DNA of 64,000 nt, taken from Vicinamibacterales bacterium. Lineage in GTDB: Bacteria > Acidobacteriota > Vicinamibacteria > Vicinamibacterales > UBA8438. Below the pieces are notes generated by a model. It had not been told where the DNA came from. It saw only the letters and a program-made list of their open reading frames with translations, and made no database searches. The stretch covers positions 10,035 to 74,034 of the forward strand of contig CAXXTG010000281.1 of the NCBI GenBank assembly GCA_963666855.2. The letters run 5' to 3'. Each line of letters opens with the position of its first letter. Position 1 is the first letter of the stretch. The translations under genes were made by a program, and so were the position numbers. Shown one piece after another: positions 1 to 64,000 of the stretch.

Positions 1-645
1 CGGGGCACGGCTTTCTTCGAGGGCAACCGGTACCGGCTGAGCCACGGCGCCATCGGGTTCGCCAACCTGAACCGGATCGAGCCGTTCGTCGACATCGAGG
101 TCGAGACCGACGTCCGCGTGCCGGGGCAGACCTACCGGGTCATGGTCCGGGCGACGGGCACGCCGGACGAGCTGGTCCCCACCCTGTCGTCGGACCCGCC
201 CCTGCCGGAGGTCGACATCTTCTCGCTGCTGCTCGGCGACATCCGCGACCCCCTGAGCGCCGACCTCCGGGCCGCGCGGGCGCCCGAGCTGGCCCAGCAG
301 CAGCGGTTCCAGGCCGGCGCCGCGCGTCTGCTGACGAGCCCCCTCTCGTCGAGCGTCGGCCGCGTGGTCCAGGACTCGTTCGGGGTCGACACGTTCCAGA
401 TCACCCCGTCCCTCGGCGATCCGTCCTCCCGGCAGTCGGCCGAGCTCAACCCGACGGCCCGGATGCTCATCGGCAAGCGGATATCCGACCGGACGCACAT
501 CACGCTCTCTCGGGCGGTCAGCGGGGCCAACCGCGACCTCCTCGTCGTCCTCGAACACGACCAGAGCGACCGGCTGACGTGGATCCTGTCGCAGAACGAA
601 GACCGCACCTACGCCCTGGACTTCCGCGTGAGGCATGCATTTTGA
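1..645 (+). CDS. tamB: TamB-like translocation/assembly module protein, C-terminal part (5' end outside the window)
   Basis: Frame 1 is open from the window edge. The C-terminus (GKRISDRTHITLSRAVSG...LEHDQSDRLTWILSQNEDRTYALDFRVRHAF) looks like the DUF490/TamB end. It lies directly upstream of an Omp85 gene. Confidence 0.6.
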   Translation, partial: RGTAFFEGNRYRLSHGAIGFANLNRIEPFVDIEVETDVRVPGQTYRVMVRATGTPDELVPTLSSDPPLPEVDIFSLLLGDIRDPLSADLRAARAPELAQQQRFQAGAARLLTSPLSSSVGRVVQDSFGVDTFQITPSLGDPSSRQSAELNPTARMLIGKRISDRTHITLSRAVSGANRDLLVVLEHDQSDRLTWILSQNEDRTYALDFRVRHAF

Positions 646-3566
646 ACCGCGCCCGCCTCGCCGGCGCGGCGGCGGCCGCGCTGGCCCTCGCCGCGCCTCC
701 CGCCGGCGCCGCCGACCCCGCGGCGCTCGCGGGCCGGAATGTCGCCGAAGTGCGGCTGTTCCGTGACGGACGGCCCGTCGACGAGCCCGCCCTGCTCGAC
801 TTCGTCGAGACGCGCCCCGGCCGGCCGTTGTCGATGCGGCAGGTCCGCGAGAGCGTCACCCACCTGTTCAGCATCGGCGAGTTCGTCGACGTCCGCGCCA
901 CCGCCGCCGCGGGGGCGCGGGGCGTCAGCCTGCGATACGACCTGGTGCCGTTCCGCGGCGCGGGCGGGGTGGAGGTGCTCGACGCCCGCGGCCGGCCCGA
1001 CGAGGAGGCGGCCGAACTCGTCCGGCGCCGCTTGGGAAGCAGGGTGGCGGCGGGCCAGGTCGCCGCCGCCACCGCGCTTCTCGAAGAGTACTACCGCGGC
1101 GCGGGCCGTTTCGCCGCCCGAATCACGCCGAGGCCGCCGTCGCCCGACGGCCGCCTCGTCATCGACGTCGACCCGGGGCCGGCCGCGCGCATCGGGGCGA
1201 TCGAGGTTCGCGGGGTCGAGCCCCCCCGGCGGCCCGCCGTCCTGAATCGACTCGGCGTGCGGGAGGGGGGGGCCTACGATCCGGCCGAGCTCGACCGCCG
1301 TCTCGCCGAGTACGAGGCGGAGGTCCGGTCCCGGCGGTTCTACGCGGCGCGCTTCTCCCACGCCGCCGCGCCGAGCCCGGACGGGCTGGCGGTGTCCCTC
1401 GACCTGGACGTCCGGGCCGGTTCGCAGGTCGCCATCCGTCTCGAGGGGGATCCGGTCCCCGGCGCGCGGGTGGACGAGCTGGTCCCCATCGCCCGGGAGG
1501 GGTCGATCGACGAGGACCTGCTGGAAGATTCGGGACTGCGCATCGAGAACCACCTGCGGGAGCTCGGCTACCGCGACGCGCGGGTGACCCACCGCCGGTT
1601 GGAGGAGCCGGGTCAGCTCGCGGTCGTGTTCGACGTCGCGCGGGGGGCGCGGTACGTCGTCGGCGAGGTCGCGTTCACCGGTCATCGGGCCGTGCCGTCG
1701 GCCGAGCTGGCCGATCTCTTCGACGTCGAGGCGGGGGCGTCCCTGGTCATGGACGGCGTGGAGGCGGGGGCGGCGGCGGTGCGGGCCGCCTACGAACGGC
1801 GCGGCTACCGGGGGGTGGACGTGCGGACGGAGTTCGTCGAAGGGCCTCCGCCCGGCGCCGGCGGCGAAGCGGCGGCGGTGCCCGTGAAGCTGCTGGTCCA
1901 TCTCGCCGAGGGGGCGCCCACCGCGGTCGGTGCCGTCTCGTTCGAGGGGGTGACCGCGTTCACCGAGGCGGAGCTGGCGGCCGCCGTCGAGGTGCGGCCG
2001 GGCATGCCGTTCCACGCGCCGCGGGCGCGGGCCGCCGGCGCCGCGATCCTGTTGCGCTACCTCAACGAGGGGTACGAAGAAGCCGAGGTGGAGGTCGAGC
2101 CGCGGTTCGACGAGTCCGGCGCGACCGCCGACCTCGTGTTCCTCGTGCGCGAGGGGCCCCAGATCTTCGTGGACCACGTGCTGGTGGTGGGCAACCGGCA
2201 GATATCGACGGCCACCATTCGGCGCGAGCTGGCCCTGCGCCCCGGCGAGCCGCTGGGGCGGGACGAGATCGACGAGACCCGCCGCCGCCTGACCGCGCTC
2301 GGGATCTTCCGGCGCATCGAGCTCCGGCAGTTCAGCCACGGCGCCTCGGACCGCCGCGACGTCGTGGTCGTGGTCGAGGAGGCTCCGGCCACCCGCGTCG
2401 GGTACGGGGGCGGGCTCGAGGCGAGCCAGCGGCTGCGCGCCGGGGCGGGCGGGGCGGCGGCCGAGCGGATAGAGTTCGCCCCGCGCGGGTTCTTCGAAAT
2501 CGGCCGGCGCAACCTGTGGGGCAAGAACCGGTCCGTCGATCTGTACACCCGGGTCAGCCTGTGGCCGCAGGGCGCTCCGGCCGAGGATGTCTCCCGCACC
2601 GATCTCGGGTTCAACGAGTACCGGTTCCTGCTGAACTTCCGCGAGCCGCGGGCCTTCGGGCAGTCGGGCGACCTCCTGGTGTCCGGGTTCGCCGAGCAGG
2701 TCATCCGGCCCAGCTTCAACCTGATCAGCCGCGGCGTGAACACCGAGCTGCGGCGCGTCATCGGGCCGAGGACGACGTGGCGGTTGGGCCATACCTACGG
2801 GGTGAACCGGATCGCGAACGAGCAGTTGCGGTCGGAGGACCGCCCCCTCGTCGACCGCCTGTTTCCGGAGGTGACGCTCTCGACCTTCTCGGCCGGTCTG
2901 GTGCGGGACACGCGGACCGATCCGCTGGAGCCGACCGGAGGCACCCTGCTGGCCGTCGACGTCGAGGCGTCGTCCCCCCGGATCGGCTCCGCCGTGGGGT
3001 TCGCCAAGACCGTCGTTCAGTGGTTCCTGTACCGGCGGTTGCCGGGCGACGTGGTCTTTGCCGGCGGCGCGCGCGTGGGGCTGGCCCGGAGCTTCACGAC
3101 GACGCTCCTCCGGGCGACGACGCTGGTGTTGAACGACGACGGGGTGCCGGAGCTGCGGGAGGTCGCGACGCTGACCTTCATCCACGACCTGCCCGCGAGC
3201 GAGCGGTTCTTCGCGGGGGGGGACTCCACCGTCCGGGGGTTCGCGCTCGACCGGCTCGGCGACGAGTCGACCATCGGCGCGAACGGTTTTCCGACCGGGG
3301 GGAACGCGATGATGGTGCTGAACTCGGAGCTTCGGGTGCCGGTGTTCGGACCGCTCCAGGTGGTGGGCTTCCTCGATGCCGGCAACGTGGTCGAACGGGT
3401 GGGCAACCTGGCGCGCGTCCGCGGGGCGGCCGGCTTCGGGCTGCGCTATCGTTCGCCCATCGGCCCGATCCGGGTCGACCTCGGGTTCAAGCTGGACCGG
3501 CGGGAGTTCGCGGGCGAGCGGGAGCGGCTGACGGCCCTGCATCTCAGCATCGGACAGGCGTTCTAG
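642..3566 (+). CDS. bamA: Outer membrane protein assembly factor BamA / Omp85 family with POTRA repeats
   Basis: The ORF is 579..3566. The likely start is TTG 642, overlapping the tamB TGA (TTTGA), followed by an Ala-rich signal peptide. Repeated POTRA-like segments are present. The C-terminal barrel carries FFAGGDSTVRGF and GFGLRYRSPIGPIRVDLGF motifs and ends in F. Confidence 0.8.
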   Translation: MNRARLAGAAAAALALAAPPAGAADPAALAGRNVAEVRLFRDGRPVDEPALLDFVETRPGRPLSMRQVRESVTHLFSIGEFVDVRATAAAGARGVSLRYDLVPFRGAGGVEVLDARGRPDEEAAELVRRRLGSRVAAGQVAAATALLEEYYRGAGRFAARITPRPPSPDGRLVIDVDPGPAARIGAIEVRGVEPPRRPAVLNRLGVREGGAYDPAELDRRLAEYEAEVRSRRFYAARFSHAAAPSPDGLAVSLDLDVRAGSQVAIRLEGDPVPGARVDELVPIAREGSIDEDLLEDSGLRIENHLRELGYRDARVTHRRLEEPGQLAVVFDVARGARYVVGEVAFTGHRAVPSAELADLFDVEAGASLVMDGVEAGAAAVRAAYERRGYRGVDVRTEFVEGPPPGAGGEAAAVPVKLLVHLAEGAPTAVGAVSFEGVTAFTEAELAAAVEVRPGMPFHAPRARAAGAAILLRYLNEGYEEAEVEVEPRFDESGATADLVFLVREGPQIFVDHVLVVGNRQISTATIRRELALRPGEPLGRDEIDETRRRLTALGIFRRIELRQFSHGASDRRDVVVVVEEAPATRVGYGGGLEASQRLRAGAGGAAAERIEFAPRGFFEIGRRNLWGKNRSVDLYTRVSLWPQGAPAEDVSRTDLGFNEYRFLLNFREPRAFGQSGDLLVSGFAEQVIRPSFNLISRGVNTELRRVIGPRTTWRLGHTYGVNRIANEQLRSEDRPLVDRLFPEVTLSTFSAGLVRDTRTDPLEPTGGTLLAVDVEASSPRIGSAVGFAKTVVQWFLYRRLPGDVVFAGGARVGLARSFTTTLLRATTLVLNDDGVPELREVATLTFIHDLPASERFFAGGDSTVRGFALDRLGDESTIGANGFPTGGNAMMVLNSELRVPVFGPLQVVGFLDAGNVVERVGNLARVRGAAGFGLRYRSPIGPIRVDLGFKLDRREFAGERERLTALHLSIGQAF

Positions 3567-3589
3567 GAGTCTGCGCCGTAGACTCCCAG
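3563..3589. repeat. Short copy of the GGAGTCTGC...GCAGACTCC palindromic element; probable terminator hairpin after bamA
   Basis: The sequence ctaggagtctgcgccgtagactcccag overlaps the bamA TAG. It has a 7-bp stem ggagtct/agactcc. The same core occurs at 8941-8978 and 10114-10150. Confidence 0.6.
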
Positions 3590-3705
3590 CGGGGTCGGTC
3601 GGGCGGCGGGCGGAGGCCGCTGCGCGACCTTGCGGTCGCGTTCGGCGGTGATTGGCGGGCTGGGACGTTCCGGGAGGTTTCGTCCGCGTAGTGCGGGGGC
3701 GGCCG

Positions 3706-4272
3706 ATGGTGCCGAGACGGCGGGTCGTGTGGCTGTGCGCGGTCGCGGGCGTCCTGGCCGGCGGCGGTTGGCCCGCGCCGGGCGCCGGCCAGCCGCCCGG
3801 GGCCGGGCAGCTCCTCGACCGCGTGCTCGCCGTGGTCGGAGGGCAGGTCATCCTGCTGTCCGACGTCCGCCTGTTCCTGGAAACGGGGCTGGTCGAGGAG
3901 CCGTCGGGGGCGGCCGATCCGGTTCCGCGCACCCTCGAGCGCCTGATCGAGCGTCGTCTGATTCTGGACGAGGCGGCCCGCTACGTCGTGGAAGACCCGA
4001 TCTCGAGCGAGGTCGACGCCCGCCTGAGGCGTATCGAGCGGCGTGCCGGGGGTTCCCGTGCGCTCGACGCGGCGCTCGCGGCGGCGGGATACGCGCGGCG
4101 TGACCTCGAGCAGGTCGTGGAGGACGACCTGCGCATCGAACGCTACCTGGCGCGGCGGTTTCCGCCGCCGGCGCGCCCGGACGGGGCGTCGTCGGCGGCG
4201 CGGCGGGCGCTCATCGACGACTGGCTGGCCTCGCTTCCGGCCCGCGCGGCGGTCATCCGGGTCGCGCCGTGA
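3706..4272 (+). CDS. SurA N-terminal-domain-like periplasmic chaperone (no PPIase domain)
   Basis: ATG 3706 gives the signal peptide MVPRRRVVWLCAVAGVLAGGG. The motif LDRVLAVVGGQVILLSDV...LIERRLILDEA matches the SurA_N pattern. The gene follows bamA. Confidence 0.55.
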   Translation: MVPRRRVVWLCAVAGVLAGGGWPAPGAGQPPGAGQLLDRVLAVVGGQVILLSDVRLFLETGLVEEPSGAADPVPRTLERLIERRLILDEAARYVVEDPISSEVDARLRRIERRAGGSRALDAALAAAGYARRDLEQVVEDDLRIERYLARRFPPPARPDGASSAARRALIDDWLASLPARAAVIRVAP

Positions 4273-4279
4273 CCCCGGG

Positions 4280-5116
4280 TCATCCGGCTCCGCCCCCGAC
4301 GTAGGCGATGAGCACCTCCGTCGCGTTGAAGCCCGCATGACAGGCGAACGGCGCGACCATGCTGCCGCGGACCAGGTAGAGGACGCCCCACAGGGCCCCC
4401 AGCAGGCCGGTGATGACGGCCGCGTCCCGGCCCTGCACGAGGTGGCCGAGGCCGAAGGCCGTGCTGAACACCACCAGGCCGACCGCGGCGCCGCCGAGGT
4501 GCCGCTCGAATCGGCGCAGGATGAAGGCGCGCTGCACCTCTTCCCGCAGTCCGCCGGCCACGACCGCGACCCCGCCGAAGGCGATCGCGGCCGCGGGCGT
4601 CGTGATGAGCGCTTCGAGCGGGTTCTCGGGGACGTTGCGCAGCTCGGGCGCGACCCGCGAGAGGACCGCGAACGCGACCGCGACGACCAGGAGCGCGGCG
4701 GGCACGAGGGCCAGTCCGAGCAGCAGCTCCGACCGGATCGGGCGCCGGCCCACCATCGCGGCGACGGGATGCTCGCCGTGGGCGCGCATCAGCATCCACA
4801 CCAGGGCGAGGATCACCGCCGCGTCGACCAGCGACAGGGTGACGACGTAGGCGAGCGAGAGGTCGCCAGAGCCGTCGGTGGGCCCCGCCCCCAGCATCCC
4901 CAGCAAGACGACGAGGGTCAACTGGGTCGGGAATCCGGAGCAGAGAACCACCTCGCCGGCGGCCCTGACCCGCGCGCTGAACGCCGGCGGCGCCGGCCGG
5001 CCTCCGGCGCCGGGCGCGGGCTCGGGCACATGGTCGTCGGCTGCCGAGCCGGCCGCATCGTGCCCCGGCGCGTCGACGACCGGCGGCGGATCGTCCGCAG
5101 GTTCCCCGTGCGACAT
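4280..5116 (-). CDS. CPBP family intramembrane glutamic endopeptidase (CAAX protease/Abi)
   Basis: A multi-TM protein with REEVQRAFILRRF (EExxxR), FGLGHL and HAGFNA motifs in CPBP order. Confidence 0.75.
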   Translation of the reverse strand: MSHGEPADDPPPVVDAPGHDAAGSAADDHVPEPAPGAGGRPAPPAFSARVRAAGEVVLCSGFPTQLTLVVLLGMLGAGPTDGSGDLSLAYVVTLSLVDAAVILALVWMLMRAHGEHPVAAMVGRRPIRSELLLGLALVPAALLVVAVAFAVLSRVAPELRNVPENPLEALITTPAAAIAFGGVAVVAGGLREEVQRAFILRRFERHLGGAAVGLVVFSTAFGLGHLVQGRDAAVITGLLGALWGVLYLVRGSMVAPFACHAGFNATEVLIAYVGGGAG

Positions 5117-5154
5117 GACCGAAGCACTCTACCATACGCCGGCGTCTCGATTGG

Positions 5155-5184
5155 TTGACAATTCAGCTACATCTAGGCTATCGT
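5155..5184 (+). promoter_or_regulatory. Putative sigma70-type promoter of nrdJ
   Basis: TTGACA at 5155-5160, an 18-nt spacer, then TATCGT at 5179-5184. This is an A/T-richer patch in the divergent intergenic region. Confidence 0.4.
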
Positions 5185-5210
5185 CCGCGGCTAGACGCAA
5201 TATGTAGTGG
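5164..5210 (+). promoter_or_regulatory. Two tandem NrdR boxes
   Basis: Box 1 is cagCTACATCTAGgct (5164-5179) and box 2 is acgCAATATGTAGtgg (5195-5210). Box 2 matches the published acaCwAtATaTwGtgt consensus at 13/16 positions by eye. The box starts are 31 nt apart, and box 1 sits between the -35 and -10 elements. Confidence 0.55.
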
Positions 5211-5471
5211 GTCTTGCCCGACGATGGCCGTACGCGTTCCGCAGTTCCCGCGCCTCTTTCCGCCAATGGTCCGGCGTTGGATCCTCGCGGCCGGCGGGCC
5301 GCGGGCCGGCGCGCCGCGGTCCTGACGGGCGCGCGTCCGGGGCGCGGGGCGGCCGCACGCCGTGGGCCGGCGCGTCCCCGGGGTCGCCCGGGCGGATGCA
5401 GCCCATCCGCCGACTGAAGATGCGCCGGAAGGCGGGCCGGCGCGGAAACGACGAAGACCAGGAGTTCGCCG

Positions 5472-8354
5472 ATGCAGAGAAGCGCTGTTCAAGAACGGGA
5501 GACGGCCGCGCCGCCCCTGGAGACGGAGCCGCCCAGGACCGATCGCGCCGGCCTGGAGTTCCCGCGGTACTTCTCGCGCGCCGGGTCCGATCCGTTCGAC
5601 GAGATCGAGTGGGAGTCGCGGAGCGCCGTCATCGGCAACGAGCGGGGCGAGGTGGTCTTCGAGCAGCGCGACGCCGAGGTGCCCGCGTTCTGGTCCCAGC
5701 AGGCCGCCAACATCGTGGTGTCGAAGTACTTCCGGGGCGTGCTGGGCACCTCCGGGCGCGAGCGGAGCGTCAAACAGCTCATCGGGCGGGTGGTCGACAC
5801 CATCACCCGGTGGGCCGGGGACCAGCGCTACTTCGCCGCCGAGGCCGACCTGCGGGCGTTCAGCGACGACCTGAAGCACCTCCTCGTGTACCAGAAGGCG
5901 GCGTTCAACAGTCCGGTGTGGTTCAACTGCGGGTTCGAGAAGGAGCCCCAGTGCTCGGCCTGCTTCATCAACTCGGTCGACGACACGATGGAGTCGATTC
6001 TGACCCTCGCCCGGACCGAGGGGATGCTGTTCAAGTACGGGTCGGGGACGGGCACGAACCTGTCGTCGATCCGGTCGTCGAAGGAGCTGCTGGCCGGCGG
6101 GGGGACCGCCTCGGGGCCGGTCTCGTTCATGAAGGGTTACGACGCGTTCGCGGGAGTCATCAAGTCGGGCGGGAAGACCCGCCGGGCCGCCAAGATGGTG
6201 GTGCTGAACGCCGACCACCCCGACATCGTCGAGTTCATCAACTGCAAGGTGGAGGAGGAGAAGAAGGCCTGGGCGCTGATCGACGCCGGGTACGACGGGT
6301 CGTTCACCGGCACCGCGTACTCGTCGGTGTTCTTCCAGAACTCGAACAACAGCGTGCGGGTGCCCGACGACTTCATGCGCGCGGTCGTCGACGACGGGGA
6401 GTGGGAGACCCGGGCGGTGACCGACGGGAAGGTCATGTCGACCCACCGCGCCCGCGACCTGCTGCGCCTCGTCGCCGAGGGCACGCACGTGTGCGGCGAC
6501 CCCGGCATGCAGTTCGACACCACCATCAACGACTGGCACACCTGCCCGAACACCGACCGCATCAAGGCCTCGAACCCCTGCTCGGAGTACATGTTCCTCG
6601 ACGACTCCGCCTGCAACCTGGCGTCCCTCAACCTCATGCGGTTCCTCGACGAGGGGGGGCGGTTCGACGCCGCCGCGTTCTCGGCGGCGGTGCGGACGAT
6701 GATCACCGCCCAGGAGATCATCGTGGGCAACGCGAGCTATCCGACCGAGGCGATAGCGCGCAACAGCCACGACTACCGGCCCCTCGGCCTGGGCTACGCC
6801 AACCTCGGGGCGCTGCTGATGTCGCGGGGCATTCCCTACGACAGCGACGAGGGGCGGGACTGGGCCGCCGCCGTCACCGCGTTGATGACCGGCGAGGCCT
6901 ACGCCCAGTCGGCCCGCATCGCCCGCGACAACGGCGGCCCGTTCGCGGGGTTCGACGGGAACCGCGAGCCGTTCCTGCGGGTGATGCGCAAGCACCGCGA
7001 CGCCCTGCGGGGCGTCAACGCCGAGCGCGTCCCCGGCGCGCTGTTCGCGGCGGCGTCCCGCGCCTGGGACGACGCGGTCGAGCTGGGCGAGGCCCACGGC
7101 TACCGCAACGCCCAGGCCACGGTGCTCGCCCCCACCGGCACGATCGGGTTCATGATGGACTGCGACACCACCGGGGTCGAGCCCGACATCGCCCTCGTCA
7201 AGTACAAGAAGCTCGTGGGCGGCGGGTTGATGAAGATCGTGAACACGACCGTCCCGATGGCCCTGCGCAACCTGGGGTACGACGGCCGGCAGGTCGACGC
7301 CATCGTGGCGCACATCGACGAGCACGAGACGATCGAGGGCGCGCCGGACCTCGATCCCGGGCACCTGCCGGTGTTCGACTGCGCGTTCAAGCCGGCCCGC
7401 GGGAGCCGGTCGATCCACCACATGGGGCACATCCGGATGATCGGGGCGGTGCAGCCGTTCATCTCCGGGGCCATCTCGAAGACGATCAACGTGCCGCCCG
7501 GCGCGACCGTCGCGGAGATCGAGCAGGCGTACCTCGACGCGTGGCGCCTCGGCACGAAGGCGGTGTCCATCTACCGGGACGGCAGCAAGCGCACGCAGCC
7601 GTTGAACACCACGCGGAAGGGGACGGCCGCCGAGTCCGCGCCCGCGGATTCGGCCGTGGCCGACGCCGTCGCGGCGGCCGGCGCGGGGCCGTCCCGGCGC
7701 CGGCTGCCGGACGAGCGCCAGGCCATCACCCACAAGTTCGACATCGCCGGGCACGAGGGGTACATCACCGTCGGGCTCTTCGAGGACGGCGGTCCCGGAG
7801 AGATATTCCTGGTCATGGCGAAGGAGGGCTCGACCATCTCCGGCTTCGCCGACGCCTTCGCCCAGGCCGTCTCCTACGCGCTGCAGTACGGCGTGCCGCT
7901 GCAGGTGCTGGTGGACAAGTTCAGCCACGTGCGGTTCGAGCCGTCGGGACGGACCCGGAACCGGGACGTGGCGATCGCCAAGTCGATCGTCGACTACATC
8001 TTCCGGTGGATGGCCACGAAGTTCCTGTCGCCGGAGGCGCAGTACCACGCCGGCGTCAACGTGCCGGCCGGCGCCGATTCGGGCGGGCCGGTCGATTCCC
8101 CGACGGCGGCCGGCGGCCCCGGCGAGGCGCGGGCGGCCCCGTCGAGCCCGGCCGCGGGTGCGGGTGGAGGGCTTGGCCGGGCCGATGGCGGGGGCGGCCG
8201 ACCCGGCGCCGGCGCGGGCGCGGGCCGGGGGGCGCCGTTCGCGATCCAGAACGACCAGGACGCCCCGTCGTGCTCCACCTGCGGCGCCATCATGATCCGC
8301 AACGGAAGCTGCTACAAGTGCGTCAATTGCGGCGCGACCAGCGGGTGCGCTTAA
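5472..8354 (+). CDS. nrdJ: Adenosylcobalamin-dependent (class II) ribonucleotide reductase
   Basis: A 960-aa ORF with RNR core motifs seen by eye (NPCSEYMFLDDSACNLASLNL, APTGTIGFMMDCDTTGVEPD, AISKTINVP). A Gly/Ala-rich insert is followed by a C-terminal CxxC...CxxC zinc ribbon (CSTCGAIMIRNGSCYKCVNCG) of the type reported for many class II RNRs. Confidence 0.9.
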   Translation: MQRSAVQERETAAPPLETEPPRTDRAGLEFPRYFSRAGSDPFDEIEWESRSAVIGNERGEVVFEQRDAEVPAFWSQQAANIVVSKYFRGVLGTSGRERSVKQLIGRVVDTITRWAGDQRYFAAEADLRAFSDDLKHLLVYQKAAFNSPVWFNCGFEKEPQCSACFINSVDDTMESILTLARTEGMLFKYGSGTGTNLSSIRSSKELLAGGGTASGPVSFMKGYDAFAGVIKSGGKTRRAAKMVVLNADHPDIVEFINCKVEEEKKAWALIDAGYDGSFTGTAYSSVFFQNSNNSVRVPDDFMRAVVDDGEWETRAVTDGKVMSTHRARDLLRLVAEGTHVCGDPGMQFDTTINDWHTCPNTDRIKASNPCSEYMFLDDSACNLASLNLMRFLDEGGRFDAAAFSAAVRTMITAQEIIVGNASYPTEAIARNSHDYRPLGLGYANLGALLMSRGIPYDSDEGRDWAAAVTALMTGEAYAQSARIARDNGGPFAGFDGNREPFLRVMRKHRDALRGVNAERVPGALFAAASRAWDDAVELGEAHGYRNAQATVLAPTGTIGFMMDCDTTGVEPDIALVKYKKLVGGGLMKIVNTTVPMALRNLGYDGRQVDAIVAHIDEHETIEGAPDLDPGHLPVFDCAFKPARGSRSIHHMGHIRMIGAVQPFISGAISKTINVPPGATVAEIEQAYLDAWRLGTKAVSIYRDGSKRTQPLNTTRKGTAAESAPADSAVADAVAAAGAGPSRRRLPDERQAITHKFDIAGHEGYITVGLFEDGGPGEIFLVMAKEGSTISGFADAFAQAVSYALQYGVPLQVLVDKFSHVRFEPSGRTRNRDVAIAKSIVDYIFRWMATKFLSPEAQYHAGVNVPAGADSGGPVDSPTAAGGPGEARAAPSSPAAGAGGGLGRADGGGGRPGAGAGAGRGAPFAIQNDQDAPSCSTCGAIMIRNGSCYKCVNCGATSGCA

Positions 8355-8507
8355 CGGTCGGCGGTCCGCCGCCCGAACCGCGTGCGGCCGGCGGGCGCGC
8401 GCGGGTGCCTGCCGCATATTCGGACGGCGTCGGAGGGCACTCGGCGATGGCGCGGCCGGCGTTTCGCCCCGCCGCGGCGGCGCGGAGCGGAGCGGAGAGC
8501 AAGGAGG

Positions 8508-8849
8508 CTACTGAGCGTCGTCGCTCCGGCCGAAGTAGGCCAGGGCCACGAGGACCGTCGCGAACAGGGCGCGGGCGATCTGGGGTTCGGGGGCGATCTG
8601 CCCGTACAGGTGCGCGGCGTTGTGGAGCGCGAGCGACTGCAGCCCAAAGAGCGCGGCGAGGGCCAGGGCGAGGCTGCCCGGCAGGCCGACGCGGATCAGC
8701 AGCCCCGCCAGCACGAGCATCGCGCCGAGCAGAATCGACCCGAGGTTGGCAAGGAGATCGAGCCGTGAGGCCCCGAACAGGTCGACCAGCCCGGTTCCCA
8801 GCGAGTACAGCCCGTAGCAGGTCATGCCGAGCGTGGCAGCGGTCAGCAT
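8508..8849 (-). CDS. Small hypothetical membrane protein (about 4 TM)
   Basis: A 113-aa hydrophobic ORF with non-shadow composition. No family is recognised. Confidence 0.45.
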   Translation of the reverse strand: MLTAATLGMTCYGLYSLGTGLVDLFGASRLDLLANLGSILLGAMLVLAGLLIRVGLPGSLALALAALFGLQSLALHNAAHLYGQIAPEPQIARALFATVLVALAYFGRSDDAQ

Positions 8850-8890
8850 CAGAGTCGTCGCCCATTATGTCGTGTGAACCCGTGCCGCGC

Positions 8891-8978
8891 CTAGCCCGGA
8901 GAGCGTCGCCTGCGGCTCCGCCCGCCGCCCAACCAACCCTGCTAGGAGTCTGCACCGCTCTACGGCGCGGACTCCCAG
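8891..8978. repeat. 88-nt REP/MITE-like element, left inverted copy
   Basis: The sequence ctagcccgga...ctaggagtctgcaccgctctacggcgcggactcccag is the reverse complement of 10114-10201, with about 8 mismatches by eye. It contains an internal hairpin. Confidence 0.75.
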
Positions 8979-9062
8979 CTCGGGCCGACCCGGGCCGCAT
9001 GCGTAGAAGACGACCGCGGCGGCCGTGACCTTTCTCCAGTACAGTTGGACGGCAACGACGAC

Positions 9063-9941
9063 ATGGATCTGCAACTCGACGGCAAGGTCGCCGTCATCAC
9101 CGGATCGAGCCGCGGGCTGGGGTTGGCCGGCGCGCGCTCGCTCGTGGGCGAGGGCGCCCGGGTGTGCCTCTCGGCCCGCGGCGCCGGGCGGCTGGCCGAC
9201 GCCGTGGCCGAGCTGCGCGCCGCGGCCGCCGAGCGGCGCGTGGCGGGGGCCGAACCGGGCGCCGCCGCCGGACTGGCCGGGTCGGCCGCCGAGCTTGGTG
9301 CCGCCGCCGAACCGCCCGGCGCGGCCCCCGGGGACGAAGGCGTCATCGGGATCGAGGCGGACCTGAGCACCGAGGCCGGGGTGGCCCGCGTCATCGACGG
9401 CGCGGTCGAGGCGTTCGGCGGGCTCGACATCCTCGTCAACAACGTGGGCAAGGCCGGCGGCGGAGGGATAACCGAAGCGACCGACGCCGAGTGGCGGGCG
9501 GCGCTCGACCAGACCCTGCACCCCGCGATCCGCGCGTCGCGGCTCGCGGTGCCGCACCTGCGCGCGCGGGGCGGCGGGGTCATCCTGATGATCGCCTCGA
9601 TCTGGGGCCGGGAGTCGGGCGGGCGCATGACCTACAACGCGGTCAAGGCGGCCGAGATCAGCCTCGCGAAGTCCCTCGCCGGCGAGCTCGCGGCCGACAA
9701 CATCCGGGTCAACAGCGTGGCCCCGGGCTCGATCTCCTTCCCCGGCGGCTCGTGGGCGAAGCGCCAGGCGGCCGACCCCGAGGGCATGGCCGCGTTCGTC
9801 CGGCGCGAGATCCCGTTCGGCCGGTTCGGGCGCGCCGAAGAGGTCGGCGACGTGGTAGCCTTCCTCGCCTCCCCCCGCGCGAGCTGGGTCACCGGGGCCT
9901 GCGTCACCGTCGACGGGGGCCAATCGCGGTCGCTGTTCTGA
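9063..9941 (+). CDS. SDR family oxidoreductase (FabG-like) with a low-complexity insertion
   Basis: The protein begins MDLQLDGKVAVITGSSRGLG (TGxxxGxG). NNVG, YNAVKAA (YxxxK) and PGSISFPG motifs are present. A roughly 40-aa Ala/Gly/Pro insert follows the second strand. Confidence 0.8.
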   Translation: MDLQLDGKVAVITGSSRGLGLAGARSLVGEGARVCLSARGAGRLADAVAELRAAAAERRVAGAEPGAAAGLAGSAAELGAAAEPPGAAPGDEGVIGIEADLSTEAGVARVIDGAVEAFGGLDILVNNVGKAGGGGITEATDAEWRAALDQTLHPAIRASRLAVPHLRARGGGVILMIASIWGRESGGRMTYNAVKAAEISLAKSLAGELAADNIRVNSVAPGSISFPGGSWAKRQAADPEGMAAFVRREIPFGRFGRAEEVGDVVAFLASPRASWVTGACVTVDGGQSRSLF

Positions 9942-9960
9942 CGCCGGGCGGGGGCTGAAC

Positions 9961-10113
9961 TTGACGGCGGTGTCCCACATCATCCACGTCGACCGCTGGC
10001 GGACCCGGCGGTCCGGGAATCGGGCCGCGTATCGCGTCTTCTACGCCGGTCGGCGGCGCAACCTGCAGGTCCAACGCTTCGCCACGCCCGGCACGATCGA
10101 GGACAGGATCGAT
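9961..10113 (+). pseudogene. Decayed relic of an SNF2-family helicase (motif VI region only)
   Basis: The translation HIIHVDRWRTRRSGNRAAYRVFYAGRRRNLQVQRFATPGTIEDRIDL aligns without gaps to the bacterial SNF2 pattern H(V)[24 protein letters not shown](K/R)[16 protein letters not shown]. Key residues are mutated. The relic is truncated on both sides. Confidence 0.5.
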
Positions 10114-10201
10114 CTGGGAGTCTGCGCCGTAGAACGGTGCAGACTCCTAGCAGGGTTGGTTGGGCGGCAATCGGAGCCGCAGGCGGCGATTTCCGGGCTA
10201 G
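10114..10201. repeat. 88-nt REP/MITE-like element, right inverted copy
   Basis: Contains the hairpin ggagtctgcgccgt-aga-acggtgcagactcc (14-bp stem with one G.T pair). It pairs with 8891-8978. Confidence 0.75.
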
Positions 10202-10464
10202 TGTCCCGTAACGGTGGTTCGTGGAACAATGCTGAGCGGCATTACTTCAATTTTTGCAGGCATTTGCCGCGATTCAAGACGTTCACGAACTTCACGGCCG
10301 GGACACTGGGGATTGCCGAAGTGCGGCGACTGGCCGATGATCTCGCCGGCGGCGGCCGCGGGATCGACCCCGCCGGGCTCTCCGACCACGAGCTGATCGA
10401 TCCGGTCCGCCGGACGTCATGCGCGCGAATCCACGGGCAGAGGACTGACTGACGGGACTGAACG

Positions 10465-12078
10465 ATGTACTGGTATCCACGCTACGTGCCGGTCGGCCTC
10501 CGGCGCGCCCGGGCCTTGGTGAAGATGCGCGAGTTGCGCGAACAGGGGATGAAGGTGCAGCCGGTCGAGCTGCGGGGCCGCACCATCGCCGGCAGCTTCT
10601 GGGGCCGGCGATGGTGCGAGCACCTGGAATCGTTCTCCGACTATGCGAACCGCCTGCCGCTTGGCCGCACCTACCTGCGCAACGGTTCGGTCTGTCACTT
10701 GGCGATAGGGGCCGGCCGCGTCGAGGCGATGGTGGCCGGTCAGGACATCTACCGGGTCGTCGTGCGCATCAGGAGACTCGATCGGCCGTCCTGGGAGGCG
10801 ATCAGGACGGCGTGCGCGGGACGGATCGGGTCGGTCATCGATCTGCTGCAGGGCCGGCTGCCCGACCGGGTGATGGACGTCTTCACCCATCGCGACACCG
10901 GTCTCTTTCCGAAGCCGGGCGAGATCGAGATGACGTGCGACTGTCCGGACGGGGCCGCGGCGTGCAGGCACGCGGCGGCGGTGATCTACGGCGTCGGCAG
11001 CCGACTCGACGACAGCCCGGAGCTGCTCTTCCACCTGCGCGGCGTCGACGAGGCGGAGCTGATTACCGCCGACACGGTGCCGCCGCGCGGCACGGCGGCC
11101 GCGGACGACTCGGCCGGCGGGGACCCCGGCGGCGGCTTCGAAGCCGATCCGGCCGCGGCGGGGGGCGCGCCGGCGCCGCCGCGGCGGCGGCCTGGGGCGG
11201 TTGCTGTGGCGGCACGGCAGCCGTCTGCGCGGCGGCCGGCGGCGGCCGCGGTGCCACAAGCGGCGGCGCGCCTGGCGGTGGCGGGCACTGCGGCGGGATC
11301 GAAGCCGCCGCGGCGGCCGCCCGCGGCCAGTACCGGGACGCGGCTTCAGCCGGTGGCGCCGCAGCCCGCGGCCAGGACCGAGGCGGGGCCTCAGCCGCCG
11401 TCGCGGCAGCGCGGGGCCAGGACCGTGGCGGGACCTCAACCGTCGGTGCGGCCGCCCGCGGCCAGTACCGAGGCGGGGCCTCGGCCTCTGGCGCGGCCAC
11501 CTGTGGCCAGGACCGTGGCGGAACTTCAACCGTCGGCGCGGCCGCCCGCGGCCAGTACCGAGGTGGGAACTCAGCCGCTGGCGCGGCGGCCCGCGTCGGG
11601 GAACGGGGCGGGACCGCAGCCGTCGGCCCGGCCGCCTCTGGCGCGCCCCGTGGCGGTACCGCCGCCGTCGGCGCGGCGGCCGGCCGGCCCCGCGCCGGAA
11701 CCGAAGCCGCTGGAGAAGCCGCCGGAGGCGCCGACCCGTCGATCATCGAATGGCGATCCGCCGGCCACCCCCCCGGGGGCTGACGCCGGTGCTCGACAAG
11801 CTCGAGACCGTCAATCGCCGGTGGACGCCGCCCCGCCGGCCGGGCCCGCGCCCCCGGACCGGGAGGCCGCGGCGTCCGGTTTCCGCCCCACGGGGGCGTT
11901 GATCGCGGGATTGCGCGAGCGGGGCGGATTCTCGGTCGCCGAGTTCGCCGACCTGCTTCAGGTCTCGGCGGCGACGGTGCGTCGTTGGGAGGCGGCGCCG
12001 GGACCGCTCGGCCTGCACGCCCGGTCGCAGGAGGCGCTGGCGGCGCTGCGCCTGGTCATCGAGAATCAGGAGGAATGA
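10465..12078 (+). CDS. SWIM zinc-finger protein with an internal 15-aa tandem-repeat tract and a C-terminal HTH
   Basis: The N-terminal ~200 aa resembles bacterial SWIM-family proteins, with the CxCx6CxH motif (MTCDCPDGAAACRH). The middle is a Pro/Ala repeat tract. The C-terminus GFSVAEFADLLQVSAATVRRWE is HTH-like. Confidence 0.7.
   Translation: MYWYPRYVPVGLRRARALVKMRELREQGMKVQPVELRGRTIAGSFWGRRWCEHLESFSDYANRLPLGRTYLRNGSVCHLAIGAGRVEAMVAGQDIYRVVVRIRRLDRPSWEAIRTACAGRIGSVIDLLQGRLPDRVMDVFTHRDTGLFPKPGEIEMTCDCPDGAAACRHAAAVIYGVGSRLDDSPELLFHLRGVDEAELITADTVPPRGTAAADDSAGGDPGGGFEADPAAAGGAPAPPRRRPGAVAVAARQPSARRPAAAAVPQAAARLAVAGTAAGSKPPRRPPAASTGTRLQPVAPQPAARTEAGPQPPSRQRGARTVAGPQPSVRPPAASTEAGPRPLARPPVARTVAELQPSARPPAASTEVGTQPLARRPASGNGAGPQPSARPPLARPVAVPPPSARRPAGPAPEPKPLEKPPEAPTRRSSNGDPPATPPGADAGARQARDRQSPVDAAPPAGPAPPDREAAASGFRPTGALIAGLRERGGFSVAEFADLLQVSAATVRRWEAAPGPLGLHARSQEALAALRLVIENQEE
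11326..11685 (+). repeat. Eight tandem 45-bp (15-codon) in-frame repeats inside the SWIM gene
   Basis: The units are ASTGTRLQPVAPQPA / ARTEAGPQPPSRQRG / ARTVAGPQPSVRPPA / ASTEAGPRPLARPPV / ARTVAELQPSARPPA / ASTEVGTQPLARRPA / SGNGAGPQPSARPPL / ARPVAVPPPSARRPA. Confidence 0.8.
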
Positions 12079-12082
12079 AGAG

Positions 12083-12104
12083 CGCCCGCCCGCGCGGGCG
12101 GGCG
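12083..12104 (+). terminator. GC-rich hairpin downstream of the SWIM gene
   Basis: The perfect palindrome cgcccgcc-cgcgcg-ggcgggcg lies 5 nt after the stop codon. No clear U-tract follows. Confidence 0.45.
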
Positions 12105-12352
12105 TCCGTGGGTCACCGCGGGAGTTGCGGGCGGCGGGGCCGGCCGCGGGCTTGACGGTCGTTGCTCTCCGGGCAGGTCATCGCGCCGGCGGGCGCGTCG
12201 CGGGCCGCGGGCCGGCCGCGGGCTTGACGGTCGTGCCGGTCGCGCGGGACACTACAGTTACGGTCCGGCCGCGTCGCGGGGCCGGGGACACGGGGCGGGC
12301 ACGCGCGCGGATCGCCGGCGCCGGCCGCCGTCTGTCAGTCAGGAGGCATGAC

Positions 12353-13264
12353 GTGAAACGCAGCATCGTTCTCGCCTTGTTGGTCGGCGTGGGCGCCGTC
12401 TCGCTCGCGGCGGTCGCCGCGCAGGACGGCCCGATGGAGATCGAGGTCGAGCGGCTCGAGGACAACCTCTACGTGCTCAGGGGGCAGGGCGGCGGCGGCA
12501 ACACCGCGGTGTTCGTCACCACCGACGGCGTGGTCGTCGTCGACAGCAAGAACCCGGGCTGGGGCGCCCCGATCCTGGAGACGATCGGGGAGCTCACGGA
12601 CAACCCGGTGACGACCCTCGTCAACACCCACAGTCACCACGACCACGTGAGCGGGAACGTGGCGTTCGCTGACGTGCAGTTCGTGGCCCACGAGACCACC
12701 AAGGCGAACATGGAGGTCATGCGGCCCTACACCGGCCGCACGGAGCCCCCCGTCAACGTGTTCGCCGACTCGAACGGCCACGGGCTGCCCACGATCACCT
12801 TCTCGGACCGCATGTCGCTGGGCAGCGGCGACGACCGGGTCGACCTCTACTACTTCGGCCGAGGCCACACCGGCGGCGACGCCTGGATCGCGTTCCCGGC
12901 CCTCGGCACCCTCCACGCCGGCGACGTCTTCCTGGGCCAGCGGGTGCCGTTCCTCGACGCCGAGAACGGCGGCAGCGGCGTCGACATCCCCGACACCCTG
13001 CAGAAGGCCCACGACAACATCGGCGGCATCGACACCATCATCACCGGGCACAGCGGCCAGATGACGTGGGCCGACCTGAACGAGTGGGCCGCCTTCAACC
13101 GCGACTTCCTGCAGATGGTGCGCGACGGCCGGGCCGAGGGCAAGTCGGTCGCCGAGATCGCGGCCGGGTGGTCGCTGCCCGACGCCTACTCGCACTACGA
13201 CGCGCCCAACGCGGCGGGGGTGCAGCGCAACATCCAGGTGATCGTCGACGAGCTGGAGCAGTAG
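12353..13264 (+). CDS. Secreted MBL-fold metallo-hydrolase
   Basis: GTG 12353 follows AGGAGG (12341-12346). The signal peptide is VKRSIVLALLVGVGAVSLAAVAA and the metal-binding motif is HSHHDHVSGN (HxHxDH). Confidence 0.8.
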   Translation: MKRSIVLALLVGVGAVSLAAVAAQDGPMEIEVERLEDNLYVLRGQGGGGNTAVFVTTDGVVVVDSKNPGWGAPILETIGELTDNPVTTLVNTHSHHDHVSGNVAFADVQFVAHETTKANMEVMRPYTGRTEPPVNVFADSNGHGLPTITFSDRMSLGSGDDRVDLYYFGRGHTGGDAWIAFPALGTLHAGDVFLGQRVPFLDAENGGSGVDIPDTLQKAHDNIGGIDTIITGHSGQMTWADLNEWAAFNRDFLQMVRDGRAEGKSVAEIAAGWSLPDAYSHYDAPNAAGVQRNIQVIVDELEQ

Positions 13265-13386
13265 CCGGCCGTCCCGCCATCCGCGGGCCGCCGTAGGGTA
13301 CGGCGGTCCGCCATCGTCTCTCAGTCGCCCGACGACCCGACGGTGATGTCCAGCACGTGCGGGAGACTGGTAGGTAGCGCTGACCG

Positions 13387-13614
13387 TCATCTCCCAATCA
13401 CGAGCTTGAGGAACTCTTCCCGTGTCAAGCCGGCGTCGCGGATCAGCGATCTCAGGAGACCGCGCCCCAGCTCCCGGTGTTTCGGTACGGAGAGTCGCCG
13501 GCCAGTCGGCCCAATCAGGATCATGTGGCTGCCTTCCGTGCGGTCGAGGGAGAACCCGATCTTCCCGACTATCGTCACGAAGTCGTTTCCCGAGAGAACA
13601 GGAAGTCGCACCAC
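13387..13614 (-). CDS. hicA: HicA-family toxin (mRNA interferase)
   Basis: The sequence LSGNDFVTIVGKIGFSLDRTEGSHMILIGPTGRRLSVPKHRELGRGLLRSLIRDAGLTREEF fits the HicA pattern (GSH, vPxH). A GTG start lies 3 nt after the hicB stop. Confidence 0.75.
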   Translation of the reverse strand: MVRLPVLSGNDFVTIVGKIGFSLDRTEGSHMILIGPTGRRLSVPKHRELGRGLLRSLIRDAGLTREEFLKLVIGR

Positions 13615-13616
13615 CG

Positions 13617-13889
13617 CTACGCCCGCACCTCGACGATCTGAAACTCGGACGAACGCGGCAGCGCAGCGTCGTGCTCTCGCAGACTCGCCAGATAGCCTCT
13701 GATCGCCTCCCGGACGTTGTCGAGCGCCTCTTTCCTCGTCCGTCCCTGACTGTGGCACCCGGGCAGCGTCGGACAGCTCGCCACCTCCCAGCCGTCCTCA
13801 TCTCTCTCGAACACCACCAGCAGTCTGAGGACTTCGTCGTCGTCCTGGTTCCACGGCTCCGGGATCGGGTGACGGGGCGGGATCGCCAT
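13617..13889 (-). CDS. hicB: HicB-family antitoxin core (UPF0150 domain only, no RHH/HTH tail)
   Basis: The sequence LRLLVVFERDEDGWEVASCPTLPGCHSQGRTRKEALDNVREAIRGYLASL matches the family pattern. ATG 13889 is the first Met in this frame downstream of the upstream ORF's recognisable domain (which ends near 13930). The protein may instead be the C-terminal half of a longer frameshifted protein (see 13925-14173). Confidence 0.7.
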   Translation of the reverse strand: MAIPPRHPIPEPWNQDDDEVLRLLVVFERDEDGWEVASCPTLPGCHSQGRTRKEALDNVREAIRGYLASLREHDAALPRSSEFQIVEVRA

Positions 13890-13924
13890 TCGCACGGGGC
13901 GGGGTTCCGGCGTCCAGCCGGCGC

Positions 13925-14173
13925 TGGTGCTTCGTACTCGGAGACGTCGAAGCCGAGTCGCGAGAGAATCCGATGCGCGTCTTGTGCCGTGAAACCGACC
14001 GGCGGCAGGCCGGCGACCAGCCGAAGGACTTGCTTGATCGGGAAGCGCTGTCCGTGAAGTTCGACGAAGTACTTGTTCCGCCCATCGATCGGGGTCGGCC
14101 GAACGTCGCGCGTAGCTGTGAGGATGTCGCTTCGCGTGATCGAGAGCGCCGCGCCGCGGAGTGTGAAGTTCAT
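13925..14173 (-). pseudogene. N-terminal domain ORF without its own stop codon; probably the frameshifted N-terminus of hicB
   Basis: ATG 14173 follows GGGAGG. The translation MNFTLRGAALSITRSDILTATRDVRPTPIDGRNKYFVELHGQRFPIKQVLRLVAGLPPVGFTAQDAHRILSRLGFDVSEYE looks like a real protein. This frame has no stop until 12335, whereas a 1-nt shift near 13905-13935 joins it through a Pro-rich linker to HicB. Confidence 0.45.
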
Positions 14174-14523
14174 CGAGGTACCCTCCCTTCTTTCCGTTAT
14201 TGTTGATACTACCAAGCGTCGGCAGGGCCGTCAAGACGAGAACACCGCCGTGGTCCCCCGCGACGGGCCTGACACTGAAGCAGGCGCGGGATGTCCGCGC
14301 GTTCTGGGTCGCTTGGTGGAGTCGGCGGTCGGCGCTCTCAGCGCCAACGCCGCTGTCGGGGGAGGCTCGTGGCCGTGGACGTCGAGAGCGGACGCGTTCC
14401 CGACGCGCTGCCCGGCATGGCGGTGTTCGCGGCGGCGTTCCGGCCGACGCGGAAGCTGCCGGTCGGCGGCGACGTCGAGAGTTTCCTGCTGACGCCCGTC
14501 GAGAACTGGCTGAGCCCGTGAGA

Positions 14524-14865
14524 CTAGCTGGCCGGCGGGGCCGGGGCGTCCGCCGTCGGGCTTGTCACGGCGGCGGACTCGGCCTCCGCGCGCTTGGGCT
14601 CCGGGGCGGCGGCCTTCGCGGCCGCCTTGCGGGCCTGCTGCTGCCGGGCCTTGAGGGCGGCGACCGTCTGCTGCCCGTACTTCTTCGTGAACCGCTCGAC
14701 GCGGCCCTCGGTGTCGACCAGCTTCTGGCGGCCCGTGAAGAACGGGTGACAGTTGGAGCAGATCTCGAGCCGCAGCTCCTTGCGGGTGGATCGCGTCTTC
14801 CACGTCGCCCCGCAGGCGCAACGGGCCTCGACTTCGTGATACTTCGGATGAATCCCTACCCTCAC
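14524..14865 (-). CDS. rpmE: 50S ribosomal protein L31 (Zn-ribbon type) with a ~45-aa Ala/Lys/Pro-rich C-terminal tail
   Basis: The sequence (V)[63 protein letters not shown] identifies L31. A GTG start follows GAGGAG. Confidence 0.9.
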
Positions 14866-14896
14866 GTCTGCTCCTCTTCAGGTGACCAAACGCGGC

Positions 14897-14905
14897 ATTA
14901 TACCA
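14897..14905 (-). promoter_or_regulatory. Extended -10 element (TGgTATAAT) upstream of rpmE
   Basis: The minus strand reads tggtataat about 32 nt upstream of the rpmE GTG. No good -35 element is seen. Confidence 0.35.
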
Positions 14906-15254
14906 TCGACGCCGCCACCGCCGGGAGCACGGTCGCCGTCGATGCTGGCGTGGCCTCCGGAAGCCGCCGACCAGGAAGTGAGGCGGGAACCGAGCGCCGG
15001 GTTGCGGCCGGTGATCGGGACGCCGGGGTGGGGGGGCGACCCTCGACGCCCACCGGCGGAACAGCGAGAACCGGCGGTTGCGTCGATACCTGAGGGTGCC
15101 GTCTGCCAGTGTGCGCAGGCAGCCCGCCCGCCCGGTCGTTCTCCTCGCATGCGCCCGAACGTTGTGACAGTCGTCACGTTCGATTCCTGACGAAGCGCAC
15201 TGGCGGACGGGCATTGCCCTGCCCCACGATGGCCTCCATGGACAACGGGAGGTC

Positions 15255-17075
15255 ATGATGCAGCGACAATTCTGGATCCGCCGGCAGGCGGCGTTGGCGT
15301 TCGCGGCGGTGCTGATGCTCGCGTCGGTGCCGGGATCGGCGCCCGCCCAGGAACCGGTCACCGTCATTCGCGGCGCCACCGTCTTCACCGGCGACGACGT
15401 GCTGGAGACGGCGACGGTGACGATCCGGGGGCGCACGGTCGAGGCGGTCACGGCCGGCGACCGGCTTCCACCCGCGGCCGGGGGCGACGCCACCGTGATC
15501 GACGGGCGGGGCCTGACCCTGCTGCCGGGCCTCATCGACGCCCACACCCACAGCTTCGGCCCCGCCCTCGAGGACGCGCTGAACTTCGGGGTGACCACCG
15601 TCCTCGACATGTTCACCGAGCCGAACCAGGCCGCCGCGTGGCGGCGCGAGCAGGCGGCGGGTCCCGTCACCGGCCGGGCCGATTTCTTCTCGGCCAGCGT
15701 CGCGATCACCGTCGAGAACGGGCACGGCACGCAGTTCGGTGTGCCCATTCCGACCCTCGACGACCCCGAGCAGACCGAGGCGTTCATCGCGGCCCGCGTC
15801 AGCGAGGGCTCCGACTGGATCAAGGTGGTCTACGAGCACGGGGAGACGTTCGGCCGGCCCATCCCGACCCTCGCCGCGTCGACGCTGCCGCGAATCGTCG
15901 CGGCCGCCCGCGCGCACGACAAGCTGGCGGTGTTCCACGTCAGCACGGCCCGCGAGGCGCTCGAAGTGATCGCGGCGGGGGCCGACGGGCTGGTGCACGT
16001 GTGGCACGACCGCGACGACGCGGGCGAGGCGGTGGCGGCGGCCGTGCGGGCCGGCATCTTCATCATCCCCACCCTTACCATCACCGAGAGCATCCTGGGC
16101 ATGGGGGGCGGGGCCGAGCTGGCCGCGGACCCGCGCGTCACGCCGTTCCTGACGCCGGCGCAGGGGGGCGGACTGCGGAGCCGCTTCGGGGGAGGGGCCG
16201 CTCCGGACGCCATGCGCAGGGTGCTCGACAGGATCGGCGCGCTGCACGCAGCCGGCGTGCCCCTGCTGGCCGGCTCGGACGCGCCGAACCCGGGCGCGGC
16301 CCACGGCGCGAGCGTCCACCGCGAGATCGAGCTCCTGGTGCGGGCCGGCCTCTCCCCGTTCGAGGCGTTGCGCGCTGCCACCGCCGCCCCCGCGGACGCC
16401 TTCGGCCTCGACGACCGGGGCCGCATCGTCCCGGGGATGAAGGCCGACCTCGTCCTGGTGCGCGGCGACGCGACCCGGGACGTGGCGGCGACGCGCGACC
16501 TCGCGGGCATCTGGAAGGACGGCGTGCGCGTCGAGCGCGTCCGCCCCGAGGCGGTGCTGCCCGGCCGGCCCCGGATCGCCCCGCGCGTACTGACCGACTT
16601 CGAGGACCTGACCAGCGATGACCTCGCCGCCTCCGGCTGGATCCCGTCGACCGATGCGATGTTCGGCGGCGGTTCGACCGTCGATCTGCGGGTTACGGGG
16701 GTCGGCGCGGATGGGGACGGCCGAGCGCTGGTCATCGGCGGCGATATCGCGGCCGGGTTCCCCGCGCCCTGGGCCGGTGTCATGATCGGTCTGGCGCCGG
16801 GCATGATGCAGCCGGTCGATGCCAGCGATATCACCGCGCTCGTCTTCGACGCGCGCGGCGAGGGCGCGACCTACCGGGTCCTGGCCTTCGCCGAGAGCCT
16901 CGGCCCGATGCCGGCTACCGTCGAGTTCACGGCGGACTCGGGATGGAGACGGATCGTCGTTCCCCTCGGCGGCATCGACGGGCTCGACCCGACCGGGGCC
17001 ATGGGTTTCCTGATCAGCGGCCCGGGGACGCTCGGTTCGTTCCGGCTTGAGATCGACAACGTCGAGCTGCGGTAG
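15255..17075 (+). CDS. Secreted amidohydrolase with a C-terminal CIA30-like domain
   Basis: A signal peptide is present. Amidohydrolase motifs include GLIDAHTHSF (HxH) and AHGASVHRE...GMKADLVLVRGD. The C-terminal ~170 aa (FEDLTSDD...GSFRLEIDNVELR) resembles the CIA30/carbohydrate-binding-like fold. Confidence 0.75.
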   Translation: MMQRQFWIRRQAALAFAAVLMLASVPGSAPAQEPVTVIRGATVFTGDDVLETATVTIRGRTVEAVTAGDRLPPAAGGDATVIDGRGLTLLPGLIDAHTHSFGPALEDALNFGVTTVLDMFTEPNQAAAWRREQAAGPVTGRADFFSASVAITVENGHGTQFGVPIPTLDDPEQTEAFIAARVSEGSDWIKVVYEHGETFGRPIPTLAASTLPRIVAAARAHDKLAVFHVSTAREALEVIAAGADGLVHVWHDRDDAGEAVAAAVRAGIFIIPTLTITESILGMGGGAELAADPRVTPFLTPAQGGGLRSRFGGGAAPDAMRRVLDRIGALHAAGVPLLAGSDAPNPGAAHGASVHREIELLVRAGLSPFEALRAATAAPADAFGLDDRGRIVPGMKADLVLVRGDATRDVAATRDLAGIWKDGVRVERVRPEAVLPGRPRIAPRVLTDFEDLTSDDLAASGWIPSTDAMFGGGSTVDLRVTGVGADGDGRALVIGGDIAAGFPAPWAGVMIGLAPGMMQPVDASDITALVFDARGEGATYRVLAFAESLGPMPATVEFTADSGWRRIVVPLGGIDGLDPTGAMGFLISGPGTLGSFRLEIDNVELR

Positions 17076-17142
17076 GCGCGAGTTCAGGAGTGCGGCCGGT
17101 CCTCCGGTGCGGCCCGCGCCGGTCGACAAAGGAGAGCACGGC

Positions 17143-18016
17143 GTGGAACCGAACACGGTCGGAGAGGAGTCCGCGTGGAGCCGTTGGGTTCGTCACGTGT
17201 GGCTGGTCTATCTCGTGCTCTTTGTCGTCCCGTTATTCCTCCGGCCGACGACCGCCTGGCAATGGGCGGTCAACGGAGCGGCCCTGGCGGTCTTCTTCGG
17301 GTTGTACGGCTGGGCGCAACGGGCGCGCGGGGCTGCGTTGGCGTGCGGCATCGGCGGGATCTTCGGGCTCGGCGTCGCGCTGTTGCCGATCAACCCGGGC
17401 GCGCTGTGCCTCTTCATGTACGCGGTCGCCTTCCTGGACCGCGTGAGACGGCCGGCGGTCGCCGGCGTCTCGCTCGCCGTCCTGCTCGTGGTGGCCGCGG
17501 CGGCGATTCTGCAGTTCGCGTCCACCCCCATGCTCGGCATGCTGGTCCTCATGCTGCTGGTGGGCGTGACGCGCGTCCATGAAGGCGTGGTGGAGCGCAA
17601 GAACCGGGAGCTGCGGCGCTCGCGCGACGAGGTCGAGCACCTCGCGGCTCTCGCCGAACGGGAGCGCATCGGGCGCGACCTGCACGATCTGCTCGGGCAT
17701 ACCCTCTCGGTCATCGTACTGAAGTCGGAGCTGGCGGCCAAGGTGGCCGAGGCCGATCCGGACGGTGCATGCCGGCGGGCGCGCCGTCGACCCGGACCTC
17801 GCGGCCCAGGCGTGGACCGGGCCCGATCCCCTCACGGATCGCCAGCGCCAGGTGCTGCGGCTCGCCGGGGAGGGCCGGTCCGGACCGGAGATCGCGGCGG
17901 AGCTGCGGCTCTCGGAAGGGACGGTGCGCAACTACCTGTCCGAGGCGATCTCCAGGCTGGGGGCGCGGAACCGGGTCGAGGCGGCTCGCCTTGCCCGCAC
18001 GAAGGGGTGGCTCTGA
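17143..18016 (+). pseudogene. DesK-type histidine kinase (TM + HisKA_3, no ATPase domain) joined out of frame to the C-terminal LuxR-type HTH of a NarL-family regulator
   Basis: GTG 17143 follows AAGGAGAG. TM helices and the H-box ERERIGRDLHDLLGHTLSVIVLKSELA are present. Homology stops near 17755. In another frame, 17765-18016 encodes HAGGRAVDPDLAAQAW...LTDRQRQVLRLAGEGRSGPEIAAELRLSEGTVRNYLSEAISRLGARNRVEAARLARTKGWL, which has no receiver domain. Confidence 0.65.
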
Positions 18017-18276
18017 TCGGGTTCTTCACTACTGGTATGTCACGGTAATGAGTTGGCGGTCGCCCCGCGGAGTGCGCCAGTCGTTCCGGCCGGAATCGTC
18101 CGTTCCACGGCCGGTTCGGCCACCGCGGGCAACTGCAGGATCATTTCGCTGACACACCCCTACGTTGGAAAGACCGCCCCGACCCCAGTCCACCCGAGCC
18201 CTCCGAGGTCGCGGTGGAGTCGACGACGAAGGTGCGGGTCGAGTCCCCGACCGGGCCAGTCGTCGCCCAACCGACC

Positions 18277-18981
<705 letters not shown>

Positions 18982-19047
18982 TTCTGGATCCTTCCTGAAG
19001 AGTCCTCAAACCGGCGGTACCCGCGGGCAGTACAGGCTTGCCCGCGC

Positions 19048-21699
19048 CTACTCCTCGACGCGCAAGACCTCCGCGGGATCGATCCTGAGGGCGCGCGTAA
19101 CGGGCAGGCCGACGGCGACGGTCGCCACCAGCACGAGGCACGCCGCCACCCCCGCGATCGCGAGAGGGTCCACGCCCTGGGCACGAAAGAACTGCGACTG
19201 AAGCAGCGGCGAGACGCCGCTGCCCAGTGCGGCTCCGACGACGACGCCGACCGTCACCAGCTTCATGCTCGTGCTCCCGGCCACGAGCCGGATGATCTGC
19301 AGCGGCCGGGCCCCGAGCGCGATGCGGAGGCCGATCTCCGGGGCGCGCTGCGCCACGACGTAGCTCAGCGTGCCGAAGAGCCCGATGCACGCGAGCAGCA
19401 GGCCGCCGGCCCCGACGAAGCCGCTCACGACGGCCGCGATCCACGCCGGCAACAGCGCCGTGCCGACCATCTCGGTCATCGTCGCCACGTTCACGACGGG
19501 CACGCCCGGGTCGATTCGAGCGATGCCGTCTCGTGCCGCTTCGGCCGATACGCCCCGGATGTGGAACGTGACCTGAGGGGAGTAGACGTCCTCCATGGAC
19601 TCGAACACGACGGGAACCGCATCCTCCCGCAACGACACGAACTGGCCGTCTTCGACCACGCCGACCACGGTCGACCACGGGGAACCGGTGGAACGTGTGG
19701 GATCGCGCCATTCCTGACGAAGGACCTCATCCAGGCTCAGTCGGCGCAGTCACCCGCCGACGGCATTTTGCCGGGGCCAGAACCGCTCCGCGAACGCGCG
19801 GTTGACGAGTACCGCGTTTCGCTCTCCGGGTTCGAGGTCGCGGCCGCGAAGGAGGGGCACGCCCATCAGGCGAACGTAACCGGGACTGACGATGTTCGTG
19901 TTCATCAGCGGGTCCTCTCCGGGCCCGTATTGGTACCCGTCGACATCCATGCCGCGACGTCGTAGCGCCTGGAGAGACAGAAACGGCGCTGTTGATGCTT
20001 CAGCCATCGGCACTTGCTCCAACACGCGTCGGAGATACGCGCGACCACGGTCTTCGGAGTACCCGGCTGCCTCGAGATCGACGGTGACGAGCGCCAGCCG
20101 ATCGGGGTCGTAGCCGAGCGGGACGGCGTACGCGGTCACGATGCTGCGCGCGAAGGCCCCCGCGATGATCAGGAGAAAGACGGCGGTGGTCGCCTGCATC
20201 GCGGTCAGGGTGTTGCGCAGCCTCGTCTGCGAGAACCTGCCGAGACGCGGCCTGGCTTGAGTGGCGTACAGGGCCGGAAGGAACCCGACGAGGAGGCCGA
20301 CGCCCGATGACACGGCCAGCGACGCCGCGAGCAGGCCCCGGCCGGCCTCGAGGTCGAGCTGCAGCGGGACGGGCAGGGGCAGGTCCGACACCAGCAGCGC
20401 AACGAACCTGACGGCGACCGACGCCGCCGCGACGCCCAGGCCCCCCGCGGCCAGACCGAGGCCGAGGCTCTCCACGGAGACCTGCCGGACCAGTCTGAAC
20501 CGGCTCGCGCCCAGGGCCCGCCGAATCGACATCTCGCGACGGCGAAACGACGCGTCGGCGAGCAGGAGGCCCGAGATGTTGGCGCAGACGATGAGCAGGA
20601 GCGTGCCGACCAGCCCGGTCAGCACAGCCAGCGGCCCGAATACGGAAAAGGGCAGGCGTGCGTCGTTCGCCTCCCTGACCGTCAGGGCCAGCGGCTGTCC
20701 GGAAGGGCCCGTCCACTCCTCGGGGTATGCCTGATGGAGACGTCGACCGACGACCGCCACGCGCGTCCGTGCCTCGTCGATCGTGACGCCGTCGTGCAGT
20801 CGACCGACTATGCCGTGGCCACGGGTGCCCCGCTGTTCCTGTCGGGTGTCACCGAGCCGTACCGATTGCTCGAAGGCCGTGGGCAGCCAGACGTCGACGC
20901 GGACGAAGTCTCGCGTGACCGCCAGTTCGGCCGGCGCCACCCCCACGACGGTGAAGGGCGACCCGTTGATGACCAACGCACGGCCCAGCACCGACGGATC
21001 GCCGCCGAACTCGGAAAGCCAGGTTCCATTGCCGATGAGCGCGACGGGACTGGTCTCGGACGGCTCGAACCCGCGCCCGAGGACCGGCCTCAGTCCCATC
21101 GTATCGAAGTAGTTGGGCTCCACGATACGGGCGGACATGACCCGGGTCTCTCCGCCGAACCGTACGCCGACCGGAGTGAGAGACATGGCGGTGACGTGCT
21201 CGAACACGTCGCGCGTGGATTCGCGAATATCGAGATAGTCCGGATAGGAGTTCAGAGCCTGTAGGCCGCCGAAGCTCGTGGACACCACGGCCAGCCGATG
21301 CGGGTCCGCGCCGGGCGAGGGACGCAGGAGCAGGGCGTCGACCAGCGAGAAGACGACGGTGTTCGCACCGATGCCGATGGCCAGCACCGCGATCGCCACC
21401 CCGGCGAGAACCGGGCGCGCGCGCAGGCGGCGGAACCCGAACTGGAAGTCCCGCCACAGGTCGTCGAGGGCACGGAAGCGGTGTACGTCGCCGCATTGTT
21501 CCTTGATCGTCGTCATCTCCAGCCCTCCCAGACGGGCCAGCGCCGTGCGGCGCGCCTCCTTCGGAGCCATGCCGCGCCTGATGTTCTCGTTGACGTCCAG
21601 CTCCAGGTACGCCTGGAGCTCGGCATCGAGCGCGCGTTCGAATGGCCCACGGCGGAACAGATTCAGCAGGCGAACGGCGAAGATCCGCAAGCGGTTCAT
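19048..21699 (-). pseudogene. ADOP/MacB-like FtsX permease interrupted by a single in-frame TGA (19750-19752)
   Basis: ORFs 19750..21699 and 19048..19668 are in the same frame and are collinear with the intact paralog 22991..25657. The stop aligns to a CGA (Arg) codon in that paralog. Confidence 0.7.
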
Positions 21700-21820
21700 G
21701 ACGACTCCTCCGCGATCAGCAAACGTCTCTGCTGGTTCAACGCGCGCCAGATAGAGCAGCTCCGGACGTCGGACGGGATTGGGGCCTGGGAGGCCGGCGC
21801 CCGGTCTAGCCGCCGGTTTC

Positions 21821-22948
21821 TTATACCGGCGGCGGCGGGGGCGGCGGCATCGGCGGCTCGGGTGGCGACAGCCCTGGCAGCGACGGCAGCCCCTGAGGAG
21901 CTCTTGGAATCTCCTCGCGGGCCGCTGTTCCCGTTTCGCCGTCGGAAATCACGATGTCGCCGCTGACGGTGGACAGCTCGAGGCGCGTGCCGGCGCCCCC
22001 GCCGGCGGTCCCTCGAATCGCGCGGTACCCTCTCCCGAGGATCGTGGCTTGGCGGACCGCGCCGCCCGGTCCGGCGAGGATGGGGACGTCCGAGCGGAGA
22101 CCTCCGCTGAACGACTCCGCCTCGAGCTCGAACGCCGAGCCGTCCGGCACCGTCAGCAGAATGCGGCCCGAGTGCGAGCGGACGCCGTACCGGCCGTCGG
22201 ACGCGAGGGATCCGTCGAAGGCCACCGGTCCCGAGACCGTCTCCACCTCGACGCGCCGGGACTCCACCCCTGCGAGCGCCACCGCGCCGCTGAAGGCGTT
22301 CACCTCCAGCCGCGGTGCCCGGACCTTCTCGATATCGATGTCGCCGCTGACGGTCCGGGCGGTCAGGGTGCCGCCGGCGCGCACGTCGGTGAGCTCCAGA
22401 TCGCCGGAGAACGACTCGACTGCGACCAGCCGCGCCAGCGCGGTGAGCCGGACGTCGCCGCTGACCGTCTCGACGCGCGTCTCGCCGTCCACGGCCTCGA
22501 CGGTCACGTCGCCGGCGAACGACTCGATGGTGACGCCGGCGCCTCGAGGCATCGCCACCCGGTAGTCCACCGCCACGAACGGTTCCCGCCTGTCCCGCCG
22601 GCCGCCGCCGAGCAGGTCGCCCAGCGACTCCAGAAAGGAACGCCGGTGCCCGGGGTACTCGGTTTCGACGGTCACCCGGTTGCCTCGCTCCTCGATCTCT
22701 ATCTCGACCCGATCCAACGCGTCGTCGTCGGCCCCGCTTCGGCTCGCCCGCTTCGTCGCCCGAATCGTCAGGTCGTCACCGTCCACCCCGGTCACGGTGA
22801 TCCCGCCCTCGACGTTGCGGAGCGTCAATCGTCCTCCGGGTTCCATCGGAATGGTGCGCACCAACTCCTCGGTCTGGCCCGCGGCAGCGCCGGCCGCGCC
22901 CATCAGCGCGGCGGCGACGAGCGCGATCTGCGCGTTCTTCATGGTCAT
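21821..22948 (-). CDS. DUF4097 (LiaG-like) beta-strand repeat protein with a signal peptide and a Pro-rich tail
   Basis: Repeated xVSGDIxI/ESFSGDLEL strands are present, with a signal peptide MTMKNAQIALVAAALMGAAGAAAG and a C-terminal PPEPPMPPPPPPPV. Confidence 0.7.
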   Translation of the reverse strand: MTMKNAQIALVAAALMGAAGAAAGQTEELVRTIPMEPGGRLTLRNVEGGITVTGVDGDDLTIRATKRASRSGADDDALDRVEIEIEERGNRVTVETEYPGHRRSFLESLGDLLGGGRRDRREPFVAVDYRVAMPRGAGVTIESFAGDVTVEAVDGETRVETVSGDVRLTALARLVAVESFSGDLELTDVRAGGTLTARTVSGDIDIEKVRAPRLEVNAFSGAVALAGVESRRVEVETVSGPVAFDGSLASDGRYGVRSHSGRILLTVPDGSAFELEAESFSGGLRSDVPILAGPGGAVRQATILGRGYRAIRGTAGGGAGTRLELSTVSGDIVISDGETGTAAREEIPRAPQGLPSLPGLSPPEPPMPPPPPPPV

Positions 22949-22990
22949 GGTGTCCTTCCTTCCGTTTCGACCGGGGCCTATTGCCCGTAC

Positions 22991-25657
22991 CTACTCCTCG
23001 ACGCGCAAGACCTCCGCGGGATCGATTCTGAGGGCGCGCGCGACCGGTAGGCCGACGGCGACCGACGCCACCAGCGCGAGGCACGCCGCCACCCCCGCGA
23101 GCGCGAGAGGGTCCACGCCCTGGGTGCGGGAGAACTGCGACTGAAGCAGCGGCGAGACACCGCTTCCGAGCCCCGCCCCGACGACGACGCCGACCGTCAC
23201 CAGCTTCATGCTCGTGCTTCCTGCCACAAGCCGGATGATCTGCAGCGGCCGGGCCCCGAGCGCGATGCGGAGGCCGATCTCCGGGCCGCGCAGCGCCACG
23301 ACGTAGCTCAGCGTGCCGAAGAGCCCGATGCACGCGAGCAGCAGGCCGCCGGCCCCGACGAAGCCGCTCACGACGGCCGCAATCCGCGCGGGCAACAGCG
23401 CCGTGTCGACCATGTCCGCCATCGTCGCTACGTTCACGACGGGCACGCCGGGATCGATTCGGCCAATGCCCTCTCGTGCCGCTTCGGCCGATACGCCCCG
23501 GATGTGGAACGTGAACTGAGGGGTGTAGACGTCTTCCATGGACTCGAACACGACGGGAACGGCATCCTCTCGAAACGACACGAACTGGCCGTCGTCAACC
23601 ACGCCGACCACGGTCGACCACGGGGCGCCGGCGACCGCCGGGGGGTCGCCCCGCATTTGACGAAGGACCTGCTCCCGGGTCGGTCGGCGCAGTCGCCTGC
23701 CGACCGCATTCCGACCGGACCAGAACCGCTCGGCGAACGCCTGGTTGACAAGCACCGCGTTTCGCTCTCCAGGTTCGAGGTCTCGACCGCGAAGGAGGGG
23801 CACTCCCATCAAGCGGACGTAACCGGGACTGACGACGTTCGCGTGCACCCCTTCCATGTTCTCTCCAGCCCGGGGCCGATACCCGTCGACATCCATGCCA
23901 CGACGTTGCTGCGCCTGGAGAGACAGGAACGGCGCTTCCGATGCCTCGGCCGTCGGCACCTGTTCGAACACCTGTCGGAGATACGCGCGACCGCGATCCT
24001 CGGAGTACCCGGCCGCCTCCAGATCGACCGTGACGAGCGCCAGCCCGTCGGAGTCGTAGCCGAGCGGGATTGCGTACGCGGCCACGATGCCGCGCGCGAA
24101 CGCCCCCGCGATGATCAGGAGAAAGACGGCGGCGGTCGCCTGCATCGCGGTCAGGGTGTTACGCAGCCTCGCCTGTGAGAATCTGCCAAGACGGAGCCTG
24201 GCCCGGGTTGCGTACAGTGAGGGAAGAAACCCCACCAGAAGGCCTACGCCTGATGACGCGACCAGCGAGGCCGCGAGCAGGCGCCAACTGGGCTCGAGGT
24301 TCAACTGCAAGGGCAGGGGCAACGGCAGGTCCGATACCGGCAGCGTCACGAAGCCGATGGCGACCGACGCCGCGGCAACGCCCAGGCCCCCCGCGACCAG
24401 ACCGAGACCGAGGCTCTCCACGGCGACCTGCCGGACCAGTCTGAACCGGCTCGCGCCCAGGGCCTGCCGAATCGACATCTCGCGACGGCGGACCGCCGCG
24501 TCGGCGAGCAGAAGGCCCGAGATATTGGCGCAGACGATGAGCAGGAAAGTGCCGACCAGTCCTGACAGGACGGCCAGAGGCCCGAATGCGAAAGAAGGCA
24601 GGCGTGCTTCATTCGCTGTCCTGATCGTCAGGACCCGCGGCCCGGCAAGGCCCGTCGTCCACTCCTCGGGGTACGACTGATGAAGACGTCGGCCCACGAC
24701 CGCCAGACGCGCTTGTGCCTCGTCGATCCCGACGCCCTCACGCAGCCGGCCGACGATGTCGTAACCGCGCGAGTCGCGCCGCTCCTGTCTGGCGTCACCC
24801 AGCCGTACCGACTGCTCGAAGGCCGCGGGCAACCAGACGTCGACGCGGAGGATGCCTCGCGTGCCGCCGAACAGGCCCCCCAGCTCGACGGGTGCCACAC
24901 CCACGACCGTGAACGGCAACCCGTTGACGGCGATTGCGCGGCCCAGCACTGACGGGTCGCCGCCGAACTCCGAGAGCCACACGCCGTTGCTGATGACGGC
25001 GACCGGGCTGGTCTCGGCCCCCTCGAACGCACGCCCATGGACCGGCCTCAACCCCATCGTATCGAAGTAGTTGGGCTCCACCATCTGGGCGGACATGACC
25101 CGGGTGTCTCCTCCGCCGATGCGGACACCGACCGGGTTGAGAGACGCCAGGGTGACTTGCTCGAACACGTCGCCGGTGGACTCGCGAATGTCGAGAAAGT
25201 CTGGATACGAGTTGGCGCTCGGCTGCCCCCTCGAATCGCTCGTGAACACGACGGCCAGGCGATGGGGGTCCGGGCCGGGCAACGGACGCAGGAGCAGAGC
25301 GTCGAGCAGCGCGAAAATGACCGTGTTCGCACCGATGCCGATGGCCAGCACCGCGATCGCCACGCCGGCGAGCACCGGGCGCGCGCGCAGCCGGCGGAAC
25401 CCGAACTGGAAGTCCCGCCACAGGTCGTCGACGGCGCGGAAGCGGTGCACGTCGCGGCATTGTTCCTTGATCATCTCCAGGCCTCCCACGCGGGCCAGCG
25501 CGGTGCGGCGCGCTTCCTGGGGAGCCATGCCGCGCCGGATGTTCTCGGCCGCGTCCAGCTCCACGTACGCCTGGAGCTCTGCATCGAGCTCGCGTTCGTA
25601 TGGCCCGCGGCGGAAGAGATTCAGCAGGCGGACGGCGAAGATGCGCAAGCGGCTCAT
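22991..25657 (-). CDS. ADOP family duplicated permease (MacB-like, two FtsX modules)
   Basis: An 888-aa intact ORF. The N-terminus MSRLRIFAVRLLNLFRRGPYERELDAELQAY is typical of PadR-linked ADOP permeases, and the C-terminus ends ARALRIDPAEVLRVEE. Confidence 0.85.
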   Translation of the reverse strand: MSRLRIFAVRLLNLFRRGPYERELDAELQAYVELDAAENIRRGMAPQEARRTALARVGGLEMIKEQCRDVHRFRAVDDLWRDFQFGFRRLRARPVLAGVAIAVLAIGIGANTVIFALLDALLLRPLPGPDPHRLAVVFTSDSRGQPSANSYPDFLDIRESTGDVFEQVTLASLNPVGVRIGGGDTRVMSAQMVEPNYFDTMGLRPVHGRAFEGAETSPVAVISNGVWLSEFGGDPSVLGRAIAVNGLPFTVVGVAPVELGGLFGGTRGILRVDVWLPAAFEQSVRLGDARQERRDSRGYDIVGRLREGVGIDEAQARLAVVGRRLHQSYPEEWTTGLAGPRVLTIRTANEARLPSFAFGPLAVLSGLVGTFLLIVCANISGLLLADAAVRRREMSIRQALGASRFRLVRQVAVESLGLGLVAGGLGVAAASVAIGFVTLPVSDLPLPLPLQLNLEPSWRLLAASLVASSGVGLLVGFLPSLYATRARLRLGRFSQARLRNTLTAMQATAAVFLLIIAGAFARGIVAAYAIPLGYDSDGLALVTVDLEAAGYSEDRGRAYLRQVFEQVPTAEASEAPFLSLQAQQRRGMDVDGYRPRAGENMEGVHANVVSPGYVRLMGVPLLRGRDLEPGERNAVLVNQAFAERFWSGRNAVGRRLRRPTREQVLRQMRGDPPAVAGAPWSTVVGVVDDGQFVSFREDAVPVVFESMEDVYTPQFTFHIRGVSAEAAREGIGRIDPGVPVVNVATMADMVDTALLPARIAAVVSGFVGAGGLLLACIGLFGTLSYVVALRGPEIGLRIALGARPLQIIRLVAGSTSMKLVTVGVVVGAGLGSGVSPLLQSQFSRTQGVDPLALAGVAACLALVASVAVGLPVARALRIDPAEVLRVEE

Positions 25658-25706
25658 GACGACTCCTCCCGTGATGCTGCAAGGGCCGGGTGGCGGGAAA
25701 CGGGCA

Positions 25707-26042
25707 TCAGGCTTCCTCTACGTCGCGCAACGCCAGCTCGATCGCGACCGAGACCCGCTTCCAGTTGCGAACTTCTTCCCCGGTGTGCCGGCGCCCGGCG
25801 GCGGTCAGTTCGTAGAACTTCGCCTTGCGGTTGGTTTCGGAACGTCCCCATTCCGAGGTCAGCCAGCCCTTCTGCTCGAGCCGGTGCAGAGCGGGAAAGA
25901 GCGAGCCCGGGTTGACGCGGAACGCCCCCTCCGTGAGCTGCTCGATCCGTCGCGCGACCCCGAGCCCGTGGTACGGCCCGGTCATGAGCGCGCGGAGGAT
26001 TAGCAGGTCGAGGGTGCCGCGCATGAGGTCGGTGCGGGACAT
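25707..26042 (-). CDS. PadR family transcriptional regulator
   Basis: The sequence GTLDLLILRAL...HGLGVARRIEQLTEGAFRVNPGSLFPALHRLEQKGWL...KAKFYELTAAGR identifies the family. Confidence 0.9.
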   Translation of the reverse strand: MSRTDLMRGTLDLLILRALMTGPYHGLGVARRIEQLTEGAFRVNPGSLFPALHRLEQKGWLTSEWGRSETNRKAKFYELTAAGRRHTGEEVRNWKRVSVAIELALRDVEEA

Positions 26043-26063
26043 GGGATGATGCTCCTGTTGGGT

Positions 26064-27893
26064 TCAACGTCCTGAGGACACGGAGGTTCCCGGGGTCGAG
26101 CGGGATTCGGGCGCTCGCGCGCCGGGCCGCGCCGCGCCGCCGACGACGGCGATGCCGGCGCCGCCGAGGGAAGCGCGCCGCGTCCGGTCGAACTCGATCA
26201 GCGCGCGCTGGTAGTCGAGAATCGCGCGCAGCTCGGCGTCCCGCGCGGCCGCGAGATCGCGTTGCGACTGCAGGACGAAGAAGTTCGTCGACAGGCCGGT
26301 CTCGAACTTGCTCTCCTCGGCCTGGAGTTGCCGTTCCGCCAGCTCCCGCGATGCCGTCGCGGCCTCGATGCGCTCCTGGATCGACTCGATGCGGAGGGCC
26401 GCGGCGGTGACCTCGCCGGCAATCCGAAGCTCGATGCGGCGAATCTGGGCTTCGTTCTGCTGCAGCTCCCGGCGGGCCCGCTCGTGCGCGGCGCGGTCCG
26501 CGCTCCGGCCGAGCGGGTAGCTCATCCGGAGCTGGACGCTCCAGACCGGGTAGTCCGCGCCGGCGATGCTCTGCAGCGCATCGCGGTAGCCGCCGGGGAG
26601 AACCCCGCCGGTGCCTCCGAAGATGTCCTCGAAGCTGTTCCCGGCGGGAATCAACTGGGGACCGCCCTGACCGGTGAGTTGATAGCTTCCGATCAGATCG
26701 AGCGCCGGCAGGGCGCTGTTGCGGAGATTGCGGACCGTCGCTTCGTTGATGTCGAGCTGCCGTCGCGCGCGGGAGATATCGGTGCGGCTGTCGAGCGCCG
26801 TCTGGACGGCCTGCTGCAGGTCGATCGGCACAGCCTCGATGCGCGGCTGGTCGGTCGGGTCGATCTCCGCGTTCCACAGCGGATCGGACGTTCCCGCGAC
26901 GATGAGCTCCTTCAGGGCCAGCTCGTTGGCGCGCTGCGTCTCGACCGCCTGCGCCAGCAACTGGCGGCGCGACGCGGCTTCGGACTCCGACTGCACGACG
27001 TCGATCGGGGCCATCGTGCCGACTTCGACCCGGAACCGGTTGTCCTCGACGAACTGCTCGGCCAGGGCCAGTGCCTGCCGCTGCACGTCCACGGCGGCGC
27101 GGGCATAGACGAGATCCCAGTAGGCCAGGCTGACGTCGGCCAGGGTGTTGACGACGGTCTCCTCGAGGTCGATGTCGGAGATGTCCCGGTTGATGCGCGA
27201 GACGACGAGCTGCGTGCGACGGGCATCGGTGCGGAACCCGCGCAGCAGCGGCTGCGTGTACTGCAGGGTCATGTTCGCGCCGAAGCTCGGGTTGAAGGTC
27301 GAGAAGATGTTGGTCGACTCTTCGCGCGTGGTGTTCCAGGTGACGTCGTAGCGGCCGCCGCCCCACCTGATCTCCTGTCCGATCCCGAGGTCGTAGGCGC
27401 CCTGGTCGGTGACGATGGACCGGCCGCCGAGCCCGCCGCCGTCGAACACGAAGCGGTTGGGCACGGTCGACTGGTTGAAGTCGAAGCCGGAAGAGGCGGA
27501 GGGCAGGAACGCCGCGCCGGCGGCGGCGACCTGCATGTCCTGCACGAGCGGCTGAATGCGCTGAACGGCGATGTCGAGGTTCTGATCGAGAGCCCGCTGG
27601 ACGGCGTCGTCGAGCGTGAGCTCGAAGCGGCGGGCCGGCCGCCCCGACCGGCGCGCGACTCCGGCGGCGCGCGCGCCGACGGTGGCGTCGAGGTCCTGGG
27701 CGTCGGTTGCGCGCGCCGCCGCCGCGATTCGCGCGCCAACCGTGTCGAGGCCCTGGGCGTCGGTTGCGCGCGCCGCGGCCGAGATCATCAGACCGGCCAT
27801 CAGGGGCGCGATCGCGAAGGCACGAGCCCGAGTCGCCGGGATCGCCCTCCAGTTTGCGAGTCCGACTTGGCGCGAAAGCGGGTTCTGGCTCAT
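26064..27893 (-). CDS. TolC family outer membrane efflux protein
   Basis: The motif LTLDDAVQRALDQNLDIAV is followed by two long coiled repeat halves. ATG 27893 is chosen over the longer ORF. An N-terminal tandem duplication lies at 27670-27786. Confidence 0.8.
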   Translation of the reverse strand: MSQNPLSRQVGLANWRAIPATRARAFAIAPLMAGLMISAAARATDAQGLDTVGARIAAAARATDAQDLDATVGARAAGVARRSGRPARRFELTLDDAVQRALDQNLDIAVQRIQPLVQDMQVAAAGAAFLPSASSGFDFNQSTVPNRFVFDGGGLGGRSIVTDQGAYDLGIGQEIRWGGGRYDVTWNTTREESTNIFSTFNPSFGANMTLQYTQPLLRGFRTDARRTQLVVSRINRDISDIDLEETVVNTLADVSLAYWDLVYARAAVDVQRQALALAEQFVEDNRFRVEVGTMAPIDVVQSESEAASRRQLLAQAVETQRANELALKELIVAGTSDPLWNAEIDPTDQPRIEAVPIDLQQAVQTALDSRTDISRARRQLDINEATVRNLRNSALPALDLIGSYQLTGQGGPQLIPAGNSFEDIFGGTGGVLPGGYRDALQSIAGADYPVWSVQLRMSYPLGRSADRAAHERARRELQQNEAQIRRIELRIAGEVTAAALRIESIQERIEAATASRELAERQLQAEESKFETGLSTNFFVLQSQRDLAAARDAELRAILDYQRALIEFDRTRRASLGGAGIAVVGGAARPGARAPESRSTPGTSVSSGR

Positions 27894-28140
27894 CTCGGAA
27901 CGCCTCCGTTCACAGTGACGCTCTTTCTCAGAGCGGGTCTTTCTCCCCCGCGGCACGGGAGACGGCCTGGGAGCCGTGGGAAGTCCCCGCTGCTTCGACC
28001 GGCGGTGCATCCTGCTTGCTGCGTTGCTCCTCGGTTGCAGATGCCCGATAGGCGCTCTCGTCGCGCTTTGTCAGGCAGGAGCCTCGACTGTCCGGCGGCG
28101 CCCTTCGGGCGCGGTGCGACGCGGGGTTCATTACGGGCTC

Positions 28141-29394
28141 CTAGTCGATACGGACCCGGTCGAACCGATCCCAGCTCGACGTGTCGGACAGGACCACGCG
28201 GTCGCCCGGTTGGAGGCCGTCGAGCACCTCGATGGTGTTGACCGAGGCGCGGCCGAGGCTCACGCGCGTTCGCGACGCGTGGGCGCCGTCCTCCTCCACC
28301 CTGAACAGGCTGACCACGCTCTGCGCCTGCCCGAACACCGGCCGGCCGACGAAGAGGATGTCGTCCATCCGTTCCAGCTCGATCGTGCCGTCGACCGTCA
28401 GGTCGGGCCGGGCCCCGCGCGGCAGCTCCCCGTCGAGGGCCACGTCGACCGTCACCGTCCCGTTCTCCACCGCCGGGTCGATGCGGGTGACGCGGCCCGG
28501 GATAACACCGTTGCGGGTGTCGACGGCCGCCGTCTGGCCGATCTGGACGTCCCTGGCCTCGGTCTCCGCGACGCGCAGCTCGGCCTTCAGCACCGTCGGA
28601 TCGCCGACCCGCGCCAAGTTCGCGCCGACGGTGATGCGTTGCCCCTCCTCGAGCGGCACCTGCTGCAGGACGCCGGGCAGGCCGGCCCGCACGCGCAGGG
28701 CGGCGACCTGCCGCCGCCGCAGCTCGTGCAGCGTCCGCAGGCGGTCCGCCTCGGCCCGCTCGACCGCGAGCTGCGCCTCGACGGTGTCGGCGGCCATCCG
28801 CAGCCGTTCCTGCTCGAGGGCGTAGCGCGTCTCGTACTCCTGCTCGTCCGACTGCGACTGCTGGAGCTGGATCGACGAGACGAGGCCCCGGGCGTGGAGG
28901 CGGCCGTCGGCGGCGGCCTGCAGCCGGGCCGACTTGAGCTGCGCCTCGGTGGCGGCCAGCGTCGCCCGCTGGTCGAGGAGGTCGCGCTCCACCTCCACCT
29001 GCCGGTTGCTGTAGCGCGCCTCGGCCGCCTCGAAGTTGAGCCGCGCCTCGAGCGTGGACTGTTCCAGCTCGGGATTGCTCAGCTCGAGGATCACGGTGTC
29101 GGGCGCGACGGGGGCCCCGGGCCGGATGACGATGCGCTCGACGGTGCCGTCGGTGGTGGCCGGAATCCAGCGGATCCGCTCGGGGACCAGGGTGCCGGCG
29201 CCGCGCACCTGCCGCGTCATGGGACCTCGCCGCACCGTGTCGAGGTAGACGGTGCCGCGGTCGACCCGGGGCGCCGCCGGCTCCAGGCGCGAGACGCCGA
29301 CCGGGACGACGACCACCACCATGACCGCCGTCGCGGCATACAGCGCCTGGCGGAGCTTCTTCCTGCGTGCGACGTCGGGTCGGGAGATGTCCAT
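28141..29394 (-). CDS. HlyD/MacA-type periplasmic adaptor subunit
   Basis: An N-terminal TM anchor is followed by a coiled-coil hairpin and a beta-barrel/lipoyl pattern (GTVERIVIRPGAPV...VLELSNPELE). Confidence 0.85.
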   Translation of the reverse strand: MDISRPDVARRKKLRQALYAATAVMVVVVVPVGVSRLEPAAPRVDRGTVYLDTVRRGPMTRQVRGAGTLVPERIRWIPATTDGTVERIVIRPGAPVAPDTVILELSNPELEQSTLEARLNFEAAEARYSNRQVEVERDLLDQRATLAATEAQLKSARLQAAADGRLHARGLVSSIQLQQSQSDEQEYETRYALEQERLRMAADTVEAQLAVERAEADRLRTLHELRRRQVAALRVRAGLPGVLQQVPLEEGQRITVGANLARVGDPTVLKAELRVAETEARDVQIGQTAAVDTRNGVIPGRVTRIDPAVENGTVTVDVALDGELPRGARPDLTVDGTIELERMDDILFVGRPVFGQAQSVVSLFRVEEDGAHASRTRVSLGRASVNTIEVLDGLQPGDRVVLSDTSSWDRFDRVRID

Positions 29395-29466
29395 GGCTGC
29401 CTCAACACGTTGACGACGGCGATTCGGCTCGTTGTCCTCACCCGGCCACGGCGTTCCGGGTTGCTC

Positions 29467-29503
29467 CTATCGGCAATCGATAGATTAAACCCAGGCTCTA
29501 TCG
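29467..29503. promoter_or_regulatory. Candidate operator/promoter region of the efflux operon
   Basis: An A/T-richer patch lies 70-110 nt upstream of the adaptor gene. It holds the inverted repeat ctatcg-gcaat-cgatag (29467-29483) and a further ctatcgg (29497-29503). Confidence 0.3.
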
Positions 29504-29573
29504 GATGTCAATAGGTCAAGACGTGCGCGGCGGGGAAATGTTCAAGGACGCCCCGTCGGCGGGCTGGCGAACG

Positions 29574-29800
29574 CTATCCGGACCGTGCATACTGGCGGGC
29601 GTGCCGTCGACTCGGACCTCGCGGCGCAGGCGTGGATCGGGCCCCCGATCCCCTCACGGATCGCCAGCGCCGCTGCTGCTGGCCGCGGAGGGTCGGTCTG
29701 GACCGGAGAGCACGGCGGGCCTGCGTCTCTCGGAAGGGACGGTGCGCAACTACCTGTCCGAGGCGATTCTCCCGGCCGGGGGCGCGGAACGGGGTCGCAG
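29574..29800 (+). pseudogene. Second, decayed copy of the LuxR-type regulator tail (direct repeat of 17754-18000)
   Basis: Nucleotide similarity to 17754-17990 is obvious (for example ctctcggaagggacggtgcgcaactacctgtccgaggcgat is identical). Several indels break the frame. Confidence 0.7.
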
Positions 29801-29892
29801 CCGCGTGAGGCCGCGCCCGCCGCCCGACGGGACTCCTCCAGACTCCCGGCCCCGACCCGGTCGGGTATGCTGATCGGTCAAGGAGGAAACAC

Positions 29893-30315
29893 ATGTCGCT
29901 GAATACGTATCTGACGTTCGACGGCAACTGCCGCGAGGCGTTCGAGTTCTACCGCTCGGTCTTCGGCGGGGAGTTCCAGTCGTTCCAGACCTTCGCGGAC
30001 GCGCCGCCGGACATGCCCGTGCCCGAGGCCGAGAAGGGCCGGGTGATGCACGTGTCGCTGCCCGTCGGGTCGAGCGTCCTGATGGGCAGCGACAGCGCCG
30101 AGGGGTTCGGGCCGCCGGTCGTCGTCGGCAACAACTTCTCGATCAGCATCGAGTGCGAGAGTCGGGAGCATGTCGACCGTGTGTTCGCGGCGCTGTCGGC
30201 CGGCGGCAAGGTCGTGATGCCGCTGGGGGAGACATTCTGGGGCGCGTACTTCGGGCTGTGGACCGACAAGTTCGGCATCAACTGGATGGTGAGCTACACC
30301 CTGCCGACCGAGTGA
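29893..30315 (+). CDS. VOC/glyoxalase superfamily protein (PhnB-like)
   Basis: The sequence MSLNTYLTFDGNCREAFEFYRSVFGG...MHVSL...FWGAYFGLWTDKFGINWMVSY shows the PhnB/3-demethylubiquinone methyltransferase-like fold signature. Confidence 0.8.
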   Translation: MSLNTYLTFDGNCREAFEFYRSVFGGEFQSFQTFADAPPDMPVPEAEKGRVMHVSLPVGSSVLMGSDSAEGFGPPVVVGNNFSISIECESREHVDRVFAALSAGGKVVMPLGETFWGAYFGLWTDKFGINWMVSYTLPTE

Positions 30316-30470
30316 GCCGAGCCGTCATCCCGGACGAGCGAGCCGGGAGCCGTCATCCGGACGCGTGAGCCGAAGCCGCCATTCCGGACGAATGAGCCGG
30401 GGGCGTCATTCCGGACGAATGAGCCGGAGCCGTCATCCCGGACGAGTGAGCCGGGAGCCGTCATCCCGGA
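30313..30470. repeat. Six tandem 26-27-bp units, each able to form a ccggga/tcccgg hairpin
   Basis: The unit tgagccgggagccgtcatcccggacga(g/a) repeats from the VOC stop codon to just before the RBS of the next gene. Confidence 0.85.
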
Positions 30471-30684
30471 AAGGAACCGACCATGACCGCAACGCCGAAC
30501 CCGCGCCGCGCCGCCTGTCTCGCCGCCGCCTGTCTCGCCGCCGCCGCTCTCGCGAGCGCTCCCGCCCGACCCGCCGCGCAGGGGCCCGACCACCTGCTCG
30601 ACGTCGTCCAGCTCCTCGCCGACGGCGAGGTCGTTTTCGGCTCGTTCGCCAACGTCGAGTCGGGGGCCTCCGGGCGCCGTCGAC

Positions 30685-31416
30685 ATGTCCCGCTCCGACG
30701 CCGACTACATCTTCTTCGACATGGAGCACGGGCCCCTCGACATGGTCGAGCTGCGCGACTACATGCAGTACCTGCTCGACCCCGCGCAGATTCTGCGCCG
30801 CGGCCGGCCCGGCACCGACAAGGCGGTGTGGGTGCGCATTCCCGCCAACGGCCGCGAGATGAACGAGTGGATGATCAAGAACGCCCTCGACCAGGGGGCG
30901 CACGGCATCATCGCCCCGCACATCGAGACGGCCGAGCAGGCCCTGCACGTCGTCCGGTCGATGCGCTATCCCCAGCGCATCGGGGCGCCCGACGCCGAGC
31001 CGGTCGGGCTGCGCGGCTCCGGCCCCGGCAACGCCGTCCGCTATTGGGGCGTGTCGGGCGCCGATTACATCGCCAAGGCCGACGTCTGGCCCCTCGACCC
31101 CGAAGGCGAGCTGCTCAACATGATCCAGATCGAGAACAAGATCGGCATCGCCAACGTGGACGAGATCGCGGCGGTGCCCGGAGTCAGCATGCTGATGGCG
31201 GCCCCCGGCGACCTCGGGATGGCCTACGGCGGCGACGCCGAAGCGACGGAGGAGGCGCTGCAGACGGTGCTGCGCGCGGCCACCGCGGCGGGCCTGCCGT
31301 GCGCGATCACGGCGGGGCCGGACGACGTCGAGCGGCGCATCCGCGAGGGGTTCCGGGTGCTGATCGGCGGCCCCGAGATGATCGAGGTCGGCCGCCGGGC
31401 GGCGGGGCGGGACTGA
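30685..31416 (+). CDS. HpcH/HpaI aldolase/citrate-lyase family protein (the N-terminus may extend to 30483 across a frameshift)
   Basis: Motifs DADYIFFDMEHGP and IQIENKIGIANVDEIAAVPGVSMLMAAPGDL are present. The upstream frame 30483-30680 encodes a signal-peptide-like segment plus LLADGEVVFGSFANVESGASG, which would be the missing first strand. Confidence 0.75.
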   Translation: MSRSDADYIFFDMEHGPLDMVELRDYMQYLLDPAQILRRGRPGTDKAVWVRIPANGREMNEWMIKNALDQGAHGIIAPHIETAEQALHVVRSMRYPQRIGAPDAEPVGLRGSGPGNAVRYWGVSGADYIAKADVWPLDPEGELLNMIQIENKIGIANVDEIAAVPGVSMLMAAPGDLGMAYGGDAEATEEALQTVLRAATAAGLPCAITAGPDDVERRIREGFRVLIGGPEMIEVGRRAAGRD

Positions 31417-31465
31417 GCGGCTCCGAGCGGAAGGGGCAACCGGAGCGCCGTTCCGACGCCGGTCG

Positions 31466-31678
31466 CTACAGGTCCCCGGGCGTGAGTCCGGTCCGCCGCG
31501 CGATGCGGGCCAACATCCGGGGACCGATCTCTTCCTTCTCGTGAAAGGCGAACACGAAGTCCGACCAGCCGGCGCGCTGCTGCGTCCGGTGTGAGCCGCT
31601 ACGCCGCTTCACGGTCCAGCCGATTCGGCCGAGGGCGTCGAGCACACGGTGCGCCTTCGTTGCCGGCCAGCGACTCAC
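31466..31678 (-). CDS. hicA: HicA-family toxin
   Basis: The sequence VSRWPATKAHRVLDALGRIGWTVKRRSGSHRTQ...FHEKEEIGPRMLARIARRTGLTPGDL identifies the family. The GTG start overlaps the hicB stop (GTGA). Confidence 0.75.
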   Translation of the reverse strand: MSRWPATKAHRVLDALGRIGWTVKRRSGSHRTQQRAGWSDFVFAFHEKEEIGPRMLARIARRTGLTPGDL

Positions 31679-31881
31679 GCGGCCTCGAAGGACACGTTCA
31701 GGAGCGACGGCTCGGTCTCGCCGTGCTCCAACCGATCGGCGATGACCCGCAGAGCCAGCGCCTGAACCCGGGCGACGGCGTCGTCCCGTGTCTCGCCGTA
31801 GCACATCACCCCGGCGAGGGCCGGCACCTCCGCCAGCCACCGGCCGTCGTCCTCACGGTCCAGCTCGATCCCCAAGGTCAT
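31675..31881 (-). CDS. hicB: HicB-family antitoxin core (68 aa, no DNA-binding tail)
   Basis: The sequence MTLGIELDREDDGRWLAEVPALAGVMCYGETRDDAVARVQALALRVIADRLEHGE shows the UPF0150 pattern. Confidence 0.7.
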   Translation of the reverse strand: MTLGIELDREDDGRWLAEVPALAGVMCYGETRDDAVARVQALALRVIADRLEHGETEPSLLNVSFEAA

Positions 31882-31954
31882 GGGCGGTTCCTGGAGGAAC
31901 CCGCCGCGGCGGCGGGAGACGCGTGCGGGGTGACCGGCGTCACCCCGCGCCGAA

Positions 31955-32971
31955 TCAGAACACTGCGAGCGGGTTCAGCGGCGATCCCGTGCCGCCCACC
32001 ACCCGCAACGGCGCCCCCACGAAGAGGAACTCCCACCGGCCGCGCCGGGCCGCCTCGGCTGCGACGGCGTCGAGGTCGAGGTTGTCGAGAATGGGCATGC
32101 CCAGGCCCACGATGACCAGTTCGTGCAGGGGGTTGGCGAGCCCGTCGATGCCTGAGGGCATGACGTCGCTGACGCCGTCGCTGCCGATCACCGCGACGTC
32201 CCGCTCCTTCAGCCACTTCGCGACCGAGGCGTGCGAGCCGGCCGCCCGCTCCACGAAGTTCCACTGCCCGAGCTGCCGCACCGCCTCCCAGCGGCCGGTG
32301 CGGATGAGCAGCACGTCGCCGCTGCCGACGCGGATGCCGGTCGCCTCCTCCCATTCCTCGAGGTCCTCGGCGGTGAGGGCGGTGCCCGGCTCGATATAGT
32401 CGACGCCGCGGTGCCGCGGCATGTCGATGAGGACCCCGCGGGTCACGATGCCGTTCCGCGCGTTGTGGATGCCGAGCCGCTCGGCCCCGTCCTCGCGCAG
32501 CCCGCTCACCGGGAAGCCGTTGTACATCCGGCCCTTGTGGGCGAAGTGGGGCAGGCCGTCCACGTGCGAGTGGGCGAACCCGTGATACTGCACGCTGTAG
32601 ACGTCGCCCGCCACCTCGTGATCCGCGAAGCGCGAGGTCGACAGGGTGTGCTCGAAGGGGTTGGCGTTCAGGGCGTCCCGCTCGGTGTTCAGGTCGAGGG
32701 CCATCGACACCGAGACGCCGTCCCGGACGAGCCCGGCGGCGGCCCGCCGGGTCTCGTCGGTGATCAGGTTGAGGGTGCCCAGCTCGTCCTCGGGGCCCCA
32801 GCGGCCCCAGTTGGAGATCTCCTCCATCCACCGGTCGAACTCGGCCCGGCTCACCGGCTCGGCCCCCTGGCCGGCCGCCGGACCGGGCAGAACGGTCAGG
32901 GAAACCACCAGTATCGGGGCGATCAGGGCGGCGGCGGTCCGCCGCCCTGCCTTGCGTGCGACGCGCGTCAT
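31955..32971 (-). CDS. Putative cyclase / kynurenine-formamidase-like hydrolase, secreted
   Basis: ATG 32971 is followed by a signal peptide. YHGFAHSHVDGLPHF resembles the HxGTHxDxPxH metal motif. Confidence 0.7.
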   Translation of the reverse strand: MTRVARKAGRRTAAALIAPILVVSLTVLPGPAAGQGAEPVSRAEFDRWMEEISNWGRWGPEDELGTLNLITDETRRAAAGLVRDGVSVSMALDLNTERDALNANPFEHTLSTSRFADHEVAGDVYSVQYHGFAHSHVDGLPHFAHKGRMYNGFPVSGLREDGAERLGIHNARNGIVTRGVLIDMPRHRGVDYIEPGTALTAEDLEEWEEATGIRVGSGDVLLIRTGRWEAVRQLGQWNFVERAAGSHASVAKWLKERDVAVIGSDGVSDVMPSGIDGLANPLHELVIVGLGMPILDNLDLDAVAAEAARRGRWEFLFVGAPLRVVGGTGSPLNPLAVF

Positions 32972-32988
32972 GCTCGGCTCCGGGGTCA

Positions 32989-34728
32989 CTACTGGCCGCC
33001 TTCCTCCGCCTGCTCGCGCGCCCGCGCGCCGCTCAGGATGTTGGTCATCCCGTAGTTGCCCTCGTGGCAGGCGTACTCGACCAGCTCGTACTGCTCGTCG
33101 TCCTTGTCGTACCGGAACATGGCGGTCCACGGCCGGGTCCAGGTCGCGGGGTCGTCGACGGTGAACTGGTACTCGAGCACCGTCGGGCCGAGCCGGGTGA
33201 AGCGCTCGGTCAGCCGCAGGTTCTCGGTGGAGCCGCGGTACGGCGCCCGCCCGTTGAAGTTGGTGGTCTCGACCACCAGGGTGTCGCCCTCCCAGCGGCC
33301 CTGGGGGATGCCCAGCCACGACCGCAGGCCGGGGCCGGGGGCGGGGCGCGGCTCGGTCGGGATCATCCGCGTCTCGTGGATCATCTCCTTCTGGATGGCG
33401 ACGAACCCGGGCCCCTGCGCGATCTGCAGGCCGTTGTTGTAGATGGACGGCATCATCAGGCCGGGGAGGCCGCGGGTGATGCAGCGCACGAACAGGCTGA
33501 GGTCCTCGGGGCCGTCCGCGATGCGGCCCACCCCCGACGTGTCCACGCGGTTGGCGAGGCGCGCCTCGGCCTCCGCGGTCAGCGGCGGAATGCGCCCGTC
33601 GGGCGGGTCGACGACCATCGCCACCTGCCGCGACGGGGCGGTCTTGACGTAGCCCAGGGTGGTGTCGCGCCACTCGCGCTCGTAGCCCCAGATGCTGCCC
33701 AGAGTGCCGCGCTCGCGCCGCGCCTCGGCCTCTTCGGGGGTCAGCGACTCGATGTCCTCCAGCTCTTCGGGGCGCTCGAGGGGGATGCCGTGGGCGGAGT
33801 TGCCGGTCCACACGCCCTGGAAGTCCGGCTCGCCCCACGGGGTGCGGGGGACGTCGTAGGGCTCGAGGTCGGCGGTGGCGACCTCCACCGGTCGGTCGGT
33901 CTCCAAGCCGGCCCAGCCCGTCTCGACGACCTCCAGGCGCACGCCGTCGGGGGCGACGAGGAACGCCCGCTGGACCTGGGTGCGGGCGTTCGCGGGCACC
34001 GACGGCTCCTGCTCGAAGACGACGTCGAACTCGGCCATCCCGGCCGCGGCGGCGTCCAGGTCGTCGACGACGAACGCGATGTGATCGATGGCGCGCCCCA
34101 CCGTCGACGCCGGCACGCCCAGCTCGTGCTCGGAGACGAGCACCCAGACGTCGCCGAACCGCAGGGCGTCGATCCGCCCCCGCAGGCTCGCCGGCTCGCC
34201 GCCGAGCACGTCGCGGTACCACGCCAGGGTCGCGTCCGGGTCCTCGGCGCTCAACTGGACGTGGTGGAAGCCCAGCGTGTCGTGGTCCTCGACCATCTGG
34301 ATGCGGGTGCCCCAGGGGTCGAAGATGTAGCCGAGCTTGTACAGGCCGGGCACCTCGCGCCAGGTCGACCCGTCGGGGAAGCGCTGCAGCCTCACCCCCG
34401 AGCCCCGCACCCCGACCGCCTCGAGCTCGGCCATCTTGGCCGCCAGGTCCGGATACGAGAAGCTGATGTGGTTGACCCCGGTGCCCTGGGTGCTGCCGAG
34501 GGTCGGCTGCACCATGAAGGTCAGCTCGGCGCCGCCGCAGTCGGCGGTGTCGGGCCGGTCGGCCACGGGCTCGCAGTCGAGGTGCCGGACGTACCAGCGC
34601 ACGCCCTCGGTCGGGCTCGAGGCGGTGATGTGAATGTGGTGGAAGCCGGCCTCCTGGGCCGCCGCGGGCATGGCGACGAGCGCCGCCAGCACTCCGGCGA
34701 GGGCAACGACGTGTCGGGTGGATTTCAT
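32989..34728 (-). CDS. Secreted protein with two VOC (glyoxalase/dioxygenase) modules plus a ~330-aa C-terminal domain of unknown function
   Basis: ATG 34728 is followed by a signal peptide. The FHHIHI.../FHHVQL... VOC halves are present. The C-terminal region carries PPDGRIPPLT, GRWEGDTLVVETTNF and EYACHEGNYGM motifs. Confidence 0.65.
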   Translation of the reverse strand: MKSTRHVVALAGVLAALVAMPAAAQEAGFHHIHITASSPTEGVRWYVRHLDCEPVADRPDTADCGGAELTFMVQPTLGSTQGTGVNHISFSYPDLAAKMAELEAVGVRGSGVRLQRFPDGSTWREVPGLYKLGYIFDPWGTRIQMVEDHDTLGFHHVQLSAEDPDATLAWYRDVLGGEPASLRGRIDALRFGDVWVLVSEHELGVPASTVGRAIDHIAFVVDDLDAAAAGMAEFDVVFEQEPSVPANARTQVQRAFLVAPDGVRLEVVETGWAGLETDRPVEVATADLEPYDVPRTPWGEPDFQGVWTGNSAHGIPLERPEELEDIESLTPEEAEARRERGTLGSIWGYEREWRDTTLGYVKTAPSRQVAMVVDPPDGRIPPLTAEAEARLANRVDTSGVGRIADGPEDLSLFVRCITRGLPGLMMPSIYNNGLQIAQGPGFVAIQKEMIHETRMIPTEPRPAPGPGLRSWLGIPQGRWEGDTLVVETTNFNGRAPYRGSTENLRLTERFTRLGPTVLEYQFTVDDPATWTRPWTAMFRYDKDDEQYELVEYACHEGNYGMTNILSGARAREQAEEGGQ

Positions 34729-34896
34729 CGCAGGTTCCCTCCGCATGCGCTGAATTCGTCGATCGGATTTCGTTCCCAAGTACCTCGGAGCATTGTATAC
34801 GAGATGCCGAGATTCTCGTTGACACCCATTGTCGGCGTCGGGCAACATGAGATCGCTGGTGGACGGGTGCGCCGGACGGTCGGAACTCCAGATCTC

Positions 34897-35847
34897 ATGC
34901 AAGAATCGAGCCAGGGACGGTCAGGAACCAGAACGCGGCGCACGCGCGCGGCCGGCACGCCGAGGCGTCCTGATCAACCCACGCTGTGGCGCCGCGAGCC
35001 CCCCACGTCGGTCGTCGAGCCGCCGCATCGGCTGGCTTGTGCGGACAACCTGGATTTCTTGTCCAGCATCAGGGATAAACAATGCAAGCTGGTGGTGACG
35101 TCGCCGCCGTACAACCTGGGCAAGGAGTACGAGGCGCGCGGCCGGCTGGACGCCTATCTGACGGAACAGGAACGGGTCATCCGCGAGTGCGTCCGGGTGC
35201 TGCACCCGCGGGGTTCGTTGTGCTGGCAGGTCGGCAACTATGTCGAGGGCGGGGAGATCATCCCGCTTGACGTGGTGTTGTGGCCTTTGTTCCGCGAGCT
35301 CGGACTGCTGATGCGGAACCGCATCGTCTGGACGTTCGGTCACGGGCTGCACTGCACGAAACGGCTTTCCGGCCGCTACGAAACCATCAACTGGTGGACG
35401 AAGTCCGACGACTATACGTGGAACCTGGATCCTATTCGGGTGCCGTCGAAGTATCCCAACAAGCGCTATTTTCGGGGACCCCGCGCGGGCGAGCTTTCCT
35501 GCAACCCCAAGGGGAAGAACCCGAGCGATGTATGGGCGTTCCCGAACGTCAAGAACAACCACCCGGAGAAGACCGTGCATCCGTGCCAGTTCCCGGTGGA
35601 GCTCGCCGAACGGCTGGTGCTGTCCATGACCGATGCGGGAGATACGGTGCTCGATCCCTACATGGGCGTGGGCTCGACGGCGCTGGCGACCATGAAGCAC
35701 GGTCGGATTGCCTACGGTTGCGACGTGGTGCCGGAATACGTCGAGATAGCGGTGGGCCGGGTCAGGCGGCTCCGCGTCGGAGAATTGAAGACGCGGCCGA
35801 TGAACCGCCCGATCTATGACCCGTCCCAGCCCAACGGCGGTCAGTGA
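34897..35847 (+). CDS. Beta-class N4/N6 DNA methyltransferase (SPPY type), with no cognate nuclease nearby
   Basis: Motif IV VVTSPPYNL precedes motif I DPYMGVGSTA. There is visibly more A/T at third codon positions than in neighbouring genes. Confidence 0.8.
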   Translation: MQESSQGRSGTRTRRTRAAGTPRRPDQPTLWRREPPTSVVEPPHRLACADNLDFLSSIRDKQCKLVVTSPPYNLGKEYEARGRLDAYLTEQERVIRECVRVLHPRGSLCWQVGNYVEGGEIIPLDVVLWPLFRELGLLMRNRIVWTFGHGLHCTKRLSGRYETINWWTKSDDYTWNLDPIRVPSKYPNKRYFRGPRAGELSCNPKGKNPSDVWAFPNVKNNHPEKTVHPCQFPVELAERLVLSMTDAGDTVLDPYMGVGSTALATMKHGRIAYGCDVVPEYVEIAVGRVRRLRVGELKTRPMNRPIYDPSQPNGGQ

Positions 35848-35860
35848 CGAGAATGCGGTC

Positions 35861-36469
35861 ATGACCATCACGAGCGAGTCCGAGTTGCGAATGGTCTACG
35901 GCGAGCCGAGCGAGCGGTCGCAGCAGAAGGTGCTCGACCGGCTGGACCGGCACTGCCGGCGCTTCATCGCCCTCTCGCCGTTCTGCGTGCTCAGCACCGC
36001 CGGCGCCGACGGCCGGGCCGAGGTTTCTCCCCGTGGCGACGTCCCCGGGTTCGTCGCGGTGGCGGACGAGCGGACCCTGCTGATTCCCGACCGTCCCGGG
36101 AACAACCGCACCGACTCGTTGAGGAACGTCGTCGCCCAGCCCCACGTCGGGCTCCTGTTCCTCGTGCCGGGCATGAACGAGACGCTGCGGGTGAGCGGCA
36201 CGGCGGAGATCGTCACCGACGCCGACGTGCTCGAGCCCCTGTCGATGAAGGGGCGCCCCCCGGTCTCGGTGCTGCGCGTCACCGTCGAGCGGGCGTTCCT
36301 GCACTGCGCCAAGGCCCTGATCCGGGCGCGGCTGTGGGACCCCGCGGCGCAGGTGGAGCGCTCGAACCTCCCGACCTACGGACAGATGCTGGCCGATCAG
36401 ATCCAGGGTGCGGACGCGGTGTCCATCGACGCCGCCCTGGACGAGGCGGCCCGCAACCGGCTCTACTGA
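35861..36469 (+). CDS. PPOX-class FMN-dependent flavoprotein (pyridoxamine 5'-phosphate oxidase family)
   Basis: The sequence SPFCVLSTAGADGRAEVSPRGD...LLIPDRPGNNRTDSLRNV...GLLFLVPGMNETLRVSG identifies the family. Confidence 0.7.
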   Translation: MTITSESELRMVYGEPSERSQQKVLDRLDRHCRRFIALSPFCVLSTAGADGRAEVSPRGDVPGFVAVADERTLLIPDRPGNNRTDSLRNVVAQPHVGLLFLVPGMNETLRVSGTAEIVTDADVLEPLSMKGRPPVSVLRVTVERAFLHCAKALIRARLWDPAAQVERSNLPTYGQMLADQIQGADAVSIDAALDEAARNRLY

Positions 36470-36550
36470 GATCGACCTCCCGGGCCTCCGGGGTCGGTCG
36501 CGATCCCCTCCGGACCTGTGCTACACTTGCCTAACTCATTTAGGAGAACA

Positions 36551-36892
36551 GTGCCTCCACGCGCCACGTTGCTGCCCGGAACGCTGGACGTCCTGGTCCT
36601 CAAGGCCGTCTCCCTCGGCCCCCTCCACGGGTACGGCGTGCTGCTGCGCATCGAGCAGATCACGCGGGGCGCGCTCGTCGTCGAGCAGGGCGCGCTGTAC
36701 CCGGCGCTCTATCGCCTCGAGCAACAGGGGCTGCTGGCCGCCGCGTGGGGCGTGTCGGACAACAACCGGCGCGCGAAGTTCTACCGGTTGACGCCGGCGG
36801 GCCGGCGGCGGTTGCGGGTGCAGCGCGCGAACTGGCGGCAGTTGGCCGATGCGATGGCGGCCGCGCTCGACACCCGGCGGGGCGAGGTGTGA
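36551..36892 (+). CDS. PadR family transcriptional regulator
   Basis: GTG 36551 follows AGGAG. The sequence is LDVLVLKAVSLGPLHGYGVLLRIEQITRGALVVEQGALYPALYRLEQQGLL...AKFYRLTPAGRR. Confidence 0.85.
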   Translation: MPPRATLLPGTLDVLVLKAVSLGPLHGYGVLLRIEQITRGALVVEQGALYPALYRLEQQGLLAAAWGVSDNNRRAKFYRLTPAGRRRLRVQRANWRQLADAMAAALDTRRGEV

Positions 36893-36896
36893 CGAC

Positions 36897-39637
36897 ATGT
36901 GGACCCGATTGCGGCTCCGGCTCGCCGCCCTCTTCCGACGCGCCCGGTTCGAGCACGAGCTGGACGACGAGCTGGCGTTTCACGTGCAGGCGCGCGCCGA
37001 CGAATGGGAACGCCGGGGGCTGTCGCCGACGGCGGCGCGGCGGCGGGCGCGGATCGAGTTCGGAAACGTCGAGCGCGTCAAGGAAGAGACGCGGGACGTC
37101 CGGCTCGGTCCGTGGCTCGAGCTGCTCCGGCAGGACCTCCGATACGGATTCCGCGTGCTGCGGGCCCACCGCGGTCTCACCGCCATCGGCGTCGCGTCGC
37201 TGGCCTTCGGCATGGCCGTCTGCATCTACTTTCCTCTCGCAGCTCGAAGCCGGGATCCTGCGGCCGCTGCCGGGGGCCCGCGATCCGGGCTCGCTGTTCG
37301 CCGTCGACGCACGGCTGTCCTACCCGGCCTTCGAGCGTATCCGGGAGCGGGACGACGTCGTCGAAGCGGCGGCGGCCTACCTGGGGCCGGCGCCGTTCAC
37401 CGTCGGCGTCGACCGCGGGCCGGGCGGCGGCGAACGCGTCTTCGGTCACCTCGTCTCGCCCGACTACTTCGAGGCCCTGGGCGTCGGTCCGGCGTCGGGG
37501 CGGCTCCTGGCCCCCGGGACCGATGGGGCAGGTTCGGAGCCGGCGGTCGTCGTCAGCGAACGGTTCTGGAGACGCCGGCTCGATGCCGATCCGGGCGCCG
37601 TGGGGCGGACGCTGCGGGTGAACGGCCAAAGTGTGACGCTGGCGGGCATAGCCTCGAACGGATTCCGGGGCGTGTTTCCGACGACCCCGGCGGAGATTTT
37701 CGTGCCGGTGACCGCCGGCGCCCCGCTCGCGCCGGAGCTGGCGGGCGACGTCCTGTCCGACCCGGAGGCCGAGCGGTTCCAGGTGGTCGTCCGGCTGGCG
37801 GGCGCGGTGTCGTTACCGGCGGCCGCAGCGGCGCTCGACACGGCGGCGCGGGGGCGGGACGCGCCGCGGCCCGGGGTCGGTCCCGGCCGCCGCGAGGGCC
37901 GGCGGGTGGGGCTGCTTCCGGCGGGCCGCGTCGCCCGAGTCCGGCCGGCGGAGCTGCGGCTCATGCTCGGCCTCAACGGGCTGCTCGTGGCGCTCGTGCT
38001 CTCGCTGGCCTGCGCGAACCTGGCCGGACTGCTGCTGGCGCGCGCCGGGGAGCGCCGCCGCGAGATGGCCGTCCGCTTCGCGCTGGGGGCCAGCCGCGGG
38101 CGGCTGGTCCGGCAACTGCTGACGGAGAGCGTGCTGCTGGCGTTGGGCGGCGGCGCGGCCGGGCTCCTCTTTTCCTACTGGCTGCTGCCCGCCGCCGATT
38201 CGATTCGCGAGGCGGGCCCGATCCCGTTCGAAACGGACGCGCACATCGGCCCCGCGATCTGGCTCGTCGTGGCGGCCATCGCCGTGCTGACCGGGGCGGG
38301 GCTCGGACTGGCGCCGGCCCTCGCGGCGACCCGCGGCGCGCGCGACGGCGTCGCCCGGTCCATGCAGGGGGGACCGGTGCCGTTGTTGCCCTATCGCCGG
38401 TTCGGCGTCAGGAACCTGTTCGTGACGTACCAGGTGGCGGCGGCCCTAATGCTGCTGCTCACCATCGGCCAGTTGGCGGTCGGCTACCAGCGGTTCGCCG
38501 GCCTCGATCCCGGGTTCGACACCGCCGGTCTGACGCTGTTCGTCGTCGATCCGGAGCGTGACGGCTATACGCCGGCGCAGTCCGCGGCGTTGCTCGACGG
38601 GTTGTCGGACCAGCTCTCCGCTCTTCCCGAGGTGCGGTCGGCGGCGCTGGCCGAGCGCGCCCCGTTGGGTCTCGGCGTCGCGTCCAACGTCCGCGTGTCG
38701 GCGTCGGCGTCGACGGCGGCGGTCGACGCGGCGCGCGCGTACCATTCCGTCGCGCTGGAACGCGTCGGCGTGGGCTACTTCGAGACGCTCGGCGTTTCCC
38801 TCGTCCGCGGCCGCGCCTTCACCGGGCGCGACCGCGCGGCCGGCGGCCCGGGCGGGGACGCGCGCGCGGCGCAGACCGCCGTCGTCATCAATCGGACGGC
38901 GGAGCGGCAGATCTTCGGGTCCGGCGGGGCGATCGGGCGTCGGCTGCGGGCGGACGACGACGGCGGAAGCTACGTCGTGGTCGGGGTGGTCCCGGACGTC
39001 GGGGCCGACTTCCTCGCGACGGGCACAACGGCGAGAGCGTTCGCGCCGATCTCGGCGGCGGGCCTCGGCCGCGCCTCGGGCCGGGGGGCGACGGTGCTGG
39101 TCGGCGGCATGTCCGACGGCGGCGTGATGGCCGCGGTCCGTCGCGAGCTGACGCGGACTCATCCGCGGCTGACGATCTTCGACGCCCGCACGATGGACGA
39201 GCATCTGGAATGGTTCGAACGCACGATCCGGGTCGGTGTCGGCCTGTACGCGGGGCTGAGCCTGTTCGGTCTCGTCCTCGCCACGATCGGCCTGACCGGC
39301 GTCACCGCCTATGCCGTCGCCCGCCGGCGCGTCGAGATCGGCGTCCGGTTGGCGCTCGGGGCCCGGCGTCCCCACGTGCTGTGGCTCGTCCTCCGGGAGG
39401 CCGCGTTCCTGGTCGTCGCGGGTGCGCTTCTCGGCGCGGCGGGGGCGTTGGCGGTGACGCGTGCGCTCTCGGCGCTCGCCGCCGACCTCGCGCAGGTTCT
39501 GGCTACCGTCATCGGCGATCCGGTGCTGATCGTCGGCGGGGCCGGCGGTGCTCGTGGCGGCGGCGCTGGTCGCCTGCGCGGTGCCCGCGTGGCGGTCGGT
39601 ACGAATCGACCCGGCGTCGACCTTGCGGGCGGAGTAG
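36897..39637 (+). pseudogene. Third ADOP/MacB-like permease, reading frame broken twice (about 37225-37235 and at the G-run 39538-39541)
   Basis: The N-terminus MWTRLRLRLAALFRRARFEHELDDELAFH is in frame 0, and the body (FLSQLEAGILRPLPGARDPGSL... through two FtsX modules) is in frame 1. The C-terminus PAVLVAAALVACAVPAWRSVRIDPASTLRAE* is in a third frame. Confidence 0.6.
39517..39637 (+). repeat. Direct repeat, left copy (3' end of the ADOP permease gene)
   Basis: This is the same ~120 nt as 42001-42120, with about 5 differences including one extra G. Confidence 0.85.
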
Positions 39638-39691
39638 CCCGCGAGCAGCCAAACGCCGTCGCCCGGTCGTTGACCAACGCCGAGGTCTACG

Positions 39692-40253
39692 GTGGCCCAG
39701 ACGCCGCACCGGTGCTGGTGCCCGATGTGCTGGGCGGCCGACGACGAGCGGTACGAGCGGAAGGTCTGGTGGCTCGCCTTGGTCGAGGCGTGTCATGTCC
39801 ACGGTTGCCTCCCGCACTGCCGCTGCCCGACGTGCGGCCGTCTTCAGACTGACGCTGCCCCGGGCCGTGCGCATCCACGTGTGCTCGTTCTGCGGGCACC
39901 GATCTCCATTCGATCTCCATTCGTCCGGGTCCGTCCCCCTGGAGGGTCCGTCCGCCGAGCGGCTGCTGTGGTACGCGTGCGAGGGTGCCCGGCTGGTTCA
40001 CGCCGGCGAGGCGACCGCGCTCGCGGGGCTCGACGAGCGGCATCGAATCACGGAGGCGTACGGGCGTCTGGCCGAGCTGGCGCGCGGGCGGAATCTTCCC
40101 GCCGTCGAGCGGTTCTTCGCCGACGAGGTCCATCGGGCCGTCGGCTCGAAGATCCAGGCGTTGCTCAGCGCGCTCTGGCGCCTGCGTGTCACTGTTCTGC
40201 AGCTGTTCTCGCCCGAGGTTCGGGCGATGGTGGGGGAGACGCGTAACGCTTGA
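39692..40253 (+). pseudogene. TniQ-like zinc-ribbon protein, N-terminally truncated and frameshifted (near 39835-39860)
   Basis: HRCWCPMCWAADDERYERKVWWLALVEACHVHGCLPHCRCPTCGR in frame 2 continues as RLTLPRAVRIHVCSFCGHRSPFDL...RLLWYACEG... in frame 0. This C..C/W..L....C..H/CP.CG pattern is typical of TniQ/TnsD-family proteins. Confidence 0.4.
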
Positions 40254-40294
40254 CCTCCTCGTACCGACGTCGATCGGTCCTTCCCCCACGCACC

Positions 40295-41287
40295 TCAGCG
40301 GTCCGTCCCGGAACGGCCGCTCTTCGCCGTTGCGTCGTTGAGCTGATGCCCTCCAGCGGGTCGTCCGGCCCCCCTAACGACAACCTCGGTCTCCTCGTCG
40401 CTCGGTACCGTTCGGTGCCCCGTCGGTCCGTCGGTGCCGCCGGGTTCGGATCCGCGTCCGCCGGTTTCCCCCAGCTTGGAGCGGGTCTGTCGAACCAGGA
40501 CTGGCACCTTGGTTCGAGCGTGCTCCAAAACCCGCTCTCCGGTCTCTCTCGTGTCCCGCCACGTTTTTTCGGGCGCCCCGTCCGTTGGGTTTTCGTACTG
40601 GTAGATTCCAGCGTACAACGAGAGTTTCCTCAGCTGTTCCTTCTCCCGGTCTCCCGGTATTCGCTCGCCGTCGCGCTCCACGTGATCCCAGAGGGCGTTG
40701 AGGTCATGCGTGTGGACGATTTGCCGCCCTTGCGCTATCGTCAGCGCTTTGAGGGCTTGTTCCATCGCGAACTGTAGATCTTCGCAGCGGTCCGCCGGGT
40801 GGGCGTCGGGTTGGTTCGCCCTCGTCCATTTCCGTTCCGCCCGCGTGAGGAACTCGACCGCGCGGTCCGGTTGGTACAGCGTCGATTGCGGCGTCATCGT
40901 CCAGTCTCGCTTCAACCCCCGCCCGGTTTCGATCGCGGTGAAACCCGGCCGCGTATAGATCGTCCGGCCCGTTTCCAGTGCGGCCCCGCGGGGATTCCCG
41001 GCGTACTCTCTCGCCTCTTCGGCCTCCGTCCTCGTGCTGACGAACGCGTCGATGTCGCGTTGTGCTCCTTCATCCCACCAACGGTGATGGTTGCGGGCGC
41101 CCGCACGCGCTCGATCGGTGATGACCAGCAGATCGAGATCGCTCTGGGCCGTCATCTCACCCCGCACGGCTGAGCCGAAGAGGATGATTTGATCGGGATT
41201 CAACCTCGATACGACGACTTCGACAGCCGCCTGGAGGTGTCCCGCGCTGGGCGCCGTGCGGCTCGCGTTAAGCATCTGCATGGCCAT
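40295..41287 (-). CDS. Single-chain nucleotidyltransferase (MNT-like) plus HEPN domain protein
   Basis: The N-terminal ILFGSAVRGEMTAQSDLDLLV is the GSx10-13DxD NTase motif. The C-terminal helical domain AMEQALKALTIAQGRQIVHTHDLNALW carries an Rx5H (HEPN Rx4-6H) motif. A ~70-aa disordered tail follows. Confidence 0.65.
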   Translation of the reverse strand: MAMQMLNASRTAPSAGHLQAAVEVVVSRLNPDQIILFGSAVRGEMTAQSDLDLLVITDRARAGARNHHRWWDEGAQRDIDAFVSTRTEAEEAREYAGNPRGAALETGRTIYTRPGFTAIETGRGLKRDWTMTPQSTLYQPDRAVEFLTRAERKWTRANQPDAHPADRCEDLQFAMEQALKALTIAQGRQIVHTHDLNALWDHVERDGERIPGDREKEQLRKLSLYAGIYQYENPTDGAPEKTWRDTRETGERVLEHARTKVPVLVRQTRSKLGETGGRGSEPGGTDGPTGHRTVPSDEETEVVVRGAGRPAGGHQLNDATAKSGRSGTDR

Positions 41288-41464
41288 TCTACTTCACACC
41301 CGGACTCGCCGTAGTCGAGTAGGCCGGGCTGGCGACCCCGGCGCCCGCGCTGCTCTTGGAGCCGCCACCCTCTGGGACCGCCTCCCAGGCCGTGTCGCGG
41401 CCGGATCCCCGATCGGGGCTCGATGAGTAGGTCGTTGCGGCTGTCGTCTCGCGTGGAGCTCTGT

Positions 41465-41986
41465 TTACCCTGTTTCCGGCGCGTGCCACACCGCCTCGAC
41501 GAACGCCGGGTCGCCCTGTCCGTCGAGGTCGACCAACACGATTGCCCCGTCCGGCGCGAGCCATGCGTCCGTGTACGCGCCCCTCCCGCAGCACAACCCG
41601 GTGCCCAGCCAATCCCGGCATAGCCAGTCCTGATAGCGGGCGGCCGGCAGGCCGTCCGTTCTCCGCAGCGTCTCTGGCCGCCACGGTAGCCGGCCTATGT
41701 CGAGCTTGTCGAAACCCGGCATGTTCTCTCCGTTCACCGTCGGGAACGCGTTGACCCTCACCCTCATCCCATACCCTGGTGCGTGGACGTACTGCGCGTC
41801 GGGGCTGTTCGGCTCCGCTCGCTCGAATCCGATCAGTCCGGCGTCCAGTCTGTGGAGCAGTCCCCTTAGCATCCGCAGCGGGCGTTTCTTCATCAAGCCG
41901 GTGCTGTGCAGGGCCTTCACCCGCAGCCCGTCGTGGCACTTGAACCGGACGACGTCGTCGGCGGTCATCGGCCGCACGCCTGTCAT
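41465..41986 (-). CDS. Hypothetical protein (173 aa), family not recognised
   Basis: ATG 41986 lies at the edge of the right direct repeat. The composition looks protein-like (MTGVRPMTADDVVRFKCHDGLRVKALHSTGLMKKRPL...YTDAWLAPDGAIVLVDLDGQGDP). Confidence 0.4.
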   Translation of the reverse strand: MTGVRPMTADDVVRFKCHDGLRVKALHSTGLMKKRPLRMLRGLLHRLDAGLIGFERAEPNSPDAQYVHAPGYGMRVRVNAFPTVNGENMPGFDKLDIGRLPWRPETLRRTDGLPAARYQDWLCRDWLGTGLCCGRGAYTDAWLAPDGAIVLVDLDGQGDPAFVEAVWHAPETG

Positions 41987-42000
41987 GTACCGATCAGCGG

Positions 42001-42120
42001 GATCCGGTGCTGATCGTCGGCGGGCCGGCGGTGCTCGTGGCGGCGGCGCTGGTCGCCTGCGCGGTGCCCGCGTGGCGGTCGCTGCGAATCGACCCCGCGT
42101 CGACCTTGCGGTCGGAGTAG
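42001..42120 (+). repeat. Direct repeat, right copy (orphan 3' fragment of the ADOP permease gene)
   Basis: Encodes DPVLIVGGPAVLVAAALVACAVPAWRSLRIDPASTLRSE* in one frame. Confidence 0.85.
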
Positions 42121-42216
42121 CGGAACGCCCGGTTGCGGGGCCGGCGCCTGCGCGCCTCGGCGATCGGCTGGCGCCCTCCCGGCGCGGTGCAACCCGGTTC
42201 CGCCACGGGCCGCTAC

Positions 42217-42975
42217 CTACGGAAACCGCCAGCGCAGCAGGCGCCGTTCCAGCCGCGCGGCGAGGGCGAACAGCACCAGCACGAACGACATGATGATGAC
42301 GATGAGGGCGAGGGTCAGGGCCGCGTTGTAGGTGCTCTGGGCGAACTGGAGCAGGTAGCCGAGGCCGCGGCTCGAGGCGACGAACTCGCCCACCACGGCG
42401 CCGGTGAAGGCGAACCCCACCGCGACCTTGAAGTTGCCCAGCACCCAGGCGGTGACCGACGGGACGTAGACCTCGCGGACGAGGACGCGGCGCCCGCCGC
42501 CGAGGGTGCGGACGCGCTCGACGAGGCGCCGGTCCACCTCCTTGATGCCGTTGAAGACGGCGAAGAAGATGAGCACCGCCACGAGGATGGTGGCGAGGGC
42601 GAGCTTCGACGCCAGCCCGATGCCGAGCCAGATGACGAAGAGCGGGGCGAGGATGACGCGGGGGATGGCGTTGAGGAGGATCATCACCGGCTCGAGCAGC
42701 TCGGCGAGCCGCGGCAGCAGGGCGGCCGCGAACCCGAGCACGATGCCGATGGCGAGGCCGGCGGCGAGGCCGGCGATGGCCGCGGTGGCGGTGGCTCCGA
42801 GGTGCGGCCAGAGCTCGCCGCCGGCGAGGTCGAGCATCACCCCGCCGACCGCCGACGGGGGCGGCGCGTAGAAGGGGTCGAGCCAGCCGACCCGGGAGAG
42901 CAGCTCCCACACCGCGAGCAGCGCCATCAGCGCGGTGGTGCGCCGGAAGGCGGGGCCGACGGTGATTGCCGTCAT
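42217..42975 (-). CDS. ABC transporter permease (NitT/TauT family)
   Basis: A 6-TM BPD-transporter pattern is present, and the gene overlaps the ATPase gene. Confidence 0.8.
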   Translation of the reverse strand: MTAITVGPAFRRTTALMALLAVWELLSRVGWLDPFYAPPPSAVGGVMLDLAGGELWPHLGATATAAIAGLAAGLAIGIVLGFAAALLPRLAELLEPVMILLNAIPRVILAPLFVIWLGIGLASKLALATILVAVLIFFAVFNGIKEVDRRLVERVRTLGGGRRVLVREVYVPSVTAWVLGNFKVAVGFAFTGAVVGEFVASSRGLGYLLQFAQSTYNAALTLALIVIIMSFVLVLFALAARLERRLLRWRFP

Positions 42976-43781
42976 CGATCCGCCTCATCGGCAGCGGACG
43001 GCGGGGCCTCCGCCGTCAGGTCGTTCCACAGCGTCCGCAGCAGGGGCCCGAACGCGGGATGGCGCTTCGCGTCGAGGACGTCCCGCGGCCTCGGGATGTC
43101 GACGGCGTGCCGCGCCCGCATCGCCGCCCGGGGGCCGTGGCCGAGCACCGCGACCGCGTCCGACGCGCAGATCGCCTCCTCGAGGTCGTGGGTGACGAGC
43201 AGCACCGTGAGGCGGTCGCGCTCGACCCAGTCCAGCAGCTCCTGGGTGATGCGGGTGCGGACGATGGCGTCGAGGGCGGCGAACGGCTCGTCCATGAGGA
43301 GCAGCCTCGGGCGCAGGGCCAGCACCTGGGCGATGGCCACCCGCTTCCGCTGGCCGCCGGAGAGCTGGGCGGGGAAGCGGTCGCCGTAGCCGGCGAGGCC
43401 CAGCGTCGCCAGCCAGTGGTCGGCCCGGGCGTCGGCGTCGGCGGGGGGGACGTCGCGGATGCGCAGGCCGAGGGCCACGTTCTGCCGCGCCGTGCGCCAC
43501 GGCAGGAGCGCGTCGTCCTGGAACAGGAACCCGATGTCGGGCAGGGCCGCGCCGAGGTCGACGGTGCCCCGCAGCGGCTCGAGGAGGCCCGTCACCACCC
43601 GCAGGATGCTGGTCTTGCCCGAGCCGGACGGGCCGATGAGGCTGACGAACTGGCCGGCCCCCACGTCGAGGTCGATGCCTTCGATGATCGGCGGACCGCC
43701 GAAGCCGACGGACAGGCCGCGGATGCGCAGCAGGGTTCCGGGGGCCACCGGCCGCGCCGGGGGATCAGCCGGCGAGGGCAT
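42972..43781 (-). CDS. ABC transporter ATP-binding protein (NitT/TauT family)
   Basis: The start is ATG 43781. Walker A GPSGSGKTS, signature LSGGQRKRVAIAQ and Walker B LLLMDEPFAALD are present. Confidence 0.85.
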   Translation of the reverse strand: MPSPADPPARPVAPGTLLRIRGLSVGFGGPPIIEGIDLDVGAGQFVSLIGPSGSGKTSILRVVTGLLEPLRGTVDLGAALPDIGFLFQDDALLPWRTARQNVALGLRIRDVPPADADARADHWLATLGLAGYGDRFPAQLSGGQRKRVAIAQVLALRPRLLLMDEPFAALDAIVRTRITQELLDWVERDRLTVLLVTHDLEEAICASDAVAVLGHGPRAAMRARHAVDIPRPRDVLDAKRHPAFGPLLRTLWNDLTAEAPPSAADEADR

Positions 43782-44874
43782 CCGCGTCGACCAGGGTGGC
43801 GAGATCGACCTGTCCCGGCTCGAGAAGCCCGGCGATCTCCTGGGCCCTGACCACCCGTCCCGCGGCGTCGAGATCGACGGTGACCCGCTCCGGATACAGC
43901 GACAGCCGGTAGCGCTCGACGATCGCCTCGAGCTGGTCGAGATCGCCCCCGGCGACGAGGGCGGCGGGGAGGGCGGCCACGATGTCGCCGGGAGGCAGGG
44001 TCCGGGTGTCGGCGAGGCCGCGTTCCAGCGCGGTTGCCAGGCGGCGTATCTCGTCCAGGCGTTGGTCGCGCTCGGCCGCCCGCACCGCCACCCCCATGAA
44101 CTCGTAGGCGCCGCCGACATGCCGGCGGGCCTCGTCGAGCTCCATGAAGTTCACGAGCTCGCGCCCCCCCGCCTCGGTGATCAGGGTCAGGGCCGGCTCC
44201 TGCACCATGGCCGCATCGAGCTGCCCGATGCGCAGCGCGTCGAAGAGGTTGGTGCCGACGGTGGCGAACTGCACGCTCGAGGCGTCGGCGCCGGCCTGAT
44301 CGAGGAGGAACAGCAGCAACGCGTGGTCGGCGTTGCCGAGGGCGGAGACGCCGACGGTGCGGCCCTCGAGGTCGGAGACGGCGTCGATCTCGGCGCTGCG
44401 GTCGGGGGCGACGGCGAGGGCGAAGAGCGGCAGCCGGCCCGTCGACGCCACCCGGCGGATCCGGGCGCCGTTGGCCGCCGCCTGCAGGGCGACGTCGAAC
44501 GAGCTGCCCGCGTAGTCGACGGCGCCCCCGACCAGCGCCTGGACCGCCGCGTTGCCCCCGCGCGTGTAGATCAGCTCGACGTCGAACCCCTGGTCGGCGA
44601 AGTGCCCCCGCACCCGCGTCACCTCGTAGGGCACGACGCACAGGAGCTGCCCGCAGAACGCGAGGCTGAGCGGCGTCGCCCCGTCCCGCGGGCGCGATCC
44701 GCACCCGCCGCTGACGGCGATGACGGCGCCCGCCCCGAGCAGCGTCTTCAGGGCGGTGCGCCGGTCCCAGTCCGCCCCGGGATCGGGCCGGTCGCCGCCG
44801 GCCCGGCCGGGACCGGCGGCCGGATCCGACACGACGCCGAGCAGGTTCGGGTTGGTGGCCTCGCAGCAGCCCAT
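43765..44874 (-). CDS. ABC substrate-binding lipoprotein (NMT1/THI5-like, SsuA/TauA type) with a Tat-like signal
   Basis: WDRRTALKTLLGAGAVIAVSGGCGS combines a twin-arginine motif with a lipobox. The start is ATG 44874, or TTG 44931. Confidence 0.75.
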   Translation of the reverse strand: MGCCEATNPNLLGVVSDPAAGPGRAGGDRPDPGADWDRRTALKTLLGAGAVIAVSGGCGSRPRDGATPLSLAFCGQLLCVVPYEVTRVRGHFADQGFDVELIYTRGGNAAVQALVGGAVDYAGSSFDVALQAAANGARIRRVASTGRLPLFALAVAPDRSAEIDAVSDLEGRTVGVSALGNADHALLLFLLDQAGADASSVQFATVGTNLFDALRIGQLDAAMVQEPALTLITEAGGRELVNFMELDEARRHVGGAYEFMGVAVRAAERDQRLDEIRRLATALERGLADTRTLPPGDIVAALPAALVAGGDLDQLEAIVERYRLSLYPERVTVDLDAAGRVVRAQEIAGLLEPGQVDLATLVDADALAG

Positions 44875-44930
44875 GATCGCGTTCTCCGGCCGGTCGGGAC
44901 GTCGACGGAAACGACGCTGCCGCCGCGTCA

Positions 44931-45095
44931 AACGCCCCGACCGCAGAAACGGGCTGCGCCGGGGTCGAGGCGGCGGCCTCGTTGCCGCGCGCCGAACGCC
45001 CCGACCGCACGGGCTGCGCCGGGGTCGAGGCGGCGGCCTCGTTGCCGCGCGCCGAACGGGCTGCTGGGCCGGGGCGAAGGCGGCGGCCTCGTGTC
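44931..45095. repeat. Tandem 60-64-bp repeat, about 2.7 copies
   Basis: The unit aacgccccgaccgca(gaaa)cgggctgcgccggggtcgaggcggcggcctcgttgccgcgcgccg occurs at 44931 and 44995, with a partial copy at 45055. Confidence 0.8.
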
Positions 45096-45106
45096 GATCC
45101 CGGCCG

Positions 45107-45646
45107 TTACCGGCTCGCCACGTACTCGGTCGCGAACGCCTTCAGGGCCTCGCTGCGCAGGCCGATCGTCTCCGCCTCGGCCATGGCCCGGTCGGTGTCC
45201 CAGCCGTCGCCCACCACGCGCTTGATGAACCACATGGCGCCCACGCGGTTGGCCGAGCCGCAGTGGATGTAGGCGGGCTGGTTGGCCTCGTCGGCGATGG
45301 CGGCGAGGAACGTCTCGGTGTGCTCGTCGGTGGGGGTCCGGAACGGGATGTGGATGTAGTTCAGCCCGGCCTCCTCGGCCGCGGCCCGGCTGCCCTCGAT
45401 GTTGGCGCCGTTCTCTCCGGCGGTGCGGAAGTTGATGACCGACGCGAAGCCCATGTCCCTGAGCGCCGGCATCGCCGAGGCCGGCGTCGCGCCGGCGCAG
45501 GCGACGGTGGCGTCGACGCGCGTGTAGTTGACGACGCCGTCGGGCGCCTCGTCCTGGGCGTGGGCGGCGGGGGCGACGCCGAGGGTCAGGCCGGCGGCGA
45601 GGAGGGCCGCCGGAAGGATCCGCGAAAGCTGCTGTAGACGGGTCAT
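45107..45646 (-). CDS. Secreted PTP-like / DUF442-type phosphatase-fold protein
   Basis: A signal peptide is present. The P-loop-like YIHCGSANRVG follows a VINFR...NYIHIPF pattern. Confidence 0.5.
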   Translation of the reverse strand: MTRLQQLSRILPAALLAAGLTLGVAPAAHAQDEAPDGVVNYTRVDATVACAGATPASAMPALRDMGFASVINFRTAGENGANIEGSRAAAEEAGLNYIHIPFRTPTDEHTETFLAAIADEANQPAYIHCGSANRVGAMWFIKRVVGDGWDTDRAMAEAETIGLRSEALKAFATEYVASR

Positions 45647-45700
45647 GGATTCACTCCTTGCTGTTCTCCGGTCTCGTCAGTGTTCCCGCGTTGCGCCGGC

Positions 45701-47851
45701 TCAGTTCGCCAGCGGGTGGGGCCGAATCTGGAACTTCACCAGGTTGCCCGGCTCCACCGGTCCCCCCTCGACGTGCCACGCGGCGTCGGCGCCGTAGGTG
45801 GCGTAGACCCCGCGTCCCTTCCAGCCGCCGTCGGGGTCGTCGATGCGCCCGTCGAGCCCCCGGCTGTGGAAGCCCTGGGGATAGGGCACCCGCAGGGTCA
45901 CCCACTCCCCGGTTTCGGGCAGCAGCGCGAGCAGCGAGTCCGAGCTCGAGCCGTTGGCGATGGGGACGTTCTCGCCCAGCCCCAGGGTGTCGAACTGGTC
46001 GACCCAGTTGTAGTAGTGGAAGTCGGTGCCGATGTCGGTGCCCTCGAAGTTGGGGCCGGGCACCTTGTAGAAGCTCCACCCCTCGTCGCAGTGGCGGCCG
46101 TCGCGCACCTCGGGGCCGCTGAAGACGGTGCACTTCGAGCGGTCGAAGCTGGCGAAGTGGCTGCTGCCGGCGAGCGCCGCCCAGAGCACGCCGTTCCGGT
46201 CGACGTCGAGGCCGCGGGTGCGGTAGCCGTGCTCGGCCGGCACCACGTAGAGCTCGGCCACGCACGTCTCCGGCGGGTTGTCGCCGCGGTCGAGGCGCAC
46301 GAGGTCGCCGGGATAACGGTCGGAGACGATCCACACCGCGTCGTCGACGGGGTTGGTGATGACGCCGTAGGCGCCGGCGATGATGCGGGTGTCGAGCGCC
46401 GGGTCGTAGGCCGCCTCCGCGCCCCCGCGGGCGGGCTCGTTCCACGGCTTGGTGATGACCCCGTCGCCGTTGGTGTCGAGCACCGTGGGGCACCACCCCT
46501 GCGACGCGACTTCGTCGCCGGTCTCGTCGTACAGCTTCGTGTCGAGCCAGCCGATGACCTGCCCGCCCCCGCTGAAGTAGAGCGTGTCGTTGTCGTCCTC
46601 GGCGAACTGCAGGTGGTGGGTGCCGAAGCACGTGTGGATGAGCTCGAACTCCTCCGTCTCGGGCTCGTAGTAGCCGGTGTGCCGCCCGGCGCGGTCGACC
46701 GGGAAGTACTGCGCGAAGCGGTTGTCGGAGCCCTCGCGGCACCACGCGGGGTTGTCGATGGACTGCACCCGGGTCGTCAGCCACACGCGCCCCTCGGCGT
46801 CGAGCATCGGGTTGTGGGGGTTGGCGGGGTCGTTCCACACCGCCCGCTCGCCGAAGTCGCGCCACGCCTTGAAGCCCTCGGTCCGGAACATCGACGGCAC
46901 CGTCGACCGGTCCACCCGCAGCGGGATCTTCAGCATGCGCGAGGCGTGCCGGTTGGGGTCGGTGATCAGGAGGAAGTCGTTGCCGATGTCGACGCCGTAG
47001 ATGGGGCCGTTGGCGTTGACCGTCGGGTTGCGCTTGTCGGTGGCGATCTCGTCGTGGACGAAGGCGACGTTGTCGCCCCAGTTCCACTGCGTCAGCACCA
47101 CGTTGCGCTCGATGCCGGACGGCCGCGGCGGGGCCGGGGGCACCGCGCCGGCGGCGATGCGGTCGCTCCAGTCGGCGACCATCTCGAGGCCGCGGCTCCG
47201 GCCGAACTGGGTGATGAAGCTGGCCATCAGCGACCCGCGCTGGCCGCGCTGCGTCCGGTCGTCCCAGGCCGCGATGCTCGAGTCGAAGTCGTCGAGGTCG
47301 GGCACCACCCGGGTGCGCTCGTTGCCGACCTGGTGGCAGCGCTGGCAGCCCTTCAGCACGTTGATCCACTCGTCCTGGCTCTGCAGCCGCTCGTTGATGC
47401 CGTTGCCGTCCTCGCCGGTGCCCGGGAACTCGTGGGCGTCGGGCAGGTCGATGAGGGCGAGCCAGTAGTTCGAGGGGTAGACCTGCGCCGCCTCCTGCGG
47501 GGTGGCCGCGACCGTCGCCCGCAGGTCGAGCTCGGCCCCCGGCTCGGCCTCGACCGGCGTCGAGTCGACGAGGCCGTAGCCCCGCACCCACACGTCGTAG
47601 GTGGCGGCGGGCAGCTCGGGCAGCAGGAACCGGCCGTCGTCGCCGGTGACGACGATCTTGCGGAAGACCGTCTCGAGGTCGTCGGTCTCGGCGATCACCC
47701 ACACGCCGGCCTCGGCCCCGTCGGCGCTGGTGACGGCGCCGGTGATGACCCCGTCGTTGGCCTGGGCCGAAAGGGCGTCGTCGTGCATCACGCTCGCCGC
47801 GACGGCGGCGAGGGCCGCGGCGGCGGCGAGCGCGCAGATCCTTCGCATCAT
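45701..47851 (-). CDS. Secreted CarboxypepD_reg-like domain protein with a CxxCH motif and a large beta-rich domain
   Basis: A signal peptide is followed by GVITGAVTSADGAEAGVWVIAE...GRFLLPELPAATYDVWV (carboxypeptidase regulatory-like fold). A heme-binding-type CQRCH motif is also present. Confidence 0.6.
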   Translation of the reverse strand: MMRRICALAAAAALAAVAASVMHDDALSAQANDGVITGAVTSADGAEAGVWVIAETDDLETVFRKIVVTGDDGRFLLPELPAATYDVWVRGYGLVDSTPVEAEPGAELDLRATVAATPQEAAQVYPSNYWLALIDLPDAHEFPGTGEDGNGINERLQSQDEWINVLKGCQRCHQVGNERTRVVPDLDDFDSSIAAWDDRTQRGQRGSLMASFITQFGRSRGLEMVADWSDRIAAGAVPPAPPRPSGIERNVVLTQWNWGDNVAFVHDEIATDKRNPTVNANGPIYGVDIGNDFLLITDPNRHASRMLKIPLRVDRSTVPSMFRTEGFKAWRDFGERAVWNDPANPHNPMLDAEGRVWLTTRVQSIDNPAWCREGSDNRFAQYFPVDRAGRHTGYYEPETEEFELIHTCFGTHHLQFAEDDNDTLYFSGGGQVIGWLDTKLYDETGDEVASQGWCPTVLDTNGDGVITKPWNEPARGGAEAAYDPALDTRIIAGAYGVITNPVDDAVWIVSDRYPGDLVRLDRGDNPPETCVAELYVVPAEHGYRTRGLDVDRNGVLWAALAGSSHFASFDRSKCTVFSGPEVRDGRHCDEGWSFYKVPGPNFEGTDIGTDFHYYNWVDQFDTLGLGENVPIANGSSSDSLLALLPETGEWVTLRVPYPQGFHSRGLDGRIDDPDGGWKGRGVYATYGADAAWHVEGGPVEPGNLVKFQIRPHPLAN

Positions 47852-47861
47852 GTCGTTTCTC

Positions 47862-49442
47862 CTAGTTCGACCCGGCCCCGAGCTCCTGGAGCAGGGCCAC
47901 CGTGTCGGGCCACGCCTTCTCGGTGTTGGCGACGAAGACCCCCCCGGCGATCATCAGCGGGGTCCACCCGAGGGCGTTCGGGGCGTCGATGTCCGCCCCC
48001 TGCTTCAGCAAGTACTCGACGATCAGGTTCGAGCCCATCATCGCCGCGCCGTGCAGGGCGGTGCTGCCGCCCCAGCGCATGTCGCCGCGGTCCCGCTGCG
48101 CGTCCAGCTCCAGGAGGTTGAGCGGGTGCCGCAGCAGCAGGTCGCGGCCGTCGCCGACGAGCGGGGTGTCCCCGAAGTCGGTCGCCGCGTGGATGTCGTT
48201 GCCCAGTTCGATGGCTAGGCGGACCGCGTCCAGCCGGGTCTGCTCCGGCGTTCCGTTCAAGGGGCCGGGGCTCTCGCCGTCCCAGAAGCCCACGCCGGCC
48301 GCCGCCATCAGCGGCGTGATGCCCTGGCCGGTCGGGGTGAGGGGGTCCGCCCCGTGCCGCACGAGCAGCCGCATCAGGTCGACGTCGGCGTGCTTGGCCG
48401 CGAGGTAGAACGGGGTCGCCCCCACGAAGCTCAGGAAGTTGCGGCCCACTGAGATGCCCGGCGGAGGCCTGACGATGCCGAGGTCGACCTCGAACGGGAT
48501 CTCGCGCCACTCGATGCGCACATTCGTGTTCGCGCCCGCCTGGAGGAGAGCGCGGGCCAGATCGAGGCTGTCGACGTCGCCGGTGGGCAGCGGCGGACGT
48601 CCCGACCCCGGGCGCCGTATCCACGCCAGCGCGTGCAGCACCGAGCCGCGGGGGTCGGGGCGGTTGGGGTCGGCCCCGAGCTCGAGCAGCCGCCCCGCCA
48701 GCTCGTAGTGCGCGTTGACGACGGCGAGGGCCAGGGGCGTGGTGCCGTCCCGGGCGGCGCCGTGGATGTCGGCGCCCGCCGCCAGCAGGGCCTCGACCGC
48801 GCCGATGTGGCCCCCGCGCACCGCGAACAGCAGCGGCGTGAGCCGGCCGTTCGACCGCGCCTCGACATCCGCGCCGGCCGCGATCAGCGCGAGGACCGCG
48901 TCCGCGTGCCCTTCGGCCGCCGCCCACATCAGGGCGTTCTGGCCGCGCCACGACTCGGCGGCGTGCACATCCGCGCCGGCTTCGAGCAGCAGACGCACGA
49001 CGTCGGGCCGCCCCGTCCGCGCCGCCACCATCAGCGGCGTGTCGCCGCCGGGGCTCGGGGCCTCCGGGTCCGCGCCGGCCTGGAGCAGCGCCCCCACGAG
49101 CGGCGCGGTGCCGTTGGCGGCGGCGAGGGCGAGCGGCGTCACCCCGTAGCGGTTCGCGGCGTCCACGTGCGCGCCGGCGGCGATGAGCCGGCGGGCCGCC
49201 GGGCGGTCGTCCCGCCGCACCGCCCAGTGCAGGGCGGTCGTGCCGTCCGGTTCGGCGGCGTTGACGTCGGCACCCGCCTCGAGGAGGCCGGCCACCGTCT
49301 CGACGGCTCCCCGTCGTGCGGCGTCCGTCAGGGCCTGGCCGGTCTGCTGCCCGCCCGCCGGTGCGGCCATCCCGATCGAGAGAAGGGCCGCAACAAGCGC
49401 GGTCGCCGGCGGCGATGGTTCATTGCGGTCGCGCATGTTCAT
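47862..49442 (-). CDS. Secreted ankyrin-repeat protein
   Basis: ATG 49442 is followed by a signal peptide. There are about 10 ANK-like units (G.TALHWAV..., G.TPL..AA..G......LL.AGAD). Confidence 0.8.
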   Translation of the reverse strand: MNMRDRNEPSPPATALVAALLSIGMAAPAGGQQTGQALTDAARRGAVETVAGLLEAGADVNAAEPDGTTALHWAVRRDDRPAARRLIAAGAHVDAANRYGVTPLALAAANGTAPLVGALLQAGADPEAPSPGGDTPLMVAARTGRPDVVRLLLEAGADVHAAESWRGQNALMWAAAEGHADAVLALIAAGADVEARSNGRLTPLLFAVRGGHIGAVEALLAAGADIHGAARDGTTPLALAVVNAHYELAGRLLELGADPNRPDPRGSVLHALAWIRRPGSGRPPLPTGDVDSLDLARALLQAGANTNVRIEWREIPFEVDLGIVRPPPGISVGRNFLSFVGATPFYLAAKHADVDLMRLLVRHGADPLTPTGQGITPLMAAAGVGFWDGESPGPLNGTPEQTRLDAVRLAIELGNDIHAATDFGDTPLVGDGRDLLLRHPLNLLELDAQRDRGDMRWGGSTALHGAAMMGSNLIVEYLLKQGADIDAPNALGWTPLMIAGGVFVANTEKAWPDTVALLQELGAGSN

Positions 49443-49768
49443 CGATTCACCCTCGGCCGAAGTCGGATCCCGGTCGCCGGTCGCGCACTTTGGTGGTCCG
49501 GTCCGCTCGCGGGCCTCGGCCCGGTCCCATTTGCGCCCAGTGTACACGCACACTATACCGAATCCGGCCCGTTGCCGGCCGCCCCCGCCGCCGGCTGCCG
49601 CCGTGTCGCCCGGCCCGTGGCATATCGTTGCGGTCGTCGCCCGTGCTTCTCGTCCCGCGCACGTCCGGGTCTACGAGGCCCGCTATCCGACCACCGGCTG
49701 GTCCATTGCACACGACGTGCCCATGTTCGAGGCCATGACCTGATGGTCGCCCATGCGCCGGTCGGCGG

Positions 49769-49840
49769 CCGGCTCGTCGCAACTGCCGGCTCGTCGCAAC
49801 TGCCGGCTCGCTTCATGCATATGGCTCGCTTCATGCATAT
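49769..49840. promoter_or_regulatory. Tandem 17-mer x2 (ccggctcgtcgcaactg) followed by tandem 18-mer x2 (ggctcgcttcatgcatat) just upstream of the carbonic anhydrase gene
   Basis: The direct repeats end 9 nt before the ATG at 49850. They contain ATGCAT palindromes and a TATATT -10-like hexamer. Confidence 0.4.
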
Positions 49841-49849
49841 ATTGGAGCG

Positions 49850-50671
49850 ATGACCAAGGAGACTCCCGCAACGCCCCGGCCCGGAGCCGGCTCGCCACCG
49901 CGTCCCGCGTCGCCTCGAGGAACCGAACGGAAACCGAAGTTGTCGGGGCGCCCGGCCACCGGGTCGCCCGCGTCCCCGTCGGCGGGGGCTGCGCGGGTCG
50001 CGAAGTCCTGGGGCTACGGGCCGCACGACGGCCCGGCCCGCTGGGCGGGGCTCGACCCCGCGTTCGCCGCCTGCGGCGTGGGCCGGGAGCAGTCGCCCAT
50101 CGACCTGACCGGCGGCCGGCGCGCCGACCTCGCCCCCGTCGAGTTCGACTACGGGCGGACGCGCGTCGCCGTCGAGAACACGGGGCGCACGATCCAGGTG
50201 AACCCGGACCCCGGCAGCGGCATCGAGCTCGACGGGGCGCGCTACGCGCTGCAGCAGTTCCACTTCCACCACGGCAGCGAGCACACGGTGGACGGCGTGC
50301 GGCTGCCCCTCGAGATGCACCTCGTGCACCGGAGCGACCGCGGATCGCTGGTGGTGGTCGGGGTCCTGTACCGGGTCGGCGCGGCGAACGCGGCGCTCGC
50401 CCCGGTCTGGGCGCGGCTGCCGGCCGAGCCCGCGGCCTCGGCGGAGGTGCCCGGCCGTCTCGACCTGTCGGCGCTCCTGCCCGCCCGCCGCACGACCTGG
50501 CGTTACCGGGGGTCGCTGACCACCCCGCCCTGCACCGAGGGCGTGGCCTGGGTCGTCCTGACCGAGCCCCTCGCGCTGTCGGCGGCGCAGATCGATGCCT
50601 TCGCCGCGCTGTATCCGAACAACCGCCGGCCCGTGCAGCCGCTGGGGGAGCGGATCCTCCGGCGTGGCTGA
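49850..50671 (+). CDS. Alpha-class carbonic anhydrase
   Basis: Motifs QSPIDL, QFHFHHGSEH, EMHLVH and YRGSLTTPPC are present. The N-terminal 50 aa are Pro/Ser/Gly-rich with no obvious signal peptide. Confidence 0.85.
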   Translation: MTKETPATPRPGAGSPPRPASPRGTERKPKLSGRPATGSPASPSAGAARVAKSWGYGPHDGPARWAGLDPAFAACGVGREQSPIDLTGGRRADLAPVEFDYGRTRVAVENTGRTIQVNPDPGSGIELDGARYALQQFHFHHGSEHTVDGVRLPLEMHLVHRSDRGSLVVVGVLYRVGAANAALAPVWARLPAEPAASAEVPGRLDLSALLPARRTTWRYRGSLTTPPCTEGVAWVVLTEPLALSAAQIDAFAALYPNNRRPVQPLGERILRRG

Positions 50672-50829
50672 TCGGGCTATGGCGCGCCGGAGGCGCTCCG
50701 GCGCCATGCGGGGGCTCGGGGGCGGCCGCGCGGGACGCCGCCGGAGTCGGCCTCCTCCGCTTCAACCCGAGCCACGCCGTCTCCCCGGGTTCCGGCGGGC
50801 AGCCCGGGTTGTCGGTGTCGTATCATGGA

Positions 50830-51138
50830 ATGGAGTCACCGATGAGTTTCGACACGCTGCGGGCCGTGGAGACCTTGGAAGACGTCGGGTTCCAGGCACG
50901 TCAGGCGAAAGCCATCGTCGCGACGATGAACCAGGCATTCGGCGGGCAGATGGCGACGAAGGCGGACATCGCCGAGTTGAGGACGGCGACGAAGGCGGAC
51001 ATCGCCGCGCTGAAGGCGTCGACGAAGACCGACGTCGCCGGGTTGAAGACGGACATCGCGGAGCTGAAGGCCATCCTCACGTGGCGCATCGTGCTCGCGA
51101 TGGGGGCCTTCGCCGCGCTCGTGCGGTTCCTGCCCTGA
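50830..51138 (+). CDS. DUF1640-like coiled-coil protein with a C-terminal TM
   Basis: The sequence is FDTLRAVETLEDVGFQARQAKAIVATMNQAF...KADIAELRTATKADIAALKA...LTWRIVLAMGAFAALV. Confidence 0.6.
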   Translation: MESPMSFDTLRAVETLEDVGFQARQAKAIVATMNQAFGGQMATKADIAELRTATKADIAALKASTKTDVAGLKTDIAELKAILTWRIVLAMGAFAALVRFLP

Positions 51139-51305
51139 TTCCCCAACCCGGCCGACTCGAACAAGCTACTCCGCTTGCCGCGCCGACAGCGGCTCGTAGA
51201 ACCTGTCGAGCCTCGAGTTGAGGCGGCAGTCGCGCCATCGAGCCTCGCGTCAGCGCCGTGGCGGCGTTGACAACCCCGGGAATTGCGCGTATTAAAGGGG
51301 ATTCA

Positions 51306-53747
51306 ATGGTCAAAAGCTGGACAGGTGCGCTCGCCGTCGCCGCACTGGCTTGGGGTTGGCTCGATCAACCCGCCGTGGCCGGTCAGCCGGCCGGTCGTAC
51401 CGCGGAGGCCGAGGCCGCTTCAGCGCACGGGTCGGGCCTCTCCGCGGGTGACGTGACCGCGGTGCTCGACCGCTACTGCGTGACCTGCCACAACGCGCGG
51501 GTCGTCGACGGCGCAGGGGCCGCGCCCTCGCCGCTGGTGTCGCAGCTCCGGGCCGTCGGGCTGTCCCTCGACCGTCTGGACGCGTCGAACGTGGCCGAGC
51601 ACGGCGCGGCCTGGGAGGCGGTGGTCCGCAAGCTGCGCGGCGGGTCGATGCCGCCCATCGGCCGGCCCCGGCCCGACGAGGCGACGGTGGCCGGCGTCGC
51701 GTCGTGGCTCGAGGCGTCGCTCGACCGCGCCGCCGCGGCCGCGCCCGACCCCGGCCGCCGGCCGGCCCTGCACCGGCTGAGCCGCACCGAGTACGCCAAC
51801 GCCGTCCGCGACCTGCTCGGGCTCGACGACCTGCCGAAGGAGCTCGACATCGAGGTGATGCTGCCGGCCGACAACGCCACCAGCGGGTTCGACAACCTCG
51901 CCGAGCTGCTGTTCGTGTCGCCGACCCTGATGGAGCGGTACCTCGCCGCGGCCCGCAAGATCAGCCGGCTCGCCATCGGCGACCCCACGATGCTGCCCAT
52001 CGTCGACACCTACCAGCTCGACCGCGACCTGGTGCAGGACGGGCACCTCGAGGGGCTGCCCCTGGGGACCCGCGGCGGCACGCGGGTGCGGAGCCACCTG
52101 CCGCTCGACGGCGAGTACCTGATCACGGTGCAGTTCACCCGCGCCGCCCGCGAGCCCCACGACGTCGAGGTGAGCGTGGACGGCCGGCGGGTCGAGCTGT
52201 TCACGGTCGGCGAGAACCCGCCCGAGCGGCTCGCCACCGGCGTCTTCGCCTTCGACGCCGACCCCGACGTGCAGGTGCGGGTGCCCCTGCGGGCCGGCCC
52301 CCGCGAGGTCGCGGTCGCGTTCCTGCCCAAGAGCGGGGCGGTGCCCGAGGGCCTGGTGCGGTCGTACCGCTCGCGCAGCCAACAGCCGTCCATCGCCAGC
52401 GTCATCGTCAGCGGGCCCTACGGCGCCGACGGGGCCGGCGACACCCCCAGCCGCGAGCGCATCCTCATCTGCCGGCCCCGCACCGGCGCCCCCGAGGCGG
52501 AGCGGACCGCGTGCGCGCGTTCCATCCTGTGGACGCTGGCGCGCCGCGCCTACCGGCGTCCCGTGACCGAGGGCGACCTCGACCGGCTGCTGCCGTTCTA
52601 CGAGCAGGGCCGGGGCGAGGGCGGTTTCGAGCGCGGCATCCAGCGGGCCGTCGAGCGGCTGCTCGTCAGCCCCGAGTTCCTGTTCCGGATCGAGCGCGCC
52701 CCGGACGACGTCGCCGACGGCGAGGCGTACCCGGTCAGCGACCTCGAGCTCGCGTCGCGCCTGTCGTTCTTCCTGTGGAGCAGCATTCCCGACGACGAGC
52801 TGCTCGACGCCGCTATCCGCGGCGAGCTGCGCGAGCCCGCGGAGCTCGACCGCCAGGTGCGCCGCATGCTCGCCGACCCGCGGTCGGCCGCCCTCGTGAA
52901 CAACTTCGCCGAGCAGTGGCTCTTCCTCCGCGACGTCGACGCGAAGGAGCCCGACGCGGGGTTCTTCCCCGGCTTCGACGAGAACCTGCGGCTCGCGTTC
53001 CGGCGCGAGACCGGGCTGTTCGTCGACAGCGTGCTGCGCGGGGACCACAGCGTCCTCGACCTGCTGACCGCGCGGCACACGTTCGTGAACGAGCGGCTCG
53101 CCCGGCACTACGGGATACCCCACGTCTACGGCAGCCACTTCCGGCGGGTGGAGCTCGACGCCCCGGAGCGGCAGGGGCTGCTCGGGCAGGGGAGCATCCT
53201 CACCCTGACCTCCTACGCCACCCGCACGTCGCCGGTGCTGCGCGGAAAGTGGATCCTCGAGAACCTGCTGGCTTCGCCCCCGCCGCCGCCCCCGCCGGAC
53301 ATCCCGGCGCTGGAGGAGACGACCGAGAGCGGCGAGCCGCGGTCGATGAGAGAGGCGATGGAGCAGCACCGCGCCAACCCCGCGTGCGCGAGCTGCCACG
53401 CCCAGATGGACCCCCTCGGGTTCGCCCTCGAGAACTTCGACGCGGTCGGGCGCTGGCGCACCCTGGGCGAGTCGAACGACCCCATCGACGCGAGCGGCGT
53501 CCTCCCCGACGGCCGCCGCTTCGAGGGGCCGGCCGGCCTGCGGGCGGCGCTGCTGCACGCGCCCGACCAGTTCGTGCACACCGTGACCGAGAAGCTCCTG
53601 ATGTACGCGCTCGGGCGCCCCGTCGAGCACTTCGACGCGCCGACCATCCGCGCCATCGTCCGGGACGCCGAGCATGACGGCTACCGCTTCGCGTCCATCG
53701 TCCTCGGCATCGTCAACAGCACGCCTTTCCAACTGAGAAAGTCATGA
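51306..53747 (+). CDS. DUF1592/DUF1585/DUF1587/DUF1588/DUF1595 (PSCyt-type) protein with a CxxCH motif
   Basis: A signal peptide and YCVTCHN are present. Motifs RLSFFLWSSIPDDELL, NFAEQWL and CASCHAQMDPLGFALENFD match the planctomycete-cytochrome-like family. Confidence 0.8.
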   Translation: MVKSWTGALAVAALAWGWLDQPAVAGQPAGRTAEAEAASAHGSGLSAGDVTAVLDRYCVTCHNARVVDGAGAAPSPLVSQLRAVGLSLDRLDASNVAEHGAAWEAVVRKLRGGSMPPIGRPRPDEATVAGVASWLEASLDRAAAAAPDPGRRPALHRLSRTEYANAVRDLLGLDDLPKELDIEVMLPADNATSGFDNLAELLFVSPTLMERYLAAARKISRLAIGDPTMLPIVDTYQLDRDLVQDGHLEGLPLGTRGGTRVRSHLPLDGEYLITVQFTRAAREPHDVEVSVDGRRVELFTVGENPPERLATGVFAFDADPDVQVRVPLRAGPREVAVAFLPKSGAVPEGLVRSYRSRSQQPSIASVIVSGPYGADGAGDTPSRERILICRPRTGAPEAERTACARSILWTLARRAYRRPVTEGDLDRLLPFYEQGRGEGGFERGIQRAVERLLVSPEFLFRIERAPDDVADGEAYPVSDLELASRLSFFLWSSIPDDELLDAAIRGELREPAELDRQVRRMLADPRSAALVNNFAEQWLFLRDVDAKEPDAGFFPGFDENLRLAFRRETGLFVDSVLRGDHSVLDLLTARHTFVNERLARHYGIPHVYGSHFRRVELDAPERQGLLGQGSILTLTSYATRTSPVLRGKWILENLLASPPPPPPPDIPALEETTESGEPRSMREAMEQHRANPACASCHAQMDPLGFALENFDAVGRWRTLGESNDPIDASGVLPDGRRFEGPAGLRAALLHAPDQFVHTVTEKLLMYALGRPVEHFDAPTIRAIVRDAEHDGYRFASIVLGIVNSTPFQLRKS

Positions 53748-55106
53748 CCATTACGAAGCTCGCGCTGCCCCGTCGGACGTTTCTCCGCGGCATGGGGACC
53801 GCCGTGGCCCTGCCGCTCCTCGACGCCATGGTGCCGGCGGCGACCGCGCTCGCGAACACCGCGGCGCGTCCGGCCACCCGGCTGGGCTTCGTCTACATCC
53901 CCAACGGGGTGATCCAGGAGCAGTTCGTGCCCGCCGCCACCGGGGCCGGGTTCGCCCTGTCGCCGACCCTCAGCCCCCTCGCGCCGGTGCACGACCGGCT
54001 GCTCGTGCTGAGCGGCCTCGCCCACCGGCAGGCCGACTCGTTCGGCGACGGCAACGGCGACCACCCGCGGGCGACCGCGGCGTGGCTGAGCGGCGTGCAC
54101 GCCTGGGAGCGGCGCGGGCGCATCGGCCCCACCGCCATCAAGCTCGGCACCACCGCCGACCAGCTCGCCGCGCGCGAGCTCGGCCAGGCGACCCCGCTGC
54201 CGTCGCTCGAGCTGGTCCTCGAGAAGCCGACCGCCATCTCGTGCGACTCGGGCGACTGCTTCTACTCGAACACCATCTCGTGGCGCGACCCGACGACGCC
54301 GCTCGAGATGGAGCCGCACCCCCGCGTGGTCTTCGAGCGGCTCTTCGGCGACGGCGGCAGCGCCGCCGACCGCCGCGCCCAGGCGCGGCAGGCCGGCAGC
54401 ATCCTCGATTCGGTGACGGAAGAGGCGCTGAGCCTCGAGCGCACCCTCGGGCCGTCCGACCGGAACAAGCTCAGCGAGTACCTCGACTCGGTGCGCGACC
54501 TCGAACAGCGCATCGGCCGCGCCGAGGCCCGGGACGACCAGGCCGAGATCGATCTGCCCGACCGGCCCATCGACATCCCCGAGGACTTCGAGGAGTACGC
54601 CAACCTGATGTTCGACCTGACGGCCCTCGCCTGGCAGGCCGACGTCACCCGCGTCACCACCCTGATGATGGCGCGCGAGACCAGCCCCCGCACCTTCCCC
54701 CAGATCGGGGTGCCCGACCAGCACCACACCGTGTCGCACCACCGGGACGACCCCGACTACATGGCCCGGAAGGCGAAGATCGACCTCTACCACGTGTCGC
54801 TGCTCAGCCGCTTCCTCCAGAAGCTGCGGGCGACGCCCGGACGGCGACGGCAACTTGCTCGACCACTCGATGACCGTCTACGGCGGCGGCATCGGCAACG
54901 GCAACCTCCACGAGCACACCAACCTGCCGTGCCTCGTCGCCGGCGGCGGAGGCGGCAAGCTGAAGGGCGGCCGTCATCTCGCCTACCCCGAAGACACCCC
55001 GATGACCAACCTCCTGCTGACGGTCCTCGACAAGGCGGGGGTCCCGGCCGAGAAGCTGGGCGACAGCACGGGGCTGCTGAACACCCGGCCCCTGGCGGGG
55101 GTGTAG
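53744..55106 (+). CDS. DUF1552 protein (Tat-like signal); frame broken by 1 nt at 54838-54840
   Basis: The sequence MTITKLALPRRTFLRGMGTAVALPLLDAM...VSHH... continues as DGDGNLLDHSMTVYGGGIGNGNLHEHTNLPCLVAGGG in the next frame. Confidence 0.7.
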
Positions 55107-55175
55107 GGCGGCGCGGGCTGGCGGCGCGTTCCGGCCCGTGGCCACGCGGGTCCACGGCCGATCGGAGAGTACTAC

Positions 55176-55520
55176 TTGAGCCGTGTGGTCGAGACCGATC
55201 TCCTTCGTCGAGTCACGTCGCGATTGAGGCTCAACTTGAGCCCCGCGGCGCGAAGCGACTGGACGTTCGTCCGCAAGTGGGCATTGCTGCTCGTTCCCGC
55301 GTGGGGTCTCGTAGCCTGGGCGGGGTGGCGCCATCCCGACGGCCTCTACGATTCCACGATGGGCGTCCTGTGGCTCGGCTACTGCGTAGTCATGTTTCCG
55401 ATCGTGTTCGGCAAGCGGCCGGACAAATACCGTCCCCCGATCCGCAGAGCGGCGCTCATCTACTTGATGGGCATGGTGCTCTATATCCTCATGCACGGGG
55501 TCAGGAGTTCAATCCAATAG
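55176..55520 (+). CDS. Hypothetical membrane protein
   Basis: A 114-aa ORF with 3 TM segments and lower GC. No family is recognised. Confidence 0.4.
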   Translation: MSRVVETDLLRRVTSRLRLNLSPAARSDWTFVRKWALLLVPAWGLVAWAGWRHPDGLYDSTMGVLWLGYCVVMFPIVFGKRPDKYRPPIRRAALIYLMGMVLYILMHGVRSSIQ

Positions 55521-55550
55521 ACTCACGTTGGCAGCAAAGTCCGGATCCTG

Positions 55551-56366
55551 TCAGGCGCGGTGTCGCTGCTGCTCGAAGGCGCGTTCGACGAGTTGGTGCG
55601 TCGTGGCGTAGCAGCGTTGGCAGAAGCTCGTGAACGGGGCGAGCTCGAACGGGCTCGGCCAGACGCCGGTCGCCGGCGTGATGCGGCCGATCCGGCGCTG
55701 GTAGCGGGCCAGGGTGTCGATGTAGGCTCGGCGCTCCTCCTTCGGAATCATGAGCGGCGGCAGTCCCGCGTTGAGCAGGGGCACGTTCGCCAGCAGACGG
55801 GCGAGCCGGCCGTTGCCGTCCCAGAAGGGGTGGATGGACACGAAGCCGGCGTGGATGCGGGCGTAGGCGGGCGCGGCCTCCCCCGGGTCGTCGGGCCGAA
55901 GGCGGGCGGCGTTGACGCGGTCGAGGACCTCGGCCATGAGGGGCGGCACGTGTTCCGGCGCGGCGTACTCGACGAAGACCTGGGCGCCGTTCTCGTCCAC
56001 CGCGTCGGTGCCGTTCGGTTCGACCTTCCAGCCTCCAAGCGGCTTGAGGATGTCGACGACGCGCTCCGCCTGGACGCTGCGGTGCAGGGCGAACAGGTCG
56101 TCGGCGGTGACCCCGCGGCCGAGCAGGTCGTAGATCTGGGTAATGGCGGCGGCGTGGCCGATGACCTCCTGGTGGTCCTTGACGGGTTTGCCGGCGACGG
56201 TCAGGCCTTCCTCGATGACGAACTTCGTGTCGCCCAGGCTGAGCGAGTTGCCCTCGAGGGCGGTGGAGTTGTGGGTCCAGGCGTCGCGGATCTGATTGAG
56301 CAGCGACTGCCGGAGGTCCGCGTCGAGTCCCGCCAGGAACCGCAGGGACGCCGGGCCGGGGGTCAC
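55551..56366 (-). CDS. Class II Fic family protein (AMPylase-type)
   Basis: The active-site motif HPFWDGNGRLAR is present. An N-terminal inhibitory-helix motif STALEGN ((S/T)xxxE(G/N)) is also present. The GTG start overlaps the sulfatase stop (GTGA). Confidence 0.85.
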   Translation of the reverse strand: MTPGPASLRFLAGLDADLRQSLLNQIRDAWTHNSTALEGNSLSLGDTKFVIEEGLTVAGKPVKDHQEVIGHAAAITQIYDLLGRGVTADDLFALHRSVQAERVVDILKPLGGWKVEPNGTDAVDENGAQVFVEYAAPEHVPPLMAEVLDRVNAARLRPDDPGEAAPAYARIHAGFVSIHPFWDGNGRLARLLANVPLLNAGLPPLMIPKEERRAYIDTLARYQRRIGRITPATGVWPSPFELAPFTSFCQRCYATTHQLVERAFEQQRHRA

Positions 56367-57835
56367 TGCGTGATCCACGGCCGCCGGCGCGGCCACCTCG
56401 GTCCGTCCTCGAAGAACCGCACCCCGCTGCCGATGCGGTCGTGGTCGCCCAGCTCGGCCCGCGCCGCGTTGGCGAGAGCCGTGAGGCGCTCGACGACGTC
56501 GGGGTGGTCGGCCGCGACGTTGCGCGTCTCGCCGATGTCGGTCTCCAGGTTGTAGAGCTCGAGGCCGGTCACCGGCTCGAGCAGCTCGCCGATGAACGCG
56601 CCGGTCTTCGAGAGCAGCCACTCCGACTCGTCCCGCCCCGGCCGCGGGAACACGAGCTTCCAGGGGCCGCTGCGCACCGCGTCGAGGTGGGTCTCGCGGT
56701 AGTAGTAGAACGCTTCGTGGGGGCTCGCGGCGCCCGGCTCGCCGAGCATCAGGGCGGAGATGTCGCGGCCGTCGAGGGTGCGGTCGGGGGGCGGCTCGGC
56801 CCCGGCCATGGCGATGAACGTGGGGAGGAGGTCCATCGTGGTGGCGATTTCGGCCGTCTCGGCGCCGGCGGGGATGCGGCCGGGCCCCCACATCACGGTG
56901 GGGACGCGCATGCCGCCCTCCCACGTCGTCGCCTTGGCCCCGCGCAGGGGACCGGCGGAGCCGGCGTGCGCGGTGATGTTCTCCCGGTAGCGCGGCAGGG
57001 CGTGGTTGCTCCAGGGGCCGTTGTCGGACGTGTAGACGACGATGGTGTTCCGTGCGAGGTCGAGCTCGGCGAGCAGGTCGAGAATCTCGCCGGTGCTCGC
57101 GTCGAGCTCCTCGATGACGTCGCCGTAGAGCCCGCGTCGCGAGCCCCCCTTGAACGGCTCGCCCGCGTCGAGGACGACGTGGGGCATGGTGTGCGCGACG
57201 TAGAGGAAGAACGGCTCGTCGCGGTGGCGGCGGATGAAGGCGAGGGCCTCGTCGGTGTAGCGGCGGGTCAGGTTGTGCAGCGGGGCCGACTCCTCGATGC
57301 GCTCCTCGTTGCGGTACACCCAGTGGACTTCGCCGCTGTCGTTGGCCCCGACGACGCCGAACCAGTAGTCGAAGCCGCGGCGCACCGGGTTGAGCTCGGG
57401 GCGGAAGCCGCGGCGCCGCTGGGTGATGTCGGTCTTGCCGATCATCCCGGTGGCGTAGCCGGCGGCCTGGAGGACCGACGGCAGCAGGATCTCCCGCTCG
57501 TGGACGTAGGGGAAGTTGTTCTTCTGGTTGCCGTACTCGGCGACCCGGATCGGGTAGCTGCCGGTGAGCAGCGCCGTTCGGGACGGGCCGCACACCGGCT
57601 GCGCGTAGAAGCTGGTGAACCGCATGCCCTCGTGCGCCATGCGGTCGATGCGCGGCGTGTCGAAGTCGGTGGCCCCGAACACCCCGAGGTCGCCGTAGCC
57701 CTGGTCGTCGGCGAACACGAGGACGAAGTTCGGTCGGGTCGGCGCCTCCTGAGATGCCGCCGGCGCGGCGTACGCGCAGATGCCGGCGGCGAGGAGCAGC
57801 GGAATGCAGGGCAGCCGTTCCGGGCGGCGGGGCAT
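56363..57835 (-). CDS. Arylsulfatase (formylglycine-dependent)
   Basis: ATG 57835 follows AAGGAGG and is followed by a signal peptide. DDQGYGDLG and the CGPSRTALLTG (CxPSR) motif are present. Confidence 0.85.
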   Translation of the reverse strand: MPRRPERLPCIPLLLAAGICAYAAPAASQEAPTRPNFVLVFADDQGYGDLGVFGATDFDTPRIDRMAHEGMRFTSFYAQPVCGPSRTALLTGSYPIRVAEYGNQKNNFPYVHEREILLPSVLQAAGYATGMIGKTDITQRRRGFRPELNPVRRGFDYWFGVVGANDSGEVHWVYRNEERIEESAPLHNLTRRYTDEALAFIRRHRDEPFFLYVAHTMPHVVLDAGEPFKGGSRRGLYGDVIEELDASTGEILDLLAELDLARNTIVVYTSDNGPWSNHALPRYRENITAHAGSAGPLRGAKATTWEGGMRVPTVMWGPGRIPAGAETAEIATTMDLLPTFIAMAGAEPPPDRTLDGRDISALMLGEPGAASPHEAFYYYRETHLDAVRSGPWKLVFPRPGRDESEWLLSKTGAFIGELLEPVTGLELYNLETDIGETRNVAADHPDVVERLTALANAARAELGDHDRIGSGVRFFEDGPRWPRRRPWITQ

Positions 57836-58056
57836 GGGGTCCCTCCTTGTGTCGCGGCGGGTTCGCGCGAACCGCCGCTTCACGACGGCGGCGGTGACGA
57901 AGAGCCAGAACAGCAGCGCGCCGGTCAGCACCCCCGGTCCGAGCAGCATCTCCCCGTCGCGGGTGGTGACGATGGCGCCCGCGTGATACGCGAGGAGGGC
58001 GCCGATCGTCAGCCACAGCAGCCACCGGCGCACCGTGCCGCCGCGGCCCAGAGCCT

Positions 58057-59409
58057 CTACTCCTTCCGGATGCTGTAGAGCTTCGACTGCGTGCGGATGA
58101 GCAGCCGGTCCCCCGCGATGGCCGGGGACGCCAGGGCGAGCTCGCCGAGGCTGTTCACCCCCATGACCTCGAACTCGCGCCCGGCGCGGATCACGTAGGT
58201 GTCGCCCTGCTCGCTCAGCGCGAAGATCTTCCCGTTGTAGGCCCAGGGCGACGACGTGAAGCTGGCCGCGACCCGGATGCGCTGCCGCCCGTAGACCGGC
58301 TCGCCGGTCCGCGCGTCGTAGGCCTCGAAGAAGCCGCGGTCGAGCAGGCTGTAGTAGATGTCGCCGTAGATCAGCGGCGACGTGTTGTAGTTCCCCGCCC
58401 GCGGCTGGTACCACGCCACGTACTCGTTCGACCGCTCGCCCTCCGCGAGGGTGATGTCGCCGCTCGCCCCGGGCCGGATCGCGTAGGCGGGCCGGTGCTC
58501 GTCGCGGAAGTAACCCGAGTTCACGTACACGAGGCCGTGGCTCGAGAACGGGGTGGCGATGGCCGCCCACGACATCCGGCCGTCCATCTCCCAGAGCAGG
58601 TTCCCGTCGAGGTCGTACGAGCGGATGCGGTTCACCGCCGAGGTCACGATCTCGGTCCGCCCCTCGTGCTCCCACACGTACGGGCTCGCCCAGCTCGACA
58701 CCTCGTCGCGCGCCGTGCGCCACAGCTCGGCCCCGGTGCGCTTGTCGAGGGCCGCGATCCACGACTCCTCCTCGTTGTCGTACACGATGATCACCATGTC
58801 GCCGTGCACCACCGGCGACGAGGCCGACCCCCAGTCCGAGCGCGTCTGCCGGTCGGGTATCTCGAGCCGCCACACCTCGTTGCCGTCCATGTCGAACGTG
58901 TAGAGGCCGAGCTCGCCGAACCGCACGTAGACGCGTTCGCCGTCGGTGGCCGGGGTCTCCGAGGCGTACGAGTTCTTCATGTGCCGCGGGAAGGCGGGGC
59001 GTCCCGTCTCGACCGAACGCCGCCACAACACGTCGCCGGTCTCCAGGCTCAGGCAGTAGACCAGCCAGTCGTGCTGCAGGGGAACCGGGTCGGGCCGCCC
59101 CCGCGGGGCGTAGAGGCCGGGCTTGGGCAGCTCGAAGTCGCCGTCGGCGGTCACCGTGGTCAGGAAGACCCGGTCGCCCCACACCACCGGGCTCGACCAG
59201 CCCAGGCCGGGGATGTCGGCGGCCCACTCGACGTTCTCGGTCTCGCTCCACGTCTCGGGGAGGTCGGGGTTGTCGGCGACGGCCGCGTTCATCGTCGGGC
59301 CGCGGAACTGCGGCCAGTTGTCGTTGCCGGCCGCCGCCGCGGCGGCCGCGAGGGCGAGGCAGAGGGCGAGTGCGCATCCCGTCGTCGTGAGTCTCATCGT
59401 CGTGTCCAC
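58057..59409 (-). CDS. PQQ-like beta-propeller repeat protein, secreted
   Basis: The sequence NWPQFRGPTMNAAV...VEWAADIPGLGWSSPVVWGDRVFLTT is followed by repeated propeller blades. Confidence 0.75.
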   Translation of the reverse strand: MDTTMRLTTTGCALALCLALAAAAAAAGNDNWPQFRGPTMNAAVADNPDLPETWSETENVEWAADIPGLGWSSPVVWGDRVFLTTVTADGDFELPKPGLYAPRGRPDPVPLQHDWLVYCLSLETGDVLWRRSVETGRPAFPRHMKNSYASETPATDGERVYVRFGELGLYTFDMDGNEVWRLEIPDRQTRSDWGSASSPVVHGDMVIIVYDNEEESWIAALDKRTGAELWRTARDEVSSWASPYVWEHEGRTEIVTSAVNRIRSYDLDGNLLWEMDGRMSWAAIATPFSSHGLVYVNSGYFRDEHRPAYAIRPGASGDITLAEGERSNEYVAWYQPRAGNYNTSPLIYGDIYYSLLDRGFFEAYDARTGEPVYGRQRIRVAASFTSSPWAYNGKIFALSEQGDTYVIRAGREFEVMGVNSLGELALASPAIAGDRLLIRTQSKLYSIRKE

Positions 59410-59526
59410 TCAAATGGGGCCCGCCCGCGGACGTCGCTCGGACGCCGCGGGCGGGCGGGTTCCGTCCGCCGCCCCGTTCCACGACGGGCAGTCCGCCGCG
59501 CGGGCCGCATCGCGTAGGCCGCCGCG

Positions 59527-59549
59527 GGCGGGCGGGTTCGGTCCGCCCG
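59527..59549 (-). terminator. GC hairpin downstream of 59633..60202
   Basis: The hairpin is gcgggcgg-gttcggt-ccgcccgc. A degenerate second copy of the motif gccgcgggcgggcgggttc lies at 59443-59470. Confidence 0.4.
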
Positions 59550-59632
59550 CGATTCGGCCGTTGGCCGTCATCGTGCCGGTGCCGCCGGTCGCGGCCTGCC
59601 GCCGGGGGCGGGTTGCGGCCGCCGCGGGCAGG

Positions 59633-60202
59633 CTATTGGCCGGGGAGCATGATGTGGGCGGCCGACAGGCCCGCCTCCATGATCCAGGTGCCGGCCTGCG
59701 TATAGCTGCCCGCGTCGGGCAGGCCCAGGGTCTCGGCCGTCGCGAACGGCACCGCGATGGTCGTGTGCAGGTTGGCCGACTCGGCGTCCGCGCCGTTCAG
59801 CGAGTAGTAGACCGAGCCGAACTCCGAGACCTCGCGCGAGCCGTCGGCCTCGGCCGTCTCGCGCGTCGTCCGCAGCTCGTCGGCGCTCATGCCCGACAGG
59901 GCCCAGGCCCGGTTCTGCTTGACGCGGGCGAGGTTCCCCTCGCTCGTGCATTGCACCGCGAACTGGCGGCTCGGCTCGTCCGAGCGGTCCCAGCAGATCA
60001 GGCCGTTCGAGCCCTCGCGCAGCACCGTCTCGGCCCCGTCGGGGGCGAGCCGCAGCACCGTGGCGTTGGCCCGCAGGGCCGGCGGCGCGGCCATCGTGGC
60101 CTTGGCGATCTCTTCCTCCATGGTCTGCGCCGGCGCGGTTGCCGGCGCGGCGAGCAGGGCCGCCCCGGCCAGGGCGATTGCGGCGATGTGGGTCTTGCGC
60201 AT
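59633..60202 (-). CDS. Hypothetical secreted protein
   Basis: The signal peptide is MRKTHIAAIALAGAALLAAPATAPAQ. No family is recognised. Confidence 0.5.
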   Translation of the reverse strand: MRKTHIAAIALAGAALLAAPATAPAQTMEEEIAKATMAAPPALRANATVLRLAPDGAETVLREGSNGLICWDRSDEPSRQFAVQCTSEGNLARVKQNRAWALSGMSADELRTTRETAEADGSREVSEFGSVYYSLNGADAESANLHTTIAVPFATAETLGLPDAGSYTQAGTWIMEAGLSAAHIMLPGQ

Positions 60203-60304
60203 GACTGTAGCTCCCCGAATCGAGTGTCGAGTTCCAGTGGGCTCGGCGCCCCGCGGCGAACGAGCCCGCGTATCGGGCCGTTCAGCCCGGCGGGCTTCAT
60301 TCTA

Positions 60305-60332
60305 GCCGGAACCGCGGCTCGACGGTTCCGGC
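60305..60332 (-). terminator. Hairpin downstream of 60406..60813
   Basis: The hairpin is gccggaacc-gcggctcgac-ggttccggc (9-bp stem). Confidence 0.4.
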
Positions 60333-60405
60333 TTCGCCCCCAATCGCCGTGGCCGTTCCCGGTGCCTTCGTCGTTTGCGGGAAGCCGACGTGCCGCGCTC
60401 GACGT

Positions 60406-60813
60406 TCACCCCCTGCCGTCGTCGATGTGGTCGAGCGTGGCCAGGACGCCGCCGAAGACGTAGGACGCGAACCCGGTGAGCAGGAGCAGCATCGAAAGCG
60501 CGAGCCCTTCCGCTCGGGCGAGTTCGACCTCGATGACGTTGTCTGCCAGGAACGCGGGCAAGAACATGACGAAATAGGCGAGCGTGCGGACCCCGGGCCG
60601 TCGGCGGACGTTCATCATGCCGAACCTGCCGTCGCCCACCACGACGGACAGGGCCAGGGCCGATGCGCCCGCGGCCAAGCCGTTCAGGAGGGCGAGCCCC
60701 CACGGCGCACCGATGAGCTGCCCGATCGCGGCGGCGACGAGCCCGCCCGCGGCGACGCCGATGACGATCGATTTCACCGTGAATACCTGCATAGTTGAGA
60801 CCTCCAAGCGCAC
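60406..60813 (-). CDS. Hypothetical membrane protein (about 4 TM)
   Basis: A hydrophobic 135-aa ORF. The start may be ATG 60792. Confidence 0.45.
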   Translation of the reverse strand: MRLEVSTMQVFTVKSIVIGVAAGGLVAAAIGQLIGAPWGLALLNGLAAGASALALSVVVGDGRFGMMNVRRRPGVRTLAYFVMFLPAFLADNVIEVELARAEGLALSMLLLLTGFASYVFGGVLATLDHIDDGRG

Positions 60814-61019
60814 CGGCAGAGCGCCGATCGACCCTGGCGATACCGCTGCCGGCCCGGTGGCGGCATCGACGATCCGACGCCCGGCCGTCCTGTTTTGCGC
60901 TATGATGGCACGGTTCCGGCGTCTGTTCCGCGGCGGCGGGCTCGTGCGTCCCGCGGGCGGACGGTGCCGGGCGGTATCGTAGACGGGGAGCCCGTGGGTT
61001 GGCTACGGCTCCATTGGGG

Positions 61020-63471
61020 ATGACGGGGAAGACGATGCGCACTTGGCTCGCGTCCGTAGTTGCCGCGTTGCTGTTGCTGCCGTGGGGCGGCGCGCCCGCG
61101 GGAGCGGCATCGTCGGCGGAGTCGACGGGTGCCGAGCCCGCGGCGCCGGAGGTGTCGGCCCGCGTCGGGCAGGCGCCGGCGACTTCGCCGGAAGCGGCCG
61201 AAGCGTCCCGCACCGTGATCCGGCGCTACTGCGTCGCCTGCCACAACGGCCGCACCCTCACGGCCGGGCTCGCCCTCGACGATGTCGATCTGACGCGGGT
61301 CGGGGACCACGCCGAGCTGTGGGAGATGGTGGTCCGGAAGCTGCGCGCCGGCCTGATGCCCCCGGCGGGCCGGCCGCGTCCCGACGAGGCCACCTACGAC
61401 CGCGTGGCGACGTGGCTCGAGACCGAGCTCGACGCCGCGGCGGCGGCGCGGCCGAACCCCGGCCGCACCCAGACCTTCCACCGGCTCAACCGCGCCGAGT
61501 ACCGGAACGCGGTCCGCGACGTGCTCGGCGTCACCGTCGACGTCGAGGAGCTCCTGCCCGCCGACAGCGCGAGCTACGGCTTCGACAACATCGCCGGGGT
61601 GCTGCGCGTGTCCGAGTCGCTCATGGAGCGCTACCTGACCGCGGCCCGCCGCATCGGCCGCGCCGCGGTGGGCACGACGCCGCCGACGGCGGTGGCCCGC
61701 ACCTACACCGTCTCGCCGGCCCTGCCGCAGGACGACCACATTGATGGCCTGCCCTACGGGACCCGCGGGGGCGCGCTGATCACCCACCGGTTCCCGCTCG
61801 ACGCCGAGTACGTGCTGCGGGTGGAGGTGTCCCGGGTGGCGGGCGGCGCGCAGCTCGAGGTGACCATCGACGGCGGGCGCGTCGAGCTGTTCCGCATGCA
61901 GCAGGGGCTGCCGTCGCTCGACATCGACGGGAACGAGGTCGGCGACAACCTCGAGGTGCGGTTGCCCGTCGCGGCCGGCCCCCGCGAGATCGGGGTCGCG
62001 TTCCTGAAGACGCCGGCCCTGCTGTCGGAGAGCCCGCGGCGCCTCTTCCTCAACCCGACGGTGAGCCGGCGCGAACTGCCGTACCTGCGCAGCGTCACCG
62101 TCACCGGGCCGTTCGACGTGACCGGCCCCGGCGACACCCCGGCCCGTCAGCGCCTCTTCGTGTGCCGGCCCGCGGACGCCGCCGGGGAGGAGGCCTGCGC
62201 CGACACGATTCTCGGCGCCCTGGCCCGGCGGGCGTGGCGCCGGCCGGTCGACGACGCCGACCTCGAGATCCTGCGCATCGCCTACGCGGCGGGGCGCGAG
62301 GGCGGGGACTTCGAGGCGGGCATCGAGCGCGCGCTGCAGCAGCTCTTGGTGAGCCCCGAGTTCCTGTTCCGGGTCGAGGCCGATCCGGCCGACGCTCCGG
62401 CCGCGGCCGTCAACTACCGCCTCGGCGACCTCGAGCTGGCGTCGCGGCTGTCGTTCTTCCTCTGGAGCAGCGTGCCCGACGACGATCTGCTCGACGCGGC
62501 GGCGGGCGGCCGCCTGTCCGACCCCGCGGAGCTCGATCGGCAGGTGCGCCGGATGCTCGCCGACGACCGCGCCCGCGCCCTGACCGACAACTTCGTCGGC
62601 CAGTGGCTGCAGCTCCGGAACCTGGAGGCGGCGCGGCCGTCGCAGGTGCTGTTCGCCGACTTCGACGACGGGCTGCGGCGGGCGTTCCGCCGCGAGACCG
62701 AGCTGTTCTTCGAGAGCGTCGTGCGCGAGGACCGCAGCGTCCTCGACCTGCTCGACGCCGACTATACGTTCGTCAACGACCGGCTCGCGCGGCATTACGG
62801 CATTCCCCACGTGCAGGGGAGCCACTTCCGCCGGGTGCCGGTGAGCGGGCACCGGGGCGGGCTGCTCGGGCAGGGCAGCATTCTGACCATCACCTCGCAC
62901 CCGGTGCGGACGTCGCCGGTGTTCCGCGGCCGGTGGATACTGACCAACATCCTCGGGACGCCGCCGCCCGACCCGCCCCCCAACGTGCCGGCGCTGCCGG
63001 ACCGGGCGGGGGCCTACGCCGACCGCACCCCGTCGATGCGGGAGCGGATGGCCGCGCACCGCGACAACCCCGCCTGCGCGAGCTGCCACGCGATGATCGA
63101 CCCCCCTCGGCTTCGGGCTCGAGCGCTTCGACCCCGTCGGCCGGCTGCGCGACGTCGACGAGCAGCACCAGCCGATCGACGCCTCGGGGGTGCTGCCGGA
63201 CGGGACGGCTTTCGACGACGTCCCCGGGCTCAGGACGGCGCTGCTGGCGCGCCCGGACCGGTTCGTGGGCACGCTGACCGAGAAGCTGCTGACCTACGCG
63301 CTGGGCCGGGGGCTGGAGCCCTACGACATGCCGGCGGTGAGGCGGATCGTGCGCGACGCCGCGGACGAGGAATACCGCCTGTCGGCGGTCGTGCTCGGCA
63401 TCGTCGAGAGCCTGCCGTTCCGCGAACGGCGCACGGCCCCGGCCGATGCGCCGCTGGCCGCCGCGCGGTGA
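61020..63471 (+). CDS. Second DUF1592-family (PSCyt-type) protein; frame broken at the C6 run 63100-63105
   Basis: YCVACHN, RLSFFLWSSVPDDDLL, NFVGQWL and CASCHAMIDP are in one frame. LGFGLERFDPVGR...LPDGTAFDD...LTEKLLTYALGRG follows in the next frame (ORF 63190..63471). Confidence 0.7.
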
Positions 63472-63650
63472 CGGCGAACTGGCGCGGTTCGCGAACTGGC
63501 GTGCGTGGGTTCGCGAACTGGCGTTCATTGGTGAACCGGGAGTCGTTCGTTGGCGAAACCGGAGTGCGATTCGCCCGCGAACCGGCGTTCCGTTCGTTCG
63601 TGAACCGAATTCGTTTCGAGTTGATCCGTTGGCGAGTTGACCTGCTGACC
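63472..63650. repeat. Lower-GC spacer built from reiterated (g)gttcgcgaac(t/c)ggcg-type motifs
   Basis: gcgaactggcg occurs three times (about 63475, 63491 and 63512). Variants gcgaaaccggag and gcgaaccggcg, and several gttcgt/gaaccg half-sites, are also present. The spacer ends at the AAGGAG RBS. Confidence 0.6.
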
Positions 63651-63664
63651 TGAAGGAGATCGGG

Positions 63665-64000
63665 ATGATCATCACCAAGATGGCGCTGCCGCGGCGGAGC
63701 TTCCTGCGCGGGATGGGGGCGACGCTGGCCCTGCCGTTCCTCGACGCGATGGTGCCGGCGCTGTCGGCCGCCGCGCCGGGGGGGAACCGGGTCACCCGCC
63801 TGGGCTTCGTCTACGCGCCCAACGGCACTTACTTGCCCAATTTCCACCCCGCCACCACCGGAAAGGGCTACGAGATGACCCCGGTGCTGCAGGCCCTCGA
63901 GCCGTTCCGCAACGACATGGTGGTGTTGAGCGGCCTGAGCAACAAGGGGGCGGAGACGCAGAGCGAAGGGGGCGGCGTCCACACCCGCGTGCACACCGCG
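63665..64000 (+). CDS. Second DUF1552 protein, N-terminal part (continues beyond the window)
   Basis: This ORF is not in the supplied ORF track because it is open at the window end. ATG 63665 follows AAGGAG. MIITKMALPRRSFLRGMGATLALPFLDAM parallels 53744. Confidence 0.75.
   Translation, partial: MIITKMALPRRSFLRGMGATLALPFLDAMVPALSAAAPGGNRVTRLGFVYAPNGTYLPNFHPATTGKGYEMTPVLQALEPFRNDMVVLSGLSNKGAETQSEGGGVHTRVHTA

Follow-up and report, generated by a model that had tools for sequence, protein, structure and literature searches.

Within the window, by which we mean the whole 64,000-nt stretch analysed, a PadR-family regulator and an ADOP permease gene are followed by an islet of ~2.4 kb and then by a convergent ABC importer. 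The end of the permease gene occurs twice, once attached to the gene body (copy c1) and once on the far side of the islet (copy c2). The features, placed by Pfam searches, repeat alignment, allele comparison and alignment of homologues, are as follows.

36518–36892, + strand: PadR-family regulator, the upstream partner of the permease (Pfam PadR, 1.5e-19)
36897–39637, + strand: ADOP permease (MacB_PCD + FtsX, duplicated), a pseudogene (Pfam MacB_PCD, 4.8e-29; FtsX, 2.8e-24)
39517–39638, + strand: proximal repeat c1, attached to the gene (repeat alignment, allele comparison)
39638–39702, + strand: '+65' segment after the stop codon, which travels with the V/A tail
39692–40253, + strand: TniQ relic that lacks its 5' part at the left junction (~39702) and has a frameshift near 39865
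40295–41287, − strand: fused MNT (nucleotidyltransferase)-HEPN gene, intact, 330 aa (Pfam NTP_transf_2, 4.7e-9; HEPN, 1.8e-8)
41465–42004, − strand: gene of a very rare family, 5'-truncated (homologue alignments)
41991–42016, no strand: right junction J, with the switch from cargo to permease inside GATC(C) at 42001–42005
42001–42121, + strand: distal repeat c2, the orphaned resident 3' end, with an 'L/S' tail
42121–42216, no strand: native intergenic spacer of the convergent permease and ABC importer, partly homologous to the spacer of scaffold L057
42217–44931, − strand: NitT/TauT-type ABC importer (permease, ATPase, NMT1 binding protein), conserved core flank (Pfam)

A sequence-only reading of this DNA had described direct repeats of ~120 nt with about five differences, and alignment bore this out. 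The two copies (39517–39638 and 42001–42121) are 96% identical, differing by four substitutions (at 39599, 39601, 39613 and 39629) and one 1-nt indel, GGGG (39538–39541) in c1 versus GGG (42022–42024) in c2. They are identical across 39539–39598, and the similarity breaks off sharply at either side. Chance cannot produce a 120-nt repeat at this identity. As had also been read, both copies encode the last ~40 codons of the permease, DPVLIVGGPAVLVAAALVACAVPAWRS(V/L)RIDPASTLR(A/S)E, and end in TAG, and frame comparison confirmed that c1 is out of frame because of its extra G. A second +1 frameshift near 37233 (an extra C) adds to that earlier account. Neither frameshift is present in the intact orthologues P0001, P0002, P0003 and P0032, to which the frame-repaired permease is 91–99% identical. 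General assembly indel noise was rejected as the cause, since coding regions elsewhere in the window are essentially free of indels relative to genome L054, which is 95% identical. In the present strain the permease is a pseudogene, and in the history proposed below it would have decayed after the arrival of the islet. With two frameshifts in the gene, the surrogate end is useless here.

The islet has a GC content of 0.673 compared to 0.745–0.749 in the flanks, and GC3 is 0.75 for the MNT-HEPN gene and 0.85 for the 173-aa open reading frame (ORF) of the rare-family gene compared to 0.91–0.98 for neighbouring genes, in agreement with the lower GC and A/T-richer third positions noted earlier. 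This dip is modest against the 0.64 to 0.80 spanned by 1-kb windows over the 64 kb. The gene content proposed from the sequence also held, with Pfam support for the TniQ-like relic and the MNT-HEPN gene; the 173-aa ORF had no family match in PHROGs, PADLOC, NCBIfam or Pfam. The relic matches positions 104–141 of the 142-position Pfam TniQ profile (E=1e-5, 26.7 bits; cut-off 27). After frame repair it shows ~30% identity over 140 residues to annotated TniQ of tniA-tniB-tniQ modules (tblastn), aligning to about residues 124–262 of 293 in an annotated TniQ adjoining TniA/TniB, and the left junction cuts TniQ at about residue 117–124 of ~293. A metagenome-collection scan gave no match to the repaired relic.

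The MNT-HEPN gene is the sole complete gene of the islet. Its translation contains GSx10DxD (MNT) and Rx5H (HEPN), motifs shared with the type VII HepT/MntA system, from which it differs in that both domains belong to a single fused 330-aa polypeptide that has a low-complexity tail, whereas HepT/MntA consists of two genes, and in that its weak matches (NCBIfam MntA, 27.7 bits, cut-off 60; PADLOC PDC-S09) lie far below family cut-offs. An identical protein is encoded on scaffold L002 and the same gene occurs on contig L004; a viral-contig scan, a plasmid search and a PDB sequence search gave nothing for it. It is the only plausibly functional cargo, and may be a type VII toxin-antitoxin-like or defence module. 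The 173-aa ORF (41465–41986) starts from an internal ATG, and homology runs on to 42004. Just four homologues were found among 1.84 billion representatives, and exact-protein look-ups returned no record for this ORF or for PNPOx. Full-length relatives have 213–220 aa and an invariant DPxD, which is encoded here by 41993–42004, upstream of the ATG of the ORF; homology stops at the GATC of 42001–42004, and in place of ~25–33 missing N-terminal residues lies permease antisense. Both ends of the islet's unique DNA cut through genes, TniQ on the left and the rare gene on the right. The islet is best explained as a piece of a dead transposon of the tniQ type, made up of truncated TniQ, intact MNT-HEPN and the truncated rare gene.

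Neither the islet nor the main ORFs between 28 and 54 kb gave an integrase or transposase domain, as the sequence-only reading had stated for the islet, and no recombinase domain turned up within ~10 kb of it. The TniQ fragment stands alone, with neither a TnsB/TniA transposase nor a TnsC/TniB AAA+ regulator next to it, and the islet ends show no terminal inverted repeats with repeated transposase-binding sites and no 5-bp target duplication. Without a transposase, ATPase, terminal repeats or such a duplication, the islet differs from Tn5053/Tn402- and Tn7-like elements, which it resembles in that the relic is a TniQ, oriented as the upstream gene and placed tens of nt past the stop. Tn7-like elements carry defence-type cargo, and the islet likewise has such cargo behind TniQ. 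A Tn7-type target duplication was rejected as the source of the repeats; we agree with the earlier judgement that 120 nt is far too long for a transposon target-site duplication. A tRNA scan of the region found none, Rfam and promoter/terminator scans gave nothing informative, and no second copy of the islet is present within the window.

Comparison with relatives established that DNA had been inserted at this locus. An empty site, in which the permease ends once and the ABC importer follows, had been predicted and was found in the related metagenome scaffold L057, where PNPOx, PadR and an intact permease (913 aa) are followed after 133 nt by the convergent ABC permease. An arrangement shared by all relatives had been named beforehand as evidence to the contrary; the relatives do not share it. 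The tail and flank of L057 match c2 and 42121–42151 at 89%, and therefore c2 is the resident end and the gene-attached tail came with the islet. The tail type of c2 also occurs in the intact proteins P0001 and P0032. Copy c1 is resident-like to ~39590 and then carries a foreign 'V/A' tail, the alleles switching between 39590 and 39599. Contigs L005 and L053 and copy 2 of L004 have a tail and a '+65' segment of this same type; the first ~43–52 nt of the segment are common to L005 and L053, and all 65 nt are found in both L004 copies. Downstream, the spacer at 42121–42216 is strongly structured (predicted −56 kcal/mol), and the ABC importer is syntenic and 95% identical in the complete genome L054, with homology ending exactly at 42217. 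The earlier proposal of an integrative element with a surrogate 3' end thus stands as far as the insertion and the arrival of a gene end with the incoming DNA are concerned.

The right junction J was read in this window only, from one contig. There the cargo gene and the permease overlap in GATC(C), a microhomology of 4–5 nt that forms GGATCC (42000–42005), and the homology of L057 is lost exactly at GG|GATCCGG. We give an even chance to an origin by one homologous crossover in the permease and one illegitimate joint, in a manner similar to homology-facilitated illegitimate recombination (HFIR) or to Campbell integration. The insertion itself, the identity of the resident copy, the two truncations and the microhomology junction are shown; the sequence of steps and the enzymes behind them are inferred. 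The fragment would have lain just downstream of the same PadR-ADOP permease in a donor strain and would have entered the permease-ABC importer locus by recombination, the permease gene providing the homology. A homologous crossover would have taken place inside the permease, while the other end was joined illegitimately, GATC(C) of the cargo gene to GATCCGG at permease position 39517. As such a joint would precede the resident stop codon by 120 nt, the gene end would come to be present twice, the donor end (c1 with 65 nt of donor downstream sequence) now on the gene and the resident c2 stranded beside the ABC importer. A linear fragment may have served as the intermediate, as in HFIR, or alternatively a circle or plasmid that integrated by a single crossover and was then trimmed. 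The proposed donor arrangement, with a full-length transposon and a full-length cargo gene 3' of a V/A-type permease, was not observed.

PMC6382021 summarises HFIR products of Acinetobacter baylyi, Streptococcus pneumoniae and Pseudomonas stutzeri and, citing de Vries & Wackernagel 2002, documents joints at 3–10-bp microhomologies. The islet is similar in several respects. First, one of its junctions lies in homologous anchor DNA, the permease gene. Second, its other junction is a short microhomology within the 3–10 bp range. Third, the foreign DNA is an arbitrary fragment with both terminal genes truncated, and a dedicated recombinase is unnecessary. It differs from HFIR in that the joint lies inside the anchor gene and 120 nt are duplicated, whereas HFIR deletes recipient DNA, in that a joint of this type recurs at GATCCGG in a sister strain, and in that the process is deduced here from the natural sequence of an uncultured lineage alone.

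Mis-phasing by the assembler would offer a different account of the duplication, and we find it very improbable. The chromosome would be empty at this site, and the islet would be a tandem array or a small circle with the 120-nt segment in common, threaded once as a loop through the 60-nt identical stretch. The copies are indeed identical over 39539–39598, so short k-mers cannot phase the two tails; moreover, the population is strain-heterogeneous, scaffolds break at the boundaries (L001 ends at 42216 and L002 covers 40102–41383 only), and L057 itself has a duplication- or circle-type junction. However, independent contigs of other samples (L004, L005 and L053) link the permease body to the '+65' segment and then to cargo. 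GGGG is joined to the body and GGG to J, each within 25 nt, and the tails of the two copies differ, each running directly into its own flank.

The sister contig L004 is 99% identical over 37924–41562 and shares the cargo of the islet. There the duplicate measures 478 nt and starts at another GATCCGG (equivalent to 39225), the tail alleles are swapped, and different DNA follows the duplicate. This pattern fits independent recombination or gene-conversion events and not one fixed att site. In L005 and L053, an element with a MobQ relaxase and a RepB primase begins ~43 nt past the stop, and the last ~100 nt of the permease are 95% and 93% identical to L050, a 78%-group orthologue, compared to 81–85% upstream (Fisher p=2e-7 and 1e-6). 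Genuine mobile elements thus make use of this site, and recombination in the tail of the permease gene is common.

The same comparisons bear on a site-specific integrative element in the style of e14 or phage 21 in icd, which would have inserted at an attB in the permease 3' end, brought in the surrogate 3' end and subsequently shed its integrase and most of its genes by deletion. We regard this as unlikely, though it has precedent: e14 leaves behind a 163-bp pseudo-icd' duplicate, and the copy on the element completes the gene while the original end is orphaned (PMC6379469). As in those cases, a direct repeat of ~120–165 nt duplicates the last codons of a protein-coding gene, and an empty site is known in relatives. 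The relaxase/primase element of L005 and L053, at +43 and with the last ~100 nt replaced from 39535–39546, resembles an attL with an element-borne tail, and the extra G of c1 coincides with the L005 switch point. Junction J is further bracketed by a perfect 8-nt inverted repeat, CGATCAGC/GCTGATCG, around a spacer containing GGATCCGG, an arrangement that resembles a recombinase core site; just ~1% of the positions in the window fall between the arms of a repeat of this kind. On the other hand, e14 and phage 21 bring an integrase of their own and are bounded by defined att arms whose length is constant, whereas none of the four island fragments seen, including the visible parts of the L003, L004 and L005 islands, yielded a recombinase, and the repeat length differs between this strain (120 nt) and L004 (478 nt) although the cargo is the same. 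J lies within a truncated coding sequence with no att arm, the sequences left of GATCCGG are unrelated between the two junctions, and the L003 island joins at 39401 with no surrogate end. Given junctions that cut genes, the 478-nt duplicate and the lack of a recombinase, the earlier view of the repeats as att-like ends of a self-contained element is weakly supported.

Microhomology alone does not predict a recurrent start at GATCCGG, which hints at a sequence-specific step. Both known orphan copies begin at this heptamer, which occurs five times in the 2741-nt permease gene. One candidate is restriction-driven capture, which strikes us as distinctly unlikely. DNA would have been cut at GATC by a GATC-specific nuclease (MboI/Sau3AI-like or a longer GATCCGG type) and religated, the fragment from permease GATC to cargo GATC being either circularised and integrated by a single homologous crossover or ligated directly into the cut chromosome. 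GATC stands at the joint in both native partners of J, the L004 orphan copy likewise begins exactly at GATCCGG, and by arithmetic the chance of two breakpoints falling on the 17 GATC starts in 2741 nt is ~4e-5, with two junctions only to judge from. In addition, the cargo gene is joined inverted across a palindromic site, and restriction-modification genes lie around the slot (an orphan methyltransferase at 34948–35847 and a type IIG enzyme in L003). Because of its many internal GATC sites, however, the islet would have stayed intact only under partial cleavage; no GATC-specific nuclease was identified, and the other junctions (39401, 41562 and +65) are without GATC. A broader reading, which seems to us highly doubtful, is that the portable gene tail and the recurrent GATCCGG reflect an integrase-free spread of defence cassettes by host recombination, with the permease piece as homology handle. 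Site-specific cutting by a restriction-type nuclease or an unrecognised recombinase would then be involved, and the gene end would be rebuilt repeatedly. A new kind of system would be at hand only if the recurrent GATCCGG boundary proves enzymatic.

Arrival by ordinary recombination, with the dispensable transporter gene itself as the homology handle, is the most likely explanation, and the islet would then be a well-documented, fairly ordinary instance of strain-level genome turnover. This locus forms the border of a hypervariable accessory slot in which defence and mobile genes abound, with at least five configurations among relatives. In L003 a type IIG restriction-modification island is attached at 39401, and the complete genome L054 lacks an ADOP permease altogether and contains ISL3 with a SecY-like and a PadR-like gene; the PadR-permease pairing is kept in L003, L005, L050, L053 and L057. 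The islet offers a clean natural case, in uncultured soil-type and probably Acidobacteriota-like bacteria, of the gain of a small accessory or defence islet at the edge of such a slot. With an empty site, an occupied site and a sister variant to compare, the resident and incoming ends and the exact illegitimate joint can be distinguished. The case is also a warning that a duplicated gene end is not always an integrase att site.

A genome-collection scan with the permease C-terminus found only paralogues (≤46% identity), and self-comparison of those 44 loci showed tandem paralogues and no analogous 3'-end duplicates; a degenerate DNA pattern for the permease tail had no match in a metagenome-collection scan. 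The orphan fragment P0245 (L058) was considered as a third example and rejected, being a decayed 690-nt pseudogene with no sharp GATC boundary; it adjoins another PadR-ADOP pair.

The permease gene beside the islet, the lower-GC cargo lodged between direct repeats, ends twice in this window. Alignment of the gene-attached repeat (c1, 39517-39638) with the distal, orphan repeat (c2, 42001-42121) gave four substitutions (39599, 39601, 39613 and 39629) and one 1-nt indel, GGGG at 39538-39541 in c1 versus GGG in c2, and the likeness ends abruptly at either side. Each copy codes for a typical ADOP/FtsX C-terminus with a TAG end, and the extra G puts c1 out of frame, confirming the sequence-only reading of near-identical repeats that duplicate the permease end with the frame broken at GGGG. 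The 2.36 kb of unique DNA, present as a single copy within the window, has a GC of 0.673 compared to about 0.75 in the flanks and a GC3 of 0.75-0.85 compared to 0.91-0.98 in neighboring genes, which bears out the proposed lower GC and excess of A/T at third positions; the dip is moderate and not extreme relative to the rest of the window. The features of the locus are as follows.

36518-36892, PadR regulator, upstream of the permease
36897-39637, permease (Pfam MacB_PCD and FtsX)
39638-39702, +65 segment, 65 nt between the c1 stop and the TniQ relic
From about 39702, TniQ relic, Pfam match covering the domain's final 38 positions
40295-41287, minus strand, intact fused MNT-HEPN gene
41465-41986, minus strand, 173-aa ORF

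Besides the repeat indel, the permease has a second +1 frameshift near 37233 (TTT C CTC) that the earlier reading did not mention. Since neither frameshift is present in orthologues 91-99% identical, and since the window's remaining coding sequence shows hardly any indels when compared with a complete genome 95% identical to it, the permease is a genuine pseudogene rather than a product of assembly noise, and it is dead in this strain. Elsewhere, the orthologue on the related contig L053 is independently split (279 + 636 aa) and that on L003 is cut to 835 aa, indicating that the permease is decaying in several strains. A 690-nt orphan 3' fragment of the orthologous permease also adjoins a divergently oriented PadR-ADOP pair in a 7.39-Mb relative genome (L058, 9671-10363), and long contigs hold several further short FtsX-only fragments of about 75% identity.

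Close orthologues of the repaired permease were found on several metagenome scaffolds in differing contexts. In L057 (93.8% nucleotide identity), PNPOx, PadR and an intact permease are followed by a 133-nt spacer and a convergent ABC permease, with 4175-4330 matching window 41999-42151 and 4429-4544 matching 42216-42331. This is the empty site that had been sought, a permease ending once before the ABC permease, and it confirms that the islet was inserted at the permease end. At its left end (1-600), L057 also carries the ABC ATPase (window 43129) fused to the PNPOx interior (window 35945) across about 7 nt of microhomology (CATCGCC), indicating that in that strain the segment PNPOx-PadR-permease-ABC permease is tandemly duplicated or exists as a circle.

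The two gene ends differ in allele type. The tail of c2 is of the L/S type (CTG..CCC..GTC) and matches both L057 and the intact orthologous protein P0001, and its 3' flank also matches the L057 empty site; the tail of c1 is of the V/A type and, together with the following 65 nt, matches L005, L053 and the second copy in L004. Thus, c2 is the original gene end, while the tail of c1 arrived together with its +65 segment and the cargo, the changeover from resident-like to foreign sequence in c1 lying between 39590 and 39599. That the assembler mis-phased the 60 nt over which c1 and c2 are identical is very improbable, as independent contigs run from the permease body into the +65 segment and on into cargo. 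One is L004, 99% identical across 37924-41562, which shares the islet as far as 41562 and then has 115 AT-rich nt and a second, in-frame permease end made up of the gene's final 478 nt and the same 65 post-stop nt, followed by different DNA including a SecA2-like gene. Its tails are L/S on the proximal and V/A on the distal copy, so the copies have traded alleles, whether by gene conversion or independent events. Tail swapping was seen in L005 and L053 too: over the final ~100 nt they share 95% and 93% identity with L050, a 78%-group orthologue, whereas the figure upstream is 81-85% (Fisher p=2e-7 and 1e-6).

The unique DNA begins and ends within genes. At about 39702, the left junction truncates TniQ: the frame-repaired relic is about 30% identical, across 140 residues, to Agrobacterium plasmid TniQ, whose genes come after tniA and tniB, and corresponds to about residues 124-262 of 293, and is therefore 5'-truncated and frameshifted. 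At the equivalent position, L004 copy 2 runs into unrelated DNA. At the right junction, the 173-aa ORF has only 4 homologues among 1.84 billion representatives; these are 213-220 aa long, and their invariant DPxD aligns to codons upstream of the window ATG (41984-42004, GAT CCC GCT GAT CGG TAC ATG, DPADRYM), while past GATC (42001-42004) the frame continues in permease antisense. The cargo gene is thus 5'-truncated, and this junction is no element end. GATC(C) is present at the joint in both partners, the permease reading C followed by GATCCGG at 39517, and the L004 orphan copy starts exactly at GATCCGG, equivalent to 39225; the 2741-nt permease gene contains GATCCGG 5 times and GATC 17 times. 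The sole intact cargo gene, the MNT-HEPN fusion, has the motifs GSx10DxD and Rx5H, scores far under family cut-offs, and is a plausible candidate for a self-contained toxin-antitoxin or defence protein.

Insertion, polarity and junctions are read directly from these comparisons, and the simplest route to them, to which we give about even chances, would be one homologous exchange within the permease gene, combined with a single illegitimate GATC(C) joint between permease position 39517 and the cargo gene. The intermediate could be a linear piece of donor DNA, by way of HFIR, a process with joints at 3-10-bp microhomology (summarised in PMC6382021), or a circle or plasmid integrating by single crossover with later trimming; either way, the gene would carry the final 120 nt of the donor, and the resident's 120 nt would be left stranded. 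Such a route would account for the truncated gene at each end of the unique DNA, the absence of any recombinase gene, the unequal repeat length (120 vs 478 nt) and the mosaic tail alleles. As the earlier reading had stated, no integrase or transposase is left, and no tRNA or Rfam match was found in or near the islet either. That reading's att-bounded integrative element, of which the insertion and its empty site stand, is unlikely as a whole, since the right junction sits inside coding sequence and the repeat boundary differs from strain to strain. In its favor are L005 and L053, with their relaxase-bearing element and replaced tails, the e14/icd precedent with its 163-bp pseudo-icd' duplicate (PMC6379469), and a perfect 8-nt inverted repeat flanking the junction (CGATCAGC at 41991-41998, GCTGATCG at 42009-42016), a setting shared by only about 1% of window positions. 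An origin by restriction and ligation, less probable still, would explain the GATC start of both orphan copies; the recurrent GATCCGG boundary is the one unexplained feature of the islet.

Other relatives carry different DNA at this position. In L003 (96.7%), the permease stops short at window position 39401, where an island of 8.8 kb or more begins with a type IIG restriction-modification enzyme; in L005 and L053 (93%), whose context upstream of PadR differs, about 43-52 common post-stop nt lead into a MobQ relaxase/RepB primase element; and in the 78% orthologues (L050-L052) an outer-membrane efflux gene comes next. In a complete 6.87-Mb genome (L054-L056) with flanking core genes about 95% identical to the window, an ISL3 transposase, a truncated SecY/SecY2-like gene and a small PadR-like gene (L054 10759-13643) replace all of 36471-42216, homology restarting exactly at the ABC permease stop (42217). 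From these differing contexts, PNPOx and the ABC importer enclose a hypervariable slot with the permease tail at its edge, and the islet is a further example of a known sort of event, a recombination-built accessory islet at such a slot.

Several smaller observations were made around the slot. First, with the SecY/SecY2-like gene of L054 and the SecA2-like gene in the distal cargo of L004 (4513-5700, 1.7e-101), accessory-Sec-type genes recur there. Second, a motif of about 17-25 nt (CCCNGACGATGTATCCA) is common to L004 4226-4270 and L005 5192-5216, about 85-100 nt past the permease stop, the cargo of the two being otherwise different; the similar CCCAGAC precedes the window's TniQ junction, and the motif may be left over from an earlier insertion site. 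Third, two genes upstream of the permease, an orphan type II N6/N4 DNA methyltransferase gene (34763-35848, with a low GC of 0.64; Pfam PF01555 2e-49, PADLOC MTase_II 5e-81) is missing from L054, indicating a separate small indel. Lastly, intergenic tandem repeats at 30309-30466 (27 nt, 5.9 copies) and 44918-45058 (60 nt, 2.3 copies) differ in copy number from L054.
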